Of a stretch of 64,000 nt of DNA, positions 1-64,000 are shown in pieces. Source of the DNA: an uncultured bacterium (GTDB lineage: Bacteria > Oederibacteriota > JAAXVQ01 > JAUVAV01); NCBI GenBank assembly GCA_963710755.1, contig CAVQBK010000003.1, positions 1,056,001 to 1,120,000 of the forward strand. The letters run 5' to 3'. The translations under genes and the position numbers were made by a program. How positions within the stretch are numbered: position 1 is the stretch's first letter; each line of letters opens with the position of its first letter. The notes beneath the pieces were generated by a model. It saw only the letters and a list, made by a program, of their open reading frames with translations. It ran no database searches and was not told the DNA's origin.

Positions 1-636
1 GTATCGGTTATAGACAGTAATGAAACCGGATTGAACGGATTGAAGGAAGTGATTTTTCAAATCACAGGCAAGGATGTTTACCGCAATCTTAAATTTGAAG
101 CCGGTGTGCACCGGGTGCAACGTGTTCCTCAAACCGAGGCCTCGGGACGCATTCATACCTCGGCGGTCACCGTAGCGGTGCTGCCGGAGGCCGACGAGGT
201 GGAAGTGAACATTAATCCAACAGAATTGCGCATCGATATTTTCTGCTCCTCCGGACCGGGCGGTCAAAGCGTGAACACGACTTATTCGGCAATACGCATT
301 ACCCATTTGCCCACAGGCATTGTGGTGCAATGTCAGGATGAACGATCCCAGACTAAAAACAAAGCCAAGGCCATGAAGGTTCTGCAGGCACGTTTGAAAA
401 AGCTGAAAGAGGAAGAACAGTCAAAGGAATTGTCGGCAGACCGAAAATCCCAAGTGGGCAGCGGCGACCGCAGTGAAAAAATCCGTACCTATAATTTCCC
501 CCAAAACCGGGTTACAGATCACCGGATTAATTACTCTTCTTATAATTTGGAAGGGTTCATGAACGGCGATATGAATGACATGATCGCTAAATTGCAGGAA
601 GCCGACCAGGCGGAAAAACTGGCTCAGTCCACCTGA
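1..636 (+). CDS. prfA: Peptide chain release factor 1, 5'-truncated by window edge
   Basis: Frame open from base 1; [14 protein letters not shown] with RF1 PxT motif, [30 protein letters not shown]; prmC nearby. Confidence 0.97.
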
Positions 637-659
637 TCCGGGGGAACCGGGGAAGATGC

Positions 660-1082
660 TCAGCGGTTAAAGCGTTGCCTCAGAAGTTCATGTGCTGATT
701 TGCAGGTACCCAGCACCTGCCACTCACAATGGTCGCAGAGAACATCGAATTCTTCTTCCGATAGGCTGGCAATGCGCTCATCGATCTCAGGGAGAGGATA
801 AGGATGCCCCGGTTTGAGCTTCAAAGCCTTAAGGGTCCGTTTGTCCAGATCGTTCAATTTTTCCCCGCGCGGTCCCAACTGTTCAGGCTGACATTCCAAC
901 TCGGCATGGGGACAACTTTTACAAATATTATCCAATCCTGGCTTAATCACAATTGTTTTGGTGCGGCTGCTTTTAAGAATAGCGATGATACGGGTCATTT
1001 CATTTATATATTCAGGGGAATAGCCGTAACCGTTGTAGCCGATCCGGCATAGGATGTGATGGGGTCTTAAAGTTATAATCAT
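660..1082 (-). CDS. DUF1284-like Cys-rich, putatively metal/Fe-S binding protein
   Basis: LRPHHILC...GYS...DNICKSCP...CDHCEW...C pattern; ATG at 1082 preceded by GAAGG. Confidence 0.75.
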   Translation of the reverse strand: MIITLRPHHILCRIGYNGYGYSPEYINEMTRIIAILKSSRTKTIVIKPGLDNICKSCPHAELECQPEQLGPRGEKLNDLDKRTLKALKLKPGHPYPLPEIDERIASLSEEEFDVLCDHCEWQVLGTCKSAHELLRQRFNR

Positions 1083-1187
1083 AACGCCTTCTTTAATACT
1101 TGGATGCAATTCCGTTCTAAAAGAAGTCAGCGTCAAGAAAAGCATGGAAATAAAATGCTAACTAATAATAGGTTAAATTATGAAGCA

Positions 1188-2048
1188 ATGAAAGTCAATG
1201 CCAAAACTGTACAAAATGCACTCAAATATGGTCAAACTGAGCTCAAGGCAGCAGGCATTGTCCAGGCCAGGCAGGAAGCATTGGAGTTATTAAGTCATGT
1301 CTCTGGCTTGGATAAAGCGTCACTACTGGCTCATCCCAACGATCCTTGTCCTAAATGGAACCCATTTCTGGAGTTGATTAACCAACGTTGTCAACACAAG
1401 CCTCTGCAATATCTGTTGGGGAGCGAGTTTTTTGGCCCCTTGGAATTAAAAGTTGGGCCCGGGGTGCTCATTCCCCGGCCGGAAACAGAGCTGATCCTGG
1501 ATTTATGCAGCCAATTACTGGAGCCTGATCAGGTTAACTGGATTATAGATTTGGGCACTGGTTCCGGCAATTTAGCCTTAAGTCTGGCCATGCGCTATAG
1601 GCAGGCTCAAGTGTTGGCTGTAGATCTATCGGCTCAAGCACTGCGTTGGGCACGGCGAAACCGGGAATTGGCCAAAATTAAAAACGTGCGCTTCTATCAT
1701 GGTCATGGTGCTAGCCCCGTGCCTAAAAAACGATTTCACCAAATCGATTTAGTGGTTTCCAATCCGCCCTATATTAAAAGCGGAGATTTGGCAACTTTGC
1801 AGCCAGAGGTGCTGTGGGAGCCCAGACAAGCCTTGGACGGGGGCCCCGATGGATTGCAATCTATTGGCATTATGATAGATGCTGCCCGGCAGCTATTAAA
1901 GCCCCAAGGGCTTTTTTGTTGCGAAATAGGAATTAATCAAGCTTCGGACGTGATTAGACTTTTGCAGGAAGCAGGTTTTCAAAAGACAGACGTTAAAGAC
2001 GATTGGCAGGGTATAGGTCGTATTGTTTACGGGTTTCAACCTAATTGA
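1188..2048 (+). CDS. prmC: Release factor glutamine methyltransferase (HemK/PrmC)
   Basis: PLQYLLG, VLIPRPETE, DLGTGSG, SNPPY, ALDGGPDGL; start chosen at ATG 1188, uncertain. Confidence 0.95.
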   Translation: MKVNAKTVQNALKYGQTELKAAGIVQARQEALELLSHVSGLDKASLLAHPNDPCPKWNPFLELINQRCQHKPLQYLLGSEFFGPLELKVGPGVLIPRPETELILDLCSQLLEPDQVNWIIDLGTGSGNLALSLAMRYRQAQVLAVDLSAQALRWARRNRELAKIKNVRFYHGHGASPVPKKRFHQIDLVVSNPPYIKSGDLATLQPEVLWEPRQALDGGPDGLQSIGIMIDAARQLLKPQGLFCCEIGINQASDVIRLLQEAGFQKTDVKDDWQGIGRIVYGFQPN

Positions 2049-2145
2049 CGACTGTTTGTTTAATCGTTTATCAGGCCCCCTATAGTTTCTGTATCCATGT
2101 AAAACCTTTGATCTCCTTGCTTATTATTGTCCGCTGAAGTGGATG

Positions 2146-2174
2146 TTGACAAAATGGACAATAAAGACTATAGT
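2146..2174 (+). promoter_or_regulatory. sigma70-type promoter upstream of the chemosensory operon
   Basis: TTGACA (2146-2151)-17 nt-TATAGT (2169-2174) in an AT-rich intergenic region. Confidence 0.7.
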
Positions 2175-2342
2175 TTTTTTGTTAAATATTTGGATATAGT
2201 TTTTGGAAGGTTGCCAAGAGGGCGATATATTATTTTGTAATCAAAGTTTTAGGATAAAAGTATTTATTGTTGATTCTCAGTTTCAGGCCCATGGCCACGC
2301 AGTCCAAAGATTAGTACCTTTCAAGTCAAAGGAGGTCAAGTC

Positions 2343-2921
2343 ATGAAAACAATTGTCCTGCTGGGCATGATCTTAGGCTTGCTGTTTAGTGTTGGAACCA
2401 ATTTGTTGGTGAATGCCGAGGAGCCTAGAGCCGGGTCGTCACCAGCGGAGGTTAATCAGGATTCAGACTTTTTTCCCACCCATCCAGCACCGGAAAATTT
2501 ATTGGAAATAGAGCCAAGTACCCAATCTGTCCAAGCTGCTGTGCCCTCATCCGTGGAGTCCACCTCCACCGCCCAAGCAAAGAATATTAAAGCGGTAAAT
2601 CCCAAGCCCACGTCCACCGATACTATTATCAGGCAAAAAATTGCCATCGTAAGCCAAATAGACAATCATGAACTGATTACGGTTGGTGATGAAGTCTATT
2701 TGAAAACCAAACACCTGGCCGGTCTCGATTTCCACCGCCGTTATACTATTTATAAAGAGGTGGTGAAAGCCATGCCCGCCATCAGCAAACAACCGGTTCA
2801 CCTGGAGCAAGTGGTGGGCCAATTGAAGCTTTTGGATAAACGGCAGCCTTTGAGTTTGGCACGAATTACCACGGCCAGTGATATTATTAAACCGGGGGAC
2901 TTCATTTATATAGGACAATAA
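2343..2921 (+). CDS. Exported protein: signal peptide, Pro/Ser/Thr-rich linker, C-terminal beta domain resembling FlgT_C/TsaP C-terminus
   Basis: GGAGG RBS; hydrophobic N-terminus ending VNA-EE; GDEVYL...YTIYK...VGQLKL...ARITTASDIIKPGD. Confidence 0.55.
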   Translation: MKTIVLLGMILGLLFSVGTNLLVNAEEPRAGSSPAEVNQDSDFFPTHPAPENLLEIEPSTQSVQAAVPSSVESTSTAQAKNIKAVNPKPTSTDTIIRQKIAIVSQIDNHELITVGDEVYLKTKHLAGLDFHRRYTIYKEVVKAMPAISKQPVHLEQVVGQLKLLDKRQPLSLARITTASDIIKPGDFIYIGQ

Positions 2922-2922
2922 C

Positions 2923-3759
2923 ATGAGCGATATCCTGGACAGCTTTCATTTTGGGCGATTGATTCAAATGATCCGTAATGAGATTGGGTTGGATTGTTCT
3001 CATTATAAACCGGGTTATTTAAAACGTCGGGTGGCGGTGCGTATGCGCGCTACGCAATCACAGGACTATCGGGCTTATGAAAAAATACTGGCGTCCAACC
3101 GGGAAGAATATGACCTGTTGCTGGACCGCCTGACGATTAATGTGTCCCATTTTTTCAGGGATGTTACGGTTTTCGAGGAAATGAAAAAAAGCGTACTTCC
3201 CCGCTTGGCACAAAAATCCTCGGTCCGTATCTGGTCCGCAGGCTGCGCTAATGGCGAGGAACCCTATTCCTTGGCCATGCTCTTTGACAAAGAATTTCCC
3301 AAACATAAACATTGGGAGATATTGGCTACTGATCTAGATCCTAATTGCCTGCTCCGGGCCAAGGTAGGCCGGTACAAGCTCCAATCGCTGGTGGAAACAC
3401 CACCAGCGTACAAAGCCCGTTATTTCCATCAGGACGGCGAATTTTGGGATGTGAATCCTGAACTCAAAAAAAAAATAAAGTTTAGGGTGCTCGATCTGAC
3501 CAGCGATATGCCCAGGGAAAGAATCGACATGATCCTGTGCCGTAATGTGATGATTTATTTTATGCCTTTGCTTCAGGACCGTCTTTATGAAGGGTTTTAT
3601 GACATTCTCAAACCTAATGGTTTTTTAGTATTAGGTAAGACCGAAACCATGCTGGGAGAACAACGGCTCAAATTCGAGTCTGTTAACGGCCGGGAACGCA
3701 TCTACCAGGCCAAGGCGGATATTCTACCCGCTAAACACGAGGGCAGCACGCATGGATAA
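2923..3759 (+). CDS. cheR: Chemotaxis methyltransferase CheR
   Basis: YKPGYLKRR, LTINVSHFFRD, RIWSAGCANGEEPYS, ILATD, CRNVMIYF, GFLVLGKTE. Confidence 0.95.
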   Translation: MSDILDSFHFGRLIQMIRNEIGLDCSHYKPGYLKRRVAVRMRATQSQDYRAYEKILASNREEYDLLLDRLTINVSHFFRDVTVFEEMKKSVLPRLAQKSSVRIWSAGCANGEEPYSLAMLFDKEFPKHKHWEILATDLDPNCLLRAKVGRYKLQSLVETPPAYKARYFHQDGEFWDVNPELKKKIKFRVLDLTSDMPRERIDMILCRNVMIYFMPLLQDRLYEGFYDILKPNGFLVLGKTETMLGEQRLKFESVNGRERIYQAKADILPAKHEGSTHG

Positions 3760-4939
3760 TATTCAAAACCATCTCAACCTGGGCCTGGCCTTTACCCAAA
3801 CCAGGCAGTATGACAAGGCTATCAAGGAATATGAAAAAGCCTTGATTATTGACCCAACGGACACGGCAGCTTTGTTTCAGCTGGGGAGCCTATATGCCCA
3901 AGCCGGTCAATACGAGGTGGCGGTTAAAACCTGCCGTCAGGTGCTGGAGATGGCACCCGGTCATCAGCAGGTGCATGCCAAGCTGGGGATGCTCTACAGT
4001 AAAACCGGTCAATTGGAAGAGGCGATCGAGGCTTATCATCAGGCTATCAGTCTCCAGGCCAAGGATCCCTCACTGCATAACAGTCTGGGCGATGTGTATT
4101 ATAAATTAGGAAAAGCATATGAAGCCAAGGCTGCTTATCTTGCTGCGCTAGCCATCAATCCCAACCTTTCGGAAGTTCATTTCAAACTGGGTTATCTCCA
4201 CGAGAGCCAAGGTCATTTTGAAGAAGCAGTGGGAGAATATGAAGCTGCGTTACGCATAAATCCCAAGCATGCCGGCATTCATAATATTATTGCCAGCCTG
4301 AAAGCCAAGATGGGCAACTTGGAAGATGCGGAAACAGCATTAGGAAAAGTATTGGAACTTAATCCCCAAGACAGCACGGCCTTGCATCATTTAGGACAAT
4401 TGCTGATCAAGGGCCAGCGTCTGGAGGAAGCAGCGGAGGTGATGGAGCGCGTCTTGCAGCTGCGCCAGCATGATTTGGAAACCAGAAGCCAGTTAGGGCA
4501 GCTCTATGCCAAACTGGGGCAAAAAGAAAAAGCCATCCATCAGTTCCAAACAGTGCTGAAAGAGGCTCCGGAGGAAGGGCAAGTGCAGAAAATGCGAGCC
4601 TTTATTTATGATCTTGAAAATAACGTGGAACAAGCTGATCGTGCTTATCAAGACGCCATTGCCCACGCTCCCCAGGATCTGAGTTTGGTGGAAGGCCGTG
4701 CCAATTTTTTATATCGGGTGGGTGATTATCTTAAGGCGGTGGAAGCGTTGACCCAACTGCTTATCCTGGACCCCGGTCATGCCGAAGGTCATTTGAAGCT
4801 GGGCAATATCTATTACAAACAACAAGCCCGGGAACAGGCCCTGGACGCCTGGAAAAAATCCCTGGCCCTTGATCCTAATAATGAAATTTTGAGAAACAAC
4901 ATCAAATTTGTTGAAGGAACGCGCAATGGGGTACATTGA
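3752..4939 (+). CDS. Tetratricopeptide-repeat protein (about 11 TPRs, no other domain)
   Basis: Continuous 34-aa periodicity LG..Y...G..EEA...Y..AL.I.P; overlaps cheR stop. Confidence 0.9.
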   Translation: MDNIQNHLNLGLAFTQTRQYDKAIKEYEKALIIDPTDTAALFQLGSLYAQAGQYEVAVKTCRQVLEMAPGHQQVHAKLGMLYSKTGQLEEAIEAYHQAISLQAKDPSLHNSLGDVYYKLGKAYEAKAAYLAALAINPNLSEVHFKLGYLHESQGHFEEAVGEYEAALRINPKHAGIHNIIASLKAKMGNLEDAETALGKVLELNPQDSTALHHLGQLLIKGQRLEEAAEVMERVLQLRQHDLETRSQLGQLYAKLGQKEKAIHQFQTVLKEAPEEGQVQKMRAFIYDLENNVEQADRAYQDAIAHAPQDLSLVEGRANFLYRVGDYLKAVEALTQLLILDPGHAEGHLKLGNIYYKQQAREQALDAWKKSLALDPNNEILRNNIKFVEGTRNGVH

Positions 4940-5570
4940 ACAGCATCAGGAAAAGTCTCTGGGCCAGCTGTTACTGCAGAGCGGAAGAATTAATCAAGAA
5001 CAGTTAAACCAGGCTCTGACCGAACAAGAGCGGGCGGCCGAGCCTTTGGGCAAGACCCTGGTGCGTCTGGGCTATGCCCGGGAAGAAGATATTTTACAAG
5101 TACTAAAAGGGCTGTTGGTGGTCACCTTCACCCTGGCCAATGAATACTTCGCTTTTGAAGCGCTGTATGTGCGTGAGATCATTCGCTATCAGCCCTTGAA
5201 TAAATTACCACGCATGCCTGAGTATGTGGAAGGCTTGCTGCGCCACCGGGAAGCGGTGCTGCCGGTCGTCAATTTGACCTTGTTGCTCTGCCATCGGACC
5301 AGTCCGGTTACGGAAACGACCCGGATCATTATTATCGAGATTACAGGTCAGCTTTATGGCCTGCGGGTGGATACGGTGGAGGCGGTCGTGCAGTTGCCCA
5401 TGAATAATATCGAGACCACGCCCAGCACCCTAAAAGGCATCAATCCAAAATTTATTTACGGTGTAGGTAAGGTGGCCAATCGTCTCCTGACGGTGGTGCA
5501 TTTGGGCAATCTTTTTAATGCCGTCAATGTGCCAACATTAGATTCCGGGAACATGGGAGCAAGGGAATGA
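4926..5570 (+). CDS. cheW: CheW adaptor with N-terminal MshEN-like domain
   Basis: SLGQLLLQSGRINQEQLNQALTEQ-5 aa-PLGKTLVRLGY; CheW: VTFTL..EYFA...VREII...LPRMPEYVEGL...GLRVDTVEAV. Confidence 0.85.
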   Translation: MGYIEQHQEKSLGQLLLQSGRINQEQLNQALTEQERAAEPLGKTLVRLGYAREEDILQVLKGLLVVTFTLANEYFAFEALYVREIIRYQPLNKLPRMPEYVEGLLRHREAVLPVVNLTLLLCHRTSPVTETTRIIIIEITGQLYGLRVDTVEAVVQLPMNNIETTPSTLKGINPKFIYGVGKVANRLLTVVHLGNLFNAVNVPTLDSGNMGARE

Positions 5571-7780
5571 GCGAACCCGAAGAGGTTCAAAACAGCCGTG
5601 AATTTGAGTATGGCATCGATCAGAATGATGCCTCGGCGCATAATAATTTGGGTGTCTTTTATTACTCCAAGGGTATGTACGTGGAGGCCATTAAGGAATT
5701 CAAACGGGCTTTGGAGATTGACCATAATCTGACCCAAGCCATGGAAAATCTACAGGCGGTGAATAAACACACCGGTATATATGATCGCGCCATCGGAGCT
5801 TACCAGCGTGCTATTGAATTGTACCCTGAAGATGCGGATGCTCATTACAATTTAGGCAACGCCTTTCGTTACACCGGCCGTTATGAAGAAGCTATTGCTG
5901 AATATCAGCAGGCGGTGGATATCACACCGTCTCATCTCTTTGCCATCAATGCCTTGGGGTTGGTATACAAAAATTTAGGACGTTTTGACGATGCCATAAA
6001 CGTGCTGGTCAAAGCCATTGCCGCCTCTCCACATTTTGCGGATTTGCGTAATACCCTGGGTGAGGTTTATTACAACAAGGGTCTTTACGACGAGGCCATC
6101 AAGGAATTTACCACAGCCATCCAGATAAATCCCGATTTTGCCGTGGCCCACTACAACCTTGGGTTCGCTTATGGCGACAAAGGCATGAATCAGGAAGCGG
6201 AAAAGGAATTTGCCATGGCCGTGGAGATCAATCCCGGCTACATGCAGTCTTCCACCAATCTGGCCATCGATTATTATAAAAAAGGGGAAGGTGTCAAACC
6301 GGAACCTGAATTTTCAGTGCCCAAATTTCAAGAATCCGATCCCGCCGCAGCCTACCAGGAGATGGGCAAAGCCTATCGTCTTAAAGGTTTGCTAAACGAA
6401 GCGGTTCAGCAATATCAGAAAGCCTTGGCAGTTAAGCCTCAGAGCGCGGAGCTGCATAACATTCTGGGAGAAATTTACTTTGACATGAAAATGCTGGCCG
6501 ACGCTCTGACGGAATTTCGTAAGGCCATTGAGCAGGATGCCACCTTTGCCCTGGCTTATATCAATGCCGGCGTGCTATATCGTCATCAAGGTTTGTACCG
6601 GGAAGCGGAAGAACAGTTCAAGCGCGTACTGCATTACGATCCGGACAATGTGCGCAGCCATTATGAACTGGGCGTGGTTTATCACAAGCAAGGCAAGGCC
6701 CAGGAAGCCATCCATGAGATTGAATTGGCCATCAACAAAAATCCCCACTATGCGGATGGGCATTATCAACTGGGTATTTACTATTACCGTCTCAACCAAT
6801 ATGACCAGGCCATCACCGAATTCCGCCGTGCTATCGAACTCTCCCCCTTGTACAGCCAGGACAGCGAAGCCAATATTTATCTGGGGTTGGCGCTGGCGGA
6901 CAAAGGCCGGTTTGAAGAAGCCATTATTGAATATCAAAAAGCTTTGGCCCTGGATCCGCAAAACGCCGTAGCACATAATTCTCTGGGCATGGCCTATAAG
7001 AATATCAGCAATTACGACGATGCCTTGGAAGAATACCGCAAAGCCATCGTCCTCAATCCTCAGTACGCCAAAGCCTTTAATAATTTAGGTGTGATCTATT
7101 ATCAGAAAGGCATTTACGACAAAGCCATTGAGGAGTTCACGCGGGCTTTGGAAATTGATCCTGAATATCTGACCGCCCAAAAAAATTTGGTGGCGGCCTC
7201 CAAGAAAAAGGACATCTTCAAAGAGGCCATCGAACGCTTGCAGGCGGACATTCAGTCCAATCCCAACAATGCCGCAGCCTATTATGACCTGGCCAATGTT
7301 TATCGCAATACGGACCGTTTTGAAGAAGCCATCGAAGAATATAAAAAAGCACTGAAGATCAAGCCTGATTATGTCGAAGCTTGTACTAACATGGGATTGA
7401 TCTACAAGAAGCTCAATCAACCCGAGCTGGCGTTGAAAGTGTTGTTGGAAGCGGTAGCCATCAATCCCACTTACCCCGACGCTCACTATTATCTGGGGGA
7501 AGTGTATTTGCAAAAAAAATTACTGGATGAATCCGAGGTGGAATACTTGCGCACCATTGATCTGAACCCCAAGCATATCGAGGTTTATGACCGTCTGGCT
7601 ACCATCTACAGCATGCGCAACTGGTGGGACGAGGCTATCGCCACCTGGGATCACTTTATCCAGATCGCGCCTAATACGGAAACGGCCTTACGGGCGGCGG
7701 AGAAGATGCGCTCGGCCCAGGACTGGCTGGAACGATTTGAGTATTCGCCCGGTGCCAATCATCGCCGGCTGATTATATAA
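5567..7780 (+). CDS. Large TPR protein (about 18-19 repeats in two blocks)
   Basis: Regular AHNNLG..Y..KG.YDEAI.EF..A..I.P repeats; ATGA overlap with cheW. Confidence 0.9.
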   Translation: MSEPEEVQNSREFEYGIDQNDASAHNNLGVFYYSKGMYVEAIKEFKRALEIDHNLTQAMENLQAVNKHTGIYDRAIGAYQRAIELYPEDADAHYNLGNAFRYTGRYEEAIAEYQQAVDITPSHLFAINALGLVYKNLGRFDDAINVLVKAIAASPHFADLRNTLGEVYYNKGLYDEAIKEFTTAIQINPDFAVAHYNLGFAYGDKGMNQEAEKEFAMAVEINPGYMQSSTNLAIDYYKKGEGVKPEPEFSVPKFQESDPAAAYQEMGKAYRLKGLLNEAVQQYQKALAVKPQSAELHNILGEIYFDMKMLADALTEFRKAIEQDATFALAYINAGVLYRHQGLYREAEEQFKRVLHYDPDNVRSHYELGVVYHKQGKAQEAIHEIELAINKNPHYADGHYQLGIYYYRLNQYDQAITEFRRAIELSPLYSQDSEANIYLGLALADKGRFEEAIIEYQKALALDPQNAVAHNSLGMAYKNISNYDDALEEYRKAIVLNPQYAKAFNNLGVIYYQKGIYDKAIEEFTRALEIDPEYLTAQKNLVAASKKKDIFKEAIERLQADIQSNPNNAAAYYDLANVYRNTDRFEEAIEEYKKALKIKPDYVEACTNMGLIYKKLNQPELALKVLLEAVAINPTYPDAHYYLGEVYLQKKLLDESEVEYLRTIDLNPKHIEVYDRLATIYSMRNWWDEAIATWDHFIQIAPNTETALRAAEKMRSAQDWLERFEYSPGANHRRLII

Positions 7781-7822
7781 ATCGGGACGCCTGAATTTTA
7801 CAGGTGCAGCCTTGGAGAGACG

Positions 7823-8161
7823 ATGAAGTTGATTAAGTGCATTATTCAACAAAACAAACTGGAGACCGTCAAGCAGACCCTGTTGGAACAAGGCGTACAG
7901 GGCATGACGGTCTATGAAGTGAAAGGATTTGGCATTCATCGTGCCCAATTAGAGCACAAAGCTAGTGGCAATTACCTGGTTGAATTCCAGCCGCGGGTTA
8001 TGTTAGAACTGGTGGTGCCTGACGAACAGACCGCCTCTTTAATCAACTTAATCACAGCGGTGGTGCGTTCCGGGCGTCTGGGGGACGGGAAAATATTCGT
8101 TCTGCCCGTGGAAGAGGTGATTCGTATCCGGACAAATGAGCACGGCAACGCAACCATATAA
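7823..8161 (+). CDS. P-II family signal transduction protein with divergent T-loop
   Basis: 112 aa; GMTVYEVKGFG, GRLGDGKIFV, RIRTNE; GGAGAG RBS. Confidence 0.92.
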   Translation: MKLIKCIIQQNKLETVKQTLLEQGVQGMTVYEVKGFGIHRAQLEHKASGNYLVEFQPRVMLELVVPDEQTASLINLITAVVRSGRLGDGKIFVLPVEEVIRIRTNEHGNATI

Positions 8162-8190
8162 GCATACTCAATCAAAGAGAGGAGAATACC

Positions 8191-8562
8191 GTGGCATCAA
8201 AAATCCTTATTGTTGACGACGCATCCTTTATGCGCATGATGCTTCGTAATATCTTAACCAGTCATGGCTATGAGATTGTGGGGGAAGCCGAGAATGGAAT
8301 TCTGGCCATTGATGCCTATCAGCGGCTCAATCCTGATATCGTGCTCATTGATCTCATCATGCCCGAGATGGGCGGCATCGAGGCGGTTAAAAAGATCATG
8401 GAGCTCGATGGCCAGGCCAAAATTATTATTTGCAGCGCCATGGGGCAGCAAGCCCTGGTGGTGGAAGCCATGCAAGCCGGCGCCAGAGATTTTATCATCA
8501 AGCCCTTCCAGCCGACCAGTGTCGTGGAGGCGATCCAAAAAGTTGAACATGAGAAGGAGTAG
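8191..8562 (+). CDS. cheY: Single-domain response regulator CheY (1)
   Basis: ILIVDDASFMRMML, DLIMPEMGG, CSAMGQQ, FIIKPF; GTG start after GAGGAG. Confidence 0.92.
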   Translation: MASKILIVDDASFMRMMLRNILTSHGYEIVGEAENGILAIDAYQRLNPDIVLIDLIMPEMGGIEAVKKIMELDGQAKIIICSAMGQQALVVEAMQAGARDFIIKPFQPTSVVEAIQKVEHEKE

Positions 8563-8567
8563 CCAAC

Positions 8568-9209
8568 ATGAATGATCCCAGCGAAATCAATCAGTTCTAC
8601 CGGGACGCTTTGCAGGAACTGGGCAATATTGGGGCGGGTAATGCCGCCACGGCCTTGTCGCAAATGGTGGGACGGACCATCGGCATGTCGGTGCCCAAAG
8701 TCATGATCGTGCCGGTGGAGGAAGTGCCTGAGCTGGTCGGCGGTGTGGAGGAAATTGTGGCCGGCATCTATCTGGAAGTCTTCGGTGACCTGCCTTCGAA
8801 AATATTAGTTACTTTTCCCCATAAGAATTTGGTGCTCTTGACGGATATGCTGCTGGGCAACAACCTGGGGTCCCAAACCCTGATGAACGAGATGAAACTT
8901 TCGGCCCTTAAAGAACTGGGCACCATTCTATCCGGGGCCTATTTGAACGCCTTGGCCAAGTTTTTAGATCTGCGTATGATTCCGTCCGTCCCGGCCCTGG
9001 CCATTGACGTTATGACCGCGATTTTGGAAACCATCCTGGTAGAAATTTCCCAGGAGACCCAATACGCGCTCATGCTTCAAACTGAGATTATTGAAACCGA
9101 GACTAAAATAACGGGAACCTTCTTTTTGATTCCCGAACCGGGAACATTGGACACGATTGTGAAATCCATTGCCAAAGCTGCTGGGGTGATCGATGCCGGA
9201 ACGAATTAA
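8568..9209 (+). CDS. cheC: CheY-P phosphatase CheC
   Basis: DALQELGNIGAGNAATALSQM; second site SALKELGTILSGAYLNAL; PSVP. Confidence 0.93.
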   Translation: MNDPSEINQFYRDALQELGNIGAGNAATALSQMVGRTIGMSVPKVMIVPVEEVPELVGGVEEIVAGIYLEVFGDLPSKILVTFPHKNLVLLTDMLLGNNLGSQTLMNEMKLSALKELGTILSGAYLNALAKFLDLRMIPSVPALAIDVMTAILETILVEISQETQYALMLQTEIIETETKITGTFFLIPEPGTLDTIVKSIAKAAGVIDAGTN

Positions 9210-9690
9210 GGTTGGAATGGCTTCTTGGAAATTGGCCCGCGATGGTGACTTGCTGGTAACCTTTGGGTTGGGATCCTGTGTGGGGTTGGCGTTGTGGGAC
9301 AAGTCCACCAAGGTGGCCGCCATGGCCCATGTTATGTTGCCTGACTCCAAGCAAATGCATTTTCGCCAGGAAGTCAATCCAGCCAAGTTTGCCGACACCG
9401 CCTTGTCGATCATGCTCAACCGGCTGGAAAAAATGGGCATTCCCAAAGAGCGGTTATGTGCTAAAATCGTCGGCGGCGCCAATATGTTTGCTTTTGACAA
9501 CAAAGCCAGTCACTCGGGGATGAGCATTGGGGCGCGAAATGTGGCGGCCGTTAAAAGCATCCTCAAGGAGGAAGGCATCCCCTTGAGTGCGGAAGACACG
9601 GGCGGCACGGTGGGACGCTCCCTGGAATTTTCCTCAACCGATGGGTTGATCCGGGTACGCACCGCTTTAACGGGCGAGCGGGTAATATAA
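9193..9690 (+). CDS. cheD: Chemoreceptor glutamine deamidase CheD
   Basis: GLGSCVG (catalytic Cys), AHVMLP, KFADTA, AKIVGGANMF, IGARN, EDTGGTVGR. Confidence 0.95.
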   Translation: MPERIKVGMASWKLARDGDLLVTFGLGSCVGLALWDKSTKVAAMAHVMLPDSKQMHFRQEVNPAKFADTALSIMLNRLEKMGIPKERLCAKIVGGANMFAFDNKASHSGMSIGARNVAAVKSILKEEGIPLSAEDTGGTVGRSLEFSSTDGLIRVRTALTGERVI

Positions 9691-10227
9691 ATGTACGAGA
9701 AAAAGGAAGCCAAAAACGAATTTAAAATGGTGGTCTTTCGCCTTGGGGACGAAGAGTTTGGTGCGCCCATCAATCAAGTGCATGAGATTCTGCGGTTGGT
9801 GGAAATAACACGTGTTCCCCGGGCTCCCAAGTTTATTGAAGGGGTAATCAATTTAAGAGGACGCATCATCCCGATTATTGATCTGCGGCGGCGCTTTGAT
9901 CTGCCCATCAAAACGGCGGAGAATAAGCAACGCATCATGGAAGTGGAAGTGGACAACCAAATCTTGGGCATGATTGTCGATGAGGTTACCGAGGTTTTAA
10001 GGATTCCCGTGGATGCAGTGGAATCGGCACCTCGCATGATTGCCGATATTTCAGGGGAGTATTTGGCGGGCATTGCCAAACTGCCGGGAAGGATTTTGAT
10101 TATGTTGAATTTCGACAAAATTTTATCGGAGCAAGAAACGCTTCAGATTGAACAAGCGTCCATGGATAGCCTGCCAGGTGCCGTGTCACCGGGATTGCCA
10201 GAACATCAAAACCAGGAGGAGCGCTAA
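9691..10227 (+). CDS. cheW: CheW adaptor (canonical)
   Basis: VVFRLGDEEFG, VPRAPKFIEGVINLRGRIIPIIDLR, GMIVDEVTEV. Confidence 0.95.
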   Translation: MYEKKEAKNEFKMVVFRLGDEEFGAPINQVHEILRLVEITRVPRAPKFIEGVINLRGRIIPIIDLRRRFDLPIKTAENKQRIMEVEVDNQILGMIVDEVTEVLRIPVDAVESAPRMIADISGEYLAGIAKLPGRILIMLNFDKILSEQETLQIEQASMDSLPGAVSPGLPEHQNQEER

Positions 10228-10592
10228 TGCCAGCCAGGATCCTCATCGCCGACGATGCTGCTTTTATGCGGGTCATGATCAAGGGAATTCTGTCCAAGCA
10301 GAACTACGAAATCGTAGGGGAAGCCAAAGACGGAAAAGAAGCCGTGGAATTGTACAAGAAACTCAAACCCGATCTTACTACCATGGACATCATTATGCCC
10401 GAGGTCAATGGGATAGAAGCGGTCAAAGAAATTATAAAGGAAGATCCCAATGCCTTGATCATCATGTGCAGTGCCATGGGGCAGCAAGCCATGGTGATTG
10501 AAGCGATCGCGGCCGGCGCTAAAGATTTTGTGATCAAACCATTTCAACCTCCCCGGGTGTTGGAAGCGGTCGAGCGCGCCTTGGCGAAATAA
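10227..10592 (+). CDS. cheY: Single-domain response regulator CheY (2)
   Basis: ILIADDAAFMRVMI, TMDIIMPEVNG, CSAMGQQ, FVIKPF. Confidence 0.92.
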   Translation: MPARILIADDAAFMRVMIKGILSKQNYEIVGEAKDGKEAVELYKKLKPDLTTMDIIMPEVNGIEAVKEIIKEDPNALIIMCSAMGQQAMVIEAIAAGAKDFVIKPFQPPRVLEAVERALAK

Positions 10593-10612
10593 GCCGGGTT
10601 GCTGGGCTCCTT

Positions 10613-11704
10613 GTGAACAGTCAACGTCTTATCCGAGTGCTGGTGGTGGATGATTCCGCTTTTATGCGTAAGACCATCAGCAACATCCTCAATCAAGCCG
10701 AAGACATTGAAGTCATCGCCACTGCCCGTGATGGCTTGGAAGGCATCCAGAAAGTCACCGATTATCATCCTGACGTCGTTACCATGGACATTGAAATGCC
10801 CAATTTGCAGGGATTGGAAGCTTTGGGTTATATCATGAGCGAATGTCCCACGCCGGTGGTGATGCTTTCAGCCTACGCTGCTGAAGGCGGTGAAAAAACC
10901 ATCAAGGCTCTGGAATATGGGGCCGTGGATTTTATTGCCAAGCCTTCGGGACCCATCAGTCTGGATTTAAATGTGGTGGCCCAGGAATTGGTGGCCAAGG
11001 TCAGAACCGCCAGCCGGGTGGATACACGGCGCCTTAAATTTTTGGATCTGGAAAAAATCCCCACTCTTCCCAGAAACATCACCATGCCGACCAAGGGTCA
11101 CAAGGCTGTGGTCATTGCCAGTTCTACCGGCGGGCCGCGCGCCCTCTATGAGATTGTTCCCAAATTACCGGCAGATTTTCCAGCGGCCGTGTTGATTGTG
11201 CAGCATATGTCCTCGGGATTTACCAAGTCCATGGCCGAGCGGCTTAATCTTGTGTGTGCCTTGCCTGTCAAGGAAGCCCAGGAAGGCGATGTCATCCTAC
11301 CGGGAAAAGTGTACATTGCCCCCACCAACTACCATATGGCCATCGTCGTGCAGAAAGATCAGGAAGTAGTGACCCTTAACCAGGGCCCGCCGCGCAACAG
11401 CGTTCGCCCGGCTGCCGATGAGACCATGGAGGCCGCCGCCCGTATCTACGGTCCTAATTGCCTGGGCGTCGTGCTTACCGGTATGGGACACGACGGCACG
11501 GTGGGTGGCCAGGCGATTAAGCGGCGAGGCGGTCTACTGTTGGCGGAAGACGAATCCACTTGTGTGGTGTTCGGTATGCCCAAATCCATTATCAAGACCG
11601 GTCTGGTCGACGGCGTTTTTCCCATTCAGGATATGGTTGATAAAATTATAAGCTATGTTACCATGTTGGGATCAGAACACTCTGGCAAGAGGAGCAGACC
11701 ATGA
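10613..11704 (+). CDS. cheB: Chemotaxis methylesterase CheB (REC + esterase)
   Basis: VVDDSAFMR, MDIEMP, ASSTGGP, VQHM, LTGMGHDG, VVFGMP. Confidence 0.96.
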   Translation: MNSQRLIRVLVVDDSAFMRKTISNILNQAEDIEVIATARDGLEGIQKVTDYHPDVVTMDIEMPNLQGLEALGYIMSECPTPVVMLSAYAAEGGEKTIKALEYGAVDFIAKPSGPISLDLNVVAQELVAKVRTASRVDTRRLKFLDLEKIPTLPRNITMPTKGHKAVVIASSTGGPRALYEIVPKLPADFPAAVLIVQHMSSGFTKSMAERLNLVCALPVKEAQEGDVILPGKVYIAPTNYHMAIVVQKDQEVVTLNQGPPRNSVRPAADETMEAAARIYGPNCLGVVLTGMGHDGTVGGQAIKRRGGLLLAEDESTCVVFGMPKSIIKTGLVDGVFPIQDMVDKIISYVTMLGSEHSGKRSRP

Positions 11705-12672
11705 TCATCGTCACCGGCGGAGCCGGTTTTATCGGCAGCGCTATGGTATGGAAACTAAATCAACAGGGGCGCCAAGACTTGTTAATCGTGGACGCTCTGG
11801 ATCAGAGCGACAAGTGGAAGAATCTGGTCAATCTCAGCTTTGAGAGTTATCTCGATCGCCGCGAGTTTCTGGAAAAAATCAACAATGACGCCCTGCCCAA
11901 TCACATCGAGGCCATTGTGCACATGGGTGCCTGCAGTGCCACTACCGAACGGGACAGTGACTATCTGATGCGCAACAATTACCAATACACCCGCCGTCTG
12001 GCAGAGTGGGCCTTGGGGCATCAGGTTCGTTTTATTTATGCCAGTTCGGCAGCCACCTACGGTGCCGGTGACCTGGGTTATGGAGATGATCTGCCCACCA
12101 CGCTCAAGTTGAAGCCATTCAATATGTACGGGTACTCCAAACATTTACTGGATCTGTGGGCCATCCGTTCGGGGGCTATCTCCCAGATGGCGGGCTTGAA
12201 ATTTTTTAATGTATACGGCCCCAATGAATATCACAAAGAGGATATGCGCAGCGTGGTGCACAAAGCTTTTGGCCAGATCCAGCGCCAGGGCAGCGTCAAT
12301 CTCTTCAAGTCCTACCATCCCGACTATGCCGATGGGGAACAGGTGCGCGATTTTGTTTACGTAAAGGACGTTGTGGAAGTGATGTGGTGGCTGTTGCAGA
12401 ACCGTGAGGTCGGCGGCTTATTTAACCTTGGTACCGGCCAGGCTCGTTCCTGGAAAGACTTGGTGCAGGCGGTATTTACGGCCATGGCCAAACCGGCCCG
12501 TATCGATTTCATTGATATGCCGGCGGGCCTGCGCGACCGCTATCAATATCATACTCAGGCCAACATGAGCAAATTGCGTCAGGCCGGTTTTACAGCTGAA
12601 TTCCAGTCCCTGGAAGACGGCGTGCGCGATTATGTACAATCCTATCTTTTGAATCCAGATCCCTATCTCTGA
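11701..12672 (+). CDS. rfaD: ADP-L-glycero-D-manno-heptose 6-epimerase
   Basis: MIIVTGGAGFIGS, HMGACSATTE, YASSAATYG, YGYSK, FFNVYGPNEYHK, YQYHTQA. Confidence 0.95.
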   Translation: MIIVTGGAGFIGSAMVWKLNQQGRQDLLIVDALDQSDKWKNLVNLSFESYLDRREFLEKINNDALPNHIEAIVHMGACSATTERDSDYLMRNNYQYTRRLAEWALGHQVRFIYASSAATYGAGDLGYGDDLPTTLKLKPFNMYGYSKHLLDLWAIRSGAISQMAGLKFFNVYGPNEYHKEDMRSVVHKAFGQIQRQGSVNLFKSYHPDYADGEQVRDFVYVKDVVEVMWWLLQNREVGGLFNLGTGQARSWKDLVQAVFTAMAKPARIDFIDMPAGLRDRYQYHTQANMSKLRQAGFTAEFQSLEDGVRDYVQSYLLNPDPYL

Positions 12673-12693
12673 CCACAAGCTATCCCCTTGGAC

Positions 12694-12720
12694 TTAATTC
12701 CTATCCGAAACGGCCGATAA
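12694..12720 (+). promoter_or_regulatory. Putative sigma28 (FliA/SigD) promoter for the HD-GYP gene
   Basis: TTAA (12694-12697)-15 nt-GCCGATAA (12713-12720); perfect -10, 3/4 match at -35. Confidence 0.5.
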
Positions 12721-12754
12721 TAAACCTAAACTATTGTTGCGCAGAGGGGAATCT

Positions 12755-14251
12755 ATGTCCAAACTGTTGGTTGTTGATGATGAACTGGCTATCAGGGAAT
12801 CGCTGGCCATTATTTTAGAAGACCGGGGCTACGAAGTGATGACAGCCGCTGATGCCGAGGAAGGCTGGTCGCTGCTGGAGCAGGCGGCTTATGATCTGGT
12901 CCTGACCGATCTGCTGATGCCCAAGGTTGATGGATTTGAATTCATAAAACAAATCCGTTTAAAATACGGGCGCCGTATTCCTATCATTATTCTCACGGCC
13001 CATGGAACCGTGGAGATCGCCTCCCTGGCCATCAACGAGGCGGTGGATGATTTTATCGTCAAACCCTTTGAAGTTAAGATCGTCACCGAAGCCGTACAAT
13101 ACGTGCTGCAAAAAAACCGGCGCTTGGCTAAAAAAACCCATCATGAAGCTGCCGGTAGTCACGGCAATTCCTCCTTTGAAAAAAAATTCTTTGGCCTCTC
13201 CAGTCTGGATGAGATTAGTAAACGCATCAAGGAAACAAGTGAAGTGGATGAGATTGGGGATACCTTATTCGATCAGGTGCGGGCCACCCTGAAACCGGAC
13301 CGGGGCTTGCTGGTGCTCGCACCACAAGATCTGCAGCAGTATCAGTACCAGCGGTTGTGCACGGCCGAGCGGCTGGCTTCAGGGCCGCCGTCCAGTGTGG
13401 ACCAAGGCATCCTGGCCTGGGTCCAAAAAAATCAAAAACCGCTGCTGATTGAGGACATGGTCAGCAGCAGCCAATATAGGGCCTGTTTCAACGGTATGCT
13501 TAATGCCGGCTCATTATTGTCCATGCCCTTTTTGCGCAAACAGCGTTTGTTGGGGGTTATCATTCTCTACCGCCAGCCCGGGGGCGAGCCCTTTGGGGAA
13601 GAAGACATGAAATTTTTGTCGGTGCTCTCCTGTATGACCACGGTTGCCCTGGAAAATCTTGAAATTTACGATGAGATGAAAAATTATTTTAACGGCACCA
13701 TTCGGGCCCTGATCACGGCCGTGGAGACCAAGGATGCCTTTACCTTTGGTCACAGCGCCCGGGTGGCCCGTTACTCGTTGATGATTGCCAAGGCATTGAA
13801 CATGGAGGAATTGATACAGCGCCGTCTCGAGTATGTGGCGCTGCTGCATGATATTGGCAAGATCGGTATTCCGGAAAACATACTGCAAAAAAAATTACCC
13901 CTGACCGACGAGGAATGGGCCGTAGTGCGTCATCATCCCGAATTGGGTGAGAATATTGTGCGGTCCATTCATTTTCTACCGGAAGGCGCCAGCGGCGTCC
14001 GTCACCATCATGAATATTATGACGGCAGCGGCTATCCCGATGGCTTGCAAGGCGAGGGCATTCCTTTGTTTGCCCGTATCATTGCCGTGGCTGATGCCTA
14101 CGATGCCATGCATAGTGATCGGCCCTACCGCAAAGGCATGGACCATGTCAGTGCCCTGGAAGAATTGGAACGGTTCAAAGGCGCTCAGTTTGATCCTCAA
14201 TTGGTGGACCTGTTCATCCAGGCCTTGCAATTAAAAGAAATGGTGGCTTAA
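12755..14251 (+). CDS. REC-GAF-HD-GYP cyclic-dinucleotide phosphodiesterase
   Basis: LVVDDE/TDLLMP/KPF receiver; GAF (LLSMPF..LLGVIIL..F..ED); GHSARV, LLHDIGKIG, HHHEYYDGSGYP, ADAYDAM..DRPYR. Confidence 0.93.
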   Translation: MSKLLVVDDELAIRESLAIILEDRGYEVMTAADAEEGWSLLEQAAYDLVLTDLLMPKVDGFEFIKQIRLKYGRRIPIIILTAHGTVEIASLAINEAVDDFIVKPFEVKIVTEAVQYVLQKNRRLAKKTHHEAAGSHGNSSFEKKFFGLSSLDEISKRIKETSEVDEIGDTLFDQVRATLKPDRGLLVLAPQDLQQYQYQRLCTAERLASGPPSSVDQGILAWVQKNQKPLLIEDMVSSSQYRACFNGMLNAGSLLSMPFLRKQRLLGVIILYRQPGGEPFGEEDMKFLSVLSCMTTVALENLEIYDEMKNYFNGTIRALITAVETKDAFTFGHSARVARYSLMIAKALNMEELIQRRLEYVALLHDIGKIGIPENILQKKLPLTDEEWAVVRHHPELGENIVRSIHFLPEGASGVRHHHEYYDGSGYPDGLQGEGIPLFARIIAVADAYDAMHSDRPYRKGMDHVSALEELERFKGAQFDPQLVDLFIQALQLKEMVA

Positions 14252-14294
14252 CCTGTCACCGCAAGCGGCAGGACCGGGCGCCGGGTTTATGACC

Positions 14295-14324
14295 TTGACA
14301 CTTTTTCCCGGCCCGTGCTAGAAT
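14295..14324 (+). promoter_or_regulatory. sigma70-type promoter of recA
   Basis: TTGACA-18 nt-TAGAAT with TGn extended -10. Confidence 0.6.
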
Positions 14325-14431
14325 TTCACTTCAAAATGCCTTTATTTTAAGTATTTTTTCACCTTTTTTAACTTCACCTTTGACATGAGTTCTTAAAAAT
14401 AAGGCGTCCAATTTTAAGGCGGAGGCAGTCC

Positions 14432-15511
14432 ATGACCAGCGAAAAAACCAAAGCACTTGATTTAGCGATTGCTCAAATTGAAAAACAATTCGGCAAAGGT
14501 ACCATCATGAAATTCGGGGAACGTCCGGTAGCCGATGTAAGTGTGATTCCCACGGGCTCCTTGTCCCTCGATCTGGCCATCGGGGTGGGCGGCATCCCCC
14601 GAGGAAGAATTGTGGAGCTCTTTGGGCCGGAATCGTCCGGTAAAACCACGCTGGCCCAACATATAATTGCAGAATTACAGAAACAAGGCGGCCAAGCTGC
14701 CTTTATTGATGCCGAGCACGCCCTGGATCCTGATTATGCCCGCAAAATCGGTGTGGATGTGGACAATCTGCTCATCTCCCAGCCTGATTCGGGCGAACAA
14801 GCCCTGGACATTACGGAAACACTGGTGCGCTCCGGCGCCCTGGATGTCATTGTCATCGATTCGGTGGCTGCCTTGGTGCCCCGCGCGGAAATTGAAGGCG
14901 ATATGGGCGATTCCCATATGGGTCTGCAAGCGCGGCTGATGTCCCAAGCCTTGCGCAAACTGACTGCAGTCAGCAGCCGTTCCAATACATCCATCATCTT
15001 TATCAACCAACTGCGTGAGAAAATCGGCGTCATGTTCGGCAATCCCGAAACCACCACTGGTGGCCGGGCGCTTAAGTTCTATGCCAGTCTGCGTCTGGAT
15101 ATTCGGCGCGTGGACAGTATCAAGCAAGGCACGGACGTGGTGGGCAACCGGGTCAAAGTCAAGGTGGTTAAAAACAAAGTGGCTCCGCCTTTTGGCCTGG
15201 CGATCTTTGATATTATGTTCGGGGAAGGCATTTCCAAGGAAGGCGATTTGATCGACCTGGGTGTGGAACACGGCATTGTTGAAAAAGCCGGATCGTGGTT
15301 CTCTTTCGATGGCCAGCGCATCGGCCAGGGCCGGGAAGCGGCCAAAGCCTTTCTGCGGGAAAATTTCACCGTGGCCCAAACCATTGAACAAAACATCCGT
15401 GAAAAAGTTAAACCCAGCGAGGTCGTGGAACCAGAGGAAAAGAAATCCGCTGCGGCCGATAATGCCGATGAAGTGGTGAGTGCTGTTAGAGCCAGCAGAC
15501 GTTCATCTTAA
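14432..15511 (+). CDS. recA: Recombinase A
   Basis: [47 protein letters not shown]; GGAGG RBS. Confidence 0.99.
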
Positions 15512-15596
15512 TTCGGTGAAGTCAGCTTAAAAAATCTTTCTTGCGTAAAGCATGCCAAGTTAAAGAAATGAAGATGGTTTGTCCTTCTTTGCGATT

Positions 15597-15642
15597 TTTA
15601 TCAATGTAGGGGCACGGCATACCGTGCCCCTACATTGATAAA
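15597..15642. repeat. GTAG-type REP-like palindrome
   Basis: TTTATCAATGTAGGGGCACGG-CATA-CCGTGCCCCTACATTGATAAA, perfect 21-bp stem. Confidence 0.8.
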
Positions 15643-15784
15643 TACAGGCCCGTACGAACGGCTCGGTAAGGGGGTAACTGAATCGGGTGAGCCCCTGCCT
15701 CCCCAAGGGTTGAAGGTAAAGAACATTATCACCACCAAAAACGTTGATTTTGCTGACAGAGAATCTAAGCGGAGGCCCAAGCTC

Positions 15785-18085
15785 ATGCCTAAAAATGCAA
15801 CTCCCCGTCGTGGTTGGAGAACGCTGCTGATCGTACTGGTCTCGCTGCTGGCGGTGGCCGCAGCGGCCCTGGTAATCGTACCGCGCTTTATACCTTGGGA
15901 AAAACTAAAAGGCCAAGCTGAACAAAAGCTCTCGGCAACCCTCCATCACGATGTCCGCATCGCCTCCATCAAGTTCAATTTTTTAACAGGTATTGAATTA
16001 AGAGGTCTGACCATTGCCAACGCCCAAGGATTTTCTTCCCAGCCTTTACTGAGCGATGAAGCAGCAGTATTGAAATACCGCTTATGGCCCTTGCTGTTGG
16101 GCAAGGTGGTGGTCAAGGCCGTGGAATTGCAGCGGCCTCAAGTGCTGATCGAGAAGGATCGCAACGGCCGCTATAATTTTTCTGATATGCTCACGTTGTC
16201 CCCCAAAGCCGGCCGGCCGGCTGGAACGACTCAGGCCTCCGCCGAGACTCAACCATTCAAGCAATTGCCGCTGGATATTCTGGTTGCTCATTTTGGAATT
16301 GTGGATGCCATCTTGACTTATCGTGATTTGGCCGCTAAGCAGGAATATCAATTGCAAGCCTTCAACGTCAAGGTGGATAACCTCACCTTGGCCGGGCTCA
16401 CACCTATTCATATCCTGGTCACCACCAAGGCCAAGGCCATGGGTACGGTGATTCCCCTGGCCTTTAAAACCGTGATGCGTGTCAACTATGGCCAGCAACG
16501 GCTGATCCTGGACCAGGTAACTTGGAACCTGCCTGGGATCAAGGGCGAGGCTTCCGGTCAAGTGGACCAATTCCTGAAGGCGCCAAAGCTGGACTTGAAG
16601 ACAGCGATGACCATGGATATGAAGACCCTGTGGATGGACCTGGTCCCGGGCACCATGAAAGCCAACCGTCCGCCAATGGCCATGACCGGTACCATTTCAG
16701 CTAAGGGTCAGGTGCAAGGTCAGGTCAAAACGTTGGAAACCATGAACTTTAGCACCGAGGTCACCCTGGACCAAGTGGGCATTGCCCTAAAAGACAAAAA
16801 GCTGCTTTCCCAGGCTCAGGGCCGGTTGGTCATTACGCCGCGTCAACTGACCCTCAAGCCTTTTGAGGCGGTGCTGGGCGGGGCACCGGTTACCTTTGCG
16901 CTGACTGTAAAAGGGTTTGACCTGCGCAAACCGAAAACCCTGAACCCTAAAACCATGACTACTCAGGTGGACTGGAGCTTAAGTTCCGACCAATTGGATC
17001 TGGACGCATTGCTGGCGCTGCTGCCTGTCAAGCCGTCTAAAACGTCGTCACCAGCGGTTGCGGCTCCGGCGTCCGCCCCCCGGCCTGAACCTGTAGCCAA
17101 CCGATTGGTGCCTGCGGGGCTAAACATGATTGGTCAAGCCCACCTTAAAGGCATGACCTTCGGCAAAGTTAAGTTTGGAGCTCTGCAAATGAACACCACT
17201 TTGAAAGCCCAACAGGTGGCCATTCATGTTACCCTCGACGGTTATGCTGGCCGGGTGCGCAGTGACACCAGTTTGGCCTTTAACCAGCCGTTGTTTCAAT
17301 TCACCACTCATGCCGCCGTGGAACATGTGGATTTGGAACCATTGATTTCAGATACCTTGCAAACGTTCGTGGCGGCCAAGTTGAAAAAGCCGGAAATCAT
17401 TAATGAACTGAAAGATAAGTTGGGTGGCCGTTTGGAAGGTCAAATGACTCTCCAGGCGCAAGGCATGCAAGCGGCCCACATCAAAAAGAGTATGACCGGA
17501 AAAGGTGAATTCCGCCTTCAGGACGCGCGACTTAAAAAGTTCGGCTTTCAGGGGCAGTTGGCCAAGTGGGCAGGTAATGACAAGTTCAATCAGGACCTGT
17601 CATTTGAACGCATGGTTATTGGGTACACCATAGCCAGGGAAGTGGTGACCGTAGATCCGTTGGTGGCAGAATCAGGCTCCGATGGCTTAGCTGGAGATAT
17701 GCGTCTTACCGGCCAAGGTCAGCTGACGTTTGGTGCGGCTTTCAAGAATTTTAAGTTGATGCCGCGCATCAATCCCAGGGCCGCCAAGTCTATTTCTTCG
17801 GAATTTCGGCAATATACGGAAGTCCTGAAAGACGAGCATCAATGGGTGGCCTTGCCCATGATTTTAAACGGCCCGCTTAAAAAACCGGACATTCAGCCTG
17901 ATTGGAGTTGGATCAAGGGGCGGATGAAAGGGTATGCCAAACAAAAAGCCGGCCGGGCGGTGGAAGCAGTCAAGCAGAAGGCCAGTACCTTTGTTGAAAA
18001 GCAAAAAGGCAAATCAACCGATGAAATTAAAAAGAACGTTCAGCAGGAATTGAAAAAGCTTAATTTCAATAACTTATTTAAATAA
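15785..18085 (+). CDS. AsmA-family envelope protein
   Basis: GGAGG RBS before ATG 15785; N-terminal TM, LRGLTIAN..GFS, LWPLLLGKVVV..VEL.RPQV.IEKD.NGRYNFSD, beta-rich body. Confidence 0.85.
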   Translation: MPKNATPRRGWRTLLIVLVSLLAVAAAALVIVPRFIPWEKLKGQAEQKLSATLHHDVRIASIKFNFLTGIELRGLTIANAQGFSSQPLLSDEAAVLKYRLWPLLLGKVVVKAVELQRPQVLIEKDRNGRYNFSDMLTLSPKAGRPAGTTQASAETQPFKQLPLDILVAHFGIVDAILTYRDLAAKQEYQLQAFNVKVDNLTLAGLTPIHILVTTKAKAMGTVIPLAFKTVMRVNYGQQRLILDQVTWNLPGIKGEASGQVDQFLKAPKLDLKTAMTMDMKTLWMDLVPGTMKANRPPMAMTGTISAKGQVQGQVKTLETMNFSTEVTLDQVGIALKDKKLLSQAQGRLVITPRQLTLKPFEAVLGGAPVTFALTVKGFDLRKPKTLNPKTMTTQVDWSLSSDQLDLDALLALLPVKPSKTSSPAVAAPASAPRPEPVANRLVPAGLNMIGQAHLKGMTFGKVKFGALQMNTTLKAQQVAIHVTLDGYAGRVRSDTSLAFNQPLFQFTTHAAVEHVDLEPLISDTLQTFVAAKLKKPEIINELKDKLGGRLEGQMTLQAQGMQAAHIKKSMTGKGEFRLQDARLKKFGFQGQLAKWAGNDKFNQDLSFERMVIGYTIAREVVTVDPLVAESGSDGLAGDMRLTGQGQLTFGAAFKNFKLMPRINPRAAKSISSEFRQYTEVLKDEHQWVALPMILNGPLKKPDIQPDWSWIKGRMKGYAKQKAGRAVEAVKQKASTFVEKQKGKSTDEIKKNVQQELKKLNFNNLFK

Positions 18086-18186
18086 ATGCGGCGCGGAAGG
18101 GCATCCGGATTCAATTTCGGCAGGATCTGCATTTTTGGCGTAGCTAACGGCCCCCTTATTGGTCGAAGTTCGGATCAACATTACAG

Positions 18187-18214
18187 GTAGGGGTACGGTA
18201 GGCCGTGCCCCTAC
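18187..18214. repeat. Second GTAG-type REP-like palindrome
   Basis: GTAGGGGTACGG-TAGG-CCGTGCCCCTAC, same family as 15606-15633. Confidence 0.75.
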
Positions 18215-18240
18215 GACCCTTAGGGAAGGAGTGTTAAATA

Positions 18241-20739
18241 ATGAAAGCAATGGTAATGGCCGGAGGATTTGGCACGCGTTTGCGTCCTCTCACCTGCAAT
18301 ATTCCCAAGCCCATGGTGCCCATGATCAACCGCCCCATGCTGGAACATATCTTTGATTTGCTCAAGGTACATGGCTTCACGGACGTGGTGGTGGCTTTGT
18401 ACTTCCAGCCGGAAGTAATTCAGGATTATTTTGGCGATGGTAAAAAATTCGGATTAAACATTGATTATATTCTGCCGGAAGGGGATTTGGGTACCGCCGG
18501 ATGTGTCAAATATGCACAAGACCTTCTCGGCAAGGAATCTTTCCTGGTCATCTCCGGGGATGTGTTGACCAATATCAATTTATCCAAAGCTGTGGCGTAC
18601 CACCAGGAAAAAAAATCGATGGCCACTATCGTACTGGGACGGGAGGAAAACCCCTTGGCCTATGGGGTGGTCATCACCAAAGACGATGGCCGCATTGCTC
18701 GTTTTTTGGAAAAGCCCACCTGGGGCGAAGTGTTTTCCGACACCATCAACACGGGCATCTATATTTTGGAACCGGAGGTGCTGGAGCGTATACCTTCGGA
18801 AGGAGATTATGATTTTAGCAAGCAGCTCTTTCCTGAGATTTTAAACGCAGACCTGCCGTTGTACGGCTATATCGCGGAAAACAACTATTGGAAAGATGTG
18901 GGCAATCTTACCGAATATCGTCAGGCCCATTATGATGCCATCAAGGCGGCTGGGGCCCTGGGTCAGCCCGGTGAAGGTCAGTGGAGCAAGGGTAACTGGA
19001 TCGGTCCCGGTTGTCAGATCGATCCGTCAGCGGTTTTGGAAGAAGGCGTTATTCTGGGGCCTCATTGCTGGATCGGTCCCAATGTGCGTATTGCCAATTC
19101 GGTGTTGGGCAAATCCTGCCGGGTGGGCGAAGGCTCTAAAATTATCGGTGCGGTAATTTGGGACAATGTTTCCATTGGTAATGGCGCCAACCTCAAGGAA
19201 GTCACCATTGGCAATGATTGTAAAATCGGAGCAAGAAGTTATATTGGCGTGGGCGCCGTGGTGGCCGACTTTTGCACGATTGGAGAGGAAGCCACGGTCA
19301 AAGCGGAAGTCAAGGTATGGCCCTATAAAGTCATCGAAGACGGCACTACGTTGTCCACATCGCTTATTTGGGGTGAACGCTGGACCAAGCACATATTCGA
19401 TGCCTATGGCGTCACGGGTGTAGGTAATGTAGAGATCACCCCTGAGTTTGCCGCCAAACTGGGGGCAGCCTATGGCGCTTCTCTGAAAAAAGGTGCTATT
19501 GTGGTTTCAAGCCGTGACAACCACAAATCCTCCCGCATTATTGATCGTGCCATCATGACCGGCTTGGCTTCCGTGGGGGTTAATGTTTATGACTTGCGGG
19601 TGGTGCCCACGCCCGTGGCCAGATACGCCGTGCGGGCCTTAAAGGTGGCCGGCGGATTTCATGTACGCAAATCACCCTATGATCCCAAATTAATGGATAT
19701 CAAATTTTTCGATAATCAAGGCAAAGAACTGACCAGTGCCAAGGAGAAAGGCATTGAGAATCTCTTTTTTCGCGAAGATTTTCCGCGGGCCGATATGGAG
19801 GAAGCCGGAGAGATCATGTTTCCGCCGCGGGCCCTGGAATATTATCAGGAAGGGTTTGTGAGCCTGCTCAACCGGGAAAAAATCAGGGAGGCCCAGTTTA
19901 AGGTGGTCATCGATTATGCCTGGGGCAGCGCGGTCAATATTTTTCCCCAGGTCCTGGGTGATCTGCACTGCGAGGTGGTGGCCTTAAACTCCTACCCTGA
20001 CGGCACGCGTCTAACCCGGTCTAAAATTGATTTTGAACAATCACTCAGCCGCTTGGGTGAAATCGTGGGCACCCTGAAAGCCCAGGTGGGCATCATGATG
20101 GACGCGGGTGCCCAGAAAATATTTATTGCCGATAACAGCGGCCGTGTGCTTGACGGTGATCTGGCGTTGGCGTTGATGGCCTTGTTAATTTTCAAAACCA
20201 AGCGGGGCGCCCGCATTGCCGTACCCATCTCTGTATCCAGAGTGGTGGAAGATTTGGCGGAGCAATTCGGCGGTCAGGTCGTTTACACCAAAACCAATTA
20301 TGCAGCCATTCTGGAAGCGGCCGACCAGAAACGCATTGACTTTGTGGGCGAGGTCAAGGGCGGCTATGTATTTCCCAAATTCCAGCCGGCCTTTGACGCC
20401 ATGATGGCCTCCGCCAAACTGCTGGAGCTCATGGCTTTGGCCGGGGAAACACTCTCTGATCTGGTGGCTCAGGTACCGGCCATTAATATTGTACGGCTTC
20501 ATGTGGCCTGTTCATGGGAGAAAAAAGGAGAGATTATGCGCCGCCTGATTGAGGCCACTCGCAAGGAAAATGTACAGTTGATTGACGGCGTCAAAGTGTG
20601 GCACGGCAAGTCTTGGGTACTCATTATTCCCGATGCCGATAAGCCCATCTTCCATGTCAACGCCGAGGCCGTTTCTTTGGAACAGTCCAAACAATTGGCC
20701 AACCGTTATGTACAGATGATCCAGGAATGGCAGGGGTAG
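18241..20739 (+). CDS. Mannose-1-phosphate guanylyltransferase / phosphomannomutase-like fusion
   Basis: MAGGFGTRLRPLT..PKPM, FLEKP, hexapeptide beta-helix, C-terminal PMM-like domains. Confidence 0.92.
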   Translation: MKAMVMAGGFGTRLRPLTCNIPKPMVPMINRPMLEHIFDLLKVHGFTDVVVALYFQPEVIQDYFGDGKKFGLNIDYILPEGDLGTAGCVKYAQDLLGKESFLVISGDVLTNINLSKAVAYHQEKKSMATIVLGREENPLAYGVVITKDDGRIARFLEKPTWGEVFSDTINTGIYILEPEVLERIPSEGDYDFSKQLFPEILNADLPLYGYIAENNYWKDVGNLTEYRQAHYDAIKAAGALGQPGEGQWSKGNWIGPGCQIDPSAVLEEGVILGPHCWIGPNVRIANSVLGKSCRVGEGSKIIGAVIWDNVSIGNGANLKEVTIGNDCKIGARSYIGVGAVVADFCTIGEEATVKAEVKVWPYKVIEDGTTLSTSLIWGERWTKHIFDAYGVTGVGNVEITPEFAAKLGAAYGASLKKGAIVVSSRDNHKSSRIIDRAIMTGLASVGVNVYDLRVVPTPVARYAVRALKVAGGFHVRKSPYDPKLMDIKFFDNQGKELTSAKEKGIENLFFREDFPRADMEEAGEIMFPPRALEYYQEGFVSLLNREKIREAQFKVVIDYAWGSAVNIFPQVLGDLHCEVVALNSYPDGTRLTRSKIDFEQSLSRLGEIVGTLKAQVGIMMDAGAQKIFIADNSGRVLDGDLALALMALLIFKTKRGARIAVPISVSRVVEDLAEQFGGQVVYTKTNYAAILEAADQKRIDFVGEVKGGYVFPKFQPAFDAMMASAKLLELMALAGETLSDLVAQVPAINIVRLHVACSWEKKGEIMRRLIEATRKENVQLIDGVKVWHGKSWVLIIPDADKPIFHVNAEAVSLEQSKQLANRYVQMIQEWQG

Positions 20740-20845
20740 AGGCTAAGGTCCACACAGTTACTTATTCCCCCAAAAAAGTCATCGGAGCCAGCAATTTTCT
20801 TGAGGAACTGGCTGGTGCATCCAACTTAAAGGCAGGTTAAGCAGC

Positions 20846-22264
20846 ATGAAACAAATTTCATTTGGAACATCGGGATGGCGGGATATCATTGCCGACGGGT
20901 TTACCTTTGATGGCGTCCGGGCGCTGACCCGGGCTGTGGCCAGGGAGTTGAAAAAGAAAAAAATGGGGTCCCGCGGGGTGGTGGTGGGGCATGATTCCCG
21001 TTTTCTTTCGGAGAACTTCGCAGCTTTTGCTGCCCAAATTCTCAGCGAGGAAGGCCTGCCGGTTTATCTGGTGGAAGCCTCTACGCCCACGCCGGTACTG
21101 GCGACCGCTATTTTGGATTTGAAATGCGCCGGAGGCATCAATTTCACCGCCAGCCACAACCCAGCCCAATATCAAGGCTTTAAATGGTCCAACCATTTTG
21201 GCGGACCGGCCACCAAGGAAGAGGTGGCGCCTATTGAAAAAGCGGCCAATGTGCTGCTGGCCCAAGGTGGCGGTCAAGCCCCGCGCGGTGTCAAGCCCGG
21301 CAAGATTACTAAAATTGATCCCAAAAAAGCCTATTTCAGGCGGTTGCATAAAAAAGTCGCCATGGAGGTGCTGAAAGCCGCCAAGTTGAGCGTCGTGGCC
21401 GATCCCCTCTTCGGAGCCGGGCATGGTTATTTGGATGTGGCCTTAAAGGAAGCGGGGTGCAAACTGGAGGTGATGCACGATTGGCGTGATCCTCTGTTTG
21501 GTGGTGGATCGCCTGAACCGAATGGGGAACGACTGGCCGAAGCCGCCAGCCTCATGAAAAAGAAACGGGGGCAATTGACCCTGGGCACGGATGGTGATGC
21601 GGACCGCTTTGGCGTTGTTGACCGGGACGGTACCTACATCACGCCCAATGAAGTGCTGGCCTTGATAGTGTATTTGTTGGTCAAGCACCGCGGTTTAAAA
21701 GGCCGGGTAGTCCGTTCCGTGGTCTCGAGTCATCTGATTGATGCCGTGGCCAAACATTATGGCCTGAGTGTGGAAGTCACGCCGGTGGGCTTTAAGTACA
21801 TTGGTGAGAGCATGCAGCGTCCCGGCTTTTTGATCGGCGGTGAAGAGAGCGGCGGCTTGACCATTGCCGGGCATGTGCCGGAAAAGGATGGCATTCTGGC
21901 CTGCCTTCTGATTGCGGAGCTGGTAGCCCGGGAACAAAAAAGTCTGAAACAAATCCTGCAACATCTTTATCGGCAAGTAGGCACCCTCTACACTGACCGG
22001 CTTAATGTCACCCTGGACTCCTTGGCTTCGGGCAAACGGTTAAAAGCCAAGTTGGAACACTTTCGTCCCCAATCCATGGCTGGAAAAAGAGTCGCGGCCA
22101 TTGATCGAATGGATGGATTTAAATATATACTGGACAATGATAGTTGGCTGGCCATACGCTTGTCCGGCACTGAGCCGGTGGCGCGTTTATACCTGGAAGC
22201 TCACAGTCCCCAGGAATTAAAAAAATTACTGAGCGAAGGCAAACGGCTGCTGGCCAATGCATAA
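20846..22264 (+). CDS. Phosphoglucomutase/phosphomannomutase
   Basis: FGTSGWR, TASHNP, DGDADR, GGEESGG, RLSGTEP. Confidence 0.95.
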   Translation: MKQISFGTSGWRDIIADGFTFDGVRALTRAVARELKKKKMGSRGVVVGHDSRFLSENFAAFAAQILSEEGLPVYLVEASTPTPVLATAILDLKCAGGINFTASHNPAQYQGFKWSNHFGGPATKEEVAPIEKAANVLLAQGGGQAPRGVKPGKITKIDPKKAYFRRLHKKVAMEVLKAAKLSVVADPLFGAGHGYLDVALKEAGCKLEVMHDWRDPLFGGGSPEPNGERLAEAASLMKKKRGQLTLGTDGDADRFGVVDRDGTYITPNEVLALIVYLLVKHRGLKGRVVRSVVSSHLIDAVAKHYGLSVEVTPVGFKYIGESMQRPGFLIGGEESGGLTIAGHVPEKDGILACLLIAELVAREQKSLKQILQHLYRQVGTLYTDRLNVTLDSLASGKRLKAKLEHFRPQSMAGKRVAAIDRMDGFKYILDNDSWLAIRLSGTEPVARLYLEAHSPQELKKLLSEGKRLLANA

Positions 22265-23504
22265 GCCGGTCAGTAAGACTATTTTGCCCAATGGCTTGAC
22301 CTTGCTGGTGCAGCCCTTGCCATCGTTGGCTTCGGTCTCAGTCGGACTGCAGCTGCTTAGCGGGTCGCGTGAAGAAAGTCCGGCGGAAGCCGGATTGACC
22401 CATCTGATTGAACATTTGCTGTTTCAAGGCACGGGCAAGCGCAGTATGCGTGAATTATCGCGCGTGATCAGCGCCGTGGGCGGACAATTGGATGCCTGCA
22501 CCGGCCGTGAGAGCATGACGCTTTACACCAAGGTTCCGCCCCAACACCTGGGACTTGCCCTGGACGTTATGGCCGATATGATTTTTAACAGTGCCCTGCG
22601 CCCCTCCAGTCTGGCTAAAGAGAAGGCGGTCATCACGGAAGAAATCAACATGGTGGATGACACGCCTGATGAATTGATTCACGATCTGTTTCTGCAGGCG
22701 CTTTGGCCTAACCAAGGTTTGGGCCGGGCCATCCTGGGCAGCCTGGACAATTTAAACCAGTTTACCATCCCCCAGATCAAAGCCTTTATGCAGCGCTATT
22801 TCGACCCTTCCAACATGATTTTGGCCGTGGCCGGCAAAGTTTCACCTGCAAGAGTAAGTGCTTTGGCTAAGACCTATTTTGCGGTTTCCGGTGTTGCTCA
22901 TGCTGATGGCCAAGTTTATCCAGGGGAAGAATCGCAACCTTCCCAACCTCTTTGGGAAAAGCGAACCTTGGAACAAGTCCATTTGTGTCTGGGTGTCAAA
23001 GCTTTTGCATATGCTGATCCGCGGCGCGTGGCCGCCATTGCGCTGTCCACCATTCTGGGCGGAGGAGCCAATTCCCGTTTGTTTTATGAAATCAGAGAGC
23101 GCCGGGGGTTGGCCTATGCGGTCTACTCGTTTACTGATTTTTTCCGTGATACGGGCTTGATAGGTGTTTACGCTGCCTGTCAGAAAAAGAATTTTGCCCA
23201 GACCATGGCCGTGATCAAGGAGCAGATTGACCACTTAGTCAGCCGTGGTGTGACAGCTGCCGAGCTGGCGGATGTGAAAGCGCAACTGAAGGGTAATTTA
23301 CAATTGTCCTTGGAGAGTTCCTCCAGTTTTATGTGGAGCATGTTGCAGCAGGAGACTTATTTGCACCAACAACCTTCTCTAGGTTCGGTATTGAAAACAA
23401 TTGACCAGCTTACCAGGCAGGACTTGAAAAAAATTGCACAAACCCTTTTTTCCAATCAATCTTTAATTCCTGCAGTGCTCGGCCCCTACCCTAAAAAAAT
23501 CTGA
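22257..23504 (+). CDS. M16 family zinc peptidase
   Basis: GLTHLIEHLLFQGT (HxxEH), EEINMVDD, SRLFYEIRERRGLAY. Confidence 0.93.
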   Translation: MHKPVSKTILPNGLTLLVQPLPSLASVSVGLQLLSGSREESPAEAGLTHLIEHLLFQGTGKRSMRELSRVISAVGGQLDACTGRESMTLYTKVPPQHLGLALDVMADMIFNSALRPSSLAKEKAVITEEINMVDDTPDELIHDLFLQALWPNQGLGRAILGSLDNLNQFTIPQIKAFMQRYFDPSNMILAVAGKVSPARVSALAKTYFAVSGVAHADGQVYPGEESQPSQPLWEKRTLEQVHLCLGVKAFAYADPRRVAAIALSTILGGGANSRLFYEIRERRGLAYAVYSFTDFFRDTGLIGVYAACQKKNFAQTMAVIKEQIDHLVSRGVTAAELADVKAQLKGNLQLSLESSSSFMWSMLQQETYLHQQPSLGSVLKTIDQLTRQDLKKIAQTLFSNQSLIPAVLGPYPKKI

Positions 23505-23727
23505 TTAAAATAAAATCTGCTAACCAACGCAAACGTAAGTTGAATTCAGGTCAAGAATCTTGCTCCCAAATGAGTGTCTGTTCATTAAGTCTTCGCTCCT
23601 GTCTTAGCGGTAGTTTGAAATGAAGAAAGATCAACCGTCCTGTCTGTATCGCGAATATGATGGTGGATATTAAAAAGTTCATGTCTGTAAGTTTGGAAAA
23701 TGTGTTAAAGGAAATATTAATATTTTA

Positions 23728-23755
23728 TTGACTATTGTGAGATATTTTGTAAACT
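23728..23755 (+). promoter_or_regulatory. Putative sigma70 promoter for the Lys-rich small gene
   Basis: TTGACT (23728-23733)-16 nt-TAAACT, AT-rich upstream. Confidence 0.45.
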
Positions 23756-23814
23756 ATATTTTGTGCTACATCTAATACGACATACACCATCTAGAAAAGG
23801 GGGGCAATTAGGAA

Positions 23815-23928
23815 ATGGCTACAAAAAAGGCTGTAAAAAAAGTAGCGAAGAAAGCCGTGAAAAAGGCTGTAAAAAAAGTAGCGAAGAAAGCAGTAAAAAA
23901 GGTAGCTAAAAAAGCAACAAAGAAATAA
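23815..23928 (+). CDS. 37-aa Lys/Ala/Val repeat protein, histone H1-tail-like (absent from ORF track)
   Basis: MATKKAVKKVAKKAVKKAVKKVAKKAVKKVAKKATKK*; synonymous codon variation between repeats; purine-rich RBS; terminator follows. Confidence 0.85.
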   Translation: MATKKAVKKVAKKAVKKAVKKVAKKAVKKVAKKATKK

Positions 23929-23964
23929 GTACTTTTTGTCCTAAGCATTAGAATACAGAACAAA

Positions 23965-23997
23965 AACGCCGGGCTTTGGCCCGGCGTTATTTTTTTT
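23965..23997 (+). terminator. Intrinsic terminator
   Basis: AACGCCGGGC-TTTG-GCCCGGCGTT followed by A and a T8 tract. Confidence 0.9.
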
Positions 23998-24092
23998 CAG
24001 GCCTTTTCGGATAAATAGGATGATCCGGTTTTTCCGTTGGTCCACTACTGAGCGTCTGCTATAATAACCAAAAATTGAAAAGGGTAATCTCG

Positions 24093-25796
24093 ATGACTAT
24101 AGAAGATCAATTCCAACAATCACATGACCAGCCGGCCAATGCCTGTGCCATCATTCCTTTAGGCGGATTGGGTGAGATCGGGAAAAATATGCTGGTCTTG
24201 GAATGTGAAGGCCAATTACTAATTATAGATGCCGGTCTGGCTTTTCCCACGGAAGAACAACCGGGTATTGATCTTATTATTCCCGATGTCTCTTATATTC
24301 TTGAAAAAGCGGAATCCATTGTTGGCCTTATTTTAACCCATGGCCACGAAGATCATATTGGCGGCGTTCCCTTTCTTTTGAAACAACTTTCCCGTAACCT
24401 GCCCATCTACGGCACGCGTATGACCTTGGGTATGCTACAGAATAAATTGGAAGAGCATCATCTCCTGAGCCAAGTGGAGCTCCGGCCTATTGAAGCCGGG
24501 CAACAGCTGGTTCTGGGGCCCTTTGAAATTGAATTTATCCGGGTAACTCACTCCATTGTGGATGGTGTAGCGCTGGGCATAAAAACACCGGCAGGACGTT
24601 TGGTGCATACAGGCGACTTTAAACTCGATCCCACACCCGTGGACAACCAGGTGACGGACCTGGCGGCTTTTGGTGCCTGGGGCAGAGAAGGGGTGGACTT
24701 GTTGCTGGCGGATTCCACCAATGTGGAAAGAGAAGGTTATACCCTATCGGAAAGAGAAGTAGGTGTGGCGTTTGACGAGATCGTCCGTGATGCCGAGGGC
24801 CGGGTGGTGATTGCTTGTTTTTCCAGTAATATTCACCGCTTTCAGCAAGTCGTGAATACAGCCCTTAAGTTTCAACGTAAAATCGGAGTGCTCGGGTTGA
24901 GCATGGTTAAGAATATGCGCACTGCCCAGGAGTTGGGGTATCTTAACATTCCCGCCAATCTGTGGTTGAAATGGAGTGAAGTGGCCATGCTGCCGCCGAA
25001 AGACACATTGGTATTAACCACGGGCAGTCAAGGTGAACCCAACAGCGCCCTGGCCCGGGCTGCGGTGGGCGAACACCAGGATTTGAGACTGCAGCGCGGA
25101 GATACAGTGGTGATCTCAGCGCGCACCATTCCAGGCAATGAACGCCGCATCGGCACTATGATCAATCAGTTGTTTCATTTGGGCGCGCAGGTGCAATATG
25201 AACGGGTCAGTGAGATTCATGTCTCCGGCCACGCTGCCCGGGAAGAATTGAAAATCATTCATCGCCTGGTCAATGCCCGTCATTTCATGCCTGTACACGG
25301 AGAGACCAGGCATCTGGTTCATCATGCAGCCTTGGCCCATGCCTTGGGTTATGATCCGGAAAATATTTTTATTCTTGAAAATGGTGATCGGCTGGTACTT
25401 ACACCCGAGGGGGTTTCACGGGGTGAACCCGTGCCTTCCGGCCGGGTGCTGGTGGATGGCAAAGGTATGGGGGATGTGGACCAAGTGGTATTGCGCGACC
25501 GCAAGCATCTGGCTCAGGATGGTATGGTGGTGGTCGTGTTGGGCTTGGATCGCCAACAGGGGGAGGTCATCTCCGGGCCTGATATATTAAGCCGTGGCAT
25601 CAGCGAGACGCTGGAACAGGATAAAGTGCGTGAAGAAATGCTGGACGTGGTGCGCCAGGTATTGGCCGAGGAAAACGGCCCGGCTATGAGCGATCCCTTG
25701 ATGATTCAGGATCAACTGCGGCGAGCGTTGAAGAAATATTTTAAGAAAAAAATGATGCGTTTTCCCATGATCGTGCCGGTGGTAATGGAGGTCTAA
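24093..25796 (+). CDS. rnj: Ribonuclease J
   Basis: PLGGLGEIGKNM, THGHEDHIG, HTGDFKLD, DSTN, TGSQGEP, HVSGH, PVHGE. Confidence 0.97.
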   Translation: MTIEDQFQQSHDQPANACAIIPLGGLGEIGKNMLVLECEGQLLIIDAGLAFPTEEQPGIDLIIPDVSYILEKAESIVGLILTHGHEDHIGGVPFLLKQLSRNLPIYGTRMTLGMLQNKLEEHHLLSQVELRPIEAGQQLVLGPFEIEFIRVTHSIVDGVALGIKTPAGRLVHTGDFKLDPTPVDNQVTDLAAFGAWGREGVDLLLADSTNVEREGYTLSEREVGVAFDEIVRDAEGRVVIACFSSNIHRFQQVVNTALKFQRKIGVLGLSMVKNMRTAQELGYLNIPANLWLKWSEVAMLPPKDTLVLTTGSQGEPNSALARAAVGEHQDLRLQRGDTVVISARTIPGNERRIGTMINQLFHLGAQVQYERVSEIHVSGHAAREELKIIHRLVNARHFMPVHGETRHLVHHAALAHALGYDPENIFILENGDRLVLTPEGVSRGEPVPSGRVLVDGKGMGDVDQVVLRDRKHLAQDGMVVVVLGLDRQQGEVISGPDILSRGISETLEQDKVREEMLDVVRQVLAEENGPAMSDPLMIQDQLRRALKKYFKKKMMRFPMIVPVVMEV

Positions 25797-25825
25797 TCCA
25801 GCCTGCCCAAGATCATGAGTGAGAG

Positions 25826-26409
25826 TCCCGACCGGAGCAGATATTATTATGCCAGGGACGCCTACGGCAGCCCCGACCGGAGCAGATATTATTATGCCAG
25901 GGACGCCTGCGGCAGCCCCGACCGGAGCAGATATTATTATGCCAGGGACGCCTACGGCAGCCCCGACCGGAGCAGATATTATTATGCCAGGGACGCCTGC
26001 GGCAGCCCCGACCGGAGCAGATATTATTATGCCAGGGACGCCTACGGCAGCCCCGACCGGAGCAGATATTATTATGCCAGGGACGCCTACGGCAGCCCCG
26101 ACCGGAGCAGATATTATTATGCCAGGGACGCCTACGGCAGCCCCGACCGGAGCAGATATTATTATGCCAGGGACGCCTACGGCAGCCCCGACCGGAGCAG
26201 ATATTATTATGCCAGGGACGCCTACGGCAGCCCCGACCGGAGCAGATATTATTATGCCAGGGACGCCTACGGCAGCCCCGACCGGAGCAGATATTATTAT
26301 GCCAGGGACGCCTACGGCAGCCCCGACCGGAGCAGATATTATTATGCCAGGGACGCCTACGGCAGCCCCGACCGGATAGGATATTATAAGAAAGGGACGC
26401 CTACGGCAG
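25826..26409. repeat. Tandem array A: 12 x 45 bp + 1 x 44 bp terminal variant
   Basis: Unit CCCCGACCGGAGCAGATATTATTATGCCAGGGACGCCTRCGGCAG (G in units 2 and 4); last unit CCCCGACCGGATAGGATATTATAAGAAAGGGACGCCTACGGCAG. Confidence 0.97.
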
Positions 26410-26500
26410 TTCCAAGAACGTAGATCTTGTTGATACAGCATCCAATGTTCCCCTGCCTCAGGCTGCAGGTGTCATCATCAGCCCGGCCTGAAAAAAGTCC

Positions 26501-26529
26501 TTGAACCAAGTCTGCGGCAAAGCTATGAT
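26501..26529 (+). promoter_or_regulatory. sigma70-type promoter of the ftsK operon
   Basis: TTGAAC-17 nt-TATGAT. Confidence 0.5.
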
Positions 26530-26561
26530 GCTATCATTATGAGTTGGAAATGGAAGGCCCA

Positions 26562-28994
26562 ATGCCAATTTTGTTTGAGAAGTTGAAAAAGAAAAGGAAA
26601 ACCCGGACCACACGCGAACCCCACCTAACCTTGAAGGAAATTTTTTCAGGCCGACGGCGCAATGAAATTAAAGGTATCGCCTGTTGGGCATTGAGCGTGC
26701 TTTTGATTGCAGCCTTTTGGCCTCACCAGGCCGATCAGAATCTGATTGGTCCCCTGGGCGAGATCATTTATCGTCTGGCATTTGCTCTGGTGGGGGTCAT
26801 GCTGTACCTTTTGCCGGCTGCTCTGGTTGCAGCTGGTTGGATGATTTTCCGGCAAAAGGAAATGGAGCATAAATCCTTTAAGGTGTTGGGTTGGGTGTTG
26901 GGATTTTTATCCCTCGGCATTTTAATCGAGTTAATTTATCCCCATGATATTGTTTTTAAGCAAGTGCCATCCTTTTATTATTGGCACGGAGCAGCAGCTT
27001 TTTGGAAGAAAATGCCGGCGTTGCTGCATCTTTGGACCACCGTGGCCTTGCCGGCCGGTGGCTTGGTGGCTGACAGTATGACCCGGGTGTTGCAATCCCT
27101 TTTTGCTACCGTGGGCACGACCATCATCAGCGGTGTGGTGTTGGTGTTGGCGCTTTATCTGCTGGAGTTGGAAACCTATGTGCTCCGTGGCCTTAGACGC
27201 TTTCGGGACCGCATGAGCGCGGCCCTGAGTCAGGCCAAGACCGCATCGCTCAAAGGGTTTGATTATGCCCGGCCTCCGGTCGCTGAGGTGAAGAAAAATG
27301 AAAAGCGGGGAACAGTAAAAAAAGCGCAGGTCCAGTCGCTTCCGGAAACACCCGAACCCCGTCCCAAAATAAAGATTAACGCCCTGCCCGGTCCGGGCAG
27401 CAGCAAAATCCCCGCCACTCTGCCGGAAACACCGGCACCCCAGGCTGTGACCGCCGCCCAACGGGAGGCCATGTCAGTGGCCACCGAGGACAAACCTTAT
27501 CAACTGCCGGGGCTGGAGCTGTTGGAAGACCCCCGGCCCAATCCTGCTTTGACTACCGCCTACTTTGAAAATATGAGCAACACTTTGGAACAGGCATTGG
27601 CTCAGTTCGGCGTGGCGGCCAAAGTGGTGGAAGTCTGTCCCGGGCCGGTGGTCACACGCTATGAATTGCAGCCTTCGCCGGGCGTGAAAATTAACCGGAT
27701 TATTTCCCTCAGCGATGATATTGCCTTGACCATGCGCGCTGCCCATGTGCGCATAGAGGCACCCATTCCCGGTAAGGGCGCCGTGGGTATTGAAGTGCCC
27801 AATCAGGAAAAACAAATTGTGGTCATCAAAGAACTGCTGGCCTCGCAAAAATGTCAGGACCAGCAGTCCTTGCTGACTTTTGCTGTGGGCAAAGACATTG
27901 GCGGAGAGCTGATCTTTGGCGAGCTTAATTCCATGCCCCACCTGTTGATAGCCGGAGCCACCGGGTCGGGCAAGAGCGCCTGTATGAACGGTATTATCAG
28001 CAGCATCCTGTACCGGGCCAAACCGGATCAAGTCAAATTGCTCATGATCGATCCCAAACGGGTGGAGCTGACGGTGTACAACGGCATTCCTCATCTGATC
28101 AGTCCGGTGATTACCGACAGCCGGGAAGCCGCCGGCGCGCTGAGATTGCTGGTACGCGAGATGGAAGAGCGCTACAAGCGTCTGGCGGAATTGGGCGTGC
28201 GCGACATCACCGGCTATAACCAAAAGGTGCAGGAAGAACAGGCGGCTTGGCAAACGCAGGACCAGCAAGGGGAAGAAGTCTCCCGGCCGGTGTTGAATTC
28301 CATGCCCTTTATTTTGATTTTTATTGATGAACTGGCTGACTTGATGATGGTGGCGGCCAACGAGGTGGAAAACACCTTAGCCCGCTTGGCCCAAATGGCT
28401 CGGGCCGTGGGCATTCATATGGTGCTGGCGACGCAACGGCCGTCGGTGGATGTGATCACAGGAGTAATCAAAGCCAATTTTCCTTCGCGGATTGCTTTTC
28501 AAGTTTCCTCGAAGGTGGATTCACGCACCATTCTCGACGCTAATGGTGCTGATGCTTTATTGGGCAAGGGAGATATGTTATATTCATTGGCGTCGTTAAA
28601 CAAGCCGCTGCGGGTACAAGGTGTGTTCATTACCACCAAGGAAGTGGAACGGGTGGTACGCTTTTGGAAAAAGCAAGGGCAGCCTGTCTTTGATGAATCT
28701 TTCTCTCAGGAAAAATTAAAAACCCTGGCTAATGGCAATGGTGGTGGCACCGGTCAGGGGGGTGAAGATGATTTGTACCAGCAAGCGGTAGCCTGGGTGG
28801 TTCGGGCCAAACAAGCCAGCACGTCCATGCTGCAAAGACGGTTAAAAATCGGCTATTCCCGTGCGGCCCGGCTGCTGGACCTGATGGAAGAAAACGGCAT
28901 TGTAGGACCGCCGGAGGGCAGCAAACCGAGAAAAGTTTTGGTGGAGGAAGATCAGGATATGACCTCCAATGCTTTGGAAGGACGGTCAATGTGA
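26562..28994 (+). CDS. ftsK: DNA translocase FtsK/SpoIIIE
   Basis: N-terminal TMs; GPVVTRYE, MPHLLIAGATGSGKS, MIDPKRVEL, ATQRPSVDVITG, gamma domain LQRRLKIGYSRAAR; start uncertain (26544-26562). Confidence 0.97.
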   Translation: MPILFEKLKKKRKTRTTREPHLTLKEIFSGRRRNEIKGIACWALSVLLIAAFWPHQADQNLIGPLGEIIYRLAFALVGVMLYLLPAALVAAGWMIFRQKEMEHKSFKVLGWVLGFLSLGILIELIYPHDIVFKQVPSFYYWHGAAAFWKKMPALLHLWTTVALPAGGLVADSMTRVLQSLFATVGTTIISGVVLVLALYLLELETYVLRGLRRFRDRMSAALSQAKTASLKGFDYARPPVAEVKKNEKRGTVKKAQVQSLPETPEPRPKIKINALPGPGSSKIPATLPETPAPQAVTAAQREAMSVATEDKPYQLPGLELLEDPRPNPALTTAYFENMSNTLEQALAQFGVAAKVVEVCPGPVVTRYELQPSPGVKINRIISLSDDIALTMRAAHVRIEAPIPGKGAVGIEVPNQEKQIVVIKELLASQKCQDQQSLLTFAVGKDIGGELIFGELNSMPHLLIAGATGSGKSACMNGIISSILYRAKPDQVKLLMIDPKRVELTVYNGIPHLISPVITDSREAAGALRLLVREMEERYKRLAELGVRDITGYNQKVQEEQAAWQTQDQQGEEVSRPVLNSMPFILIFIDELADLMMVAANEVENTLARLAQMARAVGIHMVLATQRPSVDVITGVIKANFPSRIAFQVSSKVDSRTILDANGADALLGKGDMLYSLASLNKPLRVQGVFITTKEVERVVRFWKKQGQPVFDESFSQEKLKTLANGNGGGTGQGGEDDLYQQAVAWVVRAKQASTSMLQRRLKIGYSRAARLLDLMEENGIVGPPEGSKPRKVLVEEDQDMTSNALEGRSM

Positions 28995-29740
28995 AAGCAC
29001 TATGCCTAGGTCTGGCGCTGGGCGCCTGGCTGCTTATGGGCGCAGGCCAACGGCCGCAAGTGGCCGCCACGGCTCGTCCGATAGCCACGCCAACGTTTAC
29101 AGCTACGGTCACACCTGCGGCGGTTGTTCCCGTCGAATTATCCGCAGCTGCTCGGGCCCTGACGCGGGCTCAGTCGCGCCTGCTCTTTATCCAGGCTGAT
29201 TTTAAAATGACGGTCGATGATGCTAAGACCGCCAAACCGTTTTTGAACGCTTCCGGAGAAGTGTGGTTGGCCAATGAGCGGCGTTACCGGGTGCAGTATC
29301 AAACACCGCAGCGGCAATTGTTGGTTTCCAATGGGCACCAGCGCTGGTTATATTTACAAGCCATAAATCAAGTTCAGCTGCAGGCGCTACCGCCACAGGG
29401 TAATCCTACGGAGTTTTTTCTTGAACTCGGCGGCGGTCTTGCGCGCTTGGTAAAGCACGCCCGGGTCACCCGCCGGCAAGAGGGCAATCTGGAAGTCTAT
29501 ACGCTAATCCCCGAATCAGGCCAGGACAGCCTATATAAAAAAGCCGTGCTCTGGACCAAAGGAAAAAACAGCCTGCCGGTCAAGCTGATGGTGTTGGCCG
29601 AGCGGCGGGTGCAAGTGAGCTTTGAGCTCAAGCAAGTCAAATTAGCGGGGGAAAATCTGACAGCTTCGGAAAAAGCACTGTTTCAATTTCAGATCCCCAA
29701 AGATGCGGAAGTGATTGAAATGCTTGCGCCTATGCCCTAG
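28991..29740 (+). CDS. lolA: LolA-like periplasmic lipoprotein carrier
   Basis: Signal peptide; QADF..SGEVWL..RVQYQTPQRQLLVSNG..WLY; F.FQIPKDAEVI; canonical position after ftsK. Confidence 0.75.
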   Translation: MKALCLGLALGAWLLMGAGQRPQVAATARPIATPTFTATVTPAAVVPVELSAAARALTRAQSRLLFIQADFKMTVDDAKTAKPFLNASGEVWLANERRYRVQYQTPQRQLLVSNGHQRWLYLQAINQVQLQALPPQGNPTEFFLELGGGLARLVKHARVTRRQEGNLEVYTLIPESGQDSLYKKAVLWTKGKNSLPVKLMVLAERRVQVSFELKQVKLAGENLTASEKALFQFQIPKDAEVIEMLAPMP

Positions 29741-29961
29741 GAGGCTGAGCAATTAGTTGCTCCAACTCAAGAGCAATTGAAAATCAATAATAGAAAGTAG
29801 AAAACCACACCAGTGCGGGCGATTTGTGTATTTTAGACTGCTTGTTGAGACACCTTGTTGCACAGGGCTATACAAAGGTTCCGGTTAAACGACAAGCAAA
29901 TTGGTCTGAACCAATATCATATTAATGAAATGGTCAATCTCCTGGAGGAGGATAAAGACAA

Positions 29962-30756
29962 ATGAGCGAAATCAAAAGAACAGAAGTAGAAGAACAAGCC
30001 CAAGGAGCGGAATTAGGGCTGGGCGAACAACTCAGAGCCCAGCGCAAGGCGCGGGGCATCTCTTTGGTGGAAGTCACGGAGCATACCAAGATCGGCAAAA
30101 AGTATTTGGAAGCCCTGGAAGATGAGCGGTTTGATTTTTTGCCGTCACCAGCTTATATTAAAGGCTTTCTGCGTGCCTATGCCAAGTATTTGGAACTTGA
30201 TGATGAAAAGATGATCCGTCAGTACAAAACCAGGTTCCGCAATCCGGAAGGAGAAAAAGAGGATCAACCTGGCGAAGAGCAGGAAAAGCAAAACAACCAG
30301 TCTATTTGGATTCCGCTGTTGTCCATGATCATTCTGGCGGGCTTGGGGGCAGGCGTGTTTTTATTGTGGCCATCAGAAGAGCCGCAGGATCAGGAAGTGG
30401 TGCAGGAAGCGATTCTTCCATCGGCGGTCAATGAAGGTACCGAGGCAGCGGTACCGGGTGTACCCGGCGCCAATGATATGTTGACCTTGAAGATACGGGC
30501 CAAGGAACGTACCTGGATTACCTTGATGATCGATGGCAAGCAGGAACCGGATATCACGCTGGCAGCCAACGAAGAGCGGCAATGGCGGGCCAAAGACCGA
30601 TTCGTGCTTTGGACCGGCAATGCCGGGGGTATCGAGGTTTATTTTAACGGTGTGCTGCAACCGGCCCTGGGCAGGACTGGGGAAGTACGCAAGGAAATCA
30701 TTTTTGAACGTAAAAATCCGTTGGTCAATAACGAGAACGTCCCCACCGAACCTTAG
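29962..30756 (+). CDS. rodZ: RodZ-like protein (HTH, TM, DUF4115)
   Basis: LGEQLRAQR..GISL..TKI..YLEALE..YIKGFLRAYAKYL; TM; TWITLMIDG..GNAGGIEVYFNG. Confidence 0.88.
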   Translation: MSEIKRTEVEEQAQGAELGLGEQLRAQRKARGISLVEVTEHTKIGKKYLEALEDERFDFLPSPAYIKGFLRAYAKYLELDDEKMIRQYKTRFRNPEGEKEDQPGEEQEKQNNQSIWIPLLSMIILAGLGAGVFLLWPSEEPQDQEVVQEAILPSAVNEGTEAAVPGVPGANDMLTLKIRAKERTWITLMIDGKQEPDITLAANEERQWRAKDRFVLWTGNAGGIEVYFNGVLQPALGRTGEVRKEIIFERKNPLVNNENVPTEP

Positions 30757-30791
30757 GGTCATGTCTCACACATAAGGTGAATATCTTGGTG

Positions 30792-31058
30792 GTCATCCCG
30801 TTAGGATGCCAAACGGGATCCAGAGGACTTTGTGGAATTTTAAATCTAAATCGACCAAGTTGGAACAAAAGTTTTGTCTAGCGCAAAGCCGCAGAGTTAA
30901 GGATCTTATCAATATGTTTATTCTTTCTTTGTGCCTTGGTCTGCTGCTTGTGTCCGGTGCGAATAGGCGTGATTTAATTATCTACATTAAATGCGTTTAG
31001 TCTGGAATCACAGAAATAAAAGGCCGCTGGATTCCGGCTGGAATCGTGTCGGAATGAC
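30792..31058. mobile_element. REPIN/MITE-like element bounded by 32-bp GTCAT...ATCCAG inverted repeats
   Basis: GTCATCCCGTTAGGATGCCAAACGGGATCCAG (30792-30823) and reverse complement of 31027-31058 GTCATTCCGACACGATTCCAGCCGGAATCCAG match 24/32; each forms a hairpin. Confidence 0.6.
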
Positions 31059-31131
31059 GAACATCGTCTTTCAAAATTATTTATATGATACCACAGTGGA
31101 ACAATTTACCCGGAAGACTAGGAGGCTTAAA

Positions 31132-31629
31132 ATGGCTCAAGACCATTCTTTTGATATTGTCTGCCAATTGGACAAACAGGAAATAATCAACGCAATTCAG
31201 CAAACGGAACGGGAAGTCGGCCAGCGCTATGATTTTAAAGGGGCTCAGGTGAAAATGGATTTTGATGCCAAAGCCATGACCCTGACGCTGAGTGCTGAAA
31301 GTGATTTCAGACTGAAAGCCTTGGTGGAAGTTCTGGATGGACGGCTCAGTAAACGGCAAATACCTTTGGCTGCCATCAAGAAGGATAAAATCGAAACCTC
31401 TTCCAGCGGTCATGCCCGACAATTGGTGCATTTGCAAAGCGGTATTCCCGGTGATAAGGCCAAAGAGATAGTCAAACGGATCAAGGACACTAAATTAAAA
31501 GTACAGGCCGCTATCCAAGGGGATCAGGTGAGGGTGACGGGCAAAGTCCTGGACGACTTGCAGACTATCCAGAAAATGATCAAGGATGCCAACCTGGATT
31601 TTCATGTTCAATTTACCAATTACCGGTGA
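31132..31629 (+). CDS. yajQ: YajQ family nucleotide/c-di-GMP-binding protein
   Basis: SFDIV, RYDFKG, KLKVQAAIQGDQVRVTGK..DDLQ, QFTNYR; GGAGG RBS. Confidence 0.95.
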   Translation: MAQDHSFDIVCQLDKQEIINAIQQTEREVGQRYDFKGAQVKMDFDAKAMTLTLSAESDFRLKALVEVLDGRLSKRQIPLAAIKKDKIETSSSGHARQLVHLQSGIPGDKAKEIVKRIKDTKLKVQAAIQGDQVRVTGKVLDDLQTIQKMIKDANLDFHVQFTNYR

Positions 31630-32984
31630 GTGGGATCGCGGTTATGCCTTCCTCCAAGCCGGCACGCCGGTTCCAACCCCGGCCTCCCATCACGGTGGCG
31701 GCCATCTCTCTGGGCTGTCCTAAAAATCAAGTGGATACGGAAAATCTGCTGGCCGTTTTAGGCCGCCATGGGCTGAAGTTTGTTGACGATGCCGACGGGG
31801 CCGACTGGCTGGTGGTCAATACCTGCGCCTTTATCCGTTCTGCGGAAGAAGAAACGGTCGAGGCCTTGATACAAGCTGCGGCACTCAAGCGCAAGCAGGG
31901 CGTCCAGCGCTTGATTGTGATTGGGTGCCTGGTCAAGAAACACGGGGAAGGGCAACTGCAGCGGCTCATTCCGGAAATTGATCTGGCGTTGCCGCCACAA
32001 GCTTTGCATGAGCTGGAGACCCGGATACAACCGTGGCTGCCCCGACATCAGCTTTCCAGGCTAGGGTCTCGTCAAGTCCGGCCGGTGCTCTCAGGACCGG
32101 GGACAGCTTATTTGAAGGTGGCCGAAGGGTGTTCGCGGCGCTGCGCCTTTTGTCTTATACCGCAATTGCGAGGCCCCTTGCATTCGCTTGCCATGGATGC
32201 TATTGTGGAAGAGGCGCAACACTTGGTCAGGGCGGGAGCAAGAGAATTGGTGCTGGTGGCTCAGGATACCACCAGTTATGGCCAGGATCTTGACCGTCAC
32301 AGCACCTTGCCCCATCTCATTGATCGCTTGGTAAAGATTCGGGGCCTGGAATGGCTGCGGCTCATGTATCTTAATCCTGACAGTATTAGCGAAGCGCTGC
32401 TGCAGCGCTTCGTACACGAATCCAAAGTGGTGCCCTATATCGATATGCCCATTCAACATGCCCGGCGCCATCTGCTGCGGCGTATGCGGCGCAACGGAAG
32501 CAGCGGGCAGTGGCTGGACCTGATCACCAGGATCAGGCGGCTGTTGCCCGAGGTCAGTCTGCGTACCACAGTGCTCACCGGATTTCCCGGGGAGACGGAA
32601 ACGGACCATCAGGCACTGAAAATCTTTTTGCAAAAAGCCCGCTTTGATCGCTTGGGTGTGTTTACCTACTCCAAAGAAGCCGGCACGGCCGCCGCCAACA
32701 TGACGCCACAAGTTCATCCTGCCACCAAATTAAGAAGACAGCGTGAGATCATGTTGTTGCAGGAACCCATCAGCCAGGTGCAACTGCACCATCGCCTGGG
32801 ACGGAGTGTGCGCTGTTTGGTGGAGGAAGCTTCCGGCCGCCGGCATGTGCTGGCACGGACACCCTGGGATGCGCCTGAAATTGACGGCGCCATTATATTG
32901 CGAGGTCAGGCCCAACCGGGCAGCATGGTGACCGCTGAGGTCACCGGCGCCACCATTCATGATCTGGAAGGAATTATCCTGTGA
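31626..32984 (+). CDS. rimO: Ribosomal protein uS12 methylthiotransferase
   Basis: SLGCPKNQVD, VNTCAFI, AYLKVAEGCSRRCAFCLIP, APEIDG, TRAM domain. Confidence 0.95.
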   Translation: MSGIAVMPSSKPARRFQPRPPITVAAISLGCPKNQVDTENLLAVLGRHGLKFVDDADGADWLVVNTCAFIRSAEEETVEALIQAAALKRKQGVQRLIVIGCLVKKHGEGQLQRLIPEIDLALPPQALHELETRIQPWLPRHQLSRLGSRQVRPVLSGPGTAYLKVAEGCSRRCAFCLIPQLRGPLHSLAMDAIVEEAQHLVRAGARELVLVAQDTTSYGQDLDRHSTLPHLIDRLVKIRGLEWLRLMYLNPDSISEALLQRFVHESKVVPYIDMPIQHARRHLLRRMRRNGSSGQWLDLITRIRRLLPEVSLRTTVLTGFPGETETDHQALKIFLQKARFDRLGVFTYSKEAGTAAANMTPQVHPATKLRRQREIMLLQEPISQVQLHHRLGRSVRCLVEEASGRRHVLARTPWDAPEIDGAIILRGQAQPGSMVTAEVTGATIHDLEGIIL

Positions 32985-33616
32985 GTTGGATCAAAACCAT
33001 CAGCCATTTGAATCTGCCCAATAAACTGACCTTGAGCAGGATTGCAGCCGCGCCCCTGCTCATGGTATGCTTGCTTTCGGAGACGCTGATCGGGCAATAC
33101 CTAAGTCTGATTATCTTTATCGCCGCGGCCATAACCGATTATTGGGACGGCCGTCTGGCACGGGAACGTCAGCTGGTCACTAATTTTGGAAAAATCATGG
33201 ATCCTTTGGCGGATAAGTTGCTGGTCACCACGGCATTTGTGTCCTTTGTTCAAATGGATTATGCTCCGGCCTGGATGGTCATCCTGATCATTGGCCGTGA
33301 ATTTGCAATCACCGGGTTGCGCGTACTGGCCGCAGCCCAGGGCAAAGTGATAGCTGCCTCCGCTGCCGGTAAACACAAAACCATTTCTCAGATTGTCACT
33401 ATCATTTTAATTCTCAGCGTCAACGCAGTGGTGGTTTCGTTAAAGGCCTGGGTGCCGCCCTGGCAGGAGACGTTGCGTCATCTCGGCCCCTTTGGCACAA
33501 GCCTTCTCTTCGTGGCTGATCATGTCCCCTATTGGTCCATGTTTATCGTGGCCCTGCTTTCCCTCTATTCCGGGTTGGATTACCTGGCAAAAAATAAGGA
33601 GCTTTTTCGGGAATGA
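32981..33616 (+). CDS. pgsA: CDP-diacylglycerol--glycerol-3-phosphate 3-phosphatidyltransferase
   Basis: NLPNKLTLSR, TDYWDGRLAR..VTNFGKIMDPLADK, REFAITGLR. Confidence 0.95.
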   Translation: MSWIKTISHLNLPNKLTLSRIAAAPLLMVCLLSETLIGQYLSLIIFIAAAITDYWDGRLARERQLVTNFGKIMDPLADKLLVTTAFVSFVQMDYAPAWMVILIIGREFAITGLRVLAAAQGKVIAASAAGKHKTISQIVTIILILSVNAVVVSLKAWVPPWQETLRHLGPFGTSLLFVADHVPYWSMFIVALLSLYSGLDYLAKNKELFRE

Positions 33617-34071
33617 TGATGAAACGTTATCTGATATTGGCTTTGGCAACCTGCGGCGGGGTTGGTTTTTTCCCCTGGGCCTCAGGCACCCTGGCCTCCC
33701 TGGTGGCTATGGGGCCTTATTATCTTTTGCAACCCCATCCTTTGGCCTATGCTGTGACCACCGTGGCGGTGATCTTGGTCGGCCTGGCGGTTTCCGGTAT
33801 TGCGGAGGATGTTTTGCAGCAAAAAGATCCACACCCCGTGGTGATTGATGAAGTGGCGGGCTACCTGATTGCTGCAGCCTATCTTCCGGCCCACTGGATC
33901 TATCCGGTGGCTGCATTTTTTCTCTTCCGTCTCTTTGATGTCTGGAAACCTTCTCTGATTGGCCGGTCGCAAAATCTGCCTCGAGGCTGGGGCATCATGA
34001 TGGACGACATCCTGGCCGGCCTATTAACCAATTTAATCCTGCAGGCGCTGCGTTGGCTGTTGCCCTTTTGA
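33613..34071 (+). CDS. pgpA: Phosphatidylglycerophosphatase A
   Basis: ASGT, DP..VVIDEVAG, FRLFDVWKP, GWGIMMDDILAG. Confidence 0.93.
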   Translation: MMMKRYLILALATCGGVGFFPWASGTLASLVAMGPYYLLQPHPLAYAVTTVAVILVGLAVSGIAEDVLQQKDPHPVVIDEVAGYLIAAAYLPAHWIYPVAAFFLFRLFDVWKPSLIGRSQNLPRGWGIMMDDILAGLLTNLILQALRWLLPF

Positions 34072-34152
34072 ACCGGCTATATGTTTCCAGACGCTGCGAT
34101 TTTTTTAGCAGCCAGTAGGTCTCTAACTCACACCTTTAAAATGGAGGTGCCC

Positions 34153-35553
34153 ATGGCACGAACCAAAATGATTTTTACACTGGGCCCGGCGAGTGATGCA
34201 CCGGGCATGATGAAGGCTTTGATTGAAGCAGGCATGGATTGCGCCCGGCTGAATTTTTCTCACGGCGACCATGCGGAACATGCCCGGCGTCTCCAACGCC
34301 TGCGGGCTGTAAGTAAACGGTTAAATCAACCCGTAGCCAGTTTGTTGGATTTGACCGGACCTAAATTGAGGGTGGGACACTTCGAGCAAGGCCATATTGC
34401 ACTTAAACCCAAAGAAGAAATCCTGCTGACACCGCGGGCCGTGGTGGGCAAGCCGGGCTTAATCCCCATCAGTTACGCCCATCTGGCCAAGGATGTTAAC
34501 GCCGGCGATGTCATTTTGCTGGATGACGGTCTGTTGCAGGTGAAGGTTTTGCGCACGGTCGGCCAAGACATCCATGCCAAGGTGCAGGTGGGGGGCGACC
34601 TTAAGGATCATAAGGGTCTTAATTTGCCGGGGGTGGCCCTTTCCATTCCCGCCCTCACCTCCAAGGATTTGGACGATTTGCATTTTGGCCTGAAACTGGG
34701 GGTTGACCTGGTAGCCCTGTCGTTCGTCCGGGCAGCCAAAGAAATTGTGAAACTGAAAAAAATTATTGCACAACAGGGTTCACGGGCCCTGGTCATTGCC
34801 AAGATCGAAAAACCGGAAGCTATTCCCGCTTTGGAAGAAATAATTCAAGCCGCCGATGGTGTTATGGTGGCCAGGGGAGACCTGGGCGTGGAGATGCATC
34901 TGGAGAAGGTTCCCACCTTGCAAAAGAAAATCATTACCCTGGCCAATCGTTATGGCCGGGTGGTAATTACAGCCACGCAAATGTTGCAAACCATGATGGA
35001 CAATCCCACGCCTACCAGGGCGGAGGCGTCTGATGTCGCCAACGCCATTTTTGACGGCACGGATGCGGTCATGCTTTCCGGTGAGACCGCAGCCGGTCAT
35101 TACCCCAAACAGGCGGCCCGGATGATGGAGCGGATCCTCATAGAAGCGGAACAAGCGCCGCAATATAACCGCCTGACAGCCGCCGTGGACCTGGATACGC
35201 CGGAAGATGCTGTGGTGGCATCAGCCGTGGAACTGGCGGAAAAAGTTCACGCCCATGCCATGGTCATTTTCACGACCAGTGGCTATACAGCCAAGTTGGT
35301 TTCCCGTCAGCGGCCGCAAGTGCCGGTGTTGGTACTGGCCCACGATGCTATGGTGCAACGGCAATTAAGCCTGTGGTGGGGCCTGGATTGTCTGCTGAGC
35401 CGCAAACAACCGGCTTTGGAGGCCGTGGTCAAGGCGGCGGAAAAATTATTGTTACAGAAGAAAAGAATCAAGGCCGGGCAAACTATTGTCATTGTGACTA
35501 GCTCCCTGGGGGATACTAAACCCAATTTTATTAAAGTTCATACTGTAGGGTAA
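34153..35553 (+). CDS. pyk: Pyruvate kinase
   Basis: RTKMIFTLGPAS, RLNFSHG, AKIEK, MVARGDLGVE, TATQML, DGTDAVMLSGETA; GGAGG RBS. Confidence 0.97.
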   Translation: MARTKMIFTLGPASDAPGMMKALIEAGMDCARLNFSHGDHAEHARRLQRLRAVSKRLNQPVASLLDLTGPKLRVGHFEQGHIALKPKEEILLTPRAVVGKPGLIPISYAHLAKDVNAGDVILLDDGLLQVKVLRTVGQDIHAKVQVGGDLKDHKGLNLPGVALSIPALTSKDLDDLHFGLKLGVDLVALSFVRAAKEIVKLKKIIAQQGSRALVIAKIEKPEAIPALEEIIQAADGVMVARGDLGVEMHLEKVPTLQKKIITLANRYGRVVITATQMLQTMMDNPTPTRAEASDVANAIFDGTDAVMLSGETAAGHYPKQAARMMERILIEAEQAPQYNRLTAAVDLDTPEDAVVASAVELAEKVHAHAMVIFTTSGYTAKLVSRQRPQVPVLVLAHDAMVQRQLSLWWGLDCLLSRKQPALEAVVKAAEKLLLQKKRIKAGQTIVIVTSSLGDTKPNFIKVHTVG

Positions 35554-35583
35554 GATCAAAAAAAATGTCGCGCCCGGTTGTAT

Positions 35584-35610
35584 TCAGACCGTTTCCTGGA
35601 GACGGTCTGA
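35584..35610. terminator. Hairpin after pyk, possible terminator
   Basis: TCAGACCGTTTC-CTG-GAGACGGTCTGA; no U-tract. Confidence 0.4.
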
Positions 35611-35800
35611 TAAATTAGTCGTTGATCCGGCTATGGATATACAGTAAAATAAAGCGTTTTATTGTGTGTCCCACCACTTCCAACGGGTGTTAAACCATAA
35701 CCAAGACGTTATTGGGTTAATCATGCAGGTTAACAGACAACGCCATAGATTGCCTCATGTTGTTGGTGCTGCATCCCTATATTCTAAGGCAGGTGATTCC

Positions 35801-37567
35801 ATGCGTTCATGGCTCAGGGTAATGCTCACCCTTTTATTTCTGTCTTTGTCCGGTTTTTCCCGGGGCGCGGACAGCCTTCTGGGAACAGCGGGAAAACTTT
35901 TACAAATCGGGGTAAGCAGCCGCGCTATTGCCATGGGCGAAGCCTATACCGCCGTGGCGGACAATGTAGACGCCCTCTATTGGAATCCAGCCGGATTGGC
36001 CGATGTAAGTCAATTGGAACTGACCTACATGCATAATTTATGGTTGCTGGATATGCAGAACGCCTATTTGGCCTATGCTCAGCCGCTAATTGGCGGTGGT
36101 CTGGGCTTGGGGATCAATTATTTTAATTTCGGTGAGTTTCAAACCTATGATATTGACAGCAACCATTATCCTGTTCCCTTGAATAAAGTCATTACCCCAT
36201 ACAGTGTGGTGATATCCGCAGGCTATGGGATGAACCTCAGTCGCCTGGGTTCTTTGGGTGGCACACTCAAGTTGCTATCGGAAAACGTGGACAATTTCAG
36301 CAGCATGAGCATGGTGCTGGATCTGGGGGTGCAGCTCAAGGACCTTTTTGTGACTGGGCTTAAGGGTGGGGTGATGATTCAAAATCTGGGCACCTCCATC
36401 GAGAACTACAGCCTGCCCTTTAATGTACGCCTCGGTCTGTCCTACCCGTTGCCCTACCTGATTGATGCTGAGCATGATGCTTTTACCATAGCTTGTGATG
36501 GCCGGCTGCCCTTGCCCTTGGACGAGTCCTATTCTGTCAACATGGGCCTGGAATATAATTATCATAATGTGGTTTTTGGCCGAGCCGGCTATAAGTTTTC
36601 TCAAATCAATCAATTGGGCGGTGCTGCCGGATTAAGCGCAGGTGTGGGGGTCAGGCTTTTCAACTTTGCCCTTGATTACGCCCTTTCGCCCATGGGCGCG
36701 TTAGGCTTGGTTCACCGCGTCACTTTATCTGCTCAATTTGAAGTCACAAAAGCAGCAACATCTCCCGAAACACCACGTTATAAAAAGACCAAGCTGGTTC
36801 AACACCGGCAAGCGGTTGGACTGGGATCGAGCCAAACCACTGATTTGAATGATATGATGACCTCACTAACTCGGTTAAGCATGCGCAATCCTATCAGTGT
36901 TGTGGTGGATGCCCAAGTGGATCCCAAGGATCAGTCCAAGATTAAAAAAGCAGTTTTTGAAATCCACATGAACATCAGCAAAGCGGTTAGACGGTGGGGC
37001 TTGAAAATACTCAATGCCAATGGTGACCTGCTGCAAGGCTTCTCAGGGGAAGGGCAACCTCCAAAACTCACCTGGGATGGTAAAAACCGGGATGGCCAGA
37101 TCGTGCCGGAATCAATCTTTGCCACCTATACTCTGGAAATGCTCCTGCAGGACGGCAGTGTGGAAAATCTTAAAGGGAAACTCATGGGCAACCATCAGGA
37201 ACCACAGGCCGCAGAACCTGACCGTAAGACTTTGGAGCCTATTTATTTTGAGGAAAATTCGGCGGATTTGACGCCCGAAGCCATTGAACGTCTGAAGAAG
37301 GCAGCGGAAGAAATAAAAAGCCGCCCCTACGTTAAAATCCTAATCAGCGGACATGCCGATGCTGCCGGGGAAAAGGACTCCAGCTTTTTATTGTCCAAAA
37401 CCAGGATCGACCGTGTGGTGCGCTATCTGACCGCGATTTACAAAATACCCTTGTCCAGCATAGCCACCCGCGCTTTTGGTTTTAAAAAACCTGCTTCCAG
37501 CAACCAGACCGAAGCTGGTCAAGAAAAAAACCGGCGGGTGGAAATTACCATTGTGTATAAAAAATAA
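35801..37567 (+). CDS. PorV/PorQ-like beta-barrel fused to a FlgD-Ig-like domain and an OmpA C-terminal domain
   Basis: Signal peptide; L.IGVSSRAIAMGEAYTAVAD..ALYWNPAGLA; LDYA..LG.VHRVTL; W.LKIL..LTWDGK..G; IYFEENS..SGHAD..NRRVEI. Confidence 0.8.
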   Translation: MRSWLRVMLTLLFLSLSGFSRGADSLLGTAGKLLQIGVSSRAIAMGEAYTAVADNVDALYWNPAGLADVSQLELTYMHNLWLLDMQNAYLAYAQPLIGGGLGLGINYFNFGEFQTYDIDSNHYPVPLNKVITPYSVVISAGYGMNLSRLGSLGGTLKLLSENVDNFSSMSMVLDLGVQLKDLFVTGLKGGVMIQNLGTSIENYSLPFNVRLGLSYPLPYLIDAEHDAFTIACDGRLPLPLDESYSVNMGLEYNYHNVVFGRAGYKFSQINQLGGAAGLSAGVGVRLFNFALDYALSPMGALGLVHRVTLSAQFEVTKAATSPETPRYKKTKLVQHRQAVGLGSSQTTDLNDMMTSLTRLSMRNPISVVVDAQVDPKDQSKIKKAVFEIHMNISKAVRRWGLKILNANGDLLQGFSGEGQPPKLTWDGKNRDGQIVPESIFATYTLEMLLQDGSVENLKGKLMGNHQEPQAAEPDRKTLEPIYFEENSADLTPEAIERLKKAAEEIKSRPYVKILISGHADAAGEKDSSFLLSKTRIDRVVRYLTAIYKIPLSSIATRAFGFKKPASSNQTEAGQEKNRRVEITIVYKK

Positions 37568-37603
37568 ATAGATGCATTATCCCGGGGAAGGCAAGGGCGC
37601 GTC

Positions 37604-38086
37604 ATGATGAGAAAAGGCATCCTATTTTTAATGATCATATCAGCAATAGGAATACGTGCTGCCCTGAGTCATGCTACGTCAACCGCCACGCCATCGTTTA
37701 CACCTCCCCCACTATTCACCATCACCCTTACATTAACACCCGCACGGCCAAGTATGCCAACAGCTGCCAGCAGCAAGAGGCCTATCTGCATTATCACCCC
37801 CTTTGGCCTGGAGCGAAATAAAGTCGTTGCCTATCCCATGCCTGCCAAAGGAGAAACGGTCTGATGCTATTACTAACTGCAAGGTCCGGCGGAAGTGAGC
37901 AGTGATATTTACAAATTACCCCGGGAAAAGGGTGATACCTTAACCTCGGCAACCAGCCAAAGCTGGGAGGCAGAACCGTCTGGGATATCCGGCATGTGAC
38001 CCCGGGTGTTTATTTTTGCCGTGCCCAGCAACGATGATGTGGGCGGGCGCTCCATCGGGCCGCAAAAGCTTACTGTAATTAAATAA
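37604..38086 (+). pseudogene. Disrupted secreted Pro/Thr-linker protein with T9SS-CTD-like C-terminus
   Basis: Signal+PT linker, AYPMPAKGETV*CYY*LQGPAEV..DIYKL; shifted frames give VWDIRHV, PGVYFCR and GPQKLTVIK* (stop 38084-38086). Confidence 0.65.
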
Positions 38087-38178
38087 TCTTCCGCGCTTTC
38101 CTCTTTGGCGGTAGGCAGTGACTGCAACTTCGGTCACCATGGATAATAACGTCTTATTGATCAGGAGCATCTTTCACA

Positions 38179-39822
38179 ATGCTTAAAATCGTTACCACCA
38201 CAGAAATGCAGGCCATAGATCAAGCGGCCTCCGCGGCTCATGGCCTGCCTAGTCAGGTCTTGATGGAAAACGCCGGTCAGGCCCTGGCGCAAATGGCCAG
38301 GACTATTACAGCTCCCTTGGCGAAACCCAGGATTGCCGTGCTGTGCGGGCCGGGTAAAAACGGGGGGGACGGCCTGGTTTGTGCCCGTTATTTGATACAA
38401 GCCCAGGCAGAAGTTGCGGTCTTTTTAACAGGCTCTACCATTAAAAGCAAAGAAGTGCAGGGCAATCTTCGGGCCCTTAAAGCCACGGGCGCAATGGTGT
38501 TTCAAGCCGGCAAGACGATTGGCGCCAACTGGATCGCCATGCTGGAACGTGCGGATTTAATCATTGATGCTCTCCTGGGGATTGGGTTGCAGGGCCAACC
38601 GCGGGAACCTATGGCGGCATTAATTCATGCGGTCAATCAATCCCGGGCCCTGGTCCTGGCAGCGGACGTGCCCACAGGACTTGACGCGGACAGGGGAGAG
38701 GCCAGTGCGGTCACCGTGGCGGCTGATTTTACCCTGACCTTTGGTCTTCCTAAAAAAGGTTTTTTTCAACCTCAGGCCGCACCCTGGGTCGGGCAACTAA
38801 GTGTGGACCCTATTGGTTTCCCGGAGGTGCTGCTCAGTTCCGGTGAAAACGAAGTGGGCTATGTGGATCAAGTGACCGCCAGTCGCCTTCTGCCCAAACG
38901 GGCCGTGAATGCCCATAAAAAAAATACGGGCAAGGTGGCGATCATCGGTGGTTCCGGTGCTTACCACGGGGCAGTGCTGTTGGCGGCCCGCGGTGCCTTA
39001 CGGGTGGGCAGCGGTCATGTGACGCTGGCTTATCCTGATAAACTAAATGTTATTATCCGCGAACACGCTTTGGAAACATTATGCGTGCCTTTGCCTTGCA
39101 ACCGGCATTGTGTGCTCGACAAGAGTGCTTTGCCGGCGATGATGGCCTTGTCGGAAGACAAGGATGCCGTGGTCATTGGTCCGGGCATGGGTTGGGAAAA
39201 ATGCACTCAACAATTGATCCAGGCTTACGTTAGGAAGGTCAAGCGGCCCCTAGCTGTGGTGATCGATGCCGACGCCTTGCACGCCTTGGCCGAAGCCCCT
39301 GCCCCCCTATCCGAGGGGAACGGACCCATACTTATTTTAACACCCCATGAAGGCGAAGCCGCCATATTGTTGGGATGCTCGCCGACGGAGATTCACGCCG
39401 ATCGACCTCGGGCTGCACGGGCTATTGCAGAAAAGTACCGGGCCATCGTGGTATTAAAAGGCCAGCATACGCTGGTGACCGCATCCGGTCACCCTGGTTT
39501 AATTATGGGCAGTGGCACGCAAGCACTGGCAGTGGCAGGTACAGGGGATGTACTCAGCGGTGTGATTGGCTCCCTGGCGGCCCAGAAACTGGCGCCTCGG
39601 GAAGCAGCTCTCCTAGGCAGCTATCTCCATGGCTTGGCCGGCACCTTGGTAAGTCCTGACCCCATAGGGTTGGGGGCCCGGGCAGGAGAAATCGCCGATG
39701 CTTTACTTAAGGCCTTGGCCGTATTGCGTTATCATCCTAAAACATACCAGGCTCAATGGGATCTCCAAAAGCCTGTAGAACTCAAAACCACCAAATCAGC
39801 AAAGGGGAAAGCTAAATCATGA
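38179..39822 (+). CDS. nnr: Bifunctional NAD(P)H-hydrate epimerase/dehydratase
   Basis: LMENAG, CGPGKNGGDG, DALLGIG, DVPTG, IGPGMG, IDADAL, LTPHEGE, AGTGDVLSG. Confidence 0.95.
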   Translation: MLKIVTTTEMQAIDQAASAAHGLPSQVLMENAGQALAQMARTITAPLAKPRIAVLCGPGKNGGDGLVCARYLIQAQAEVAVFLTGSTIKSKEVQGNLRALKATGAMVFQAGKTIGANWIAMLERADLIIDALLGIGLQGQPREPMAALIHAVNQSRALVLAADVPTGLDADRGEASAVTVAADFTLTFGLPKKGFFQPQAAPWVGQLSVDPIGFPEVLLSSGENEVGYVDQVTASRLLPKRAVNAHKKNTGKVAIIGGSGAYHGAVLLAARGALRVGSGHVTLAYPDKLNVIIREHALETLCVPLPCNRHCVLDKSALPAMMALSEDKDAVVIGPGMGWEKCTQQLIQAYVRKVKRPLAVVIDADALHALAEAPAPLSEGNGPILILTPHEGEAAILLGCSPTEIHADRPRAARAIAEKYRAIVVLKGQHTLVTASGHPGLIMGSGTQALAVAGTGDVLSGVIGSLAAQKLAPREAALLGSYLHGLAGTLVSPDPIGLGARAGEIADALLKALAVLRYHPKTYQAQWDLQKPVELKTTKSAKGKAKS

Positions 39823-40289
39823 AACAGTATACCGCCAAGGATGTGATGAACACCACCATCCATTCGGTCACACCCGAGACCAGCGTCAAGGATCTGGTCA
39901 AATTTTTAATGGATCATCAAATTTCCGGCGCACCGGTTATGGATGAGCAGGGACAGCTGGCAGGTGTGGTGACCGAAGGGGATCTGATTTTTCGGGATGC
40001 CAATGTTCACCTGCCCACAGTGGTGGCCATTTTTGATTCCATCATTTATCTGGAAAATCCGCGTAAGTATGAGCATGAACTTCAAAAAATCATTGGCGGA
40101 AAAGTCCGCGATATCATGAGCACGGACCTGCTTACTATAACCCCGGAAACCACCATGCAGGAGATGGCCACTATCATGCATGAAAAGAAACGGCATCTGT
40201 TACCAGTGGTAGATCAAGGCAAAATGGTAGGAATCGTGGGCAAGGCCGACCTGGTGAGAGCCATTGCAAACGAAGAATTTTTTGATTAA
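39819..40289 (+). CDS. CBS-pair protein
   Basis: AKDVM..ISGAPV..GVVTEGDL; VRDIM..LPVVD.GKMVGIV. Confidence 0.92.
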   Translation: MKQYTAKDVMNTTIHSVTPETSVKDLVKFLMDHQISGAPVMDEQGQLAGVVTEGDLIFRDANVHLPTVVAIFDSIIYLENPRKYEHELQKIIGGKVRDIMSTDLLTITPETTMQEMATIMHEKKRHLLPVVDQGKMVGIVGKADLVRAIANEEFFD

Positions 40290-41469
40290 TACCTCCCAAA
40301 TCAACGCGGCCGCTCAAGCGCTTAGGAGGTCTTTGCGGCAATGGCGGCGCCAGATTCACCGCCATCCGGAACTGGGATTTCAGGAACGCCGGACCGCGGC
40401 CCTGGTGGCCAAGGTCTGCCGGCAGGCAGGCTGGACCGTTACCACTGGCATTGCCCAAACCGGCGTGGTGGCACTGTTGGGAGAGAAAGATAAGGGACCT
40501 GTGATTGCCCTGCGGGCGGATATGGATGCTTTGCCGATCCAGGAAACAGGGGCCCGCACCTATGCGTCCCTGGTGCCCAACGTGATGCATGCCTGCGGTC
40601 ATGACGGCAATACCACTATGGCGCTCGGAGCAGCCACCCTATTGGGGCGCTTTCAAGCCCATCTGAAAGGCCGGGTGAAACTCATCTTTCAGCCTTGTGA
40701 GGAATTTCCTCCGGGAGGTGCCAAGGCCATGATTAAAGCGGGGGTGCTGCGCCGGCCAACGCCGGATTTAATTTTGGCGGCCCATATGGATGCCCAATTG
40801 CCGGCGGGTATGGTGGGCCTGAAGCCGGGCATCATCATGGCCAATGTGGGTAAATTTAAAATTACCCTTACCGGCAAGGGCGGACATGGTGCCATGCCAC
40901 ATCGTTGTGTCGATCCGGTCGTGATTGCAGCCCAAGTAATCACCAATCTGCAACATATCATTTCCCGCGAGCGTGATCCCCTGGCCCCTGAAGTTTTAAC
41001 AATTGGTAAATGCGCAGCCGGGTCGGCGTACAACGTCATCGCCCAGGAAGCCATCTTGGAAGGGACCATTCGGTCTCTCACCCCGCAGGAGCGACACCAT
41101 TTGCCTCTTCAGATCAAACGGATCGCCCAGGCTGTTGCCCGGGCCCACCGTGCCCGGGCCGAGGTTTTGATTGAAGATGGGCACCCGGCGTTATACAATG
41201 ACGCCCAGGCCACAGCACTGGTGCACCAAGCCGCAAGTAGGGTGCTGGGGCCAAGGCGGGTGAAGGTCTTTGATCGTCCGGCGATGTCTGGAGAGGACTT
41301 TACCTATTTCGCAGCCGAGCGGCCAGCCTGTTTCTTTCATGTGGGCGGAGGCTTTAAAGAAAAAGATCGCAATTATCCCTGGCATCATCCCTGCTTTGAT
41401 TTTGACGAAATGGGACTGGTCACCGGGACCGCGGTTTTAACCAAAACAGTATTGGACTACCTTGCATGA
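40264..41469 (+). CDS. M20D amidohydrolase
   Basis: HRHPELGFQE, LRADMDALP, MHACGHD, FQPCEE, GKGGHGA.PH, GEDF, HHP.FD. Confidence 0.93.
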   Translation: MQTKNFLINTSQINAAAQALRRSLRQWRRQIHRHPELGFQERRTAALVAKVCRQAGWTVTTGIAQTGVVALLGEKDKGPVIALRADMDALPIQETGARTYASLVPNVMHACGHDGNTTMALGAATLLGRFQAHLKGRVKLIFQPCEEFPPGGAKAMIKAGVLRRPTPDLILAAHMDAQLPAGMVGLKPGIIMANVGKFKITLTGKGGHGAMPHRCVDPVVIAAQVITNLQHIISRERDPLAPEVLTIGKCAAGSAYNVIAQEAILEGTIRSLTPQERHHLPLQIKRIAQAVARAHRARAEVLIEDGHPALYNDAQATALVHQAASRVLGPRRVKVFDRPAMSGEDFTYFAAERPACFFHVGGGFKEKDRNYPWHHPCFDFDEMGLVTGTAVLTKTVLDYLA

Positions 41470-41822
41470 CCTTGAAAAAAACGATAATTCTAATGATGGT
41501 AATCCTTGCCACGGGCTGTGCAGGAATGCCCGTCAGACCGGAGCAGTTGCAAATTACCATTGAACCCCGCCAACTCTCTCCTGGGGCGGTGGTAACCGTG
41601 ACCGTGATTTCGCCGGTGGCCTTGAAAACAGCCAGTGGCCGCTTGGATTTGCCGGGAATGCCCTTGATCCCTTTGAAATCTCTTGATGCAAAAACCTGGA
41701 TTTGGAGAACCCAGATCCCTCTGGAAGCCAGTTGGCGGCCGGGACGCTATCGTATCGTGGTGCAAGGGCTAACCACAACGGGGGAGACCCTGTTTGGAGA
41801 AACGTGGATTACAGCTCCCTAG
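41466..41822 (+). CDS. Small lipoprotein, Ig-like
   Basis: Lipobox LATGC; beta-rich, PGRYRIVV. Confidence 0.7.
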   Translation: MTLKKTIILMMVILATGCAGMPVRPEQLQITIEPRQLSPGAVVTVTVISPVALKTASGRLDLPGMPLIPLKSLDAKTWIWRTQIPLEASWRPGRYRIVVQGLTTTGETLFGETWITAP

Positions 41823-41972
41823 CCAGAGCTGCTTAAAACCAACAGGAGTATAGGTTTCAGGTATTTAAGTATGCCCAAGACCACAGCTTTACCATTGATT
41901 CACAAACCATTCAGTCCATAGCGGCTGTAGAAACGCCTATCAACCCGACGGGGCAGGCATTGCAGGAGGCAA

Positions 41973-42926
41973 GTGTTGAAAAAGGACAATCCATCAAAAA
42001 AATCCGGGCAGCCCGGAGCCAAGAAAAAAACTAAAAAGACAATCTCAGCGGCTGGCCCGCGGCGGACTACAGCCAAAAAAAATAGTGTTGCCAAAGAGCG
42101 GGTCCGGGAAGTTGAAGCACCGAACCATAAGGTCCAGCTTAATGACAACCAAGAGACTGAAAAAGCACAAGATTTGTCCGTTGATTTGCAGGCCAGCCGG
42201 CGGTTTTGGCTGGCCGTACTGGGGGCCGTAGTGGTAATTTTAGTGGTCGTGCAAAGTTATGGCTACCTTACCGGCTGGGGTGACCCGCAAAAGGTCATTG
42301 ACCGTCATTTCAATCAGGCTCAGCGGATGACCATGGCCAAACGCTACGCCGCAGCTATTCATGAATATGAAAAAGTAGTGGCCATGAAAAGTACTGGTGA
42401 TGAGATCAAGCAGCAAGCCTTGGTGGGCATTGCTGATTTGTATCGTGAACAAAAAGATTGGGAAAAAGCCATTCGTTATTATCAAACCCTGCAACAACAG
42501 CAAGCCGAGGGCGTGATGGCCGCCTGGGCTGGATTGAAGATAGGCGAATGTCAAGTCGAGGCCGGGCAAGCAGCACAAGCATTGGCAACCTACTCGTTGA
42601 TTAGAGAAAATTATCCTGACTCTGATTGGGATGCTGAAGCCAGACTCGGCCAAGGGCAGGCTTACGAAGCACTTAATCAATATAAACAAGCCATGCAGGT
42701 TTATCAGGACCTGGAAAAGGATTATCATGGCGGGTTTCTGGCTGCAGAAGCCATGATGCAGGTCGGCCATTGCTATGAACAGCTGGGCCAGAAAGATAAA
42801 GCCCGGACTATATATCAACAAGTGATAGCAAGTTATCCTGACACCATGGCCGATGAAGCTAAAAAGCGTTTACAAAAACTCTCCTATACCCTGGGGCCCA
42901 ATGGCATACGGGAGTGGAAAAAATAA
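41973..42926 (+). CDS. Membrane-anchored TPR protein (BamD/CpoB-like repeats) with basic N-terminus
   Basis: Lys-rich cytoplasmic N-terminus, one TM, TPRs with YPDSDW.AEA and YPDT.A.EA. Confidence 0.75.
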   Translation: MLKKDNPSKKSGQPGAKKKTKKTISAAGPRRTTAKKNSVAKERVREVEAPNHKVQLNDNQETEKAQDLSVDLQASRRFWLAVLGAVVVILVVVQSYGYLTGWGDPQKVIDRHFNQAQRMTMAKRYAAAIHEYEKVVAMKSTGDEIKQQALVGIADLYREQKDWEKAIRYYQTLQQQQAEGVMAAWAGLKIGECQVEAGQAAQALATYSLIRENYPDSDWDAEARLGQGQAYEALNQYKQAMQVYQDLEKDYHGGFLAAEAMMQVGHCYEQLGQKDKARTIYQQVIASYPDTMADEAKKRLQKLSYTLGPNGIREWKK

Positions 42927-43289
42927 CGATCAAGTCTAAATGGTTAGATTCTATGGTTCCAAGATCCACGTTTTTTTGCAAAGCAATCCTTAGCTGGCGC
43001 ACATAGGTGAACCATGAAAATAATTCCTGTTTTTATATCAGAGGAATTTTCTCCCTTGAGATAACCGTACCGGGCACAAACGGGAGGCGGGGGGCGAAGT
43101 GGCCAATGTGGGCGCTCTTAGGTCATCGGCGTTAATAGGCTTCGCGTCGTCTTGTTGTCCGAAAATCTACCTCTGCTAACGTTATTTCCGGCGTTGCCGG
43201 TTTAGATTAAAGCTGGATAAATAAGCATAGCTCCAGCCTTGGGCGCGACCATTTGTTCCGTCCTCAGCATCCGGGATAGGAAAAAACCA

Positions 43290-44297
43290 ATGCACGATCT
43301 TTCATGGCAGGAAAATAAGGTTATTACTCATATAAAAAAGAGAACAACCAAGCAACGTTTCCACCAGCAACGTATTGGCTTGGGCGACGATGCTCTGGCC
43401 TTCGATACTCGCGGCCGGACCACGCAGTTGGTCACCATGGATAGCATGGTGGAAAATATTCATTGGAAAAGTGCCTGGTGTTCTCCAGCGGAAGTAGCTG
43501 AAAAATTGGTGGCGGTTAATGTTTCCGACATGGCCGCCATGGGCGGGATTCCACAACGGGCTTTTTTAACAGCTTCCATTCCCCGCTATGTTCGTCAGCA
43601 AGTGGTCAATCAATTTCTGGACAGGCTAGTCAAAGCGTTGAGCCATTATGCTATTGATCTGGCTGGAGGGGACACGACAGCTTCTCCGGGAGCATGGATG
43701 TTGACGCTGACACTTCAAGGCCAAAGCCGGGGCCAACGGATCTTGACCAGGGATCAGGCCAAACCAGGAGATATGATTTTATTGACCGGCCATGCCGGTG
43801 CAGCGGCAGCTGGGCGGTTTCTGCTGGATAAACCTATAGTTAAGCAACAACCATGGCGCCAAACCTTGATCAACCGTTTTCTTTATCCTGAGCCGCGCCT
43901 CGAAGCCAGCCGTCTGTTGCTGTCCTCCCGCCGCGTGCAAACCGCCATGGACAGCTCTGATGGACTAGCCCGTGACTTGCGGCAGCTTGCAGCCAGCAGC
44001 CGGGTGGGTGCCGTGCTTTATGCTACGAATGTGCCCTTGTCCGTGGCCACCCGTATGGCGGCTCGTTATTATCACCGCGATCCTCTGGAATGGGCCTTAA
44101 CTGGGGGGGAGGATTATGAACTGCTTTTCACCTGTGCGCCCAAAGATGTTGGCCCAGTTATGGACCTTATGCAGCAGGGAACCCAACTTTCATGCACTAT
44201 CATCGGAGAGATCAAGGAGCGCCAAGCAGGCCTGAAGTTGCTGACGGCCACTGGTCAAAGAAATCCCTTGCCCCAAGGATTTGAACATGGCCGATGA
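43290..44297 (+). CDS. thiL: Thiamine-monophosphate kinase
   Basis: GLGDDA, VNVSDMAAMGG, AGGDT, AMDSSDGL, GGEDYELLFT. Confidence 0.95.
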   Translation: MHDLSWQENKVITHIKKRTTKQRFHQQRIGLGDDALAFDTRGRTTQLVTMDSMVENIHWKSAWCSPAEVAEKLVAVNVSDMAAMGGIPQRAFLTASIPRYVRQQVVNQFLDRLVKALSHYAIDLAGGDTTASPGAWMLTLTLQGQSRGQRILTRDQAKPGDMILLTGHAGAAAAGRFLLDKPIVKQQPWRQTLINRFLYPEPRLEASRLLLSSRRVQTAMDSSDGLARDLRQLAASSRVGAVLYATNVPLSVATRMAARYYHRDPLEWALTGGEDYELLFTCAPKDVGPVMDLMQQGTQLSCTIIGEIKERQAGLKLLTATGQRNPLPQGFEHGR

Positions 44298-44745
44298 ATT
44301 GGATCGACTTAAAACAACCTGGCCGCAGGTATTTGCAACCGCTAATGAGGCGGAAACTGAAGCTCTGGGATCGCGGTTAAGCGCGCTGTTTCGAGCCGGC
44401 GATGTTATTGCCCTGCATGGTGACCTTGGCGCAGGAAAAACATGCTTGGTTCGAGGCATGGTCGCGGGTTTGGGGGGCAGGGACACGGTGAACAGTCCTA
44501 CCTTTACCCTGATCAACCAATATCAGGGCCGTTTGCCCATTTACCATGTTGATCTTTACCGTCTGGAAGGCTTACTGGAAATGGAAGATCTGGATTTGGA
44601 AGATTATTTCTTTGGGTCCGGCATATGCATGGTGGAATGGGCGCAGAAAATTAGCCGCCTGCTGCCGCCGTCTTATTGGTCCATCAGCCTGAATATTAAG
44701 TCGTCCACGGACCGCTCCATCACTGTCGACAAAATAAGTCAATAA
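44287..44745 (+). CDS. tsaE: tRNA t6A biosynthesis ATPase
   Basis: GDLGAGKT, VNSPTFTL, HVDLYRL, VEW. Confidence 0.95.
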   Translation: MADELDRLKTTWPQVFATANEAETEALGSRLSALFRAGDVIALHGDLGAGKTCLVRGMVAGLGGRDTVNSPTFTLINQYQGRLPIYHVDLYRLEGLLEMEDLDLEDYFFGSGICMVEWAQKISRLLPPSYWSISLNIKSSTDRSITVDKISQ

Positions 44746-44802
44746 ATCACCGCACAGATGATGTCGCAAAGGATGATAAAGTAATAATATAATGAGGTTA
44801 TC

Positions 44803-45480
44803 ATGATCTTAGGACTCGACACATCTACCGACTATTTAAGTCTGGCAGTGGAAGACCAGGGAAAAAGCTTGTTTGACTATCAAGATAAGCACGGCAAGCG
44901 TCACGGTGAGATCTTGGTGCCCAAAGTGGCTGAACTACTTTCCCGTCATGGTATTCATTCTCAGGACTTGAGCGGCATTGCCCTTGGTTTGGGACCAGGG
45001 TCCTTTACCGGCGTGCGCGTGGGTGTCGCTGCTGCCTTGGGACTGGCCCAAAGTCTGGAGCTGCCCATAATGGGGATCTCCAGCTTCAAAGTCATAGCTT
45101 CTGCTCTTCAAGCCGGAAAGGTTCTGGTTGTAGGAGATGCCCGACGAGGTCTATTTTATGCTGCTGGTTATGAGTTCACTCCTTCCGGACTTATGCCGTT
45201 TCTGCAGGAATCTCTGGTGGATCTTGATGCCCTCGTCCGGGTGGCAAGTTCAAAAGATACGGTGCTAACCGGACCGCAGGCCGCTGAAGTTTACAGCCTT
45301 CTGCAGCTTCCATGCCCTAATCTTCGTTTAGCGCCAGCTACTTACTACTGGCCACAAGCCTTGCATTTGATCAATTTGGCTAAGTCATCCTTGGCCAGTG
45401 GCGGTGTCCCTTATACCCAGATCGATCCCATCTATTTGCGCAAGACCCAGGCTGAAGAGATGAGAGAAAAAAAGGGTTAA
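44803..45480 (+). CDS. tsaB: tRNA t6A biosynthesis protein TsaB
   Basis: ILGLDTST, GPGSFTGVRVG, DARR, PIYLR..AE. Confidence 0.95.
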   Translation: MILGLDTSTDYLSLAVEDQGKSLFDYQDKHGKRHGEILVPKVAELLSRHGIHSQDLSGIALGLGPGSFTGVRVGVAAALGLAQSLELPIMGISSFKVIASALQAGKVLVVGDARRGLFYAAGYEFTPSGLMPFLQESLVDLDALVRVASSKDTVLTGPQAAEVYSLLQLPCPNLRLAPATYYWPQALHLINLAKSSLASGGVPYTQIDPIYLRKTQAEEMREKKG

Positions 45481-45486
45481 AGTACC

Positions 45487-46437
45487 CGGCAGCCCCGACC
45501 GGATAAGATATTATAGGAAAGGGACGCCTGCGGCAGCCCCGACCGGATAAGATATTATAGGAAAGGGACGCCTGCGGCAGCCCCGACCGGATAAGATATT
45601 ATAGGAAAGGGACGCCTGCGGCAGCCCCGACCGGATAAGATATTATAGGAAAGGGACGCCTGCGGCAGCCCCGACCGGAGCAGATATTATTATGGCAGGG
45701 ACGCCTGCGGCAGCCCCGACCGGAGCAGATATTATTATGGCAGGGACGCCTGCGGCAGCCCCGACCGGAGCAGATATTATTATGGCAGGGACGCCTGCGG
45801 CAGCCCCGACCGGAGCAGATATTATTATGGCAGGGACGCCTGCGGCAGCCCCGACCGGAGCAGATATTATTATGGCAGGGACGCCTGCGGCAGCCCCGAC
45901 CGGAGCAGATATTATTATGGCAGGGACGCCTGCGGCAGCCCCGACCGGAGCAGATATTATTATGGCAGGGACGCCTGCGGCAGCCCCGACCGGAGCAGAT
46001 ATTATTATGGCAGGGACGCCTGCGGCAGCCCCGACCGGAGCAGATATTATTATGGCAGGGACGCCTGCGGCAGCCCCGACCGGAGCAGATATTATTATGG
46101 CAGGGACGCCTGCGGCAGCCCCGACCGGAGCAGATATTATTATGGCAGGGACGCCTGCGGCAGCCCCGACCGGAGCAGATATTATTATGGCAGGGACGCC
46201 TGCGGCAGCCCCGACCGGAGCAGATATTATTATGGCAGGGACGCCTGCGGCAGCCCCGACCGGAGCAGATATTATTATGGCAGGGACGCCTGCGGCAGCC
46301 CCGACCGGAGCAGATATTATTATGGCAGGGACGCCTGCGGCAGCCCCGACCGGAGCAGATATTATTATGGCAGGGACGCCTACGGCAGCCCCGACCGGAT
46401 AAGATATTATAGGAAAGGGACGCCTGCGGCAGCCCCG
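45487..46437. repeat. Tandem array B: 4 x 44 bp + 16 x 45 bp + 1 x 44 bp, same family as array A
   Basis: 44-bp CCCCGACCGGATAAGATATTATAGGAAAGGGACGCCTGCGGCAG at 45493-45668 and 46389-46432; 45-bp CCCCGACCGGAGCAGATATTATTATGGCAGGGACGCCTGCGGCAG at 45669-46388. Confidence 0.97.
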
Positions 46438-46493
46438 GTGAAAGATACCAGAACCAGACGCCTCGGTTCAACGGCAAGGAAAAGGATAAATCC

Positions 46494-46994
46494 ATGCATC
46501 AGGCCAAGCCTACCCGCTTAAAAATTGACCAAATGAAGTTCAGCGATATTGACAGTGTGCTCTGGGTGGAGGAAAGCTCTTTTCGTACACCCTGGTCCAG
46601 GCAGCTCTTTGAAGAAGAGTTTAAAAGTCCTGAGCGTAGTCATTATTTCGTGGCTAAAGTTGATGATCATGTCGTAGGGTATATGGGCTTTTGGTTGATT
46701 CAAGATGAAGCACATATTACTAATCTGGCTGTTCACCCTGGCTTTAGACGGCATCATATCGGAGAGCAATTACTTCAAACCACGATGATCTATGCCTATG
46801 CCTTGGGGGCCAGGCGGGCAACCCTGGAAGTACGGATAAGTAATGAACCAGCTAAGAAACTATACCAAAAGTACGGATTTAATAACATTGCCATCAGAAA
46901 AGGGTATTACAGTGATAATAGAGAAGATGCTCTTATCATGTGGCTAAATGACATGTCCTATTTTTCACCTAAGATACCGGATGGTCGCCAATAA
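46494..46994 (+). CDS. rimI: Ribosomal protein N-acetyltransferase RimI
   Basis: [49 protein letters not shown]. Confidence 0.95.
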
Positions 46995-47010
46995 AAATGG
47001 GCAATTAATC

Positions 47011-47039
47011 TTGACTAAATTAATGGCGGATGTTAAAGT
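47011..47039 (+). promoter_or_regulatory. sigma70-type promoter of the cold-shock gene
   Basis: TTGACT-17 nt-TAAAGT with TGn extension. Confidence 0.6.
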
Positions 47040-47094
47040 TTGTGCAATGGCCCTGGGCCTTAAAATCCTAATTATAGGAGGATGGCAGATAGGT

Positions 47095-47307
47095 ATGCCA
47101 GTTCAAGGAAAAGTAAAATGGTTTAACAACGCAAAGGGGTTTGGTTTTTTGGAACGGGAAGGAGAGAGGGACGTATTTGTGCACTATTCTTCCATTTCCG
47201 GAGAGGGGTTTAAAACCCTTACACCAGGAGAGACTGTGATGTTTGAGATTATCGAAAGCCCAAAAGGCCCTCAAGCATCCAATGTTTCAAAGCCAGATCA
47301 AGTCTAA
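47095..47307 (+). CDS. Cold-shock protein (CspA family)
   Basis: [14 protein letters not shown] (RNP1), DVFVHYS (RNP2), KGPQASNV. Confidence 0.96.
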
Positions 47308-47344
47308 CCCTAATAACGTCAACGACCCTATTGTAGTATAAAGC

Positions 47345-47375
47345 ATGCCGGATGGAATGTCTGTCCGGCATTTTT
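47345..47375 (+). terminator. Intrinsic terminator after csp
   Basis: ATGCCGGATGGA-ATG-TCTGTCCGGCAT then TTTT. Confidence 0.75.
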
Positions 47376-47402
47376 GTGTCCAAAGCAGTTGAGGTGCCAA
47401 AA

Positions 47403-48404
47403 ATGAATCATTTGAGCAAAATCATAGCAACACTGGTGCTTATCTTGGGCTGGATCCCGGGATTGACAGTGGTTTATGGAGAGACGGATTCAGGAATGGT
47501 TTTCCAGAATCAGCCTGTGACCATAAAGATAGCCACAACCCGGCCTGGGCAAGACCAAGCCGCACGCAGCGCCTGCCAGCAGGAATTGCAGCGCATCGAA
47601 AGTACATATGCAGTACGGATTCAGGGCAGCAAGGTCAATCATCTTAATCAATACGCAGCCCGTAAGCCAGTGGTGGTGGATCAGGAGACCATGGCACTTT
47701 TGACCTGGGGGAAATCCTTAAGCACCCTTAGCCAGGGCCATTTTGATGTGACCACAGCAGCTTATCTCTGGCAGTATGGGTTTGGCCAAAAAAATTACCG
47801 CGTGCCCAGTCAGCTAACCTTGGACCAAATGAAACCTCTAGTGGGCAATGCACTGATCGTGTTGGATCACAAAGATCAGATAGTGCTGTTTAAGCGCGAT
47901 GGAGTACAACTGACCCTTGATCCGCTTCTGAACAATTACGCCTTCGCACAGTTAAGTAGCATTTTAAAACAGTATCAGGTCAAAGTTGCTGGCATTAGTA
48001 TTGGCCAGAATTTTTTGGCCTTTGGTACACAGCCTGAAGGCAGGCTGTGGCAACATCAGCTTCGTACTACCTGGAAGACGGCTTTGTCCTTGCCAACGCT
48101 CACTTTCCGTCAGGGGCAAGTATTGGTGGCCGACACCTACAGCCACTCTTTTCAAAAAAAAGGTCAACGTTATCCTGATATTGTAGATCCCAAGACCGGG
48201 CTTCCATGCAACTATAGCAAGATGGCTGTGCTTTTCAGTCCCAAGCTCACCCGGGTGACCTTGGTGCCGGCCGTGCTCTTAAGTATGCGCCCTGAAGAAG
48301 CGGTAGCACTGGTGGACAAAACACGTGAACTCGCTTGCCTGGTTATTGATAGCCAAGGCAAATCCCATAAATCCAAAAGCTGGTTCGATTACGTTCAGCC
48401 TTAA
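47403..48404 (+). CDS. ApbE/Ftp-like protein with degenerate catalytic motifs
   Basis: Signal peptide; S.VN.LN..A...PV.V, SQGHFDVT, YPDIVDPKTGLP; DLGGIAKG and ATSG motifs not recognisable. Confidence 0.7.
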   Translation: MNHLSKIIATLVLILGWIPGLTVVYGETDSGMVFQNQPVTIKIATTRPGQDQAARSACQQELQRIESTYAVRIQGSKVNHLNQYAARKPVVVDQETMALLTWGKSLSTLSQGHFDVTTAAYLWQYGFGQKNYRVPSQLTLDQMKPLVGNALIVLDHKDQIVLFKRDGVQLTLDPLLNNYAFAQLSSILKQYQVKVAGISIGQNFLAFGTQPEGRLWQHQLRTTWKTALSLPTLTFRQGQVLVADTYSHSFQKKGQRYPDIVDPKTGLPCNYSKMAVLFSPKLTRVTLVPAVLLSMRPEEAVALVDKTRELACLVIDSQGKSHKSKSWFDYVQP

Positions 48405-48452
48405 AGTCAGGGCATGTGTTTTTGAGCATTCAAAGGTAAAAAAGCAAACCGC

Positions 48453-48481
48453 TTGACCGTCCCTCTTCTTTTTGATACATT
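48453..48481 (+). promoter_or_regulatory. sigma70-type promoter of the pur cluster
   Basis: TTGACC-17 nt-TACATT with TGn extension. Confidence 0.5.
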
Positions 48482-48559
48482 ATAGCCTCTTTTTTATCCC
48501 GTAAAACCTAACCTGTCTTCTTGTTGGGTAATATTCATTGCTAAGGAAACCTGAATTTC

Positions 48560-49852
48560 ATGATTGAGCGCTATACTTCAAAAGAAATGCTGCATTTATG
48601 GTCGGAAGAAAGCAAACTGCAGTCTTGGTTGGAAGTGGAATTGGCCGTGGCCAAAGCACAAGCGGCTTTGGGGATCATTCCGCAGACAGCTTATGAGAGC
48701 ATGCGCAAAAAAGCCAAGATCAATGCCGAACGGGCAGCTGAAATCGAAAAAGTTACCAATCATGATATCATTGCCTTTGTCTCCTCTACTGCGGCATCTA
48801 TTGGACCAGCCGGCCGTTACCTGCATTTTGGCTGTACCTCGACGGATATCGTGGATACAGCCCAGTCCCTGCGCCTGCGCCGGGCCTCCGCCTTAATCGA
48901 ACTCCAGTTCAAACGACTTCGAAAAATTATCAAACAGCAGGCCAGAAAACATCGATTGACGGTCATGGTGGGACGCTCCCATGGTGTCCATGCCGAGCCC
49001 ATTACTTTTGGATTGAAACTGGCGGTGTTTATGGCGGAATTGCAACGTCAATGGGAGCGTTTTGCGCGGGCAAGAAAAATGGTGGAGGTGGGCATGCTCT
49101 CCGGGGCGGTGGGCACCTTTGCCAATCAAGATCCCCGGGTGGAAGCCAAGGTCTGCAAAGAATTAAAACTGGAAGCGGAATTGCCTTCCACGCAGGTGGT
49201 ATCCCGTGACCGGCATGCCGATTATCTCTGTACTTTGGCGCAATTGGCAGGAACTTTGGAAAACATCGCCGTGGAAATACGGCATCTGCACCGTACTGAA
49301 GTGAGGGAAGTGGAAGAGTTTTTTGCCAAGGGCCAAAAAGGCTCCTCGGCCATGCCTCATAAAAAAAATCCCATTATTTGTGAACGCATCACCGGTCTGG
49401 CCAGAGTGATGCGCAGCTATGCCATGGCGTCTTTGGAAAATATGGCGCTGTGGCACGAACGGGATATATCCCATTCTTCGGTAGAGCGTATCATTCTTCC
49501 CGATGCCACGGCCACTATGGAGTATATGCTCAAATTGACGGGGAATGTGCTTGAGAACATGGTGGTGTATAAAGACCATATGAAGGCCAATTTGAATTTA
49601 ACCTTTGGCTTAATCCACTCCCAGCAAGTGTTGCTGACCCTGGTCAAAAAGGGTTTATCCCGCGATGATGCCTACCGGCATGTCCAGCGTCTGGCCATGA
49701 AAGCCTGGGAGGACAAAACATCACTAAAAACCCTGGTTATGGAAGACAAGGAATTAAATCGATATTTGTCCGCAAAAGACCTGGAAGAATGTTTTGATTT
49801 GAGCTATCATACCAAGCATATTGACAAGATCTTTAAAAAACTCGGAATTTAA
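48560..49852 (+). CDS. purB: Adenylosuccinate lyase
   Basis: MIERY, HDIIAF, GRSHGVHAEP, GSSAMPHKKNP, WHERDISHSS. Confidence 0.98.
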   Translation: MIERYTSKEMLHLWSEESKLQSWLEVELAVAKAQAALGIIPQTAYESMRKKAKINAERAAEIEKVTNHDIIAFVSSTAASIGPAGRYLHFGCTSTDIVDTAQSLRLRRASALIELQFKRLRKIIKQQARKHRLTVMVGRSHGVHAEPITFGLKLAVFMAELQRQWERFARARKMVEVGMLSGAVGTFANQDPRVEAKVCKELKLEAELPSTQVVSRDRHADYLCTLAQLAGTLENIAVEIRHLHRTEVREVEEFFAKGQKGSSAMPHKKNPIICERITGLARVMRSYAMASLENMALWHERDISHSSVERIILPDATATMEYMLKLTGNVLENMVVYKDHMKANLNLTFGLIHSQQVLLTLVKKGLSRDDAYRHVQRLAMKAWEDKTSLKTLVMEDKELNRYLSAKDLEECFDLSYHTKHIDKIFKKLGI

Positions 49853-49959
49853 GTCACCCGTAATACCAATCAACCGGCGCCCCCCTGAGGGTGTTTGGCG
49901 CAAGGTGGCGGTCAACAGGCCGAATACATCATTTCATTTTAAATCAGGCGGTGTGTACC

Positions 49960-50232
49960 ATGCCCAAAACAGCAACAGCACAAGAATGGAAAATCGAAGT
50001 CTTTGTAACCTTGAAACCCAGTGTTCAGGACCCCCAAGGTGCGACCATTGCACGGGAATTAAACCATATGGGGTATAAACAGTTGCGTCAAATGCGCATG
50101 GGTAAATATTTTACTTTGAGTTTTGACAAGGCTCTTTCCAAAGCGGAAGTGGAAAAACAAGTGAAACATATCTGCGATAAGGTTTTGGCCAATCCGGTGA
50201 TCGAACACTATCGCTACAAAATAAACCAATAG
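49960..50232 (+). CDS. purS: FGAM synthase subunit PurS
   Basis: [26 protein letters not shown]. Confidence 0.95.
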
Positions 50233-50261
50233 ACTCAGTACAAAAGAAAGTAGGTCGACCG

Positions 50262-50966
50262 ATGAAATTCGGGGTAGTGGTATTTCCTGGTAGTAATTGC
50301 GATCATGATTGTTTTCATGTGATTAAAGAGGTCCTGCATCAGCCGGTGCAGTTTTTTTGGCACGAAGAAAAGCGCCTGCCTGCCCTGGACTGCATCATTC
50401 TACCCGGAGGCTTCTCCTACGGCGATTACCTGCGCACCGGGGCTATTGCCCAGTATTCGCCGGTCATGACCGAGGTTAAAAAACATGCGGCCCGCGGCGG
50501 CGTGGTGATCGGCATCTGCAATGGCTTTCAAATTCTCTTGGAAGCGGGTTTGTTGCCCGGGGCCATGCGCCGCAACCGCGACCTGCATTTTATCTGCAAA
50601 TATGTTCATCTTCGTGTGGAATCGCAAAAAACGCCCTTTACCAAAATGTTGGATAAAGGCCGGCTGTTAAAAATACCGGTGGCCCATGGCGAGGGCAATT
50701 ATTTTTGCGATAAGAAAACCCTGGCCAGCCTCAAAGCCAACGACCAAATTATCTTTCGCTATGCCGATGCTCAAGGCCAGGTCAATGACCAGAGCAACCC
50801 CAATGGTTCTATCGATAATATTGCCGGTATTTGTAACGAACGGGGCAATGTTCTGGGCATGATGCCTCATCCGGAACGGTGTATGGAACCGGAGATGGGC
50901 TCAGTGGATGGCAAGGAATTATTTTTATCGCTGTTAAAGGCGGCTCGAGTTCGCAGCAAACGCTGA
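50262..50966 (+). CDS. purQ: FGAM synthase glutaminase subunit PurQ
   Basis: [38 protein letters not shown]. Confidence 0.98.
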
Positions 50967-50990
50967 TTAAGCATCCAAAGGAACAGCTTC

Positions 50991-53519
50991 TTGGTCTCAA
51001 AAAGCAAGTCCACCTTTTCACAAGCGAGTGGCTGGCACTGGCAAAAAAGCCTGGTGTTGCTGGTGCTGGTGATCTGGGGGGCAATGCTCCTTATCCAAAC
51101 CAACAAGGCTTTCCCTCTTCAGCTATCCTTTTTCCCCCTTCTATTCAATGTCAATCGTTTTGGTGATGTGAATCTCCTCCAGGTTGTCCACCATTGGCTT
51201 GGTCTGCTGACACTAGGGCTATGGTATGGGGTGTTCTTGCTTTGTGCCTATGGTCTGGGACGGCCTTTGGTCCTTTTGATTAAACGTACCAGCCAGACCA
51301 TCACGCCCGCTTGGATTTATGCTTTGGGGCTGGGCTTAGGCGCTATGTCTCTGCTCTCTCTGGTGTTGGGAAGTGTTCATTTATATTATCGAGGTCTGGT
51401 TATTCCGTTGACATTGACCGGTGCCCTGGCCGGTGGCTGGCAATGGTGGCACGGGCGGACTTCCAGATTAAAACCGGACTTTACCTGGGTCCGGTCCCTG
51501 ACCATGCTGGACCTCAGCTTACTCGCTATTGGGGTCATGGTGGTGGGATTTGCACTCCTGAATGCACTGGCGCCGGAAGTGTTTTATGATGCTCTGGTTT
51601 ATCATTTGGCAGTGCCCTATCATTATGTGCAGCATCATGGTATCTCGGTGATCCCCACCAATTTTTTCTCTAACCTTCCTATAGGCACGGAACTGCTTTA
51701 TGCTTGGTGCCTGCAGCTGGCCGATGAACGCCTGTGCCGGCTGCTGCATCTTACCATGGCGCTTTTAACGGGAGGCTTATTGATAAGCCTAGCGCAACGA
51801 TTTGTTTCCCGCCGTTTGGCACTATGGGCAGCGGTCTTGTTTTTGACCACCCCGGTGGTGTCCATGAATATGCTCGAGTCCGGGGTGGATGTGGCGGCAG
51901 CTTTTTTTGGACTCATGGCTTTTGATCGATTGCTAAGCTGGTTGGAACAGCAATCCGCTTCGGGTTCAACGGACAATTGGGCCACCATCATTACTGGGGC
52001 GTTTGTTGGGTTGGCTTTGTTTTTTAAATACACTAACGCCTTTATGCTGGCTCCGGCCGTACTTATCAGTCATGGGCTGAGACTTAAAAAGGAAAAAGCT
52101 CCTTTTCAAGCCGGCTTCAAAAGACTTTTACTCATGGGTTTGGCTGTAGTGGCTATTTTGATGCCCCTGTTTATAAAAAACGTGGTCATGACCAACAACC
52201 CGGTCTATCCCTTCTTGTTTAAAGTTATTCCCAGCAAGTTTATCAATCCTGTCAAGATGCAGCATCAAATGGATGAATTCAAGGAATTTGGCAAACGCAC
52301 CTGGACTCAGCTGATTAGCCAGCCCTGGACCTTGACCTTTTACCAAGCCACCAGCAATTCCTTTATTGGTGTGGTTTATTTGTTTATGCTGCCAGGGCTG
52401 ATGATATTGGGAGTTTACCGGCGCCGGGGGCCTCCTTCCTGGCAATTGATGTTTTGGACAATCATTTTGGGAAGCTTGATTTGGACCAGCCAGACCCAAA
52501 TCATGCGTTATTACATTCCATTGCTACCTGTGTTATGTTTGCTGATTGTGATTTTATTGGAGCGCTGGCAGCAATGGCATATGCTCTCCGGCACCTTGGT
52601 CAAGGCCGGTGTGGTAGTGCTGACTCTGTGGGGAAGTCTGACTTTTATGGGAATCGGTGTGGCTAACTGGGATCCTGTGGGTGTGACCTTGGGTCTGGAG
52701 TCACGGGCAGCCTATTTAAACCGGAAACTCATGAACAGCTATGCCGTAATGGCGGACGCTGTCAATCAACTGCCATCCCGCAGCAGGATTTTGATTTATG
52801 GTGACAGCCGTTCCTTCTATTATAAACGTGATGTCACCACGGCCACAGTGTTTAATGACCACCCTTTGATTAAGGCCCTAAGCCAGCACCAAAGCGCAGA
52901 ACAAATATGGCGTTCCTGGCGTGCTCAAGGGTACACTCATTTTCTCGTGTTTCATGGAGAAGCCCAGCGGCTGCGGGGGTATGAATCCTACCAATGGGAT
53001 GACCAGGCTTTGAGTACCTACCAGGTATTGACCAGTCGATATATGGTTCCGGTCAAGATTTATCAACAACAGATCCTCTACCGCCTGGAGGATCAGCCGG
53101 TTCTGCAACTTCCAGTGAAAGCCGGACAGCCCTTATTTACGGTTGCCATGGATATTCTTCAGCAGGTGCAAGTGTTGTTGAATGCCACTGCCCGGCAACA
53201 GGACCCCAGTCAAGAGATGAGCCAGTGGAAAAAAATTCAGACCCTCGTACCCGGCTGGTGGGTACCCTATCAAGTGCTGGGATGGTACCACGCCCAGCGC
53301 CGGGATATGGCCGAAGCTTACCGCTTATATGCCCGGGCTGATGCCCTGGGATGGCTTAATCCCCAAGGGTATTACTTTCTGGGAATCATGGATGCCCGTT
53401 CCGGGCACTATGCCCTGGCGGCCAGTTATCTGCAGGCAGCCTTGGCTCAAGCACCGGGATTTACGGCAGCGCAGCAGGCTTTAAATCAAATTCGGGAAAT
53501 GACGCCGGGGTTGAAGTGA
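50991..53519 (+). CDS. GT-C-fold multi-pass membrane glycosyltransferase (ArnT/PMT-like) with C-terminal TPR
   Basis: Many TMs; PEVFYDALVYHL, GLA..KY, KN..MTNNPVYPF, RYYIP; TPR-like tail. Confidence 0.75.
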   Translation: MVSKSKSTFSQASGWHWQKSLVLLVLVIWGAMLLIQTNKAFPLQLSFFPLLFNVNRFGDVNLLQVVHHWLGLLTLGLWYGVFLLCAYGLGRPLVLLIKRTSQTITPAWIYALGLGLGAMSLLSLVLGSVHLYYRGLVIPLTLTGALAGGWQWWHGRTSRLKPDFTWVRSLTMLDLSLLAIGVMVVGFALLNALAPEVFYDALVYHLAVPYHYVQHHGISVIPTNFFSNLPIGTELLYAWCLQLADERLCRLLHLTMALLTGGLLISLAQRFVSRRLALWAAVLFLTTPVVSMNMLESGVDVAAAFFGLMAFDRLLSWLEQQSASGSTDNWATIITGAFVGLALFFKYTNAFMLAPAVLISHGLRLKKEKAPFQAGFKRLLLMGLAVVAILMPLFIKNVVMTNNPVYPFLFKVIPSKFINPVKMQHQMDEFKEFGKRTWTQLISQPWTLTFYQATSNSFIGVVYLFMLPGLMILGVYRRRGPPSWQLMFWTIILGSLIWTSQTQIMRYYIPLLPVLCLLIVILLERWQQWHMLSGTLVKAGVVVLTLWGSLTFMGIGVANWDPVGVTLGLESRAAYLNRKLMNSYAVMADAVNQLPSRSRILIYGDSRSFYYKRDVTTATVFNDHPLIKALSQHQSAEQIWRSWRAQGYTHFLVFHGEAQRLRGYESYQWDDQALSTYQVLTSRYMVPVKIYQQQILYRLEDQPVLQLPVKAGQPLFTVAMDILQQVQVLLNATARQQDPSQEMSQWKKIQTLVPGWWVPYQVLGWYHAQRRDMAEAYRLYARADALGWLNPQGYYFLGIMDARSGHYALAASYLQAALAQAPGFTAAQQALNQIREMTPGLK

Positions 53520-53540
53520 TCATTAAAAAAGGAGTGACGC

Positions 53541-54239
53541 ATGCGCGTAACCGTTTTGATTCCAGCCAAAAACGAACAAGCCACTATCAGTGAGCTTTTG
53601 CATCGCGTACGCCGGCAAGGTGAACTCGAGGATCAAGAAATCATTGTCATCGATGACGGCTCCACCGACGCCACGGCTGAGTTGGTAAAGGGTTTTCCGG
53701 AGGTTAAGTTGATCCAGTTGGAGTGCAGCCAAGGCAAGGGCCATGCTTTGCATCAGGGTATCCGGGCCGCCACCGGGGAAGTGATCTTGATTCAGGACGC
53801 AGATCTGGAATACGATCCCAGTGATTACCCCTTCCTGCTGGCGCCCTTTGGTGATGACCATGTTCAGGTAGTCTACGGATCGCGCATTCTGGGCCGGCAA
53901 AAGGGCCGGTCTGCGCGTATTTCTTACTGGCGCTATTATTTGGGGGGGCGATTTCTATCTTGGTTGACCTCTTTTCTCTACGGTGCTAAAATGTCCGACG
54001 TTGCTACTGGTTATAAGGTATTTAGAACCGACTTGCTGCGTTCCCTGAACCTTAAACATAAGGGTTTTGACTTTTGCCCTGAAGTAACCGCCAAACTACT
54101 GAGCAAAGGACTCTCCATTCTCGAAGTCCCGATTTCCTACACACCTCGTTCCATCGCCGAGGGCAAGAAAATTCGCTGGAGAGATGGACTGATCGCCATT
54201 TGGACATTGCTTAAATACCGACTGATAAAATTTAATTAG
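53541..54239 (+). CDS. GT2 polyprenol-phosphate glycosyltransferase (DPM1-like)
   Basis: IPAKNE, IDDGSTD, GKG.A, IQDADLEYDP.DY, VYGSR, EVPISY.PR..EGKKI. Confidence 0.92.
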   Translation: MRVTVLIPAKNEQATISELLHRVRRQGELEDQEIIVIDDGSTDATAELVKGFPEVKLIQLECSQGKGHALHQGIRAATGEVILIQDADLEYDPSDYPFLLAPFGDDHVQVVYGSRILGRQKGRSARISYWRYYLGGRFLSWLTSFLYGAKMSDVATGYKVFRTDLLRSLNLKHKGFDFCPEVTAKLLSKGLSILEVPISYTPRSIAEGKKIRWRDGLIAIWTLLKYRLIKFN

Positions 54240-54457
54240 GTTTTGTTGTGGAAGAATTTATTAATATTCCACACCCAGAAATGGTAGATATTTTTTCCGG
54301 GCATATGGGATTCAGGCAGGAGTCAAGTCGTTATGACCAAGGATAGTTTCCCTCGCCTTCGTCCTCTCTCAAGAGGAGGGGAAGTTTGTTTTAGGAATTC
54401 AAACCTATTTGGCAACAGAGACTATTTAGAATATTGCAGGTCATGGAGGATAAAGTT

Positions 54458-56797
54458 TTGAAAACACGTCAATCTAAGACTGGAAAAAATAAAAAAGCTT
54501 TAGTCAAGATTAAGGTCAGCCAGGGGAAGCATATGCCCGCCCCTTGCCCGGGTGATCCGGCTGAACTGAGTGGTCAATTGATCAAGGATCACGGTTTGAC
54601 GCCACGGGAATATAAAACCATTGAAACCATTTTGGGACGCACACCCAGTTATACGGAATTGGGCATGTTCTCAGTTATGTGGTCGGAACACTGTTCCTAT
54701 AAAAATTCCCGGCCTGTCTTAAAGACGTTTCCTACCAAAAACAGACGGGTCATTCAAGGACCGGGGGAAAATGCCGGGGTTATGGACATCGGAGACGGCC
54801 GGGCTATTTGTTTTAAAGTAGAGTCACACAACCATCCCAGTGCCATAGAACCCTATCAAGGTGCGGCTACAGGTGTGGGCGGCATCTTGCGTGATATTTT
54901 CACCATGGGGGCCAGACCGGTAGCTTGTCTCGATTCTCTTCGTTTTGGAAAACTTAACCATCATAAAACCAAACGATTGTTTCAAGGCGTGGTGGAAGGC
55001 ATTGCCGGTTATGGCAACTGCATAGGCGTGCCCACCGTGGGCGGGGAAGTGGTCTTCGACGATACCTATAATGACAATTGTTTGGTTAATGTCATGGCCG
55101 TTGGTTTTATGAAACATGAAGAACTGGCTTTGGGCCGTGCCTCCGGCATTGGCAACCGGGTCTTCTACATCGGCTCCACCACGGGCCGCGATGGCATTCA
55201 CGGGGCCACCTTTGCTTCGGAAGAACTCTCCAATGAAGCTGAAGAACGACGCAGTGCCGTGCAAGTGGCTGATCCCTTCATGGAAAAATTGTTGCTGGAG
55301 GCCACACTCGAGCTGATCCGAGGCAAGCACTTGGTGGGCATCCAGGATATGGGGGCTGCCGGACTGGCTTGTGCTACCTCGGAAATGGCGGCGCGCGGTA
55401 AAACCGGCTTGGAAATCGAACTGGACCGGGTGCCCCAGCGGGAAACCGGCATGGTGCCTTATGAAATTATGCTGAGCGAATCGCAAGAACGTATGCTGCT
55501 GGTGTCTAAGAAGGGTCACGAAAAGCAGGTAAGCGCAATTCTTAAAAAGTGGCATTTACACGTGGCCGATATCGGCAAAGTTACGGATGACGGGCTGGTC
55601 AGGGTAAAACACCATAACCAAGTGGTGGCGGAAATTCCAGCCGGAGCATTGGCGGATACCAAGTATCCCGGTTATCCTACTTATTTTCGACCTGCAAAAA
55701 AACCGGCGTATCTGGATAAGGTGCAACAATTAGGGTCCAAGATGTTGGCCCGAACGGTCAAAGAACAAACGGCTTTGGAAAAGCTGTTGGCATCGCCTAA
55801 TTTATGTTCCAAGCGCTATGTATGGGAGCAATACGATCATATGGTGCGCACCAATAGCGTACTTTTACCGGGGGCCGGGGCTGCGGTTATTCGGGTTAAG
55901 CATACCAACAAAGCCGTGGCCGTGTCCTTGGATTGCAATGGAAGATATGTTTATCTTGATCCCAAAGGGGGCGGGCGCATTGCCGTGGCTGAAGCCGCAC
56001 GCAATGTGGCTATAACCGGTGCCAAACCAATCGGCATGACCAACTGCCTCAACTTTGGCAATCCTATGGATCCGGAAATTTTCTGGCAATTTAAAGAAGC
56101 GGTTAAAGGCATGGCCGAAACCTGCCAAGTGCTCGATACCCCGGTCACAGGCGGGAATGTAAGTTTTTATAATGAAAGCCCACAGGAAGCCGTGGATCCC
56201 ACACCCGTGGTGGGGATCGTTGGGTTGCTGGAGGATCAACAGAAATTAGTCACCCCTTGGTTCAAAGAGCGGGGGGATATTATAGTCTTATTGGGCAAGA
56301 CTTATGAAGAACTAGGCGGGTCTTCGTGGTTGTTCGAGCTCAAGGGCATCAAGGCCGGTAAACCACCGGTGCTAAACCTTAAAAAGGAAAAGGCGTTGCA
56401 ACAGCTGTTGCTGGCGGCCGGTGAAAAGCAATTGTTAAAGTCAGCACAGGATTGTGCTGAAGGCGGGTTGGCCGTGGCGGTGGCGGAATGCACTATTTTA
56501 GGGCGTACCGCTGGTCAAGGGTTGATGGGGGCGGAGCTTAACCTGCACGATTCCTTTGACAGCACTACGGCATTGTTTTCCGAGAGCCAGTCCCGGGTCA
56601 TTGTATCGATTGCTCCTGATAAGTTTAAAACTTTTACCAAGTTGTGCCAAGCGCATCACGTTCCCGTGTCTGAGATAGGCCGGGTGGGCGGTAAAACCTT
56701 GAGTATCTTTCATCACGGCCGTCCGGTGTTGGAACAAAAAGTCAGCAAGTTGTATGAATTATGGAAAGGCGGTTTGAAAAAATATGTTCACGGCTGA
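54458..56797 (+). CDS. purL: FGAM synthase subunit PurL (small form)
   Basis: [51 protein letters not shown]; TTG start after GGAGG. Confidence 0.97.
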
Positions 56798-58247
56798 GGG
56801 TGATAAACCCAAAGAATATTGCGGGATTGCCGGTGTATACGGACACCCGGAAGCGGCCAACCTGGTCTACTTGATGCTCTATGCATTGCAGCACCGCGGC
56901 CAGGAGGGCGCAGGCATTGTTTCTTCCAGTGTCAAAGGCTTTCATTCTATTCGTTCCTCAGGATTGGTGGCCGATGTGTTCGACGGAGAAAAACTTAAAA
57001 ACCTGGAAGGGGAGCAAGCCATAGGGCATGTGCGCTATTCCACCACCGGGGCCTCGGTTGAGAAAAATAATCAGCCCATTATAGTGGACTACAGCCGGGG
57101 CAATTTAGCCCTGGCGCATAACGGCAATATTGTCAATGCTGCAGAAATAAAAAAAGAGTTGGAAGATTTTGGTTCCATTTTCCAAACCACGGCGGATACG
57201 GAAATTCTGATCCATCTTATTGCCAAGAGCACCAAAAAGGATTTCGTGGAGGCGTTGATTTCCAGTCTGGAACGGTTGAAGGGCGCTTACTCCATGGTCC
57301 TGCTCAATGATGAAGGCATGGTGGCCATGCGTGATCCCCAGGGGTTCCGTCCTTTGGCGCTGGGAAAGCTCAAGGAAGGCTATGTGGTTGCTTCCGAGAC
57401 CTGTGCTTTTGACCTTATTGGCGCGCAGTATGTCCGGGACATTGAACCAGGGGAATTGGTCAAGATTGATGATCAAGGTGTTCATTCCCTGCGCTTTGAG
57501 AACGGCTATAAGGCTCATGCTTTTTGCGTCTTTGAGCATATTTACTTTTCCCGTCCCGACTCCCTGGTATTTGGCCATTCCTGCTGGGAAGCACGGAAAA
57601 AACTGGGGGTCATGTTAGCCAAGGAGGACCAGGTTGAAGCGGATCTGGTCATCCCTGTCCCTGATTCCGGCGTATGCACGGCTATTGGTTATGCCCAGGA
57701 AGCGGGGCTGCCTTATGAAATGGCCTTGATTCGCAATCATTATATTGGCCGTACCTTTATTGAACCTTCACAAAGTATCAGGGATTTTGGGGTTAAATTG
57801 AAATTTAATGTGGTCAAGGAAGCTGTGAAAGACAAGCGGGTCGTGGTTATTGATGATTCTTTGGTGAGAGGTACCACGGCCAGAAAAATTGTAAAAATGA
57901 TTCGTCAGGCTGGGGCTAAGGAAATTCATATGCGCTTAAGTTCACCACCCGTGATGTATCCCTGTTTTTATGGTATGGATTTTCCTACGCGCAAAGAATT
58001 GATAGCCTCCACCCATACCCTGGAAGAAATTACCCGCTATTTGCGGGTGGACAGTGTGGCCTACTTATCCAAAGAGGGTATGTTGGGAGCCATGAAGGAA
58101 GCGAAAAAACATTTTTGTACGGCTTGTTTTGATGGCAACTATCCCGTGGATTTTAGGGACCGCAATAAATTAAGCAGTCAGGAAGTGGTGGAAAAACAAA
58201 TTGGCAAACATCGCCTGGAAACCATCAAGGAGGAGGCCTATGACTAA
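56784..58247 (+). CDS. purF: Amidophosphoribosyltransferase with short propeptide
   Basis: [41 protein letters not shown]. Confidence 0.98.
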
Positions 58248-59280
58248 GGCCAAGACTCAAGATGCCTACAGCAAAGCTGGGGTCAACATTGATGCCGGTC
58301 ATGCGGCCGTACGAAAAATGAAACGTCATGTTAAAATGGCCCGGACCAAAGGCATGATTACCGATATTGGATCTTTTGGCGGGCTATTTCAATTGCCGAC
58401 GGGATATAAGCATCCCGTGCTGGTCGGTTCCACCGATGGCGTTGGGACCAAAGTCATGATAGCCTCCTTGATGAAAAAATACGATACGGTGGGTCAGGAC
58501 CTGGTCAACCACTGTGTGGATGATATTCTGGTCCAAGGCGCAAGCCCGCTTTTTTTTATGGATTATTTTGCCACCGGCAAATTAGATCCAGCTATGGCCG
58601 AGCAATTGGTTAAAGGTCTGGCCAAGGCCTGCCGGGAAAACGGCTGTGCACTGTTAGGTGGTGAAACCGCCGAGATGCCAGGTATCTATCAAGATGAGGA
58701 TTTTGATCTCGCTGGCACCATTGTGGGTATAGTTGACAAAAAAGACATCATAGATGGAAGTGGTATTAAAGCGGGTGATATTATTTTAGGTCTGCCGTCA
58801 ACCGGTCTGCATACTAATGGTTTTTCCCTGGCACGGCAACTATTCTTTAAAAAATTAAAATTTAAAGTGCATCGTTATGTGCCCGATCTTAAGACCACTG
58901 TGGGCGAAGCCTTGCTGGCTGTTCATCGTTCCTACCTTCCGGCCATTGCCAGTCTGAGAAAAAAAATAACGATAAAAGGAATGGCTCATATTACGGGTGG
59001 TGGATTTATTGACAATATTCCCAGGATTTTACCTCAGGGATGCCGTGCGGTTATAAAATGGGGCACTTGGCCGGTTTTGCCCATCTTTGAATTTATCCAA
59101 ACCAGGGGTCATATAGAAAAAATGACAATGATGAGAACTTTCAATATGGGGATCGGTTTGACGATCGTAGTCAGCTCCAAGGATAAGGACAAGGCTATCA
59201 AAATGTTAAAAAGTAAAGGGGAAGCAGTTTATGAGCTGGGCCTTATAGAAAAAGGTTCAAAAAAGACTGTGATTATTTAA
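58240..59280 (+). CDS. purM: AIR synthase
   Basis: AGVNID, STDGVGTK, GGETAEMP, GLHTNGFS, AHITGGG, RTFNMGIG; GGAGG RBS. Confidence 0.98.
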   Translation: MTKAKTQDAYSKAGVNIDAGHAAVRKMKRHVKMARTKGMITDIGSFGGLFQLPTGYKHPVLVGSTDGVGTKVMIASLMKKYDTVGQDLVNHCVDDILVQGASPLFFMDYFATGKLDPAMAEQLVKGLAKACRENGCALLGGETAEMPGIYQDEDFDLAGTIVGIVDKKDIIDGSGIKAGDIILGLPSTGLHTNGFSLARQLFFKKLKFKVHRYVPDLKTTVGEALLAVHRSYLPAIASLRKKITIKGMAHITGGGFIDNIPRILPQGCRAVIKWGTWPVLPIFEFIQTRGHIEKMTMMRTFNMGIGLTIVVSSKDKDKAIKMLKSKGEAVYELGLIEKGSKKTVII

Positions 59281-59285
59281 AATAC

Positions 59286-59307
59286 CCCGCGATATAAGGC
59301 GGGTTTT
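59286..59307 (+). terminator. Probable terminator after purM
   Basis: CCCGC-GATATAAG-GCGGG-TTTT. Confidence 0.45.
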
Positions 59308-59417
59308 AGCAAAAGCATATTAATTTAAAAATTATTTCTCCTAACTCTTTTACTTACAAGTTAATATCATTCTATGAAAAATAGTGAAGAAAAAAGATGA
59401 ATTTTTTAAAAAGTATA

Positions 59418-59444
59418 GAACCTAATATGGCCCTGGGGGTCATA
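59418..59444 (+). promoter_or_regulatory. ECF (sigmaE-like) promoter
   Basis: GAACCT-16 nt-TCATA directly before the structured RNA. Confidence 0.5.
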
Positions 59445-59447
59445 ATA

Positions 59448-59540
59448 GCTAAAGTCCCCTATTCGAGCTTTAGTCACGGTTTCCCTCCAGTGGCTAAGGC
59501 GGGCCCGGCCGGGAATCCCTCCCCGGCCGGGTCTTTTTTT
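59448..59540 (+). ncRNA. Putative ~90-nt sRNA with two hairpins presenting TCCCTCC motifs
   Basis: Stem GCTTTAGTCAC/GTGGCTAAGGC, loop GGTTTCCCTCCA; terminator stem GGCCCGGCCGGG/CCCGGCCGGGTC, loop AATCCCTC, T7 tail; no ORF. Confidence 0.6.
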
Positions 59541-59647
59541 ATCACTTTTTCCTGATCCAGCCAAAATTAATTTGGCCAACACCAGTGACGTTATATAATG
59601 AAATTATGGGAAAGGTCCCACGCTGATAGCAGTAAAGGAGAAAGGTC

Positions 59648-60289
59648 ATGCCCGAAGAAGCCCCAAGTAAGGAAACTTTATTCTGTGCAATCCATCACCA
59701 AAGTGCCCAATGGCAATGTGGGTTGTGCGGCCAACCCATTTGCCACGACTGCCATCCTGTTGGTCTCAATTATCAGGTTTTCCATCCCCAGTGTGCGCCG
59801 CAAGCCCGTGAAAAAATGGACATCCAAGATCAGCAAAGGAAAGAAGTGGATGCACCTTCACCAGGGGTGAAATTTTTTTCCTGGCTAATCATCATTGGTG
59901 CCATGGTGCTCTTTGGAGTAGGCTTGTTTTTATTGATTTTTTCCATGATAGGACAGCAAGTTCCCTTGCGGGCCATGATGAGTGGTCCCGTGGCGCCGAG
60001 CATCGACAGTATTCCTGGCGGAAGAACCCTGCTTACCTGGCTGGGCGGCTTGGGCTTAATATTCAGCGGGATAGGCCTGGTATTGGGCATTGGCCTTCTC
60101 AATTGTGTGGCTGCAGCCCGGAAAACCTTGTTGGTGCTGGCCTGGCTGGATGTGGTCCTGTCTGCGGTGGTTTGGCTGGTGATTGCCATTGTAGGCCGAG
60201 GAGTGTGGACAATTCCCCTGTTGGCAGGCGTGATCATTTGGTATTTCACCCGGCCCAAAGTGAAAAAACAATTTGAACAAGTATTATAA
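59648..60289 (+). CDS. Membrane protein with N-terminal B-box-like zinc finger
   Basis: CAIH-x6-CGLCGQPICHDC...HPQC, then about 4 TM segments. Confidence 0.75.
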   Translation: MPEEAPSKETLFCAIHHQSAQWQCGLCGQPICHDCHPVGLNYQVFHPQCAPQAREKMDIQDQQRKEVDAPSPGVKFFSWLIIIGAMVLFGVGLFLLIFSMIGQQVPLRAMMSGPVAPSIDSIPGGRTLLTWLGGLGLIFSGIGLVLGIGLLNCVAAARKTLLVLAWLDVVLSAVVWLVIAIVGRGVWTIPLLAGVIIWYFTRPKVKKQFEQVL

Positions 60290-60338
60290 ATGAAAGCATG
60301 GGACCGATGACTTATCTAAAAATAAGGTGGGATAAGGG

Positions 60339-60758
60339 CTAGTGTTCCTGATTGGAAGGGAGCTGGCGTAATTGTTTTTTTTGCGACTGATGACGTTTAT
60401 TGGCCAGCATTTTTTCCTTGGCTCTTTTGCTTCGCTTTCTCTTTTGGCGTCTGATTTTTTCCGCCTGCTGCTGTTGGGCACTGAGCTTGCCCATTCGTTC
60501 GGACTCGATTTTATTGACCAAAAGACGGCGAGCTAAAAAACGGTTAAGACTTTGCGACCGTTCCCGGTCACAGCGCACGCTTATCCCAGTAGGAAGGTGC
60601 TTGAGCACCACACAGGTTGAAGTTTTGTTGACGTGCTGACCGCCGGGGCCTTGGGAACGAACAAACCGTTCCTGCAAATCGCGTTCAAAAATCTCCAGCC
60701 GGACCATCTGTTCTTCCAAAGCCTGCAGTTTTTTTTCCGAAACAACATTATCAGACAT
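60339..60758 (-). CDS. Release-factor-like peptidyl-tRNA hydrolase (ArfB/C12orf65-like ribosome rescue factor)
   Basis: ERFVRSQGPGGQHVNKTSTCV.LKHLPTG..ERSQSLNR; very basic C-tail; AGGAG RBS. Confidence 0.88.
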   Translation of the reverse strand: MSDNVVSEKKLQALEEQMVRLEIFERDLQERFVRSQGPGGQHVNKTSTCVVLKHLPTGISVRCDRERSQSLNRFLARRLLVNKIESERMGKLSAQQQQAEKIRRQKRKRSKRAKEKMLANKRHQSQKKQLRQLPSNQEH

Positions 60759-60946
60759 GGGTCGGCTCCTAATAGTGGGGTGGGTATGGTCCCCAGCAAG
60801 GAGTATAACCATCGAACTGAGTAAGCTCAACGAAAAAACTGAGGATAGGCAAGCTGTCACTCATGTTTCTGAGAAATTTGTGGTAAGCACATGGCGAAAA
60901 TCGATCCCGTCAACTAATTTCTGTTGCGGAAAAGGCAATTCTCTTA

Positions 60947-60984
60947 CACCCTCTCCCCCAATTTCGGGGGAGAGGGTGAGGGGG
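60947..60984. repeat. CCCTCTCCC...GGGAGAGGG REP-like palindrome
   Basis: CACCCTCTCCCCC-AATTTC-GGGGGAGAGGGTG then AGGGG; degenerate relative near 54347-54384. Confidence 0.65.
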
Positions 60985-61197
60985 CAAAAGACCTTGCACT
61001 CACCTCCATCCCCCCTGGGTGTCCGCTGTAAGGGTATCTTCCAAGAGGAGAGGACTATTTGATTGAGATCAAAAAGACCTTTTTTGCAATAGGAACTTAC
61101 TACAACGGGACATGCAATAGATCGCAGTAATTTCATTATTTGAATTGGGTTAGCTGTGGTAACCTGGGAGCCTGAGCATATGGCCAATCAGGCTTCG

Positions 61198-61321
61198 GAG
61201 CAATTTGAGCAAATACAGAAATAAATACTCGGTTGTCCTTTCGGGCATTGGTATTATTATGATAAGGACGCGTCCGTCATTGAAGATGACGGACGCAGCG
61301 GTCCATTTGCTCAAATTACTC
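61198..61321. mobile_element. MITE-like 124-bp element with 17-bp terminal inverted repeats and an internal hairpin
   Basis: GAGCAATTTGAGCAAAT ... ATTTGCTCAAATTACTC (16/17); GCGTCCGTCAT-TGAAG-ATGACGGACGC at 61270-61296. Confidence 0.55.
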
Positions 61322-61366
61322 AGTTTTCCAGGGTAAAATAGTTCACCTTGTAAACAAGGATAGTTT

Positions 61367-63394
61367 ATGCCTCAACAAGTTCCTTCACCCATAGATGTCG
61401 ATGCCTTCTTCGGTCCCAAGGGGAAATTGGCTTCCATTCTGCCCGGCTATGTGGAAAGACCGGAACAGACAGCCATGGCGGCCACCATCGCCCAGGCTTT
61501 GGCCAAGAAACAGCATTGTCTGGCAGAAGCCGGCACCGGTGTAGGTAAGAGTTTGGCCTACCTTATTCCGGCCGTAGCCTGGGCCCAGACTCATGAGACC
61601 AGGATTCTTGTTTCCACCCACACCAAGGCCTTGCAAATGCAACTCGTTCAGCAGGAATTGCCTCGGATTGCTCGGGACTCTTTTTTTGACCAACCGGTTC
61701 GCTATGAAATGTGTGTAGGCGCTGAAAATTATATCTGTTTACTCAGGTTGATCCGCTTGGCCCATGATCCCAGAGGATTGGGGCTGGACCGGGAAGCGGG
61801 CGCCGGGTTAGCCTATTTACTGGCCTGGAGCCGCGAACAGGTTTCAGGCCTAAAGCAGGATCTCGATCAGGCCGTGCCGGACTGGCTTTGGCACCATGTC
61901 AGTATCATCCGGGAAACGTGTATTCATCGTCATTGTCCTTATTTTGAGGATTGCTTTTTGCAAATCGCCAGAAAAAAACAACGCCAGGCCCAGGTGCTGG
62001 TCTGCAACCACAGCCTGTTCTTTGCCAATGTTATGACTGAGGGGAAATTGCTTCCTGATGTCGGCGCCGTCATCCTAGATGAGGCCCACAAAGTAGAGGA
62101 TGTGGCCACTCAGTTTTTCAGTCAAGAATTAAGCCAGGCGCAACTTACCAGCTTGCTGCAGGAACTTGATAACAAAGGACGTGGCAGCATTCTCCGTCAA
62201 GTTCATGGTTTGCCTGCTCGTTTGCTCGAGGATTGGGATCGCCAGGCCCGGTCTATCCTGACACAACAAGCGGCCTGGTGGCAAAGCCTGAGCAGCGCCT
62301 TGGGTCCGCAAGACGTGCTCAGTTATGATAATCAGGTCATGTTGTCAACCGCCGCGCCGGCGGAAGCAGTGGAGAACCTGGCCCGCAGTATCCATGAGGC
62401 TGATGGGTTGGTGGAAACTGAAGAGGACAATAAAGTCGTCAGTTTGCTGGCTCAGCGGCTTGGTCAGGCGGCCATTATCCTATCCGACTGGGAAAAACGG
62501 CAGACCCCGGACAGGGTTTATTGGGCAGAACGCTATTTTATCCGTCAGACACAGCATTTGAAAATCAACAGCACACCTTTGACCCTGGATAAAAAATTCA
62601 AAATGATGGTGCTCGATTCCTGGCCCAGCGTCAGCTTTGTTTCGGCCACCATGGCCATCAATAAGGATTTTCGCTATTTCAAGTCCAGGTTGGGTATTAC
62701 CCAAGCCCTGGAGATTGTGTTGGAATCACCTTTTCCTTATGAAGCGCATGCAGCCCTTTATTTTCCCCGGGCGATGCCGGAACCGAACCAAGGTGAAGCC
62801 TATGTGGAGAGGTTGCAACAAGAAGTGCTGCAATTAATCCACCTATTCCAGGGCGGTATTTTCGTGCTCTTTACCAACAACCGCCTGATGAAGCAAGTCG
62901 GCCAGGCGATCAGGCCGCAGTTGGGTGACCATCTGCTTTTAATTCAAGGCGAAGCACCGGCCCACCAGTTGCTCCAACAATTTAAAGCTCATCACCACGC
63001 TGTCATGTTGGGTGTGGAAACCTTTTGGCAGGGCGTGGATGTGCCGGGCGAGGCTTTGCGTTGCGTAGTATTAACACGTCTGCCTTTTGATGTGCCCACG
63101 CATCCAGTGATGCAACATCGCGCTGCTTACCTCGAGCGCCAAGGAATAAATCCTTTTGTAGCTTACGCCTTGCCCAGAGCCATGTTGATGATGCGGCAAG
63201 GCTTTGGACGCTTGATCAGGCATCATGAAGACCGTGGCGTGGTGGCCATTCTCGACGCCCGAGTACAAACCCGGTCGTGGGGGAAAAGGTTTATTACCAT
63301 GCTGCCGGCCTGCGCTCATTTAGCCAGCCTGGATCAAGTAGAGGGCTTTGTAAAAAAACATTTTATTCCAGGGGATACATCATCTATAGTCTGA
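61367..63394 (+). CDS. DinG/YoaA-family Fe-S DNA helicase
   Basis: ERPEQ, EAGTGVGKSLAYL, Cys cluster (YIC...CIHRHCPYFEDC), DEAH, SAT, FWQGVD.PG, QGFGRLIR. Confidence 0.93.
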   Translation: MPQQVPSPIDVDAFFGPKGKLASILPGYVERPEQTAMAATIAQALAKKQHCLAEAGTGVGKSLAYLIPAVAWAQTHETRILVSTHTKALQMQLVQQELPRIARDSFFDQPVRYEMCVGAENYICLLRLIRLAHDPRGLGLDREAGAGLAYLLAWSREQVSGLKQDLDQAVPDWLWHHVSIIRETCIHRHCPYFEDCFLQIARKKQRQAQVLVCNHSLFFANVMTEGKLLPDVGAVILDEAHKVEDVATQFFSQELSQAQLTSLLQELDNKGRGSILRQVHGLPARLLEDWDRQARSILTQQAAWWQSLSSALGPQDVLSYDNQVMLSTAAPAEAVENLARSIHEADGLVETEEDNKVVSLLAQRLGQAAIILSDWEKRQTPDRVYWAERYFIRQTQHLKINSTPLTLDKKFKMMVLDSWPSVSFVSATMAINKDFRYFKSRLGITQALEIVLESPFPYEAHAALYFPRAMPEPNQGEAYVERLQQEVLQLIHLFQGGIFVLFTNNRLMKQVGQAIRPQLGDHLLLIQGEAPAHQLLQQFKAHHHAVMLGVETFWQGVDVPGEALRCVVLTRLPFDVPTHPVMQHRAAYLERQGINPFVAYALPRAMLMMRQGFGRLIRHHEDRGVVAILDARVQTRSWGKRFITMLPACAHLASLDQVEGFVKKHFIPGDTSSIV

Positions 63395-63435
63395 GGTTAA
63401 AGGAATCAGGTGGTGGCAGGTCATAAGGAGGGGTT

Positions 63436-63663
63436 ATGCAAGATCACATCAACAAAATCGCGTTTGGACTCATTATCGGCGGGGCCCTGTTAAGTCTGGG
63501 TCGGGATTTTTGGACCCCGGTGGTGGTCAAGCTTTATACCAAAATCAGTGGTCGCAGCGAAGACAGTCGCTTGCGGCCGGTGTTGACCTTGTATTTAATG
63601 TTGACCGGAATGATTCTTACGGTAGTGGGACTTCTGGGGTTATTTAATATTCTGAAATTTTAA
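63436..63663 (+). CDS. Small two-TM membrane protein
   Basis: TAAGGAGG RBS; two hydrophobic segments. Confidence 0.65.
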   Translation: MQDHINKIAFGLIIGGALLSLGRDFWTPVVVKLYTKISGRSEDSRLRPVLTLYLMLTGMILTVVGLLGLFNILKF

Positions 63664-63686
63664 AAGTTAAGCTAACGCTGCCGACG

Positions 63687-64000
63687 TCAGCTTTTAGGGC
63701 GGGCCAATTGCATAACTTCGTCTTCAATGTTGAGCAGATTGGCTACATTGTTGGAAAGCTCTTCCAGCTCAAAGGGTTTGGTCATATACAAATCGGCTTG
63801 CAAAATATACAATCCTTTAACCTTGGCCATGAACTGGGTTTTGGCTGAAAGGATAATAACACGGATATTCTTGGTGTTCATGTTGCCTTTTACACTATGA
63901 CAAACCACCCAGCCGTCAACTTTGGGCATCATAATATCGAGGATCATCAAGTCCGGCTTGCAGTCGGCCACCTTTTCCAAGGCCTCCAAACCATCAAAAG
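63687..64000 (-). CDS. Response regulator receiver domain, 5' end beyond the window
   Basis: DGLEAL..KPDLMILDIMMP.VDG, LSA, YMTKPF. Confidence 0.85.
   Translation of the reverse strand, partial: FDGLEALEKVADCKPDLMILDIMMPKVDGWVVCHSVKGNMNTKNIRVIILSAKTQFMAKVKGLYILQADLYMTKPFELEELSNNVANLLNIEDEVMQLARPKS

Follow-up and report, generated by a model that had tools for sequence, protein, structure and literature searches.

Chemosensory classes have been defined largely from cultured phyla. In the Wuichet-Zhulin scheme, as tabulated in the part of S1 Table of PMC9321776 available to us, class F1 is defined by CheC together with CheD; F1 systems are found in Thermotoga maritima, Bacillus subtilis and euryarchaea. 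The Dif system of Myxococcus xanthus (DifA/C/D/E/G) has the pilus machinery and PilB upstream and exopolysaccharide downstream (PMC3945109, PMC5544727), and its receptor, DifA, is a 44H protein of 413 aa with two transmembrane (TM) segments (PMC3945109). ACF systems include CheR-TPR fusions such as FrzF, CheR3, CheR4 and CheR6 of M. xanthus. Here we analyse a cluster from an uncultured phylum, located in a window of 64,000 nucleotides (the whole stretch of DNA analysed). The cluster belongs to an F1-type operon (CheC/CheD, 44H) that has been split in two, in the FCPU426/Firestonebacteria/Goldiibacteriota lineage. It adds parts to the described systems, as a stand-alone MshEN-CheW protein, two free TPR proteins and a P-II protein are absent from the class rows of S1 Table, as far as it was available. 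No description of such a system was found in a literature search that reached few subscription papers.

Like F1 systems, the lineage has CheC and CheD, receptors of 44H length and a CheA with one HPT, P2, dimer, HATPase and CheW domains and no REC. Unlike F1 systems, it has a fixed insert of TPR1, MshEN-CheW, TPR2 and P-II, two CheYs and two CheCs, and 57 of the 69 genomes that carry the module lack flagellin; flagellar rotation via FliM, which is typical of F1 but not universal, was not found by genomic proxy. The nearest named matches of the CheA outside the lineage are from Synergistetes, Clostridia and Methanosarcinales, all F1-bearing groups, and its best NCBIfam model is CheA_Halo, below the cut-off. 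The CheAs of the lineage are split from outside F1-type CheAs with an SH-aLRT support of 97, in a quick tree that gave long-branch warnings and held no non-F1 references. The receptor encoded in the operons of relatives has 420-437 aa, and hydropathy gives it a TM hairpin, so that a cytoplasmic receptor was rejected. Its 44H class was read from length: among 13 receptors, the arm from tip to end is 146 aa in one and 155-166 aa in the other 12. The best PDB match is 2ch7, a 44H receptor of T. maritima; the alignment runs through the C-arm without gaps and has a single 7-residue gap in the N-arm.

The intact operons of relatives share with Dif a short 2-TM 44H receptor (~420 aa) together with CheW, CheY, a P2-containing CheA and a CheC phosphatase, the order receptor-cheW-cheY...cheA-cheC, and an association with pili and an MshEN domain. 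This likeness is one of architecture, and Myxococcota are not named among the named top-120 matches of CheA or receptor. Unlike Dif, the operon includes CheR, CheB and CheD (M. xanthus has no CheD and the table lists no dif CheR or CheB), the MshEN domain sits on CheW and not on PilB, and TPR proteins and P-II are added. ACF systems are similar in that TPR is tied to CheR (44 of 44 loci here) and in that the output looks non-flagellar, but here the TPR is a separate protein, CheA lacks REC and the receptors are 44H, not 40H. The CheA with 5-6 HPT domains and REC and the 40H receptors of Tfp systems were likewise not found, nor were the double-signal-domain MCP and triple CheW of F9: each MCP of the host genome has one signalling match, and its only CheWs are two single-domain proteins plus the CheA P5 domain.

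Gene order and the break between cheB and cheA

The twelve genes, all on the + strand at 2343..11704 (as are all window coordinates below), have the order given in the initial annotation, exported protein-cheR-TPR1-MshEN/CheW-TPR2-PII-cheY1-cheC-cheD-cheW-cheY2-cheB, and the Pfam matches after the exported protein fit it: CheR, TPR, CheW, TPR, P-II, REC, CheC, CheD, CheW, REC and REC+CheB. Stop and start codons do overlap or abut at many junctions, with gaps from -17 to +42 nt (+1, -8, -14, -4, +42 and +29 nt from the exported protein to cheY1; +5, -17, 0, -1 and +20 nt from cheY1 to cheB). A sigma70-like promoter candidate (2146..2174) matches 11 of 12 consensus positions, and the next + strand site as good is at 14295; the scan found 30 sites where 15.5 were expected, so that this is consensus evidence only. 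The cheR gene (2923..3759; Pfam, loci of relatives) is the sole copy in the genome and has no fused TPR. Both cheY1 (8191..8562) and cheY2 (10227..10592) have intact phosphorylation-site residues, cheC (8568..9209) has an intact first E-x2-N site and ELGT at the second, and cheD (9193..9690), also the sole genome copy, has the catalytic motifs. A canonical cheW (9691..10227; Pfam) follows cheD. The operon was broken at the end of cheB (10613..11704; REC + methylesterase), which overlaps by 4 nt an hldD-like gene for an NAD-dependent epimerase (11701..12672; Pfam), a non-che gene that replaces cheA after the split. Downstream lies a REC-GAF-HD-GYP phosphodiesterase (12755..14251; Pfam), which from the promoter scan is possibly on the same transcript and which, among the loci read, is at this place in the host genome only.

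The cluster had been described as lacking a kinase and receptors. This holds for the window, where tblastn with the host CheA and two MCP queries gave no match, but not for the genome, which has a single cheA (G000:C3:837685-839721), about 219 kb from the cluster, and six scattered MCPs over the Pfam cut-off, two with a clear and one with a probable TM hairpin, all unlinked to the cluster. In relatives cheB is followed by cheA in 30 of 44 loci, by hldD in 11 and by the locus end in 3, these and all other carrier and locus counts coming from related genomes and hence not being independent. The intact operons include cheA, and in 13 the receptor lies inside the operon. The genes next to cheA in the host, cheC2, an ftsA-like gene, dprA and topA, are those that follow cheA in the intact operons, and their order is kept in the host and three relatives (G000, G007, G009, G011). 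The cheA half thus keeps the downstream genes of relatives, and together with their intact loci this shows a single F1-derived chemosensory operon that broke at cheB|cheA in the host's taxonomic order, the cluster being its larger, 5' part. Its kinase is the distant CheA and its receptors are the six MCPs. The intact motifs suggest that a receptor-CheW-CheA core would phosphorylate CheY1, CheY2 and CheB, with adaptation by CheR, CheB and CheD and dephosphorylation by the two CheCs.

Output of the pathway

Flagellin was found in 12 of the 69 carriers, and in 10 of the 49 whose genomes are 90% complete or more. Since most carriers have no flagellar filament, the operon probably steers something other than swimming. 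We give about an even chance to our explanation as a whole, in which a split F1-derived operon with a block for cytoplasmic input has a non-flagellar, most likely pilus or surface output. The FliM data argue that the output in the host's order would not be the flagellar switch. By analogy with Myxococcus Dif, it may most likely be type IV pilus activity and a c-di-GMP-linked surface lifestyle, which is the weakest step of the proposal.

In the phylum, the neighbourhood of the operon holds pilT-TPR, a tsaP-like gene and dprA; the host genome has no pilT-TPR and a single PilT with an altered Walker B region. Two genomes (G021, G051) have pilT-TPR, a small TPR gene, the tsaP-like gene, dprA and topA, with the che core and the extra block both absent. 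Because pilT-TPR and the tsaP-like gene persist without the che block, the pilus neighbourhood may be a mere insertion site, and the presence of the PilT family does not discriminate because it is nearly universal (96 of 99 genomes). The exported protein (2343..2921; 192 aa), which has a signal-like N-terminus by hydropathy and a TsaP-like C-terminal domain, had been counted as part of the operon. It is a truncated TsaP-like flank gene and not a che component. Its link to a longer family, encoded ahead of cheR in relatives, comes from profile-profile comparison (hhalign 96.9%), the local HMM of that family giving no match to it at E 1e-3 in the genome. The predicted structure of the longer family matches P. 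aeruginosa TsaP (6ve2_O; E 7e-7, TM 0.62), and the flank gene is retained with the pilus genes where the che block is absent.

A less probable but real possibility is that the main target is the filament-less flagellar basal body, motor and export apparatus present in most of the phylum, reached by CheY-P binding to its FliM, and that this target was lost in the host's order, leaving another or residual output. The N-terminus of FliM carries a CheY-binding peptide motif. FliM over the TIGR01397 cut-off (canonical FliM) is present in 46 of the 69 carriers, and the peptide in all 30 canonical FliMs read, 23 by pattern and 7 by eye. Relatives have full basal-body clusters (flgBC, fliEFGHIJ, motAB, fliLMY, export genes, flhFG and a PilZ gene), and no flagellin was found at E<=0.01 in five of five near-complete genomes with such clusters. 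The fliG of non-flagellated relatives, considered as an orphan, proved to be part of a full cluster. Against this target, the module is missing from 15 of 61 genomes with canonical FliM, CheA is missing from 14 of these 15, and the peptide is kept regardless (G021, G018); an apparent tracking of the FliM match start with CheA presence was dropped because the peptide is present in CheA-less genomes too. Moreover, all 14 carriers of the host's order lack canonical FliM, and their CheY1 and CheY2 are still 86-89% identical.

The inserted block and its candidate inputs

The proposed linkage of TPR, P-II and MshEN-CheW to che genes was confirmed across the phylum by the neighbourhood search. MshEN-CheW is found in 64 and TPR2 in 62 of the 99 genomes, and the extra parts are kept across 16 families; cheR is directly followed by TPR1 in 44 of 44 loci, and TPR2 and P-II are adjacent in 53 of 53. 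TPR1, MshEN-CheW, TPR2 and P-II are real parts of the che operon and are lost together with its core. TPR1 (3752..4939; 395 aa; Pfam, alignment) and TPR2 (5567..7780; 737 aa; Pfam) are soluble proteins with no hydrophobic segment by hydropathy and, among the best 25 Pfam families, no domains other than TPR-like ones. TPR2 is as conserved as CheA (identity across distant families 43%, against 43% for CheA and 41% for CheR); in the ESM Atlas it falls in generic TPR clusters and nothing more specific, its range outside the phylum being judged from two short patterns. The adjacency to cheR suggests that TPR1 may correspond, as a separate protein, to the TPR domain in CheR-TPR fusions; the initially suggested scaffolding of the array by the two TPR proteins is a putative role.

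The lineage-specific block would feed cytoplasmic signals into the pathway. The 214-aa MshEN_N-CheW fusion (4926..5570) was read from the ATG at 4926; an in-frame TTG lies upstream at 4908. Its MshEN part was missed by Pfam, but NCBIfam NF053729 scores 55.7 bits (cut-off 38), phmmer matches are PilF GSPII-B and MshE, and the predicted structure superposes on 5htl_B over 49 columns at 0.6 A. It has the tandem 24-residue motif and four-helix MshEN_N fold of the MshEN receptors (V. cholerae MshE, 5htl; T. thermophilus PilF GSPII-B), with 53-residue spacing, and the Wang 2016 motif is preserved in its Leu clusters, its four Gly, Gln32 and the spacer of 5 residues. Unlike these receptors, it has no MshEN_C, is fused linker-free to CheW and has Arg9->Ser, Arg38->Pro and Gln61->Leu/Met, so that of four key residues Gln32 alone is kept; in 44 of 44 orthologues there is no arginine at either R position of the motif and the second Gln is replaced. 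Arg9 has been named as important, and the relaxed motif allows Pro at the Arg38 position but neither Ser at Arg9 nor Leu/Met at Gln61 (PMC5013675). The same study gives MshEN combined with CheA and CheX, the sole mention of CheW in its supplement being the CheA P5 domain. In a profile search of 1.84 billion representatives, both domains of the fusion were covered by 3 of the best 150 matches, which were dominated by multi-CheW proteins and are therefore a poor guide to its range. The suggested c-di-GMP input at the adaptor is plausible but, given the substitution of the two motif arginines and the second glutamine, unproven. MshEN-CheW may be a second coupling protein whose place in the array, or effect, depends on c-di-GMP. 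In favour of such an input, the operons of relatives include either a degenerate GGDEF after cheC2, with RxxD in 14 of 14 full-length reads, or an HD-GYP before cheR (11 of 54 loci).

B-loop and C-terminal residues of P-II proteins serve nucleotide binding. They are kept in the P-II paralogue of the operon (7823..8161), and Gly35, Asp88-Gly89-Lys90, Arg101 and Arg103 are present in 61 of 61 orthologues, though Arg38 is replaced in all 61 (Ile in the host). Lys58 and Gln39 serve 2-oxoglutarate binding (PMC6908673); the host has Arg58 and His39, and the orthologues have Lys58 in 13 and Gln39 in 41 of 61. That paper tested K58N and cites K58M, K58R not being among them. The operon P-II is thus like GlnB/GlnK in family and nucleotide-binding residues and unlike them at these three positions, in its variable T-loop and in its place in a che operon, five other P-II genes lying elsewhere in the genome. 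Of the energy and nitrogen input initially suggested, the nitrogen side is weakened and the nucleotide side retains its residues. Together with their co-loss, this suggests that TPR2 and P-II could be an optional unit reporting ATP/ADP, not nitrogen. Both are gone from the operon in three genomes (G093, G088, G089), in the first of which no P-II orthologue was found genome-wide; TPR2 is absent in 7 carriers, P-II is retained without TPR2 in one family (f3), and MshEN-CheW is absent in one genus (g9). Apparent P-II and CheW fusions in one locus (L067) were rejected as frame artefacts of high GC.

That each extra part is lost in some lineage, in a phylum whose gene order is conservative even for the unrelated dprA-topA and hldD, might indicate that the extras take no physical part in the array and are either passengers on the same transcript or a pathway of their own. 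We consider this improbable: one of the extras is itself a CheW, the block is nested within the che core and vanishes with it while flank genes stay, and CheA is matched in 67 of the 69 carriers, the two exceptions being genomes 89-90% complete. Should our explanation hold, the coupling protein can be the point at which an array takes up second-messenger and energy signals, and a pathway of F1 type can be redirected away from flagella. Tentatively, and at less than an even chance, the operon may define a phylum-specific, vertically inherited chemosensory subclass off flagellar control, with a c-di-GMP- and energy-gated array and P-II docking via TPR2, whose output would go to type IV pili or to a flagellar motor without a filament; its P-II would then be, as far as our searches showed, the first that is a permanent component of a chemosensory system.

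The phylum-wide linkage and joint loss of the four extra parts indicate that this is not an ordinary F1 operon. The host genome does have three flagellins, fliG, fliM/N and motAB with its one CheA, and the named outside relatives of that CheA also fit an ordinary split F1 system steering the host's flagellum, a reading to which we give a slim chance. No FliM-type CheY peptide was found in any frame of the host genome, by a pattern that missed 7 of 30 true variants, nor in the host FliM read by eye. Among the 14 carriers of the host's order, seven have no FliM match, two of these being 100% complete genomes, and seven have a divergent FliM, with the N-terminal peptide lacking in six of six read. 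With flagellin in so few carriers and no peptide-bearing FliM in this order, ordinary flagellar chemotaxis appears unlikely there. Finally, a distinct class without CheA and receptors and scaffolded by TPR proteins instead, the strong form of what the initial annotation proposed from the window, is refuted, with practically no chance left to it, by the cheA and six MCPs of the host genome and by the intact operons of relatives.

A chemosensory operon split between two loci

The gene order described in the initial annotation was confirmed, with twelve ORFs on the plus strand between positions 2343 and 11704 of the window. The Pfam search found nothing for the first ORF, and the families that follow are CheR, TPR, CheW, TPR, P-II, REC, CheC, CheD, CheW, REC and REC-CheB. 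The genes overlap or abut at six of the 11 junctions; at the others they lie 1 to 42 nt apart, the 1-nt spacing occurring once. The 3' end of cheB overlaps hldD. By its match to the consensus, a near-consensus promoter candidate lies at 2146-2174. Catalytic or phospho-site motifs are intact in CheR, CheB and CheD, in the two CheYs and at the first site of CheC.

No CheA or MCP was found in the window, as claimed, and this holds for those 64 kb only. The window corresponds to C3:1056001-1120000 of the source genome (G000). This genome, which is 98% complete, has a single CheA (C3:837685-839721, with HPT, P2, dimer, HATPase and CheW domains) about 219 kb from the cluster, and six MCPs above the Pfam cut-off, one of them 17 kb before the window, so that the CheA-less, receptor-less system first proposed is very improbable. 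Since cheR, cheB and cheD each occur once in the genome and cheW twice, the cluster represents its sole chemosensory system. Among 185,579 species genomes scanned, 54 loci have a full orthologue of TPR2, the larger TPR protein (L078-L131; two weak matches were dropped). The gene after cheB is cheA at 30 of these and hldD at 11, and three loci end there. The intact order in relatives is cheR, TPR1, MshEN-cheW, TPR2, P-II, cheY, cheC, cheD, (MCP), cheW, cheY, cheB, cheA, cheC2, then a gene of ftsA-like or GGDEF-like type, dprA and topA; the receptor gene comes directly after cheD in 13 of 47 loci. In the source genome a second cheC, an ftsA-like gene, dprA and topA likewise lie downstream of cheA, and the cluster is thus a split part of an F1-type operon, not the distinct class that had been suggested. 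The cheA half has the same surroundings in G007, G009 and G011, behind pilM-Q, aroC and their neighbours and with cheC2, the ftsA-like gene, dprA and topA retained, which argues that the break is old and common to the order. The FtsA-like ATPase after cheC2 (L012:15532-17667; G000:C3:840531-842666) has a ThiS/TGS-like tail and is conserved there at 11 loci; at 14 loci a degenerate GAF-GGDEF protein replaces it.

The F1 class is defined by CheC, CheD and 44H receptors (S1 Table of PMC9321776). The arms are 155-166 aa long in 12 of the 13 receptors read, the best structural alignment of the receptor is to 2ch7, and the operon does not show the class markers of ACF, Tfp or F9. Among the matches listed, the closest named CheAs outside the lineage are from Synergistetes, Clostridia and Methanosarcinales. 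In a quick tree with F1-type references only, the outside CheAs form one group (SH-aLRT 97) and the lineage CheAs are separate, sorting by family; those from records titled Spirochaetia or proteobacterium nest among the CheAs of the phylum, and the archaeal title of one 1.5-kb contig probably reflects mis-binning. Homologue names place the source lineage among candidate division FCPU426, Ca. Firestonebacteria and Ca. Goldiibacteriota. In relatives the operon receptor is a transmembrane hairpin of 420-437 aa with no sensor domain and resembles in architecture Myxococcus xanthus DifA as described in PMC3945109 (413 aa, two TM, 44H). The operon is best seen as a variant of the F1-type system. Titles and listings on MshEN-CheW, on P-II or TPR proteins in chemosensory systems and on chemotaxis in the lineage gave no account of it; in its passages on FCPU426, PMC13277936 notes just a high loss of flagellar genes, and the main text of 10.1101/2025.06.24.661292 mentions FCPU426 chemoreceptors only.

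Linkage of the additional genes

The linkage of the TPR, MshEN-CheW and P-II genes to che genes was borne out across the phylum by fixed adjacency and joint loss. Of the 99 phylum genomes, 64 have full-length MshEN-CheW (out of 68 with a match, keeping rows that span both domains) and 62 have TPR2; 69 genomes, here called carriers, have one or the other and 57 have both. CheA was matched in 67 of the 69 carriers, and six of the 73 genomes with CheA have neither marker. Neighbours are fixed for cheR-TPR1 (44/44 loci), TPR2-P-II (53/53) and P-II-cheY (49/49), and in G021 (99% complete) and G051 the che core and the four additional genes are jointly missing, with the flanks joined. TPR2 is 75% identical between close loci and 43% between distant ones, where CheA, CheR and CheB are 43%, 41% and 46% identical. 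Losses are also modular: genus g9 has no MshEN-CheW, family f3 lacks TPR2 and retains a P-II with a shortened T-loop, and the operon has neither TPR2 nor P-II in G093, G088 and G089. No orthologue of the che-linked P-II was found genome-wide in G093 (97% complete), and its congener G036 has one. With such linkage it is unlikely that these genes are passengers.

Candidate inputs

Residues 12-61 of MshEN-CheW are predicted to form four helices joined directly to the first CheW strand, and the model superposes on the c-di-GMP-bound domains of MshE and PilF at 0.6-1.0 A. Relative to the MshEN motif as set out in PMC5013675, the equivalents of Leu10/25/29/39/54/58, four Gly, Gln32 and the motif spacing are retained, and Arg9 is replaced by Ser, Arg38 by Pro and Gln61 by Leu or Met; neither Arg is present in any of 44 orthologues (38 by pattern, six by eye). 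Judging from the sequence, the protein probably binds c-di-GMP, though this is not certain. Independent links to c-di-GMP come from operon-linked genes, namely the GAF-GGDEF gene after cheC2, with RxxD in 14/14 full-length reads and GGDEF in none, and an HD-GYP gene upstream of cheR in 11 of 54 loci; the source genome has a REC-GAF-HD-GYP gene two genes past cheB. About 4-7 kb before the window (L013:13208-16136), a tandem pair of membrane-anchored proteins, both with GGEEF motifs read from the sequence, are likely diguanylate cyclases.

The energy and nitrogen inputs ascribed to P-II fared differently. All 61 rows of che-linked P-II carry the nucleotide-site motifs unchanged, making an energy input plausible. 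2-Oxoglutarate is coordinated by Lys58 and Gln39, according to PMC6908673, and Lys58 is found in 13, Gln39 in 41 and Arg38 in none of the 61; a nitrogen input is doubtful. Both Lys58 and Gln39 are retained in the GlnK-like copies of the source genome, which has five P-II genes besides the che-linked one (G000:C6:193064-195651, C7:38498-38839 and C7:57094-57815).

Output and the pilus neighbourhood

We give even chances to the proposal as a whole, that a split F1-type operon takes c-di-GMP and adenylate inputs and acts on pili or a c-di-GMP lifestyle. The array would be assembled with two CheWs and gated by c-di-GMP through MshEN-CheW, TPR1 may partner CheR, and TPR2 with P-II would be an adenylate-sensing unit. 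A link to pili has a parallel in the Dif pathway, which according to PMC5544727 controls exopolysaccharide and has the pilus machinery and PilB, an ATPase with the MshEN motif, upstream of it; M. xanthus SgmX is a reported precedent for a pilus-activating TPR protein. PilT-family genes occur in 96 of 99 phylum genomes, a distribution consistent with a pilus output but too general to distinguish it from others. All 15 genomes in the source genome's order have exactly one PilT-family match; that of the source genome (G000:C3:824477-825544) has an unusual Walker B region, VVMMSD versus IILVGE in a relative's PilT-TPR.

The exported protein had been counted as an operon member and is better regarded as a flank gene, retained where the che block is missing. 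It resembles (hhalign 96.9%) the C-terminal domain found in a family of longer proteins that precedes cheR elsewhere and whose predicted fold (pLDDT 92) is like Pseudomonas aeruginosa TsaP (6ve2_O, E 7e-7, TM 0.62, the sole structure match below 1e-3). This TsaP-like gene, a PilT-TPR fusion above the TIGR01420 cut-off and a small TPR-like gene remain beside dprA without the che block, which is thus inside a pilus/competence neighbourhood yet separable from it. The fusion (760-790 aa; L068:13606-15963, L061:3388-5688, L159, L161-L163) is widespread in the phylum, also in che-less genomes.

Control of a filament-less motor is a less likely alternative. In 46 of the 69 carriers, from other families, a canonical FliM lies inside a filament-less basal-body and motor cluster; the additional genes are missing from 15 of 61 genomes with canonical FliM. 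Within the order, seven carriers have no FliG or FliM match (five re-tested at E 0.01). In the remaining seven FliM is divergent, and the CheY-binding peptide is missing in 6/6 read (all but G003); despite this both CheYs remain 86-89% identical between close loci. Ordinary flagellar chemotaxis is slightly less probable even than passenger genes. The source genome is flagellated by gene content, but its FliM is without the N-terminal CheY-binding peptide, and a search for the peptide pattern across the genome found no occurrence. The operon is decoupled from flagellin, which 12 of the 99 genomes of the phylum have and likewise 12 of the 69 carriers.

FliG is found in 75 and FliM in 68 of the 99 genomes. 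Many have a flagellar basal body, a C-ring with peptide-bearing FliM, an export gate and MotAB with no flagellin (L134-L137 and L139-L142, from G027, G094, G021, G019, G018 and G037), and at E<=0.01 none of five near-complete genomes of this kind gave a flagellin match. Where clusters of f9 and f13 were read, motA directly follows fliJ and hook genes are missing. The cluster may be a filament-less motor or a secretion system. In flagellin-bearing systems (G000:C3:462403-536374; L198-L204) the CheY peptide is missing from FliM in 8/8 read, second systems in G036 and G025 included.

Elsewhere in the window, a DUF1284 gene (660-1145, minus strand) lies between prfA and prmC on the opposite strand and is conserved in the order. 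Two apparently intergenic head-to-tail arrays (25827-26409 and 45487-46437) share a nearly identical 45-bp unit in 13 and 21 copies (97-98% identity), and a short 12/36-bp repeat of lysine/alanine type is at 23823-23925.
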